Assembly: GCA_030606485.1 (NCBI GenBank)
Contig: JAUWGH010000007.1
Location: forward strand, 180,001-212,000
Reading direction: 5' to 3'
DNA: 32,000 nt
From: Promethearchaeota archaeon
GTDB taxonomy: Archaea; Asgardarchaeota; Lokiarchaeia; Sigyniarchaeales; SOKP01
In this document: positions 1-32,000 of the stretch, piece by piece
Position numbering within the stretch: the first letter of the stretch is position 1
Layout of the letters: each line of letters begins with the position of its first letter
Made by a program: the position numbers and the translations under genes
Notes under the pieces: generated by a model
What the model was told of the DNA's origin: nothing
What the model saw: the letters and a program-made list of their open reading frames with translations, nothing else
Databases searched by the model: none

Positions 1-911
1 TCTAACTCAATATATTTCCATGCATTTTTTATATTTTCTTGCCATTTAACTAATCCAACCTCAGAAAGTGTGTTAAATCTTTTTTGAATCCCTAAATATT
101 CTTGAATTGGTCTGCGTTTCGAGGGATCCAAATATTTTTTACTCGGCTTAGATAATTTAAATTCACCATTTTCAACTTCATATAATATCCAAAATCCAGT
201 TTCCACCGCCAGTTTTCCCATTTTTACGGTATCTTCAGAAGCAAAACCCCAACCGGGTGGACAAGGAGCAAGAATATGAATATATCTAAATCCTTTAATT
301 TCTTTCGCTTTCTTAAATTTCTCATAAAGATCAATTGGATAAGAAATACAACATGTAGCTACATATGGGACGTTATGAGCCGCCACTATTGCAGGTAAAT
401 TCTTTTTAAATCGTTGTTTTCCAAAGGGTGTAGTTGTAGTTCTAGCCCCATGAGGTGTAGACGAGCTTCTTTGAATACCGGTATTCATATAAGCCTCATT
501 ATCGTAACAAACATAAAGGATATCGGAGTTTCTTTCTGCTGCACCACTTAAACCTTGAATTCCAATATCCGTTGTACCACCATCTCCCGCGAAGACTAAG
601 GAAGTCATTTTCCCCCACACTTTTCCAGGAAATTTATATTCTTTCGCTTTAAAGGCTGCAGATATACCAGATGCTGCTGCTGCAGCTGCAGCAAATGCCA
701 TATTAATAAAGGGGAAATTTGGAGCGGTTTTAGGCCATAATCCAACAACCACATTAAGGCAGCTTGCCGGAGCAACCAGAGCTGTCTTAGGACCGAGCGC
801 TTTCATCGCCCATCTAAGTGCCAACTCCAATCCACAACCAGCGCATGTTGAGTTCCCTGGTAGGAATAATTCTTCTGCAGTTGTTTCTTGTAATTCTTTT
901 AAACTAACCAT
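1..911 (-). CDS. porB: 2-oxoacid (pyruvate/2-ketoisovalerate):ferredoxin oxidoreductase beta subunit, partial (runs off left edge; absent from ORF track)
   Basis: Manual translation from ATG at 911: MVSLKELQ...GNSTCAGCG...FAGDGGTTDIGIQGLSG...YDNEAYMNTG...APCPPGW. This gives the TPP-binding GDG..N motif and the Fe-S cysteines. SD GGAGGTGA at 926-919. No stop before base 1. Confidence 0.93.
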   Translation of the reverse strand, partial: MVSLKELQETTAEELFLPGNSTCAGCGLELALRWAMKALGPKTALVAPASCLNVVVGLWPKTAPNFPFINMAFAAAAAAASGISAAFKAKEYKFPGKVWGKMTSLVFAGDGGTTDIGIQGLSGAAERNSDILYVCYDNEAYMNTGIQRSSSTPHGARTTTTPFGKQRFKKNLPAIVAAHNVPYVATCCISYPIDLYEKFKKAKEIKGFRYIHILAPCPPGWGFASEDTVKMGKLAVETGFWILYEVENGEFKLSKPSKKYLDPSKRRPIQEYLGIQKRFNTLSEVGLVKWQENIKNAWKYIEL

Positions 912-913
912 TA

Positions 914-2149
914 TTATTTCACCTCCAAAACGCCATCCCAGAGAGTTCCATGTATCATGTCCTTTGGAAGCTCACCTGTCTCTTTTAATTTCATTAATAT
1001 CTTGAATTCTTCCTTCTGTTGTTCTACTGAAACTTCTCTCCCTCCAATCCCAGTAATAATTGGTAAAATAATTGTATCAATTCCTGTATTATGAAGTGCA
1101 CTTTTGCATTCAGAACTAACTGCACCTCCAGTTGGGGATCCAAAAGCTGTATCTCGATCAACTACTCCAATAACATCAACCCTTTTTGCTATATTTATAA
1201 TTTCATCTATAGGAAATGGTCTAAAATGTCTTAATTTTACTGAACCCACTTTATAACCCTCCTGTCTTAGTTCATCTACAGCCTGCTCTGCCTGTAGTGC
1301 AAGCCCTCCAATATTAATCAATACTACATCCGCATCATCCATCTTATATTCTTGAATAAGTCCATTTCCATAACTTCTTCCAAAGATCTTTTCAAATTCT
1401 AAAGCAACTTGTTTAATTATATGCGTCGATTTCATCATTTCATCATGAATTTTCATTCTGAATTCATAATAAAAACCAGAAGGCATAATTAGATTTCCAT
1501 GCATCATTGGTCTTTCTGGATCAATAAAAATATGTGGCCAGCCTTTTTCATCGGGTAAAGGCGGCAGAAACTTTTCTAATTTATCATCAGGCTCAATAAT
1601 TACCGGTTTAGATGTGTGTGATAATACGAAACCACCATATGCGATAAACATTGGGAGTAAAACTTCCTCATTTTCACAAATTTTATAGGCCATTAAAACA
1701 CTATCATAAATCTCTTGATGTGAAGATGCGAATGAAATTAACCATCCAGCGTCTCTCTGTGAAATCACATCAGTAAAATCCGCCCAAATATTCCACGGAG
1801 GAGCGATTCCACGCGATGCAATAGTCATTACTATAGGTAATCTCGCACCAGCTGCCCAATGAACCATCTCACTCATATATAAAAGACCTTGTCCTGCTGT
1901 TGCGGAAAAAGTTCTAGTTCCAGCAATGCTTGCACCTACTAGAGCAGCCATAACTGAGTGTTCCGATTCAACTTTAATATATTGGGCTGGCATATCTCCA
2001 GAATCGACAAAATCTGAAAGTTTTTCAACAACAGTTGTTTGCGGAGTAATTGGATACGCACTTATAACTTGAACCTTTGCTGAGCGTGCTGCATAAGCTG
2101 CTGCAACATTGCCTGAAATAAACTTAATTTCCTGTTCTTTTTGACTCAT
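914..2149 (-). CDS. porA: 2-oxoacid:ferredoxin oxidoreductase alpha subunit
   Basis: SGNVAAAYAA, AYPITPQT, VESEHSVM, TAGQGL, LRHFRPFP and GIGGRE motifs; operon context. Confidence 0.93.
   Translation of the reverse strand: MSQKEQEIKFISGNVAAAYAARSAKVQVISAYPITPQTTVVEKLSDFVDSGDMPAQYIKVESEHSVMAALVGASIAGTRTFSATAGQGLLYMSEMVHWAAGARLPIVMTIASRGIAPPWNIWADFTDVISQRDAGWLISFASSHQEIYDSVLMAYKICENEEVLLPMFIAYGGFVLSHTSKPVIIEPDDKLEKFLPPLPDEKGWPHIFIDPERPMMHGNLIMPSGFYYEFRMKIHDEMMKSTHIIKQVALEFEKIFGRSYGNGLIQEYKMDDADVVLINIGGLALQAEQAVDELRQEGYKVGSVKLRHFRPFPIDEIINIAKRVDVIGVVDRDTAFGSPTGGAVSSECKSALHNTGIDTIILPIITGIGGREVSVEQQKEEFKILMKLKETGELPKDMIHGTLWDGVLEVK
919..926 (-). promoter_or_regulatory. Shine-Dalgarno site (GGAGGTGA) for porB
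   Basis: Perfect archaeal SD 7 nt upstream of the ATG at 911, embedded in the porA 3' end. Confidence 0.8.
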
Positions 2150-2478
2150 TATTCAAATTCACTCTCCCTTTTCATTTCTATTGCTTTAACAGGACATTCT
2201 TTTGCACAAATCCCACAGCCTTTACAATATACATAATCTATTGTGAAAAATCCATCCTCACTTTTTTGAATCACTCCTTCAGGACAGTACATCCAGCAAA
2301 ATCCACATTTAGTGCATTTTTTTTTGTCTATTACAGGTCTAAAAACCCTCCAATCTCCTGTCTCTCCCATACTTCCATAACAAGGAAATGATATTGGAAT
2401 TGGAGGTAATTCATTCCAATTTTTATAATTTTGAAGTTTAGGTCTTTTATCTTTACTTTCCGCTATTATTTTCCACAT
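2149..2478 (-). CDS. porD: 2-oxoacid:ferredoxin oxidoreductase delta subunit (2x[4Fe-4S])
   Basis: TGDWRVFRP followed by CTKCGFCWMYCP and CKGCGICAKECP ferredoxin motifs. Confidence 0.93.
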   Translation of the reverse strand: MWKIIAESKDKRPKLQNYKNWNELPPIPISFPCYGSMGETGDWRVFRPVIDKKKCTKCGFCWMYCPEGVIQKSEDGFFTIDYVYCKGCGICAKECPVKAIEMKRESEFE

Positions 2479-2480
2479 AA

Positions 2481-3059
2481 TTAAATCATCTCCTTAACCG
2501 TTTCAAATGCATCTCTGGCTGTTTTCATATTTTTCTCAGCCCTTGAACCAAATTTTTTTTTAATAACTTTTTCCATAATATCTAGGCCATAAAACCCAGA
2601 TATCTTAGCAAATGCTCCCAACATTGGGATGTTTAAAATTGGAAACCCCTCTATTGCTAACCCATACTTTAATGAAATCCCAGTAGCATCGACTATATAA
2701 ATTTTAACACTCTTTTGCAAATTATTATTAAAATCAATTTTATGATTGCTATTAATGATTAAAATCACTCCCTCTTTAATGGTAGCAAACACTCTGGGAA
2801 TCTTTAATAGAGTAGTATCAAAAATAAGCATAAAATCCGGGTCTGTTACACTACAATATGATCTAATTTGAGCATCCCTAGATATTTTAGAAAAAGCTTG
2901 TATTGGAGCACCCCTTCGTTCAGCACCAATTATTGGTATAGCTATCGCATCTTTAAAGCCACATTCATATGCCATTTCCGCCAATAATTTTGAAGCGGTA
3001 ATTGCTGTTTGACCTCCCCGGCCATGAAATGCTATTTCAATAATTTTTTTCTCTATCAT
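2481..3059 (-). CDS. porG: 2-oxoacid:ferredoxin oxidoreductase gamma subunit
   Basis: HGRGGQ, GAERRGAP and NIPMLGA motifs; first gene of the operon. Confidence 0.9.
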   Translation of the reverse strand: MIEKKIIEIAFHGRGGQTAITASKLLAEMAYECGFKDAIAIPIIGAERRGAPIQAFSKISRDAQIRSYCSVTDPDFMLIFDTTLLKIPRVFATIKEGVILIINSNHKIDFNNNLQKSVKIYIVDATGISLKYGLAIEGFPILNIPMLGAFAKISGFYGLDIMEKVIKKKFGSRAEKNMKTARDAFETVKEMI

Positions 3060-3160
3060 TTTTCAATGCTCCTTTATAATATATAATTTTAAAGTGTTCA
3101 AAATATTTGTTTTTATTTTTAATAAAATATTTCATAATCAAATTATATTTATAATTATAT

Positions 3161-3715
3161 ATGGTAAAGAATAAAAAAGATGACTCTGGAGAAGATTTAG
3201 GTTTTAATTGGTTTGATTGTCCGATCTGTAAGAAAGGACGACTCGTTTTAAGTAAGCATATTCATGAACTTCCAGATGGAGATAAATATCTCATCATGAA
3301 ATTCGAATGTGATAAATGTGATTTTACGAAAAATGATCTTATTCCAGTAGAAACACCCATTAAGCCAGGTAAATTTATTTTAAATGTTAATGAGAAAGAA
3401 GACTTAAAATCAAAAGTTTTTAGGTCATCTTCAGGTGTATTAGAAATCCCTGAATTAGAAATGGAAATTGAGCCAGGTCCTGCAGCAGACTTTTATATTA
3501 CAAATATTGAGGGTGTATTATTTAGAATGAAAGATGCTGTTTCGTTTTTTAAAAAAGGTTTATCTGAAGAAAATCAAAAAGTGAACAAAATCCTTGAGAA
3601 TATAGATAGGGCCATTAATGGGGAATTTAAATTCACATTAATAATAACTGATGAATTAGGTGGGAGTTATATCGTGCCCTTTAATGAAAAGTCATTAAAA
3701 ATTGAATATTTTTAA
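3161..3715 (+). CDS. ZPR1-type zinc finger protein
   Basis: CPIC...CDKC zinc finger, VFRSSSG..EIPEL..EIEPGP, ITNIEGVL, ITDELGGSYI. Confidence 0.88.
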   Translation: MVKNKKDDSGEDLGFNWFDCPICKKGRLVLSKHIHELPDGDKYLIMKFECDKCDFTKNDLIPVETPIKPGKFILNVNEKEDLKSKVFRSSSGVLEIPELEMEIEPGPAADFYITNIEGVLFRMKDAVSFFKKGLSEENQKVNKILENIDRAINGEFKFTLIITDELGGSYIVPFNEKSLKIEYF

Positions 3716-3731
3716 AAAAATATTAAACTTT

Positions 3732-4907
3732 TTACTGTTTTGATTTATAGCGAACTTTAACTAATAAATCCCTTAATTCTATTTTATCACTATCTTTTGT
3801 TATATATTTTTTTCGAGCACCCTCTTCAAGAGGCATGGTTAGAACTTTATTCCCTTGAAGTGACACCATTTTACCAAAATCTTCTTTAATCACCTGTTTC
3901 ATGGCAGCTAAACCAAACCTTAATCCTAAAATTCGATCAAATGCATTGGGAGTTCCTGCTCTCATAGTATGTCCTAACACAACACTTCTACATTCAAAAT
4001 CCACACCGTTTTTCTTAAATTCTTCTTTTAAATCGTCTCGCAAGTTTAATTCTTGAACTAATATTTTACTTATTTTTAACGATAATAATAAAGGATTGCC
4101 ATATTCATCTTTGGGTAAATTATCTATTGTTTTTTTTGTAATTGTCTTGAAATCTCTTAATAATGATTCTTTACTTGGATAAGCTCCTTCAGAACAAGCA
4201 ATAAGATGATATTTATAGCCACTTCTTACTCTATTTTTAAGCACATCGATTACATCCGATTCTAAATCAAAAGGAGTTTCAGGAATTAAAATAATATCAG
4301 CACCAGTTGAAATTCCACTATACATAGTTAAAAAACCAGCATCTCTTCCCATAACTTCGACAATAAACACTCTCTGGTGGGATCTGGCAGTGGTTGTAAG
4401 ATTGTCCATTACATTTGAAGCTAGTTGAACTGCACTCCAGAATCCAAATGTATAATGTGTTCCTAATAAATCATTATCTATTGTTTTAGGAACTCCAATA
4501 ATTTTTGCATTGGAATATTTAAACATTGCAGCAGCAACTCCTAATGTATCATCACCACCTATAGCAATTAGAGCATCGATATCTAAATCCTTAAATTTCG
4601 ATGCCATCTCAGTAGCAATTTTTTTTGCTAATTCTTCTTTTTCCTTCTGGTCCGATAGTTTATGTACTGCTTTATAAGGATTATATCTTGATGTATAAAT
4701 TAATGTTCCTCCAATAGTGTGTAAATCGTCTAACTCAGCAATATTAAGAGGTTCCTTAATATTTTCCATAAAACCCTTCCATCCCTTTTTAATTCCAATA
4801 CATTCAATTCCAGAATCAAATGCTTTCAGTAATATTCCATATAAAACGGAATTGAGGCCAGGGGCGTCTCCTCCACCCGTCAGAATTCCAACTTTTTTTA
4901 TAGCCAT
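3732..4907 (-). CDS. pfp: 6-phosphofructokinase (PfkA superfamily) with PPi-dependent signature
   Basis: TGGGDAPGLN, IGGDDT, PKTIDND, EVMGR and LGHTMRAG motifs. Confidence 0.88.
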   Translation of the reverse strand: MAIKKVGILTGGGDAPGLNSVLYGILLKAFDSGIECIGIKKGWKGFMENIKEPLNIAELDDLHTIGGTLIYTSRYNPYKAVHKLSDQKEKEELAKKIATEMASKFKDLDIDALIAIGGDDTLGVAAAMFKYSNAKIIGVPKTIDNDLLGTHYTFGFWSAVQLASNVMDNLTTTARSHQRVFIVEVMGRDAGFLTMYSGISTGADIILIPETPFDLESDVIDVLKNRVRSGYKYHLIACSEGAYPSKESLLRDFKTITKKTIDNLPKDEYGNPLLLSLKISKILVQELNLRDDLKEEFKKNGVDFECRSVVLGHTMRAGTPNAFDRILGLRFGLAAMKQVIKEDFGKMVSLQGNKVLTMPLEEGARKKYITKDSDKIELRDLLVKVRYKSKQ

Positions 4908-4990
4908 AAAATTTCACATTAAGTAATTATAATTGAAATATATTTTTTTATTAGAGTAATTTAAATGTAAATTTATTTTTATTTAATAAT

Positions 4991-5662
4991 ATGTATTACT
5001 TCAAAGTATCACTGTTTAATACTTGGAATCCACGAGATGTAAAAATATCATCAGACGTGAATTTACTTTCTTTGAAGTATATACTTGGAAAATTTCCAAA
5101 GATCGAAAACAAGTTTTTTGAGGATCTTAAGGAAAACATTAAGAAAAAACCGAATTATTTTTCACAGGATTCCATAAAAAGAGTTGTTGGACCAGAAAAG
5201 GAAGAATATGATATATCTAATTGGTTTTTTTTATGGGGTTTTGACTTTAAGAAACGTGGGTATCAATTGTTAATTCAAATTGATAAAGAAGGAAAGGGAA
5301 TATTAGCAGCGATTGGGCCAATGGAATTGGCATCCTTTTTCGATCGGATGAAATTGAATAGTATATTACCAACTCTATCTTTAATAAATTCAACAGATAA
5401 GATGAAATTTGTAGTTTTTTTAAAACCTAGAGGAGATTTAATTATTAAAGGATTAGAGATGAAAGGCATTGAAAAGGGAAAAATCCAGCAAGTAATAGAT
5501 TATTGGAAAACTTTAAAAAATGTTGATGGTCAATGGTTTCCAACATTTAAACCTAGATGTCCTATATGCGGTAGTTTTATAGAAGGTTTGCACAGTTATG
5601 AGATTGGTTTTGCTCCATTAATTTGTCCTAAATGCGGATATGAGATTAAAAAAAAGAGTTAA
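4991..5662 (+). CDS. hypothetical protein with C-terminal zinc ribbon
   Basis: 223-aa ORF filling the gap between neighbours; CPICG...CPKCG at the C-terminus. Confidence 0.75.
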   Translation: MYYFKVSLFNTWNPRDVKISSDVNLLSLKYILGKFPKIENKFFEDLKENIKKKPNYFSQDSIKRVVGPEKEEYDISNWFFLWGFDFKKRGYQLLIQIDKEGKGILAAIGPMELASFFDRMKLNSILPTLSLINSTDKMKFVVFLKPRGDLIIKGLEMKGIEKGKIQQVIDYWKTLKNVDGQWFPTFKPRCPICGSFIEGLHSYEIGFAPLICPKCGYEIKKKS

Positions 5663-5683
5663 TATTTTTCAAACTCTTAAATT

Positions 5684-6418
5684 CTATTCTCTTTGAATTT
5701 TATTCCTTAATTCAAGAAGTATATCTGGATAATTGGTATAAATCGCATCCACGTTTTTACCATTATAATTCATTTTTAAAAATCTTTTCATAAAAAATTG
5801 AGTATCTACACCCCAAACATAAAAACTAAATCCAGCATTTTTGATTTGCTTAAAAAAGTTCAATTTAGCTTGACTATTTCTGATATTGAAACCGTAGATT
5901 TTTAATTTATTCATCTTATTGAATTTTAAATCTTTTTCCGCAATAATTGGGTGTCTTTCTGATATTGTATAAATTAATTTGGCTTCTTTCTCCATTTTTC
6001 TTATTTTAGAAAAAAAGTAAAAATTATTTCCTACTAACTCTACTTTCTCAAGTATATTATATTCTCTGGCAAGTCTAATTATTTTAAAACCAACATTATT
6101 GTCTTTTAAATCGATACTATACTTAATATTTTTACTTTTAAATACATCAAATACTTCACCTAGGGTAGGAATCTTTTTATTTTCTTCAAGGCGAATTTCT
6201 TTAATTTCTCTTAAGGTCAATTTATTTATCTCAATCTTTTTACCATCTTTTTCCACAATATAATCGTGAAAGAGAACTATTTGTCCATCTTTAGAAAGAT
6301 GAGCATCCGTTTCAATTCCATCAACTCCCATCTCAATGGCTTTTCGAAAGGAATCGATTGTATTTTCAACAGAATGAATCCCTGCCCCTCGATGTCCCCA
6401 TATAAAAGTTCGATTCAA
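5684..6418 (-). CDS. glycerophosphodiester phosphodiesterase (GlpQ/UgpQ family)
   Basis: GHRGA, ENTIDSF, GIETDAHLSKDGQIVLFHD, IDLK, YVWGVD, IYTNYP; TTG start. Confidence 0.9.
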   Translation of the reverse strand: MNRTFIWGHRGAGIHSVENTIDSFRKAIEMGVDGIETDAHLSKDGQIVLFHDYIVEKDGKKIEINKLTLREIKEIRLEENKKIPTLGEVFDVFKSKNIKYSIDLKDNNVGFKIIRLAREYNILEKVELVGNNFYFFSKIRKMEKEAKLIYTISERHPIIAEKDLKFNKMNKLKIYGFNIRNSQAKLNFFKQIKNAGFSFYVWGVDTQFFMKRFLKMNYNGKNVDAIYTNYPDILLELRNKIQRE

Positions 6419-6573
6419 TAATAAAACACTTAAAAAATTAATAATAATTTCTAATTTTAAGTTTGAATGATTAAATTATTTAAAAATCTTATAGGAATCT
6501 TAAAAATTTTTTTATATTATAAGATTTATACAAATAATATTCATAAAACAACAATATTTAGAACTTAAGAATT

Positions 6574-8124
6574 ATGTATGTTGCTGCTTTAGATTTAGGA
6601 ACATCTGGATGCCGAACAATTATTTTTGATATTACAGGTTCCATAGTTTCAAGCCATTATGAAGAATGGGAGAGCTATTTCCCATCACCATTAATGGTTG
6701 AGCAATCGGCAGATCAATGGTATGAAAAATTAAAAATTACAATAAAAAATGCAATTGAAAAGGTTTCAATAAACCCACAAGAAATTGTAAGTATTTCTAT
6801 TACCAATCAGCGTGAAACCATAGTTCCCATTGATTCAGAAGGAAATTCTTTATATAATGCAATAGTGTGGCAAGATAGAAGAACAACAAATGAATGTGAG
6901 ATAATTAAAAAAAAGGTTGGAATAGATAAAATCTATAAAATAACTGGTTTGACAATAGATCCATATTTTTCTGCCTCAAAAATTCTATGGTTTAAGAACA
7001 ATAAACAAGAAATTTATAATAAAACACATAAATTTCTATTGGTTCATGATTATATTTTATATAAATTAACCGGACAGTTTTATACTGATTTTTCTAATGC
7101 TTCAAGAACGATGCTATTTGACGTAAATACCTTAAAATGGTCAGATGAGATTGCATCCTTACTTGGAATTGATCTTGATAAAATGCCTATACCTGTAGAA
7201 AGCGGTATTGATATAGGTGAATTAACAGCAAATGATACTAGTTTTGATAAAAAAACGCTCGTAATTACCGGAGCAGGCGATCAACAAGCAGCTGCATTAG
7301 GTGTTGGAGTAGTTGAACCTGGGCGAATTAAATGTACTACCGGAACTGGCTCTTTTATTCTTGCTTATTTAGAAGAACCTCAATTTGACACCAAAAAGCG
7401 AGTATTGTGCAGTTGTCACGCAGTTCCAGGTTCATGGGTTCAAGAATCAAGTATATTTACTACAGGAGCTGTCTTTCGTTGGGCTAGAGATCAAATTGGT
7501 TTTGAAGAGCGTGAAAAAACTGAATCTGGAAAAAATACATATGATTTAATGACAAAAATGGCAGAAGGAAGTCCTGTAGGGGCAAATGGGTTAATAATGA
7601 TTCCTCACTTTACAGGAGCAGGAGCTCCTTACTGGAATCCTTATGCTAGAGGGATCTTTTTTGGATTAACATTAGGGCATACGCGGGCTGATATTTATCG
7701 TGCAATTATGGAAAGTGTTTCCTTTGAAGTTAAGAAGAACATTCAAGTTTTTAATGAACTGAACTTTTCATCAAAAGAATTAAGAGTTACTGGTGGTGGT
7801 TCCCGATCGAATTTATGGAATAGTATTATGGCCGATATTGTTGGAATACCAGTATTTAGACCAGAATTGGAGGAGGCTACGGCTTTGGGTGCAGCAATAC
7901 TAGCTGCTTCTGGTGCTGGAATTTTTCCTGATATTGCTAAAGCAGCAAATGATATTTGTAAAATTAGTGATAAATGGTATCCAAATAAAGAAAATAATCG
8001 AATATACGAATCAATATTTAATTTTTATAATATTTTTTATAGTAATTTGGAGAATTCCAATATATATCGAAAATTTTTCGATTTAAATTTATATAAAAAA
8101 AAAGAGGAAGAAAATCAAGAATAA
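6574..8124 (+). CDS. glpK: FGGY-family carbohydrate kinase, glycerol kinase-like
   Basis: DLGTSGCR, TNQRET, NAIVWQDRRT, IDPYFSASK, NASRTMLF, AGDQQAA, GTGSF, FTGAGAPYW; the polyol-contacting R/E, W, Y, D/Q and F positions of GlpK are retained. Confidence 0.7.
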   Translation: MYVAALDLGTSGCRTIIFDITGSIVSSHYEEWESYFPSPLMVEQSADQWYEKLKITIKNAIEKVSINPQEIVSISITNQRETIVPIDSEGNSLYNAIVWQDRRTTNECEIIKKKVGIDKIYKITGLTIDPYFSASKILWFKNNKQEIYNKTHKFLLVHDYILYKLTGQFYTDFSNASRTMLFDVNTLKWSDEIASLLGIDLDKMPIPVESGIDIGELTANDTSFDKKTLVITGAGDQQAAALGVGVVEPGRIKCTTGTGSFILAYLEEPQFDTKKRVLCSCHAVPGSWVQESSIFTTGAVFRWARDQIGFEEREKTESGKNTYDLMTKMAEGSPVGANGLIMIPHFTGAGAPYWNPYARGIFFGLTLGHTRADIYRAIMESVSFEVKKNIQVFNELNFSSKELRVTGGGSRSNLWNSIMADIVGIPVFRPELEEATALGAAILAASGAGIFPDIAKAANDICKISDKWYPNKENNRIYESIFNFYNIFYSNLENSNIYRKFFDLNLYKKKEEENQE

Positions 8125-8193
8125 AATATAATGTTTAATCAAATAATTATAAATAATTATTTCATTATTTTTCTGTTAGATATTTAATTAAAT

Positions 8194-8832
8194 ATGGTTA
8201 AGATTAAAATGGAAGTATCAAATAACGAAAAAGTTCAAGATTCAGAAGAAATTGATAAATATATAAAGCGTCAAATAACCATAGGGAAAATATTTTTCGT
8301 ATCTCTAACAATATCACTAATAATATGCATTGGTGGTGCAGTATATACTTTAGCAGATATATTTGTACCAACTGGAAAACTGCAAGAATTCCTAGCAATG
8401 GGGTTTGGATTGCAAATCGTAATTCTAGGTGGATTATTCGCAGGTTTGTTTTTTTTATTAGTATCATTTTATGCATTATATAAAAAGGGCAATAAAAAAA
8501 TTCTTAAAATTTTATTTAAAGAAAAAAGACAGATATTAGACAAATATAGTGGAAAAGTGGGCGTAAAAATTATTGCATTTGGTGCTCTAATAAGTATTTG
8601 CGTTGTTATTGTTGGTATTCTTTATAGTCTTCTTGAAATGCTTCTTCTTAGTAGTAGTGAATACCAAGGTTTAATAGCCTTATTAAGCTCACTTTCCCAA
8701 GGACAACTAATTTTATTGATTGGATTCACTTCTTTGTCATTGATTGCGCTTATTATATTATTTAAATACCTTATTGACCATGGATATTACCTTATTCTTA
8801 AGTTATTATATACTATCGAAGAAAATGAATAG
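8194..8832 (+). CDS. hypothetical integral membrane protein (about 4 TM, internal duplication)
   Basis: Four long hydrophobic segments arranged as two similar hairpins. Confidence 0.75.
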   Translation: MVKIKMEVSNNEKVQDSEEIDKYIKRQITIGKIFFVSLTISLIICIGGAVYTLADIFVPTGKLQEFLAMGFGLQIVILGGLFAGLFFLLVSFYALYKKGNKKILKILFKEKRQILDKYSGKVGVKIIAFGALISICVVIVGILYSLLEMLLLSSSEYQGLIALLSSLSQGQLILLIGFTSLSLIALIILFKYLIDHGYYLILKLLYTIEENE

Positions 8833-8950
8833 ATTTTTTATATTTTTTTTTAAAAACTATTTTCTGTGATCTTAAAAACTTTCACACTATTACTATTTAA
8901 ATAAATCTCATTGTAATATGTTTTTAAAAAAAGAGATTTAAAGATTTAAC

Positions 8951-10483
8951 TTGTTAAATAAAATTGGAACAGTATTTTCTATACCCCAGATGGATTTACC
9001 AAATGTATCAAAGTACGCTTTTGTTTTATCTAAGGGGAAGCAAAATTCTGTTGTTAAAAAGGGTTTATTCTGCATAACTCAAACTTCTGAGGGGTGGCTG
9101 ATTGGAATTGTTGAAAAAATAATTTTAGAAAATGAGTATTTTTCAAATGTTCAAACTGTAAAGGACTATAATGAAAATAATCTAAATGTAATTAAAGGAA
9201 TGTTTCCATCTGAAAATTTTGAATACGGAATTGCTATAATTAAGTGTCTGGGAATCATTTCCTTTAAGGATGAGACTAAAACAAAAATATCCAACATTAA
9301 ACGGATGTTATTTCCTGCTAAACCGGGAGCTGAAGTTCATCTGTGCAGTGAGGAAATTCTGAGTGAATTCTTAGGATTCAATAATAAAAATGGTTTAAAT
9401 TTAGGTAAAGTTAAAATTGCAGATTTTGATGCAAAAATCGATATCAATAGACTTTTGAATAAACATTTTGCAACTTTAGCAATTTCGGGAGCTGGTAAAA
9501 GTTATTTAACATCTGTTCTGTTAGAAGAGTTGCTTTTAAGGGATAAAGAGAGCGGGGTTCCAGCAATTGTCTTAATTGACGTCCATGGTGAATATGTTTA
9601 TTTTCATAATATTAAGAAATTCAAAAATCGAGTAAGCATTCAAGATTCTTCTTATTTTCAGATTTCTGTGCCAAAATTATTTGCTAAATCTTTTAAAAAG
9701 TATCAAGAAAATATTTCAGCTGCCCAAGTAAGAGAATTAAATAAAATTTTAACAAAAATTAGAAATCAAAAACAAAGTAAATCATATACAATCAAAGACA
9801 TTATTGATAATATTGAAAACGATGAAGAGATTAATAAAAGCACTCAACAAGCCTTAATTGGATGGTTAGACGAATTAGATTACCTACAACTCTTTGGCTC
9901 CCAAGAAAATCCTCCAATTAAGCATTTATTAAAAACTGGAAATTTAACAATCTTCAATTTACAATCTGAGACCTCTATTCGCAAAAAACAGATTATAGTT
10001 GATTACATTGCAAGCCAACTCTTTTATTTCCGAAAGAAAAATAAAATTCCTCCTTTTCTGTTAATTATAGAAGAATCTCATCAATTTTGTCCTGAAGCGG
10101 CACAATCAAAGGCAATTTCTAAATGGATAATTGAAACGATCGCTCGAGAAGGAAGGAAATTTATGGCATGTTTGAATTTGATCTCCCAGCGTCCAAAACG
10201 ATTGAGTTCTACTGCTTTATCCCAATGTAATTCTAAATTAATATTGAAAATCTCTAATCCCTATGATTTAAAACATATTCAGGAATCAGATGAATCCATT
10301 ACAAAATCATACACTGATATGATTTCCAGCTTAGCAGTCGGAGAATTATTGATTGTTGGAAATGCAGTAAATTATCCTGCATTTATTGAAGTACGCCAAC
10401 GTATTTGCGATCAAACAAAATCGCGCTCATTATTAGAAATGTGTAGTCACTGGTGGAATATTCATGAGAAAGAGAGAAATTAA
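8951..10483 (+). CDS. HerA/DUF87-family P-loop ATPase
   Basis: N-terminal HAS-barrel-like region, LLNKHFATLAISGAGKS (Walker A), IDVHGEY, IIEESHQFCP, AREGRKF, ISQRPKRLSSTALSQCN; TTG start. Confidence 0.88.
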   Translation: MLNKIGTVFSIPQMDLPNVSKYAFVLSKGKQNSVVKKGLFCITQTSEGWLIGIVEKIILENEYFSNVQTVKDYNENNLNVIKGMFPSENFEYGIAIIKCLGIISFKDETKTKISNIKRMLFPAKPGAEVHLCSEEILSEFLGFNNKNGLNLGKVKIADFDAKIDINRLLNKHFATLAISGAGKSYLTSVLLEELLLRDKESGVPAIVLIDVHGEYVYFHNIKKFKNRVSIQDSSYFQISVPKLFAKSFKKYQENISAAQVRELNKILTKIRNQKQSKSYTIKDIIDNIENDEEINKSTQQALIGWLDELDYLQLFGSQENPPIKHLLKTGNLTIFNLQSETSIRKKQIIVDYIASQLFYFRKKNKIPPFLLIIEESHQFCPEAAQSKAISKWIIETIAREGRKFMACLNLISQRPKRLSSTALSQCNSKLILKISNPYDLKHIQESDESITKSYTDMISSLAVGELLIVGNAVNYPAFIEVRQRICDQTKSRSLLEMCSHWWNIHEKERN

Positions 10484-10756
10484 TTAAGATAGATTTTCTA
10501 ACACTTCTTTATTTAATACTTTTTTGTTTTTCTGTAACGTAATCATTCTTTTCGTTTTTGTAATTTTCTGTAGGTATATTGCTCCCATCGTTTCTAACTT
10601 CAACAAATATTCATTCAGAATGACCATATTTAAATATGAATAACTTTTTTTTAACAACTCTAAAAGCCTTTGATCCAAGATTTCTCCTTTTTGAGATACA
10701 ATAATGTCGATTATCTCGTTGATTACTGGTTTAGCGCTCCAAATTTCTGATTTCAT
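10484..10756 (-). CDS. small hypothetical protein, winged-helix-like
   Basis: 90-aa ORF co-oriented downstream of cdc48; pattern of three helices followed by LLKLETMGAIYL and a beta hairpin. Confidence 0.6.
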   Translation of the reverse strand: MKSEIWSAKPVINEIIDIIVSQKGEILDQRLLELLKKSYSYLNMVILNEYLLKLETMGAIYLQKITKTKRMITLQKNKKVLNKEVLENLS

Positions 10757-10832
10757 TCTTATATATCACACTTTTTAAAATATCTTTTTAATTAATTATT
10801 ATAAATTTTTATAAAAAATATCCATTTGGAAA

Positions 10833-13082
10833 TTACACAAAAAATTGCTCTTCTGGCTTTTTACGAATACTACCTCTTCTTAGAATCTTCTCAAATTCTT
10901 GGTAAAATTTAACGATCTCATCCGTAATTGTAGGATGTACGGATTTTAATGCTTCTTTGAAATGATTTTTGGATACTTTCCTTTTATTAATGTTTTCTCT
11001 AAGTGCAACCATTGCTGCTTCTCTGCAAAAGGATTCTATATCTGCTCCTGAAAAATTATCGGTTATTTCTAATAACTCATCAATTTTTACATCAGACGCA
11101 AGAGGAATATCTTTGAGAAAAATTTTAAAGATTAATCTTCTATCTTCTTTTGTTGGTGCTGGAATAAATAATAATCTATCAATTCTCCCAGGACGAATTA
11201 AGGCGGGATCTAAGATATCTGGCCTGTTTGTTGCAGCAATTACAATAAGATCTTTCGTTTGTTCTAATCCATCTAATTCAGTCAGAAATTGAGAAATAAC
11301 ACGTTCAGTGACTCCCGAATCACCATAATGGCCCCCCCGTCTAGGGGCTATTGAATCTAATTCATCGAAAAATATGATACATGGTGCAGCTAATTTGGCT
11401 TTTCTAAAGATTTCCCTTATTGCTTTCTCACTTTCTCCAACCCATTTTGATAATAATTCTGGCCCCTTAATAGAAATAAAATTGGCTTTAGTTTCAGTAG
11501 CTACTGCTCTTGCTAAAAGAGTTTTTCCACAACCTGGAGGTCCAAATAATAATATACCACGGGGTGGTTTAATACCCATTCTCTCAAAAACTTTTGGGTT
11601 AGATAATGGCCAATCTATAGCTTCTATTAATCGTTGTTTTACATCATCTAGACCACCAACTTCATCCCATTTAACTCGTGGTACTTCAATGAATACCTCT
11701 CTAATTCCTGAAGGTGTGACCTCTTTTAAAGCACTTTCAAAATCTTCTTCAATCACTTCTATTTGTTCTAGTAATTCTGGGTCAATCTCTTCAGATTCTA
11801 AATCTATATGAGGTAAATATCTTCGCAATGCTGCCATTGCCGCTTCACGACATACTGCAGATATATCAGCTCCCACAAATCCATGAGTATGTCTAGAAAA
11901 TTCTTTTAAATTGATTCCTTTTGCAAGTGGCATATTTCTTGTATGTATTAAAAATATTTCATAACGTCCTTTCTCATCAGGGACTTTAATCTCAATTTCT
12001 CTATCAAATCGTCCCGGTCTTCTTAAAGCGGGATCTAAACTATTGGGACGGTTTGTAGCCCCAATGACAATTACTTTCCCTCTAGAATGTAATCCATCCA
12101 TACAAGCTAACATTTGAGCAACAACTCTTCGTTCTACTTCACCTGTAACTGTCTCTCTTTTTGGAGCTATTGCATCAATCTCATCAATAAATATAATACC
12201 AGGAGCTTTTTCTTCCGCTTCTTGAAATAGTTTCCTTAATCTTTTCTCAGATTCACCATAAAATTTACTCATAATTTCAGGTCCATTAATTGATATAAAA
12301 TGTGCTTCACTTTCATTGGCTACTGCTTTCGCCAATAATGTCTTCCCACAACCGGGAGGGCCACGAAGTAATACACCTTTTGGTGGATCAATCCCTAATC
12401 TTTTAAATAATGATGGATGTCGAAGAGGTAGCTCAACCATTTCTCTCACACGGGTAATTTCTTTATCTAAACCACCAACATCTTCATAAGTTACGTAAGA
12501 AATCCCCATTTTTTCCTCTTCGCTAATTTTTTCGCTTATATGAAGAATCGTCTGCTCATTATTTATGATACAGATTCCTTTAGGATTTGTTCTAATTACT
12601 TTAAATGTAATTTCTCGAGAGATTCCAATCGAGATGAATATTGTATCATTTATGGTAATCGGATAATTATCTAATTTTCTTTTTACAAAACTTTCAAACC
12701 TAGGATTTGATCTGATCTTAACTTCGCTAGGAGCTAATATTACATTTTTTGCAATTTTAACATTCACTTTTCGTAGCTCAACTAAATCATCAATACTTGC
12801 TCCAGTATTTTTACGAAGCCTTGAGTCAATCCTAACTATATTCAGACCTGAATCTTGAGGATAACTTGGCCATGCTATGCCTGCACTTTCTGTTTTACCT
12901 TTAATTGCAACAACATCACCTGTTTTAATATTCAACCGTTCCATAATTTCATGGTCAATTCTTATAATGTTTCTTCCGATATCACGCTTTTTGGCTTTTT
13001 GAATTCTTAAATGTACTTTTCCATAAGAGTCCTCAGTCTCTTCTTCTTCATCCTCAAAATCATCGTCTTTAGATTCAGCCAT
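10833..13082 (-). CDS. cdc48: CDC48/VCP (VAT) AAA+ ATPase
   Basis: N-domain, two GPPGCGKT Walker A motifs, IFIDEID/IFFDELD Walker B, ATNRP...DPAL.RPGR.DR in both rings. ATG at 13082 preferred over the TTG at 13091. Confidence 0.97.
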
Positions 13083-13187
13083 AATTTTCAAATCCTTTTT
13101 TTTTAAAAAAAATCCTAATTAGTTTCTCCTTAAGAATAAGGAATAAACAAATATTGAAAAGTTTTTTGATTTATTACATACATAAAT

Positions 13188-14237
13188 TCATTTAAAAAAT
13201 TGTTCTAAAGATGTTTGTTTTGATGCAGATTCTATTTTTTTTAATCTTTCAAGGGCATTTTTAACCCGAGATTCTGAAAAATTGTGTTTATTAATTAAAA
13301 AATCTTCAATTTTATCAAACTTTGGTTTTCCTTTATTTAATGATGGATAATTCTCCTCAATTGAGGGATTTAGAAATAAATCCTTAACCATTTCAATTAA
13401 ATCGAGATTTAAATCTATTATTTGACCCCTAACTTTTACTTTTTTTGATACTATCTCTTCTATTGAATTATGTTTTTTTATTAAACTATAAGCCGTCTTT
13501 TCACCAATTCCTTTTACACCCTGGAAAAAATCTGTTCCAATCAAAATCCCCATCTCAATAAGCTGCTCTCTTGTAATATCCAAATTTTCTAAAAGTCTGG
13601 GCAATAGTATCCATTCGATATCCAGAGTAATGGAAGTGTCACCCACCTTACGAGACCGAGTTACAGCAAAATTTCTCAATAATCTCTTAGCCCCGAATAA
13701 AAGAGTATCATAATCTTGAGATGCTGAACCCCATACATCTCCTTTATTTACCATATAAGCAATTTGGGCTTCACCCTCTGATGAAGCTTGAACGACTGGA
13801 ACTCCCATAAAATCAAGTAAATTTTTACTGTCCTCAATCATCTTTTCATCTAATTTGGATGTAGCTTGTGCAAATTTTCTCGCTTCTACTAAATCCCCCT
13901 TTAATTGCGCCTCTTCCATTTTTGCTTTTGCTTCTAATTTTCTCTCTTTTCTTTCTCTTATAATTTCCAACTTTAAATTAGAAGGCTTTCCATCAAAAAC
14001 ATAAATTGGGTGAATATTTCCTTCAAGAAAATTAATTGTTCTATAAAATAACCCAGATAAATGTGAAGTAATATTTCCTTGATAATCCTTTAAGGGAGTA
14101 CCATCTTGCTGTCTAATTATAGCAAGGAACTGGTATAAAGTATTGAAAGCATCAATTGCAATCTTCTTATTGAATAAATTCTCAAAAGTGATAATCCTTT
14201 TCGTGTCCTTTACTAGCTCCCTTATTTTAACTCCCAT
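13188..14237 (-). CDS. fen: flap endonuclease 1
   Basis: MGVKI, IDAFNTLYQFL, VFDGKP, EGEAQ, SQDYDTLLFGA, GTDF..G..GIG, C-terminal PIP box QTSLEQFF. Confidence 0.97.
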   Translation of the reverse strand: MGVKIRELVKDTKRIITFENLFNKKIAIDAFNTLYQFLAIIRQQDGTPLKDYQGNITSHLSGLFYRTINFLEGNIHPIYVFDGKPSNLKLEIIRERKERKLEAKAKMEEAQLKGDLVEARKFAQATSKLDEKMIEDSKNLLDFMGVPVVQASSEGEAQIAYMVNKGDVWGSASQDYDTLLFGAKRLLRNFAVTRSRKVGDTSITLDIEWILLPRLLENLDITREQLIEMGILIGTDFFQGVKGIGEKTAYSLIKKHNSIEEIVSKKVKVRGQIIDLNLDLIEMVKDLFLNPSIEENYPSLNKGKPKFDKIEDFLINKHNFSESRVKNALERLKKIESASKQTSLEQFFK

Positions 14238-14323
14238 ATGCCTATCGCCCAGTTAAAATTTTTTTAAATCAATTCTCTAAAGTAATAATTCATTTGGACC
14301 TTTTAAATCACACTATTTTAATA

Positions 14324-15235
14324 TTACTTTAAAGGTAACGGAATTCTGGGTAATATCTTTTCTCTTAACCTAGAAAAGTAACTTTTACTAATATTACTTG
14401 AGAGTCTTATTAGCTTGAAAGTTTCTTCTGACATCTTAACCCGAATTTTATTTTTTGGATAGATTTTTGTTATTACGCGGCGTCCATCAATTATTAGGGT
14501 TCCATTTAAATGTGCTCTTAACAACGTTATTTCAAATTCTGAATCTTTTGGAAAAACTATCGGAACTAATCCTGAGCGTGCATATGGATTTATGGGAACT
14601 AATTGGATAACCTCAATGATTGGAGCTAAAATTGCTCCTCCAGCTGAGAATGCATAAGCAGTACTTCCTGTGGGTGTTGATAATATCAATCCATCTAAAT
14701 ATGCATTTGAGAGAAATTCACCATTCACTTTAACCGATATTTGCATCACTTTAGACTGCTTTGCAGAAATCAATAACACCTCATTTATTGCCTCATCCAA
14801 TTGAATATTTGAATTAGGAGATGTAGACAAAAAAGTAGATAATCGAGAGCACTTTTCTATTAAATATTTTCCATTTAAAATTTTTTCTAGATCATTATAT
14901 ACAGTCTTTTCATTTCCTTCACTTAAAAAGGCGATTGAAGTTCCTATTTTTGCACAACCATAAACTGGAGGCGTTTCCTTTTTAGGTAATTCATGAAACA
15001 CCCGTAAAATGGATCCATCACCCCCTACTGAAATGACAAACTTGATTTTGTTTTCTGTCATTTGATTAAGTTCCATTCCTAACTCTCCTCTGCCCAATCT
15101 ATTGCATATCCGTTTTTCTAAGAAGACTCTTTCGCCCTTCTCAATTAAGAAACTCATAATTCTTTTTGCTAATCTAATCGATTCAATTGAATCCATACGA
15201 GATGTGATCGCAATTGCTTTTTCTTCTTGACCCAC
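14324..15235 (-). CDS. nadK: NAD(+) kinase
   Basis: SVGGDGSIL, AINE, DGLILSTPTGSTAYAFSAGG, LVPINP, IDG; GTG start. Confidence 0.9.
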   Translation of the reverse strand: MGQEEKAIAITSRMDSIESIRLAKRIMSFLIEKGERVFLEKRICNRLGRGELGMELNQMTENKIKFVISVGGDGSILRVFHELPKKETPPVYGCAKIGTSIAFLSEGNEKTVYNDLEKILNGKYLIEKCSRLSTFLSTSPNSNIQLDEAINEVLLISAKQSKVMQISVKVNGEFLSNAYLDGLILSTPTGSTAYAFSAGGAILAPIIEVIQLVPINPYARSGLVPIVFPKDSEFEITLLRAHLNGTLIIDGRRVITKIYPKNKIRVKMSEETFKLIRLSSNISKSYFSRLREKILPRIPLPLK

Positions 15236-15451
15236 TTCTACATATGCCTCTATTAATTTTTGTAATAATAATTCAAAATATATTAAAAAAAATTCTTATG
15301 AAACAAATATTTCAGAAATCCGACTATTTACTTTGTATTTACTTTTAAAATATCACTTTCGATATAATTATAATATAAGAATAAAAATTATTTAAAATAT
15401 ATTTTTGGAGGTAAAATTTTAGTTTAAAACAAAATAGACTGAGTATTTAAG

Positions 15452-15880
15452 TTAATCAATAGTTATCCGCTTGATTATTTTTCTACCAAGTAAGTCCCAA
15501 TACTCAACTGTTGAATGACTCATTTTATCTTCATCTTGTCTTAATTCCATGAGTTTATTGATTAAGTCTTGTTCTTTAGGCCATTTAATATCAAATGACT
15601 CATAACTCTCATTATCCATAATCTGCAATGTAGCATCTTCAATAAAATTTATATGAGCAATTCCTTTAATTATCTCTGGAGTATCGACCATATGTCCAGA
15701 AGGAATTGTTAAAGAACGTTTATTTCCATCAAAGAGCCCTACACATACAACCTTCATTTTTGCATGTCCATGTTTACCGGATTTACTTTTTTCTATAGAT
15801 TTAATTAAACAAGGCTCTCCATCCTCAATAACGTAAGACCCTTTTTTTAATTTTTGAATTTCTGTTTTTCTAATTGACAT
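15452..15880 (-). CDS. eif5a: translation factor aIF5A/eIF-5A
   Basis: Hypusine-site motif KSGKHGHAK, then GLFDG and QIMDNESYESFD. Confidence 0.95.
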   Translation of the reverse strand: MSIRKTEIQKLKKGSYVIEDGEPCLIKSIEKSKSGKHGHAKMKVVCVGLFDGNKRSLTIPSGHMVDTPEIIKGIAHINFIEDATLQIMDNESYESFDIKWPKEQDLINKLMELRQDEDKMSHSTVEYWDLLGRKIIKRITID

Positions 15881-15979
15881 CTTTAATACTTCTTTTTAAT
15901 TTTTGATTATTTTCTTCGTTAATTTATCATATTTTATATTTTTTTTTGTTTTTGTTAATCAATTAAACTTACTTATTCT

Positions 15980-16402
15980 TTAAAAATCTTTAAAAAGCAT
16001 TTCTTTAAGTTCTTCGGGAATCCCTTCCCTATTTCGTAAATCAATAGCAATAAAATTTAACATATCATAAGGTGCCTGCTTTCTTTCCCAAACAATTCTA
16101 ATCCAGTTCTCTATCCATTCCAATTTTACATAGGGATCCTTTAACATCGCTCTAAATGCCGTAATCTTTTTTACTTCTGTTAATTTATCTTCAAGCATGC
16201 ATGCTACTGCCCACATATTAATAATTGCTTCTAATTCGGAATCTATAGGAACTAAATTAAAAGCTTTTGTAAAGAATTTTTTTTTGTATTCTATAGATTC
16301 ATTACTCATTAGAAGCGCTCGACCTAAATCCATTGCAGTCTTATTTTTTGGTGATTTCTCAAGTGTTGTAAGAAGATTTTGAATTCTATTGGATTTACTC
16401 AT
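15980..16402 (-). CDS. hypothetical alpha-helical protein
   Basis: ORF track gives 16456; the internal ATG at 16402 (MSKSNRIQ) looks more plausible because the extra 18 codons resemble translated A/T-rich intergenic DNA. No recognised motif. Confidence 0.65.
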   Translation of the reverse strand: MSKSNRIQNLLTTLEKSPKNKTAMDLGRALLMSNESIEYKKKFFTKAFNLVPIDSELEAIINMWAVACMLEDKLTEVKKITAFRAMLKDPYVKLEWIENWIRIVWERKQAPYDMLNFIAIDLRNREGIPEELKEMLFKDF

Positions 16403-16625
16403 AAAATATCTATAGTGATATCGCTTTTTAATTTTTTTTATAAAATAGATTCGCATCTATTAAATTTACATAATAAATTTAAAGTGAATATGTAGAAAGT
16501 ATTAAATTCTCTTTTGTTAATTCTCATTTATTTAAATTTATTTTTTTTTCTTTCCTTTATTCTTTAGTAAAAAATTATGTTTAGGAAAAAAATAAACATA
16601 ATAATATATTTATTCTAAAATAATA

Positions 16626-16649
16626 TTTAAAATAAAATTTAAAATAAAA
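16626..16649 (+). promoter_or_regulatory. tandem TTTAAAATAAAA x2, candidate TATA box(es) for the hairpin/srp54 transcript
   Basis: Exact 12-bp direct repeat; the first copy lies at TATA-box distance from the hairpin 5' end. Confidence 0.4.
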
Positions 16650-16651
16650 TA

Positions 16652-16709
16652 ATCCGGTTGTGGCGCAACGAAGTGCTGGACTCCCACTGCTGAAATGTCG
16701 CAACCCGAT
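16652..16709 (+). ncRNA. structured RNA element (kink-turn hairpin) upstream of srp54; 5' leader or small RNA
   Basis: 33/58 GC next to 1 GC in the preceding 51 nt; GGTTGTG/CGCAACC stem; GA + AGTG/CACT + 3-nt bulge GCT + GA fits the K-turn consensus. Confidence 0.6.
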
Positions 16710-16739
16710 AAAAGAATAGTTTAATTTGTGCGATAAGAT

Positions 16740-18101
16740 ATGGTTTTGGAGGCTCTTGGAAAATCTTTAGATAGTGCGATAAGGAAGATTCGTCGACTCC
16801 CTAAGGTCGATAAGGATGCAATCGATGCTTTAATTCAAGAGCTGCAAAGGGCTTTACTTTCTGCTGATGTAAAAGTGGAAATCGTTTTTGAAGCAACGGA
16901 AAGAATCAAAAAGGAAGCAATGGACACGAAGTTAAGTAGTTCTATAAGGAGAAGGGATTTCATAATTAAAATCGTCCACGATGAGTTAGTCAACACTCTT
17001 GGAGGGAAATCAACTCCTATACGTATTAAGCCCAATAAGCTAAATATAATTCTCCTGGTTGGCATTCAGGGAAGTGGAAAAACCACCACAGTAGGAAAGC
17101 TTGCAAATTACTATAAAAGCAAAGGATACAAAATTGCTGTAGTTGGCGGAGATAATTTCCGGCCTGGAGCTTTTGAACAACTTCAACAGCTTTGCGATCC
17201 AATTAATGTAAAAGTATATGGAAATCCAAATGAAAAAAATACTGTAAAGCTTGTTGTAAAACAAACGAAATTGGCTTTAAAACAAGATTATAACATAATA
17301 ATTATTGATACAGCAGGACGCCATAAGGAAGAAAAGGAACTTATGAAAGAAATTGAAAAAATCGCAGCGGTAGTTAAACCGGATGAAGTTATTTTAGTTA
17401 TTGATGGAACACTTGGACAACAAGCATATAATCAAGCTCTGGAATTCTCTAAGGCAACTCGAGTAGGTTCTATAATAGTCACAAAATTAGATGGAACAGC
17501 AAAAGGCGGAGGGGTATTATCAGCAGTTGCTGCTACAAACGCTCCTATAAAATTTATTGGAATAGGAGAAAAAATTGATCAATTTGAACTATTTGAGCCC
17601 ACTCGATTTGCCGGGACACTACTTGGAATACCTGATTTAGAGGGTTTAGTTCAAAAAGTTCAAGACGCAATGGCTGAACCAGATCCAGAAATGGTTAAGC
17701 GAATGATGCGAGGGAAATTTACATTAGAAGATCTTTATATCCAGCTAAAAGCGATAAAAAAGATGGGCAGATTGGGAAAACTTTTAGGAATGATGGGTAT
17801 AGGTAATATTCCTGATGAGGCAAAGGAGATGGCCGAGCAAAATTTAGATCAATGGGAAGTTGTATTAAACTCGATGACGAAAGAAGAGAAAGAGACCCCC
17901 AAAATCATCAAAAAGTCAAGAAAACGCAGGATTGCAATTGGAAGTGGCACCTCATATACAACCATTAATAAAATGCTAGATCAATATAATCAAATGAAAT
18001 CAATGATGAAAAAATTTATGAAACTAAGAAAAAAAAGCAAACGCGGAGGCTTACCTGGCTTACCTCCTGGTTTTGATTTGCCTTCTGAATTTAAATTATG
18101 A
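16740..18101 (+). CDS. srp54: signal recognition particle protein SRP54
   Basis: [37 protein letters not shown] domain SMT...[11 protein letters not shown]. Confidence 0.97.
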
Positions 18102-18135
18102 TTTTTCTACGCATCTTCAAACTTTTTATTTTAAT
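18102..18135 (+). terminator. T-rich tract after srp54, candidate archaeal oligo-U terminator
   Basis: TTTTT...CTTTTTATTTTT immediately after the stop codon. Confidence 0.35.
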
Positions 18136-18226
18136 TCACAGTACAACAAAAGTTAAATTGTTTAATATCAATTTATTAAGTTTTATAAAAAATTATTAAA
18201 TTATTATTCTTAATTAACAACATAAC

Positions 18227-18877
18227 TTGCCGAATTTTTTAATTATAACTAAAACTATTCCAGACTATTCAAAACATGATATAGATTTTGGAAATACTCC
18301 TAAAATTGTTATACAACTTTGCTTATGCTTGAAAGAAGCATTTTTCTTAGCGTATAAAATTAGAAAATACGTAAATTTTTATATTTATATTGAAGAGAGT
18401 GAAATTTTAATTAAATTTGAAGGAAAAACTTTAAGATATCTTGGTCCAGATGAGCGGTCTCAATCTCTTCTCTTAGAAAAGGCATTAAAAATGAGTTGTT
18501 ATAAAGATTCTATTTCTCCTATGATGTTCATAAAATCTACGCCTGGTATCTTTATTAAGAAGGTTAGATTTAAAGATTTTATCAAAAATCAAGAAGATTT
18601 TCAAAATATAAGTATTATAAATTCATTTCAGGAAGAGCAACTAAAAGATATCAAAGTTTTATTTAATACAACGAGGATTGAAGATAATATAAATTCAAAA
18701 TTTATATGTTTTTTAAATTATGATCCAAGAAAATTTAATGAATATTTACCCTATTTAAAGTGTTTAACAAAAATCAATATATTAGAAGGATTAAGTAAAA
18801 AAATTGAAAATCTGCTTTGTTCCGATAAAATTTTATATATTAACCATTATTTCGATAAATTAAACTATGATACTTAA
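18227..18877 (+). CDS. TrmY-like (tRNA pseudouridine-54 N1-methyltransferase, SPOUT) protein, divergent
   Basis: LCLCLKEAFFLAYKIRKYVNFY, IKFEG..LRYLGPDERS..LLLEKAL and STPGIFIKK match TrmY blocks as I recall them; C-terminal SAM knot degenerate; TTG start. Confidence 0.7.
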   Translation: MPNFLIITKTIPDYSKHDIDFGNTPKIVIQLCLCLKEAFFLAYKIRKYVNFYIYIEESEILIKFEGKTLRYLGPDERSQSLLLEKALKMSCYKDSISPMMFIKSTPGIFIKKVRFKDFIKNQEDFQNISIINSFQEEQLKDIKVLFNTTRIEDNINSKFICFLNYDPRKFNEYLPYLKCLTKINILEGLSKKIENLLCSDKILYINHYFDKLNYDT

Positions 18878-20273
18878 AAATGCAAGAATATATTCAGATG
18901 AAGAATTGAAGCTGGGCTCCATTTATATTTCAGATGGGAAATTCAAGAAAATAATTTTCCATAGCCAAGAAAATAATGCCCATTTTGAAGATATCACAGA
19001 TGATGATATTATTAATTGTAATGAGAAAATATTATTACCTGGCATAATAGATGTTCATTCTCATCTTAGAGACTTAGGTCAATCTGAGAAAGAAACTTTT
19101 ATTACGGGAACTAGAGCAGCGGCTGCATCAGGAATTACAACTGTATTTGATATGCCAAATACAATCCCTCCAGCAATCACTTCTCATGATGTAGAAAAAT
19201 GGATGGATGCGGCAAGAAATAATATTTTTATTGATGTAGGCTTTATTGCAGGTGTTCCTGAAAAAATAAATCAAGAAGAATTTGAAAAAATTGTAAATTT
19301 AGGCGTAATGGGTTTTAAGATATATCCTCATTCACCTATTTCTAAAATTGATTGGATAAATCCCCAAAATGTTGAACAAATATTGCATTTTATCTCAAAA
19401 TATAATATTCCATTATTTATTCACCCTCAAATGCCAATAAAAAATTCAGAGGTCAATAGAAAAGTCGAAAATGGCATAGATCAAAAAAGAGCCACCTTGA
19501 AACTTTTTAATGAAATTTATTCAAGTGATATCGAAAAGAATTTTATTGATCATTTTCAAAAACATTATGAACGTTTTATTATTAATAACAAAAACATTAC
19601 TGCCTATCCGCATATCCATTTTTGTCATGTGAGTTCAAAAGAAGCTCTATACATACTTCTTAATGCAAGATTCGAAGTGAGTTTATTAAATTTTTCTTTT
19701 GAAGTTACACCTCATCACCTTCTTCTTAATAACGATATGAAGTTCGAGAAAGATAGTTTTGGAAAAGTTTTACCACCTCTTAGAGATGAACTTGATAGAA
19801 ATTACCTTTATCAAAATTTTAAAAATGGAAAAATTGATTTGATTGGAACGGATCATGCTCCTCATACTATTGAAGAAAAAACAAGATCTTTTTTTAAATC
19901 GCCATCCGGTTTTCCAGGTTTTGAAACATATCCTCTTCTATTATTAGAAAAGATATTTAATTCTGATTTACAATTGAAAACTTTTATAAAGTGCTCTTCT
20001 GAAATGCCAGCTAAATTATTCGGTTTGAATAATAAAGGCTTTATAAAAGAAGGATTTGATGCTGATTTTTATCTGGTGGAAAAAACAAATCCTTATACAA
20101 TTAATCCTGAAAAGTTTTACAGTAAAGCAAAATTTTCTCCATTTAAAGGCCTCAAAACTACGGTTAAAATCTCCGGAGTATATCTAAGAGGTCAAAAAAT
20201 ATATGATGGAGTAAATGTTTTGAGTAATAAAATTGGACAAATTATTCATAAAAGAAATAGTATTAAATACTAA
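18867..20273 (+). CDS. pyrC: dihydroorotase (type I)
   Basis: PGIIDVHSHLRD, DMPNT, GFKIY, HFCHVS, EVTPHHL, PPLR, GTDHAPH, KFSPF; start overlaps the upstream stop by 11 nt. Confidence 0.88.
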   Translation: MILKNARIYSDEELKLGSIYISDGKFKKIIFHSQENNAHFEDITDDDIINCNEKILLPGIIDVHSHLRDLGQSEKETFITGTRAAAASGITTVFDMPNTIPPAITSHDVEKWMDAARNNIFIDVGFIAGVPEKINQEEFEKIVNLGVMGFKIYPHSPISKIDWINPQNVEQILHFISKYNIPLFIHPQMPIKNSEVNRKVENGIDQKRATLKLFNEIYSSDIEKNFIDHFQKHYERFIINNKNITAYPHIHFCHVSSKEALYILLNARFEVSLLNFSFEVTPHHLLLNNDMKFEKDSFGKVLPPLRDELDRNYLYQNFKNGKIDLIGTDHAPHTIEEKTRSFFKSPSGFPGFETYPLLLLEKIFNSDLQLKTFIKCSSEMPAKLFGLNNKGFIKEGFDADFYLVEKTNPYTINPEKFYSKAKFSPFKGLKTTVKISGVYLRGQKIYDGVNVLSNKIGQIIHKRNSIKY

Positions 20274-20290
20274 GTAGTATCAAAATTAAA

Positions 20291-20926
20291 ATGGTAAAAA
20301 TGGTCCATGAAAAAATAACTTTTGAAGATGGAATTACTTTAATTAAATTTGCTCGAGAGAATATTGAAACATATTTAAAAACTTCTAAAAAAGCAATTAT
20401 TCCAGATGAAATTGAAAAAAAGTATTCTGGGAAATATGGCGTCTTTATTACCCTGAATAAACTAGATGGTAATAGAAAAATGCTTAGAGGTTGCATAGGG
20501 TATCCAGAACCTACTTTTTCACTTATAAAAGCAATTTATAATGTTTCAATTTCTTCAGCAATTGAAGATCCTCGTTTTCCTAATGTTACTCTTGAAGAAA
20601 TGGATAACATTGTAATTGAATTAACTGTATTAACTCCTCCCGAATTGATAGAAGTTAATGATTCCAATGAATATTTGGATAAAATTAAAATAGGAAGAGA
20701 TGGCTTGATTATTGAGTATGGAATGCGAAGAGGATTGCTTTTACCCCAAGTTCCCGTAGATGATGGAAGAAATTGGGATGTAAAAACATTTCTTGAACAT
20801 ACATGTATGAAAGCATGGCTCCCAGCGGATTCCTGGATGAATAAAGATACTAAAATTTACAAATTTGAGGGAATTATTTTTGAAGAACTTGCTCCTCGAG
20901 GAGAAATCATATTAAAAAAAATTTAA
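20291..20926 (+). CDS. AMMECR1-domain protein
   Basis: GVFITL, LRGCIG, EDPRF, ELTVL, GRDGL, GLLLPQV, FLEHTCMKAWL, FEGIIFEE. Confidence 0.92.
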   Translation: MVKMVHEKITFEDGITLIKFARENIETYLKTSKKAIIPDEIEKKYSGKYGVFITLNKLDGNRKMLRGCIGYPEPTFSLIKAIYNVSISSAIEDPRFPNVTLEEMDNIVIELTVLTPPELIEVNDSNEYLDKIKIGRDGLIIEYGMRRGLLLPQVPVDDGRNWDVKTFLEHTCMKAWLPADSWMNKDTKIYKFEGIIFEELAPRGEIILKKI

Positions 20927-21300
20927 TCTTTTTTAATTACAATATCACTAATTCCTAACCACTCTTTAGCTTCATCCAGAGTCGTAACAATCTTCCTTTT
21001 CGGAGATATCGCCTTTTCTAATAAATACTTAATTTCAACATCTAAAGGCGGATTATTTATAATAACAAAGGCCGATTTTTCCAATCTTTTATTATTTTCT
21101 TTTAATAAATCTAAAATTATAATTATTGATCTACCATCTAAATGACTGGCATCACTAATATCTACAAGAACACAAAATTTTTTTAAATTTTTTGTTTGCT
21201 CCTTAAAATCATTCACAAATATTTTAGCCTCAACAGGCGGAAATTTCCCAATTGCTTTTATATAAAAACAATTTTTACCCATTTTTTCTAATTGATACAA
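20923..21300 (-). CDS. STAS/SEC14 (SpoIIAA-like) domain protein
   Basis: VLVDIS, SAFVI and terminal TLDEAKEWL pattern; TTG start with AGGTG SD 7 nt upstream. Confidence 0.6.
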   Translation of the reverse strand: MYQLEKMGKNCFYIKAIGKFPPVEAKIFVNDFKEQTKNLKKFCVLVDISDASHLDGRSIIIILDLLKENNKRLEKSAFVIINNPPLDVEIKYLLEKAISPKRKIVTTLDEAKEWLGISDIVIKKD

Positions 21301-21347
21301 AAAAAAACACCTATTATTTTTATTAGTATAATCGTTTTTATATAATT

Positions 21348-21737
21348 ATGCCAATAATATCACTTCAATTAGACGATGATTTATTGGATCGTTTTAATAA
21401 GGTTAAAAATAAACGTGGATATACATCAAAGAGTAAAGCAATAAGAGATTCCATTATTGAATTTATTGAAAACTATGAAAAATTTGACGATCTAGAGGGA
21501 TATAAGATTATGACCATAAATCTTATTTATCCAATTGAAGCCGGATTATTATCTGAAATGTCTGAGATATGCGATAAATATAGAAGTTTAATTAAAACAA
21601 TGATGGACTGGAGGATAGCTTCAAAAAAAATTGAAATTATCTTAACAGTCGGAGAAGTTAATACAATTAAAGATTTTTATAACGAAATAGTAAGAATAAA
21701 AGATATAACCTCAACAATACATGAAGTAATAATCTAA
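21348..21737 (+). CDS. NikR-like ribbon-helix-helix regulator with C-terminal ACT-like domain
   Basis: IISLQLDDDLLDRF...GYTSKSKAIRDSI RHH domain; C-terminal NikR topology without His/Cys nickel ligands. Confidence 0.8.
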   Translation: MPIISLQLDDDLLDRFNKVKNKRGYTSKSKAIRDSIIEFIENYEKFDDLEGYKIMTINLIYPIEAGLLSEMSEICDKYRSLIKTMMDWRIASKKIEIILTVGEVNTIKDFYNEIVRIKDITSTIHEVII

Positions 21738-21744
21738 TAATCTT

Positions 21745-22596
21745 TTAAATAAGTTTTAAAGAGAAATCTACTTGTTTATGAGGAAACTGAGTTAAAGATC
21801 CTAAACTTATTATATCCACTCCAGTTTTAACGTAATCTTCAATATTTTCCTTATTGATCGACCCAGAAGCTTCTAATAAAACTTTCTCTCTTAAACCCTC
21901 CATTTCTAATGCTTTTATCGCTTCTTCAATCTCTGCTGGTTTCATGTTATCTAACATTATAATATCTGCTCTATTTCTTGCGGCAATCAAAACATCTTCA
22001 ATGTTTTCTACTTCAATTTCAATTTTTTTAGAAAAACTTGCTAATTCGCGAGTTTTTTTAAGAATTTTTTTAACATCACCTGAAAAATATTTTAAATGAG
22101 TATCTTTAATCAAAATCATATCATCAAGATTCCAGCGATGAGTCTCCCCACCTCCCAATTTTACAGCCCTCTTTTCAAAAATTCTAAAATATGGAGTTGT
22201 TTTTCTAGTGCAAGCAATTTTTATGTATTTATTTAATTTTTTGGTAATATTTACAAAATCTCTTGTTGATGATGTGATAGCACTCATGCGTGTCAAAAGA
22301 TTTAATGACGTTCTTTCGCCAAATAAAATATCATGAGCATTTCCAGACAATACACAAATTATATCATTCTCAACAACTTTATCTCCGTCTTTTTTAAATA
22401 ATGTAATCTTAACATTTAAAAATTCAAATAATATATCAATCTCTTTTAATCCCGATACATAACCCGAACTTTTTGCAATAATTTGGGCTTTAATTTCCTT
22501 ATTTTCTGGAATAATTTCTGAAGAAACATCTTGAAATAAACAATCTTCTTCTAAAAACTCTTGAATTTTTTTTCTAATTATTATTTTATTCATCAT
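21745..22596 (-). CDS. nadC: nicotinate-nucleotide pyrophosphorylase (quinolinate phosphoribosyltransferase)
   Basis: GERTSLNLL, CTRKT, HRWNLDDMILIKDTH, IEIEVE, DIIMLDN, EASG, DIISLG. Confidence 0.93.
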   Translation of the reverse strand: MMNKIIIRKKIQEFLEEDCLFQDVSSEIIPENKEIKAQIIAKSSGYVSGLKEIDILFEFLNVKITLFKKDGDKVVENDIICVLSGNAHDILFGERTSLNLLTRMSAITSSTRDFVNITKKLNKYIKIACTRKTTPYFRIFEKRAVKLGGGETHRWNLDDMILIKDTHLKYFSGDVKKILKKTRELASFSKKIEIEVENIEDVLIAARNRADIIMLDNMKPAEIEEAIKALEMEGLREKVLLEASGSINKENIEDYVKTGVDIISLGSLTQFPHKQVDFSLKLI

Positions 22597-22671
22597 AATT
22601 CCACATAAAGAATCTTATTGTAGATTTTTTAATCACTAATCTTTTAAAAACATTCAGAGATATTTTATTTT

Positions 22672-23328
22672 ATGCTTCAAGAAATAAAAATTCCCATACT
22701 TAATAAAAATATTAAGCTTGAGGCTGAAGTTTTTTACCCAGATAATGATAAAAAAAATATATGTGTTCTTCTAGCTCATCCACATAGCCTATACGGAGGA
22801 AACATGTCAAACAATGTTATATCTTCCCTTTTCTCTACGTTGTCTAATGAAAACATACCAACATTAAGATTCAATTTTCGAGGAGTGGGAAAATCTACAG
22901 GATCTTATGGTCATGATATAGGAGAGCAAGAAGATATTAGAACATGTATAGAATTTTTAATTGAAAATGAAGAATTTGAAAAAATAGTCATTATTGGGTA
23001 TTCTTATGGAGCTGCTGTTGGATGTTCACAAGTTAATACTCTTGAAAATATTATGGGATATATTGCCATTGCATTTCCGTTTGATTTATTTATTAAGCTC
23101 AAAAATTTAGCTCAAACTTCCAAACCGAAATTATTCATTCAAGGTGATCTGGATAATATTGCCAATTTTCGCAATTTTTTAAAACACTTCGAAGATATGA
23201 AACCACCCAAGGAATACAAAATAATAAATAATGCAGACCACTTTTTTTGGGGCTTTGAAAATCAAGTTTCTAAATATACATTTGATTTTGTAAAGAAATT
23301 AGAGAATGAAAGAAAAAATATAATGTAA
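22672..23328 (+). CDS. alpha/beta hydrolase
   Basis: HPHSLYGGNM.NNV, RFNFRGVGKSTG, GYSYG nucleophile elbow, QGDLD, ADHFF. Confidence 0.9.
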   Translation: MLQEIKIPILNKNIKLEAEVFYPDNDKKNICVLLAHPHSLYGGNMSNNVISSLFSTLSNENIPTLRFNFRGVGKSTGSYGHDIGEQEDIRTCIEFLIENEEFEKIVIIGYSYGAAVGCSQVNTLENIMGYIAIAFPFDLFIKLKNLAQTSKPKLFIQGDLDNIANFRNFLKHFEDMKPPKEYKIINNADHFFWGFENQVSKYTFDFVKKLENERKNIM

Positions 23329-23340
23329 ATTTAGAGATAA

Positions 23341-23751
23341 TTAAATATTTGCAAGACTTTTTAATTCTGCTAGGGAGTTTTCTTCTGCCCAGTCAAGTAA
23401 TTGGTCATAATATTTCTCAATCTCTTGAGATTCAGGAACGGGCGCAAGAACTGCTAAAATAAATAGTGTTTTCTCTATTTCAATATTTCTGCAGATTATT
23501 AAAAAGTTTCTAAACAAAACTTTAATTGACATCAACTCGGAATTGAGTGAGAGTTCTTCCCCTACTTTACTTGCAGTATCACTTAGAAGACTTCCCATGG
23601 CTGCAACAACAGCTTCATCTACATCGGGTTCTCTCTGAGATGTGAGGACTAAACCCGCTGATGTGCTAAATAAAGAAGCTCTAAATCCAGCATTTTCATT
23701 TAATTCTTTTAATATAAGATCTAAGCGACCCGGAATTTCTAAAACCTCTAT
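23341..23751 (-). CDS. roadblock/LC7 (MglB/LAMTOR-like) domain protein; true start probably non-canonical (ATA 23751 or ATT 23757)
   Basis: Frame is open from 23757: IRIEVLEIPGRLDLILKELNENAGFRASLFSTSAGLVLTSQREPDVDEAVVAAMGSLL... This restores the first helix and two strands of the roadblock fold that the 85-aa ORF lacks. Confidence 0.75.
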   Translation of the reverse strand: MEVLEIPGRLDLILKELNENAGFRASLFSTSAGLVLTSQREPDVDEAVVAAMGSLLSDTASKVGEELSLNSELMSIKVLFRNFLIICRNIEIEKTLFILAVLAPVPESQEIEKYYDQLLDWAEENSLAELKSLANI

Positions 23752-23835
23752 TCTAATTTAATTTGTTAAAAATTTTACGATATTAATTATATGTTTTTTC
23801 CAATTATATAAATTTTTATACTTATTCTGTAAATT

Positions 23836-24369
23836 TTATTTCTTTTTCTTAAATGGTAATGAAATTAAATAGGCAGATGCCAACCCATTTTCAATATTTA
23901 AAATAATTAGTGTCGGTTTAGCTACTGGTTCTTGAAATCCCGGTTTTTTTGGTGGTGCTCGAGGATAAGCAATAGAACCGGGATTTAATATCATACATTT
24001 TGATTCCAACCCTTTAATGGAAGGAATATGAGTATTTCCGGTTATTAATATGTTAAGTTTCCTACTTTCAATATATTGATCTAATTCATTTATAGGGACA
24101 TCATGAATTATCCCAATCCTTTGTCCTTCAACCTCGAGCAATTTTTCCTTGGGTAATCCTTTAATTTTATCCGTATTACTTGCTACACAATGAACTGGGG
24201 CAATCTCTTTTAATCGCTTTAAAAATATTTCAGAAACTACATCTCCTGCATGAATAATCTCATCCACGTTTGATAAATATCTTCCCAATACACTAATAAA
24301 ATTATCAATCTTTTTAGGATCCCATGTTTCTTCTACATGCGTATCAGAGATAATTCCAAATTTTACCAA
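23836..24369 (-). CDS. YfcE/MJ0936/Vps29-family metallophosphoesterase
   Basis: IISDTH, IHAGD, SNTD, IIHD, GNTH, LNPGS; TTG start. Confidence 0.85.
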   Translation of the reverse strand: MVKFGIISDTHVEETWDPKKIDNFISVLGRYLSNVDEIIHAGDVVSEIFLKRLKEIAPVHCVASNTDKIKGLPKEKLLEVEGQRIGIIHDVPINELDQYIESRKLNILITGNTHIPSIKGLESKCMILNPGSIAYPRAPPKKPGFQEPVAKPTLIILNIENGLASAYLISLPFKKKK

Positions 24370-24405
24370 AATTAACCATTTTTTTTGAACTATTTCTTTT
24401 TTATC

Positions 24406-25350
24406 CTAAATAATAAATAGGAAACTCATCAACCAGATTATTAAAATAATTATAATATCAAAAATAATTCTAACATTTCTATCTGTTTTTGTCTCATCTA
24501 ATTTTTGGTTTTTATTAAAATAATTTTTAATATCTTCAAAAATATAATTAATTCCCTTTTTAACACGAGAAAACTGAAAAATAACAAAAATAATTCCAAT
24601 AACTATTAATGGCATATATAGAAGAAATAATAAATCAAAAAAAGATCCACCTTGGATGAAATACCATAAAGTAACGGCTGCAATAATATTTGATATAGTA
24701 TGAGCAAAAATTAACGGAAAAAGCCATTTTTTACGAGTAAAAAAAGATGCAGAAATAAAACCAACAATTGTTGCAATAATTCCCCAAAAAATCGGATAGA
24801 GTGGGTTATGTCCAGGAAAATTAGGAGAAAATATATACGCAAAGTGACTTAAGCCAAAAAAAATAGAGGTAATTATAATAGGGGAAAATTTACCAAGATA
24901 TTGTTCTCCACGATTAATGAAAAAACCACGATAGATCCACTCTTCTTTAAAAGATGAGAGAAATTGTATAATTATTGCTGAAATGAGAAAAATAAATACT
25001 TCTTCACCTAAATATGAACCAAATGTATTATTAAAAATAACATCCGATTCAAATTCTAAATAACCGGGAATTAAATAACTGAATAAACTGAATGGAATAT
25101 ATACAATAAAAAGTATTAATAACCCCCATAATAATTGATATTTAAAATTACTTTTTTTAATTTTTAGCAATAATAATTGTTGTTTTGAGGAGGACATATC
25201 AGATTCTACAATTAAATTTTGTTGTTTTGGCTGGAAAATAATATTGACTACAAATAAAAATATTGGAACTGCGATTAAAGCTGCAACTAATTTGAATAAA
25301 TAATAAAAATAGGTGTCAATTAATGTGGATGTTTGAAATAATGATCTCAT
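24406..25350 (-). CDS. CPBP (CAAX prenyl protease-like/Abi) intramembrane metalloprotease
   Basis: EEWIYRG, FFGLSH and HTISN motifs with multiple TM helices; the frame remains open upstream to 25479. Confidence 0.85.
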   Translation of the reverse strand: MRSLFQTSTLIDTYFYYLFKLVAALIAVPIFLFVVNIIFQPKQQNLIVESDMSSSKQQLLLLKIKKSNFKYQLLWGLLILFIVYIPFSLFSYLIPGYLEFESDVIFNNTFGSYLGEEVFIFLISAIIIQFLSSFKEEWIYRGFFINRGEQYLGKFSPIIITSIFFGLSHFAYIFSPNFPGHNPLYPIFWGIIATIVGFISASFFTRKKWLFPLIFAHTISNIIAAVTLWYFIQGGSFFDLLFLLYMPLIVIGIIFVIFQFSRVKKGINYIFEDIKNYFNKNQKLDETKTDRNVRIIFDIIIILIIWLMSFLFII

Positions 25351-25603
25351 TGCATTAAAAATAAAGTTAAAGATTGTAATTCCTACAAAAACAATGAATA
25401 ATTCGATTAAAAAATAAAATCTATTATTTAGAATTTCAGTTCTTCTATTGGTTTCAGTAAATGTGGATTCTCTCTTAAATTAATTTTAATTAACTCTATT
25501 ATATATTAGGTATTTTTTATCTATTTAGATTCGTATTTAAAGATAGAGTTATACAATAAGAGAAAAAAGAGGATTTAATATTTTTATCTGGTTCTAATTA
25601 TTT

Positions 25604-26233
25604 TTACCTTTTAAGAGTTAAAATTCCATTCTCAACAAACCACGCTAAGTTTCCAAAGAGAAATAACCATTCTGCAAAACTTTGAAATTCAGGACATAAT
25701 CCAGGATTTATCTTGTTTAAAATCAATAATATTAGATATAAAGCAAAAAGAAATGCTACTATAAGGTTCGAAATTGCTTGTAGTTTAGAAAATTCTGGAA
25801 TTTTGAATTCTAAGATTGCATATATTATTAAATATAATATTCCCGTAAAAAAGAAAATATATTCTGAGTTTAAATGCATATCTGGAGAGTCAATTTTGTT
25901 GAATATTGCTAATAAAATCATGCTAAATGCTGAAACGGAGCCTAAAATAAAACATAGCCAAGTCCCCTTAGTATTTGCACCTTTATTTTGTAAATAACTA
26001 GTAAAATCTATGAAGAAAATAATCACGAAAAAACCTGTAATAATCCAGCAAATATTAAATATTATGTAATTACTGTTAGTTGGGGCTCCCATATCGCTGA
26101 TATGATGAATAAATAAGCTAAAATTAGGTTCTACTAATATTGCAATAATAAGCCCTATTAGAAATATTGCTACACCTATAAATACAAAATAGCCTCCATG
26201 AAATTTTTTAAAAAAATTATCAATTTTTTCCAT
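25604..26233 (-). CDS. DUF998-like membrane protein
   Basis: About 5 TM helices, HHISDMG motif, mid-protein His (MH) and terminal EW. Confidence 0.7.
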   Translation of the reverse strand: MEKIDNFFKKFHGGYFVFIGVAIFLIGLIIAILVEPNFSLFIHHISDMGAPTNSNYIIFNICWIITGFFVIIFFIDFTSYLQNKGANTKGTWLCFILGSVSAFSMILLAIFNKIDSPDMHLNSEYIFFFTGILYLIIYAILEFKIPEFSKLQAISNLIVAFLFALYLILLILNKINPGLCPEFQSFAEWLFLFGNLAWFVENGILTLKR

Positions 26234-26375
26234 AATATTTCACTTTTTCTTAAAATATTTTAAATATAATTTATCTTCATAGGTATTTAATATTTCATCA
26301 TTAAATTTTGAAATTCACTTTTAGAAAAAAAATTAACGACAATAAAAATTGATACTATGAATAATAATCTAAAAA

Positions 26376-27569
26376 TTATAACTTTTCATAACGGAAGTCT
26401 CCATAAGGTGTAACTATCTCTAAATTATTACGTTCTTTTGCCTTTTCGCAATGGCCAATAATCTTTGCATCTAAGTTAAAATTTTTAGAAATCTTAATTA
26501 TTTCCTCTGCAGTGCTTTCATCAGTCATTAATTCCATACGATGACCCATGTTGAACACTTGAAACATTTCTTTCCAATGAGTTTTAGATGAATCTTGAAT
26601 TATCTTAAAAATCGGAGGGATCTCAAACAAATTATCTTTAACGTAATTTATCTTCTTGCCAAAATTAAGACATTTTGTCTGCCCTCCGCCGGTATTATGA
26701 ATAATTCCATGAATTTTTTTTCGATAATTTTTGAAAATCTCAATTATAACTGGAGTATAAGTTCTAGTAGGAGACAATAAAGATTTTCCGATTGAAAAGG
26801 GTAAGTTTTCTACTCTATCTGTAATTTTATGCTTACCAAAAAAGATATTTCTTTCATCTAAATTCTCGTCATAACATTCAGGATATTTTTCATAATATTC
26901 ATGACTCAATGTTCCATGTCTTGCGAGGGTCAATCCATTACTACCAATACCACTATTATATTCTTTTTCGTAATTGCATTTTCCATAACTGGCTAATCCA
27001 ACAATAAAATCATTGGGTTGAATATTACTTGCATCAATTACGTCCTTTTTTCTCAAAGTAGTAAAAACGGAAACACCTACAACCAAGGTTTTTATGATAT
27101 CACCAATATCTTCAGTTTCTCCACCACATGTAATAATGGGTTGTCCAAATGTTGTCAATTTTCGAGAAAAATTCTCTATCTCGTTAATTAATATTGAGAG
27201 GATTTCACCAGTAATTAATTTTTTATTTCTCCCAATTGTATTTGATAAAATGATTTTATCATTTACTCCCACGCATAATAAGTCATCAATATTCATAACT
27301 ATTGCATCCTGGACTACATCCTTAAAAATAGAAATATCTCCTGTTTCTTTATAATAAAGATATGCAAGATTTGTTTTTGTTCCAGCACTATCTGAATGAA
27401 ATATCGAACAATAATCTTCTCTACCAGCAATATCCTCTACTATTTTGCAAAAAGCTCCGGGATATAAACCCTTATCGATATCCTTTATTGCTTGGTGCAG
27501 TTCTTTTTTTTCAGCTGAAACTCCCAATTTCGAATAAATACTCGGCTCTTTATCGTCCATATTCATCAA
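26376..27569 (-). CDS. purM: phosphoribosylformylglycinamidine cyclo-ligase (AIR synthase)
   Basis: YSKLGV, DSAGTK, MNIDDLLCVG, GGETED, GIGSNGLTLARH, LLSPTRTY, HNTGGG, VFNMGHRM; start could be 27569, 27566 or 27560. Confidence 0.88.
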   Translation of the reverse strand: MMNMDDKEPSIYSKLGVSAEKKELHQAIKDIDKGLYPGAFCKIVEDIAGREDYCSIFHSDSAGTKTNLAYLYYKETGDISIFKDVVQDAIVMNIDDLLCVGVNDKIILSNTIGRNKKLITGEILSILINEIENFSRKLTTFGQPIITCGGETEDIGDIIKTLVVGVSVFTTLRKKDVIDASNIQPNDFIVGLASYGKCNYEKEYNSGIGSNGLTLARHGTLSHEYYEKYPECYDENLDERNIFFGKHKITDRVENLPFSIGKSLLSPTRTYTPVIIEIFKNYRKKIHGIIHNTGGGQTKCLNFGKKINYVKDNLFEIPPIFKIIQDSSKTHWKEMFQVFNMGHRMELMTDESTAEEIIKISKNFNLDAKIIGHCEKAKERNNLEIVTPYGDFRYEKL

Positions 27570-27587
27570 ATGTTATATTGCCTAAAT

Positions 27588-28940
27588 TTATTTTGTGATC
27601 TTATACTTTTCTCTTAAATATTTTATGAGATTTTCAACTTGGGTTATGGCAGTTCCTAAATATTTTTCTGGAGTTAATAATTTATCCAATTCTTTATTTG
27701 AAAATTTTGATTTTACTTCATGAATTTCCATGAAGACTTCTTTAAGTGATTTATCATCTTTTCTCGCTTTAATAATCATTTTTCTTAATAATTCATGAGC
27801 ATCTTGCCTTCCAATTCCTCTTTTAACAAGTTCAACCATTATCCTTTCAGCTAATATGGCACCCCTTGTTAAATGAAGGTTTTTTTTAATATTTTGTTCA
27901 TTTATTTCCAAATTTCTTAAATTCTGTTCCAATTGGGAAAGGATAAAATCTAAAAAGATGAAATTTTCAGAGATTATTACTCTTTCTGAGGCAGAATTTG
28001 TCATATCTCTCTCATCCTCTAATACCATATTATCTAATGCAACAATCGTATTAGATTTAATTACCCTTCCCAAACTACATATTCTTTCAGATTTATAAGG
28101 ATTTCGCTTATGTGGCATTGTAGAGCTCCCAACTTGTGTATCTTTCTTGAATGGTTCATACATTTCTCCAATTTCAGTTCTCTGAAGTATTCTAAATTCT
28201 CTTGCAATTTTACTACAAGTACCTGCTATTAATGCAGTTAATAATATGGTTTCAGCGATTCTATCTCTCTGTATTACTTGATTTGCAATTAAAACCGGCT
28301 CTAGTTTTAATTGTTGCATAACTTCTTGTTGTATTTTAAATCCTTTATCTCCAAAACTTGCCATTGTTCCAACTGCACCAGACATTTTTCCATATTGAAT
28401 TCTATCTCTCACTTGTTTAAGACGATCTAAATGTCTACTAAATTCATAAGCCCAAACTCCAAATCTCATACCATATGTAGTTGGTGTAGCATGTTGGCCG
28501 TGAGTTCGACCAATACAAATTAATTTTTTTTTCTGTTCTGCAAGATTTGTTAAAGTTTTTAAAATTTTCAAAATTGATCCTTCTAAATAATTTAATGCGT
28601 CTTTTATTTGAAGGGCTGTTGCGGTATCCTCTGTATCATAACTAGTAGCACCTAAATGAATATAATTTCCAGCATTCCCTTCACACTGCTCTTCAAGTGC
28701 TTTAACCATTGCCATTAGATCATGATGAATCTCTTTATCAATTTCTTTAACTCTTTCAACCTTTACAAATTGAATCTTAGCTTTACGTTCAATTTCCTCT
28801 GCTGCATCAGCTGGAATATTTCCTAATTTTGCGTGAGCTTTAGCTAACGCAGCCTCCACTTTTAACCAATATTGCAATTTACTTTCTTCATTAAAGATTT
28901 GGGATATTGGTGTATTATACCGAATAAACGGACTCTCCAT
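27588..28940 (-). CDS. purB: adenylosuccinate lyase
   Basis: HLGATSYD, GRTHGQHATPTTYG, GAVGT, fumarate-lyase signature GSSTMPHKRNP. Confidence 0.95.
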   Translation of the reverse strand: MESPFIRYNTPISQIFNEESKLQYWLKVEAALAKAHAKLGNIPADAAEEIERKAKIQFVKVERVKEIDKEIHHDLMAMVKALEEQCEGNAGNYIHLGATSYDTEDTATALQIKDALNYLEGSILKILKTLTNLAEQKKKLICIGRTHGQHATPTTYGMRFGVWAYEFSRHLDRLKQVRDRIQYGKMSGAVGTMASFGDKGFKIQQEVMQQLKLEPVLIANQVIQRDRIAETILLTALIAGTCSKIAREFRILQRTEIGEMYEPFKKDTQVGSSTMPHKRNPYKSERICSLGRVIKSNTIVALDNMVLEDERDMTNSASERVIISENFIFLDFILSQLEQNLRNLEINEQNIKKNLHLTRGAILAERIMVELVKRGIGRQDAHELLRKMIIKARKDDKSLKEVFMEIHEVKSKFSNKELDKLLTPEKYLGTAITQVENLIKYLREKYKITK

Positions 28941-29108
28941 TTTATTTCCACGAAAATCTTGTATTTTTCTTTTAATTTATTTAAATATTACCTTTTTAAA
29001 AAAATGATATTTATTTACGTCGTAATAACTTAATAAATATTTTAATTCGAATTTAGATTATATTTTATAAGAAGTTATGAAAATATTAAAGGAAAATGGT
29101 TAAGGGTA

Positions 29109-29762
29109 TTGCCTAAGAAAGAACTTAAAAAAATGAAAATTGACGAGATAACTCAATATTTCATGAATAAAACTACAAAACAAAATATGAAACTTATTAG
29201 AGCAATAGGTCACCTTATCATTGAGGATTTTGAAGAGTTTGAAAAAGATTTAAAATACGTTATTGAGACCAAAAAAGAAGAAGAAATTAAGAGAGCATTT
29301 GAATCAAAAATCTGGAAAAGCAAGATGATGTTCTCTAAAGCAGATAGAGTGCTAGTTTTTAATAGAATTAATAAAATTAGGGATTTTGGTGAAATTTTAG
29401 CGCGTAAAATGTTGCTTTATCGAGTTGTTTTTCCTGACGAGCAATTTAAAAATGATATTAAAGAAATTCTTGAATTACTAAAAACCGTCCTTCTTGATTT
29501 AGCTTCAGCAGTAAAATCGATTGGGAAAGATTTAGAACATTCATATGAAGTGTCTCAAAAAATAAAAAATGAACATTTAAAACTTAGGAATAAAGCATGG
29601 GAACTTTTAAGTAAATTATATAACTATGAAATGGACTTTCTTAGCCGAACATTTTTATATTTAAAGGATTTAATTGAAGGTATCGTAATTTTAGCAGATG
29701 TGGCAGAAAATTTCGCAGGATATCTGCAATTTTTAGCAACCAAATACTTAATTTTTGAATAA
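29109..29762 (+). CDS. divergent DUF47/PhoU-like helical-bundle protein
   Basis: All-helical duplicated pattern ending in ILADVAENFAG; directly upstream of a PiT gene; TTG start. Confidence 0.6.
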   Translation: MPKKELKKMKIDEITQYFMNKTTKQNMKLIRAIGHLIIEDFEEFEKDLKYVIETKKEEEIKRAFESKIWKSKMMFSKADRVLVFNRINKIRDFGEILARKMLLYRVVFPDEQFKNDIKEILELLKTVLLDLASAVKSIGKDLEHSYEVSQKIKNEHLKLRNKAWELLSKLYNYEMDFLSRTFLYLKDLIEGIVILADVAENFAGYLQFLATKYLIFE

Positions 29763-29787
29763 TTAGCCTAATTGGAGGATCTATTTT

Positions 29788-30810
29788 TTGGAATTAACTT
29801 CAATATTAGTCATAATTTTAGTAATTATGGGTATAACCCTAGCATTTTCTATTGGCGCTAATGACGAAACTCTATCTGCTTTAGTTGGTGCAAATATTAC
29901 TAAATTTAAAATAGCATTAATTATAGGGGGAATTGCTACAGGAGCTGGGATGATTTTCTTAAGTGGAGGTGTGGGTAAAATGGTTGGAGAAAATATTCTA
30001 GGGGAGGGAATAGAATATACTACTTTTATGTTATTATCCGTTTTGATAAGCAGTATAATTTGGTTGATTATTGGGAGTTTTTCTGGAATACCTTTGAGCT
30101 CTACACATAGTACCATAGGAAGTATATTTGGTGTAATACTTGTTTTTTCTCTTTTTCAGGGAGACGTTGACCCAACAACTGCTCTCAATTATGAGATATT
30201 AAGTAGTGTGGTCATAAGTTGGTTTTTATCTCCAATATTTGGTTTTCTCTTTACTTATCTTTTATTCAAAATTATCTCCAAATTTTTTTTATCACGTTTA
30301 AAAGGTATGAATCAAATTGAAAAATCAGAAAAAAGTTTTTCATGGTTATTACTAATTGCAGTTATTTTTGCTGAAATCTGGGTTGGAGCTAATTCTGCAG
30401 AATGTATTGGAATTTTTCATGCGCTTTGGAGTAATGGTTCATTAACTTTAATAGAAAAAGATTTTTTCGTTGTAATTTGTGGAATTTTTGTCTTTCTGGG
30501 AATTTTTATCGCAGGAAGATATGTAATAAAAAATTTAGCCAGCCAAATGACTGATGCACGACCATGCGAGGGTTTTATCATTCAAATATCATCATCGATT
30601 ATTTTAATGATATGTACCTTATTGTCTTTACCTATTTCACACAGTCATGTTATTGTATTTTGTATTTTAGGTTTAAACCTAGCTCAAAAACGTGAAATAG
30701 ATTACAGAAGTTTAGGTAAAATGGCAATTTACTGGGTTTTAACTTTTTTTATAGCCGGTATTCTCGGTGGTATGATATATATGGGATTTTTATCAGTAAG
30801 CTTAATATAA
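29788..30810 (+). CDS. PiT-family inorganic phosphate transporter
   Basis: AFSIGAND, GIPLSSTHSTIG, GANS, PISHSH; TTG start with GGAGGA SD at 29774-29779. Confidence 0.88.
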   Translation: MELTSILVIILVIMGITLAFSIGANDETLSALVGANITKFKIALIIGGIATGAGMIFLSGGVGKMVGENILGEGIEYTTFMLLSVLISSIIWLIIGSFSGIPLSSTHSTIGSIFGVILVFSLFQGDVDPTTALNYEILSSVVISWFLSPIFGFLFTYLLFKIISKFFLSRLKGMNQIEKSEKSFSWLLLIAVIFAEIWVGANSAECIGIFHALWSNGSLTLIEKDFFVVICGIFVFLGIFIAGRYVIKNLASQMTDARPCEGFIIQISSSIILMICTLLSLPISHSHVIVFCILGLNLAQKREIDYRSLGKMAIYWVLTFFIAGILGGMIYMGFLSVSLI

Positions 30811-30902
30811 AAAGGAAAATGATTTAATTGAGTGAGAAAATTATTTATGAATGAATTTATTTAAATTTAAATTGTGAAAAGGAAAAAAAAACGGGAAAAA
30901 AA

Positions 30903-31580
30903 ATGGGTTATTTAATTGAATATTTCAAGCAACGAACCGCTGAAAATGCAATAGAAAAAGCAAATACTCATGCAAAAACGGCTCAACAATGTGTATTTGA
31001 ATTAAAAAAAGGATTCAATGCTCTTTTAATCGAAAAAGATTATGATAAAGCAGAAAAGATTTTCAAAAATGTAGATAAAATTGAAAGTGATGCAGATGTT
31101 CTTAGGAGAGAGATATTAGAAGATATTTCAAAAGGTGAATTAAATCCTAATGTCCGTATGGATCTCTCTCATTTAGTTAAAAGAATAGATGATATCGCAA
31201 ATTGTTCGAATGGGGTTGGTAGGCGTATTAATACAATATCAAAAGAATTTTGGGAGAATTGTAGTCAGGAATCCATAGATTATATAATTCAAATAATTGA
31301 TAAAACTGTAGAATGTGCAGAACTTTTGGATGATCTTTTAGATGCTCTGATTAAATCCCGGGAAAAAGTAAAAGATATTGCAATCAAAATCAATAAAATG
31401 GAACATGAAGTTGATGTTTTAAATCTTAAATTAAGCGAGAGCCTTCAAAAAACCGACTTTAAAATTAACATTTTTACTGGTTTTTTGATTGCTGATACAC
31501 TTAATATTTTAGAAGCAATATCAGACTCGATTGAAGAAGTCGCAGATTATATATTACTTTTAACAGTTTCAAAAAAATAA
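30903..31580 (+). CDS. DUF47-family phosphate transport regulator
   Basis: IESDAD.LRR, RIDDIAN, MEHEVD and ISDSIEEVAD acidic repeats. Confidence 0.88.
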   Translation: MGYLIEYFKQRTAENAIEKANTHAKTAQQCVFELKKGFNALLIEKDYDKAEKIFKNVDKIESDADVLRREILEDISKGELNPNVRMDLSHLVKRIDDIANCSNGVGRRINTISKEFWENCSQESIDYIIQIIDKTVECAELLDDLLDALIKSREKVKDIAIKINKMEHEVDVLNLKLSESLQKTDFKINIFTGFLIADTLNILEAISDSIEEVADYILLLTVSKK

Positions 31581-31646
31581 TCTGGAAAATTATAAATCCA
31601 TTACTCTTTTTAAATTATTAAACATCTCTGTTCTATTAGTAATAGA

Positions 31647-31889
31647 ATGGTTTATAGAACGAGATATTTCTTCTTTAGATGCATCAATTGTGGCGAATAC
31701 TATTATACTACTAAAATTATTAAGAGAAAAAAATGCGTTAAATGTCATAAATCATTTTCCTTTGAAAAAGCTTCAAAATTTTCTCAAAAATGTTCCATAA
31801 AAGAAGCTATACTAATAATTAAGGAAAAAAAAAAGAATCAATATTTATTTAGATTTAAGAAAGATAATCATAAAAAAAATATTATATAA
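31647..31889 (+). CDS. small zinc-ribbon protein (DUF1922-like)
   Basis: FRCINCGEYYY...KKCVKCHKSF. Confidence 0.7.
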   Translation: MVYRTRYFFFRCINCGEYYYTTKIIKRKKCVKCHKSFSFEKASKFSQKCSIKEAILIIKEKKKNQYLFRFKKDNHKKNII

Positions 31890-32000
31890 GACTTTTTATA
31901 ACTTTATTGATTAGGCATTTCTTTTTTCTTTTATTAGTATTCATTTTATTTTAATGAACCAAAGGAATTCTCATATCGATTTTTTCTTGATTTAATTTTT

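Follow-up and report, generated by a model that had tools for sequence, protein, structure and literature searches.

The window analysed here is a 32,000-nt stretch of a metagenome-assembled genome from the Promethearchaeia (Asgard archaea), labelled G000. An open reading frame on its forward strand (16740–18101) encodes SRP54, as identified by the Pfam domains SRP54_N, SRP54 GTPase and SRP_SPB. Upstream of the ATG start codon at 16740, and ending 30 nt before it, lies a GC-rich hairpin on the same strand (16652–16709). By direct count it contains 33 G/C in 58 nt and is preceded by 51 nt (16601–16651) with a single G/C; given a G+C content of 13% elsewhere in the intergenic region and 29% in the genome, it constitutes an exceptional GC island, and it is present as a single copy in G000. 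A sequence-only reading of this stretch had described the hairpin as a standard kink-turn (K-turn) in the srp54 leader that might serve as an L7Ae-bound cis-regulator or else represent a separate small RNA. Its counts and coordinates, including the distance to the ATG, are all correct; its interpretation is the subject of what follows.

Fold and putative kink-turn geometry of the leader hairpin

The + strand of the hairpin folds with a minimum free energy (MFE) of -19.9 kcal/mol (z -2.63; 2 of 200 shuffles equally good), whereas the - strand is no better than its shuffles (z -0.07), which bears out the earlier assignment to the + strand. In the MFE structure ten continuous pairs between 16656–16665 and 16696–16705 form the outer stem, and AGUG pairs with UGCU (16688–91) rather than with CACU. 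The motifs from which a K-turn had been read, namely CGA (16669–71), AGTG (16672–75), CACT (16685–88), GCT (16689–91) and GAA (16692–94), are all present in their places. The non-bulged strand (16670–16675, +) would consist of G-A (16670–71) followed by the 5′ strand of the C-stem, AGUG, and the bulged strand (16685–16693, +) of the C-stem CACU (16685–88), the bulge GCU (16689–91) and G-A (16692–93). AGUG and CACU make four Watson-Crick pairs followed by a 3-nt bulge ending in U, and G16692·A16671 and A16693·G16670 are correctly placed in the sequence for tandem trans sugar-Hoogsteen G·A/A·G pairs. The sequence does meet the consensus of a standard K-turn; the MFE structure, however, adopts the AGUG/UGCU register. 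The K-turn register (-17.2 kcal/mol) is 2.7 kcal/mol costlier before any credit is given to the G·A pairs, and in these models it is accessible but not the default fold of the hairpin.

In a whole-genome scan with a K-turn descriptor the srp54 hairpin ranked first among 11 intergenic K-turn-like hairpins. Two equally strong sites were found in coding DNA by the same scan, and the K-turn motif alone is therefore not beyond chance. The second intergenic candidate, at C10:355606, was rejected as an intron-containing tRNA (G000:C10:355583–355686; L095 984–1087; Rfam 52.8 bits). The intron of this tRNA sits at a non-canonical position and passes for a K-turn hairpin when a simple descriptor is used for scanning. 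A K-turn-like motif in the leader of the G002 type was likewise put down to chance, as it is not kept in L096–L098.

L7Ae-responsive K-turn operators reside in the leaders of archaeal mRNAs including l7ae, nop5 and others (Daume et al. 2017, PMC5539422), and the K-turn in helix 5 of the Sulfolobus SRP RNA is also bound by L7Ae (PMC5539422). Like the mRNA operators, the srp54 element is a hairpin in the 5′ upstream region that fits a standard K-turn, in a genome that encodes L7Ae. Unlike them, it lacks conservation in the leaders of orthologues and is situated 30 nt from the start codon and not over the ribosome-binding site; as a target of L7Ae it is a candidate. It also lacks the placement of an L7Ae operator: it ends at 16709, and the 3′ leader segment common to relatives (16725–16739) lies outside it. 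The likeness to SRP RNA helix 5 is limited to a thematic link between L7Ae and SRP. Unlike the Sulfolobus case, the SRP RNA of G000 (C2:437741–438064) has no significant similarity to the hairpin, and mimicry or duplication of SRP RNA or RNase P RNA was rejected on best local matches of 7 nt. Judged by its geometry, the hairpin may possibly be bound by L7Ae.

The l7ae leader itself (G000:C5, about 41184–41240, -) reads CCUAUGAUU...UUUGAAGGAGG; by eye, it could form a K-turn with a GGAGG Shine-Dalgarno sequence in its C-stem, as in published L7Ae autoregulation.

Rfam contains no family that matches the hairpin at gathering score, all other hits being noise at E>0.5, in agreement with the earlier statement that no described element was known here. 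ARAGORN detected no tRNA in the hairpin. An H/ACA or C/D sRNA was rejected, there being neither a pseudouridylation pocket with an ACA box nor a C box, and so was the relic of a transposase gene: the match in G032 (84% over 37 nt) and that in G099 fall into unrelated coding genes and are chance. Viral contigs returned a single, unrelated pattern match. Among the public runs listed, no RNA run contained the stretch, and three metatranscriptome runs gave no contig on it.

Other structured RNAs of the same genome deserve brief mention. The SRP RNA and the RNase P RNA (C2:432392–432717) of G000 are below the Rfam gathering thresholds (75 and 60 bits) and AT-rich, and scanning for GC islands consequently misses genuine structured RNAs there. 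Four intergenic GC-rich islands (G000:C1:6082–6134, C3:26026–26087, C10:236715–236772 and C12:29703–29761) share the motif GGTGGGACTCC..CTACATAGA..GGGGTATAGAGG..GAGGGCGAAA and are candidates for a repeated element or a small RNA family of this genome.

Distribution and variation in srp54 leaders

Sequence searches and searches with a covariance model made from the hairpin (CM R1) were run against 60, 100 and 150 related genomes, and further carriers were sought by pattern scans and by look-ups via the SRP54 protein, which added close metagenome relatives only. CM R1 matched in 3 of the roughly 200 genomes of the class that were searched. The hairpin was found only in G000, G001 and G003, which belong to one genus, and in their close metagenome relatives, always upstream of srp54. 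SRP54 is present in 58 of 61 genomes; the hairpin was not found upstream of its gene in G002, G004 and five further genus-level contigs (L096–L100), nor in 25 upstream regions of srp54 from other genera. The SRP54 of the hairpin-less G002 is 90% identical. Conservation upstream of srp54 in relatives, the lack of which the sequence-only reading had itself named as a ground for refutation, does not extend beyond one sub-genus lineage.

Alignments of the leaders delimit what is specific to the carriers. An upstream block (16527–16611, +) is common to the hairpin-less members of the genus and nearly identical in leaders of the G002 type; it is likely to be the ancestral srp54 promoter region. The last 15 nt of the leader (16725–16739, +) are again common to hairpin-less relatives. 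Between the two, carriers have about 113 nt where the hairpin-less genus members have about 36 nt of different sequence. The lineage-specific segment opens with an AT-rich stretch found in carriers only (16612–16651, +), which includes two TTTAAAAT boxes (16627–34 and 16638–45). From their sequence, these boxes are a possible TATA-like promoter, in which case the start would fall near 16653–57; an attempt to read promoters from tRNA upstream regions was abandoned, the DNA being too AT-rich to decide.

The gene upstream of srp54 also differs among close relatives. In G000 it is a 158-aa open reading frame on the opposite strand without a Pfam match (15980–16456, -), in G001 and G003 a membrane-like gene on the + strand, and in the hairpin-less relatives a 96-aa gene of the ABM family.

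Genomes that have diverged by 27% at 4-fold sites show only 2–4 differences in the 58 nt of the hairpin. As a test of purifying selection this comparison was rejected: the low divergence reflects local ancestry and not constraint, because the srp54 locus is a mosaic in which coding sites are equally identical. Between about 16540 and 16870, coding sites included, G000 is 97–100% identical to G003 and 90–100% to G001. In a sliding comparison the identity to both falls to about 80% past 16870, in mid-gene, and from about 18000 onward G000 is 77–98% identical to G002, unlike G001 and G003. The mosaic (16540–18500) indicates recombination within the genus.

Among seven variants of the hairpin 7 of 58 sites are variable, about the same as in the flanking leader and gene, and the preceding 51 nt (16601–16651) contain one variable site. 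Four of five stem substitutions keep pairing, all of them transitions at or near G·U pairs, an outcome estimated to be expected by chance about 40% of the time. That no variable site falls within the K-turn core was discarded as an argument, since four of the variants had been fetched with a pattern requiring that core; the variant found through its SRP54 protein, and hence free of this bias, carries C16669T, a change at the tolerant position 3n. The substitutions in the carrier lineage are consistent with neutral drift. The hairpin as a conserved regulator of srp54 is not supported, and neither is the proposal of an L7Ae-operated cis-regulator, on four counts: no conservation outside one lineage, substitutions consistent with neutral drift, a start region left untouched and, as described below, the absence of a K-turn from homologous copies.

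A structured-RNA family and its probable copy in the srp54 leader

The hairpin model gave a weak match in an intergenic region of G115, a genome of genus g2, with a likeness that runs past the 3′ end of the model. The G115 sequence belongs to a ~130-nt element that exists in many copies, with 7 matches in G115 itself and matches in 19 of the 42 genomes of genus g2, both full-length and fragmentary. Eleven copies from three genera, with the window sequence left out, were aligned to give model R2. In its structure P0/P1 is the closing helix, P2 follows as the second helix, and P3 forms a long central hairpin capped by a cUUCGg-like apex. In the alignment 86.7% of cells are paired, compared to 24–45% when partners are slid, and 15 pairs change on both sides, a result reached by 0 of 500 shuffles. 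The family is a real structured RNA supported by covariation. It occurs in 34 of 135 genomes, covering six of the 13 genera of the taxonomic family, with 1–9 copies in each; fragments are frequent, many representing the 3′ end and some the 5′ end. No match to it was obtained in Rfam at E≤0.1, on which ground a group II intron or other ribozyme was rejected, and neither Rfam nor the literature searched holds a description of the family.

The route from the hairpin to this family is circular, because a forward match of E 0.002 per genome over about 200 genomes is at chance level, and homology was therefore re-tested in reverse with models that exclude the window sequence. On the window, CM R2 aligns end to end with 16643–16724 (+; 24 bits, E 8.8e-5), with the central 58 model positions replaced by 14 nt. 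Across the 3.75-Mb genome the same segment is the only match at E≤10 (E 0.0105). An nhmmer profile from 12 copies ranks it as the top genome-wide match (E 0.0031). A profile built only from copies of genera g3, g6, g7 and g11, which were found through the family and not through likeness to the window (g2 being left out), also puts it first genome-wide, with an E-value of 2.2e-4.

It could be argued that the resemblance is fortuitous, the hairpin being unrelated to the family (foreign DNA or a gene fragment, for example) and the match an artefact of searching many genomes. The chance-level forward match would fit such a scenario, as would the other weak matches (G032 and G099), which lie in coding DNA. 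We nevertheless give it little probability. Copies not selected for likeness to the window yield the better score; the likeness thus strengthens against the wider family, where an accidental resemblance to a single copy would be expected to weaken. The match comprises three collinear blocks and extends beyond the 3′ side of the sequence with which the family was found. GCTGAAATGTCGCAACC is identical at 17 of 17 positions to copy L172 of genus g11, and some copies of g3, g6, g7 and g11 share 17 of 17 nt with the GCUGAAAUGUCGCAACC of the window. Furthermore, the end of the R2 match at 16724 falls on the right-hand boundary of the segment specific to the carriers and adjoins the leader end common to hairpin-less relatives. 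From these comparisons, the window element is very probably homologous to the R2 family.

Homology would make the element an internally deleted copy of the structured-RNA repeat (16643–16724, +). It keeps the closing helix P1 (GGUUGUG/CACAACC) and both the 5′ and the 3′ conserved blocks, lacks the long central hairpin P3 and is degenerate at its 5′ end. The outer 10-bp stem corresponds to P1, which is supported by covariation, plus an extension. Its 5′ strand (16656–16665, +) matches the 5′ block of the family, CCAGGUUGUGCGCAAC, at about 15 of 16 positions with one indel each, and its 3′ strand (16696–16705, +; MFE fold and nhmmer) is contained in the most conserved 3′ block, GCUGAA(A/G)UGUC(G/A)CAACC. 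The inner stem of the MFE structure (16672–75 with 16688–91) is the counterpart of P2. The second option of the sequence-only reading, a small RNA, comes close in that the element descends from a family of small structured RNAs.

A mini-ORF of 9 codons (16696–16725), reading MSQPDKRIV, runs across the 3′ strand of the hairpin. Family copies read VSQPD(M/V)RIV, a recurrence that follows from the conservation of the 3′ block, and the mini-ORF is probably meaningless.

The comparison with the family also dissects the K-turn. On the bulged strand GCUGA/GCUGAA is inherited, being the most conserved single-stranded motif of the family. The GA and AGUG of the opposite strand have no family counterpart, and the family reads UCGCGC there. 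None of about 31 family copies combines the conserved GCUGAA strand with a 5′ GA and C-stem, and by this comparison the K-turn is lineage-specific and located at the deletion junction, either as a by-product or as a recent exaptation. Within the narrow carrier lineage the G·A pairs are intact throughout.

Retron association and the probable origin of the srp54 hairpin

In sister genera, members of the family are physically linked to retron genes. Three tandem RNA copies lie directly downstream of the retron genes in G021 and in G152, and two in G028, where the contig is incomplete. In both G021 and G152 PADLOC identifies SWIM_XIII (E 4e-180) and RT_XIII (E 5e-163 and 8e-160), and the SWIM zinc finger is detected by Pfam as well. 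A weaker match to WGR_XIII (E 1.4e-23) is found in G021 only, in a large upstream protein carrying LRRs; the G028 contig holds the RT and a partial SWIM gene only. The loci extend over L145 (G021:C170) 86–7767, L144 (G152:C21) 2947–9932 and L146 (G028:C423) about 1–2880, and judging from gene content the type XIII retron operons of G021 and G152 are apparently complete. No SWIM_XIII homologue was found in G032.

Two observations concern these loci. In G152 another conserved hairpin module, GGCUUUAAUGCU..GUUGCGCC..GUUGAG, stands ahead of every RNA unit, and BLAST coverage suggests that it is also present in G021 and G028. The retron RT of G152 (L144 3730–5194, -) is split into two overlapping ORFs with one TGA or frameshift inside the match, and is possibly a pseudogene.

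Type XIII retrons combine an RT of clade 10 with SWIM/DEDE and WGR/ARM proteins and have a distinctive RNA, examples being Mx162, Mx65, Sa163 and Ne144 (Mestre et al. 2020, PMC7736814). Since the adjoining genes match the partner proteins described for these retrons, the R2 family is probably the msr-msd-type RNA of a type XIII retron, an assignment made from adjacency and architecture. As expected of such an RNA, the family adjoins an operon matching WGR_XIII, SWIM_XIII and RT_XIII, and its closing long-range helix and covarying, sequence-variable long central hairpin recall the msr-msd layout. A retron msr-msd RNA templates the msDNA made by the RT from a branching G next to the a1/a2 helix, a role that is a prediction for this family. 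In contrast to classical retrons, the RNA is located downstream and not upstream of the RT, two or three units follow one another in tandem, orphans and fragments are scattered, and the host belongs to the Asgard archaea, for which the literature searched yielded no paper on retrons.

Full-length orphan copies are dispersed in G115, G117, G103 and G091 (L102–L105, L121), genomes in which no RT_XIII homologue was found; they possibly represent relics, integration-site duplicates or the outcome of RT-mediated dispersal. Such copies retain an intact, covarying structure, and this allows for a scenario in which the srp54 element is an independent small RNA gene: the AT-rich boxes at 16627–45 would serve as its promoter, and the product, a short hairpin RNA with its 5′ end near 16653, would be an orphan retron-type derivative with a function of its own. 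The boxes are positioned about 26 nt upstream of the hairpin base, the stretch around them is nearly invariant (1 of 51 sites), and the lineage-specific segment holds the AT-rich stretch together with the hairpin. Yet TATA-like strings are everywhere in DNA of 13% G+C, and the hairpin is followed by no oligo-T terminator, only by TTT and TTT, so that read-through into srp54 is to be expected. The element is moreover a single copy with a degenerate 5′ end and no central hairpin left, and we regard a dedicated small RNA gene as improbable.

On balance we favour the view, which we hold to be likely though by no means certain, that the hairpin is a decayed, solitary and internally deleted copy of a retron-associated structured RNA, and that it now forms a passive hairpin in the leader. 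In the ancestor of one sub-lineage, a copy of the ~130-nt RNA would have been inserted downstream of the srp54 promoter block and ahead of the start codon, taking the place of about 36 nt of the original leader. The element would still fold into a hairpin by virtue of the retained closing helix and both conserved end blocks. RT was not found in G000 by tblastn, and no SWIM_XIII homologue was found in five genomes of the genus (G000–G004). Unlike a working retron RNA, the window copy has lost the central, template-like hairpin and resides in a genome without a retron RT, and for these reasons could not act as one. The K-turn-like geometry would have arisen at the deletion junction, its bulged strand GCUGAA deriving from the 3′ motif of the family and the opposite GA and 4-bp C-stem being unique to the carrier lineage. 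At present the element would be a stable 5′-leader hairpin that stays clear of the start region and exerts little or no control dedicated to srp54. This account builds on the observed homology, distribution, structure and absence of an RT; that the hairpin is transcribed within the srp54 leader and exerts no regulation is what we infer from them.

Several points speak against this account. The homology scores are moderate (21–25 bits), and what first led to the family was a weak match (E 0.002 per genome) of a model derived from the hairpin itself. The G·A positions are intact in every variant seen and the outer stem is still strong. The invariant AT-rich stretch upstream could be a dedicated promoter. 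Finally, the identity as a retron RNA is by adjacency, with the RNA 3′ of the RT and orphans where no RT was found.

Relics of MITE-like elements offer a further comparison. As with these, the presence or absence of the window element is polymorphic between close relatives, its terminal complementarity forms a hairpin, and the family has multiple full and fragmentary copies. Unlike them, neither a target-site duplication nor a link to a transposase is seen for the window element, and the family helices covary with G·U on one strand, as in RNA, and are associated with an RT operon.

A clean K-turn consensus with a 5′ GA and a perfect 4-bp C-stem is unlikely to arise by accident (1e-3 to 1e-2, a rough estimate), and exaptation was therefore kept as a live rival, although we think it unlikely. 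According to this reading the relic was recruited as an L7Ae-binding K-turn that tunes translation or stability of the srp54 mRNA to the availability of L7Ae, in the manner of the K-turns that L7Ae binds in other archaeal mRNAs and in helix 5 of SRP RNA. The components are in place: the 4-bp Watson-Crick C-stem, the 3-nt bulge ending in U and the tandem G·A/A·G in the sequence, a K-turn register only 2.7 kcal/mol above the MFE before the G·A pairs are counted, the strongest intergenic K-turn hairpin of the genome, and an L7Ae gene (G000:C5, about 40817–41183) whose Sulfolobus counterpart binds mRNA-leader K-turns as well as SRP RNA (PMC5539422). The GA dinucleotides are unchanged in all variants, one of which alters only the tolerant 3n position, but invariance of the core is uninformative in variants fetched by a pattern and thus selected for an intact core. 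Nor is there conservation beyond one sub-genus lineage, or any excess of it within: divergence is low across the whole recombination tract, in which the hairpin varies like its neighbours. The 3′ end of the hairpin, 30 nt from the AUG, leaves the start region uncovered, and the homologous family copies are without a K-turn.

Had the hairpin been a new switch by which L7Ae controls SRP54 in Asgard archaea, it would have been notable; the evidence points instead to a relic that is young and confined to one lineage. It is conceivable, if something of a long shot, that the family is a retron-derived RNA able to spread or persist independently in Asgard archaea, as its orphans and fragments in genomes that yielded no RT suggest. 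The window copy would then be a footprint of that spread, later exapted when the deletion junction gave rise to a functional K-turn through which L7Ae controls the srp54 mRNA of one young lineage; if true, this would be a regulatory RNA element born from the RNA of a defence system. The lead worth following is the parent family, with its type XIII retron operons in the Promethearchaeia, its tandem ~130-nt RNAs and its orphan copies. It provides a candidate for a retron RNA of archaea and may exemplify how copies of such an RNA disperse in genomes.
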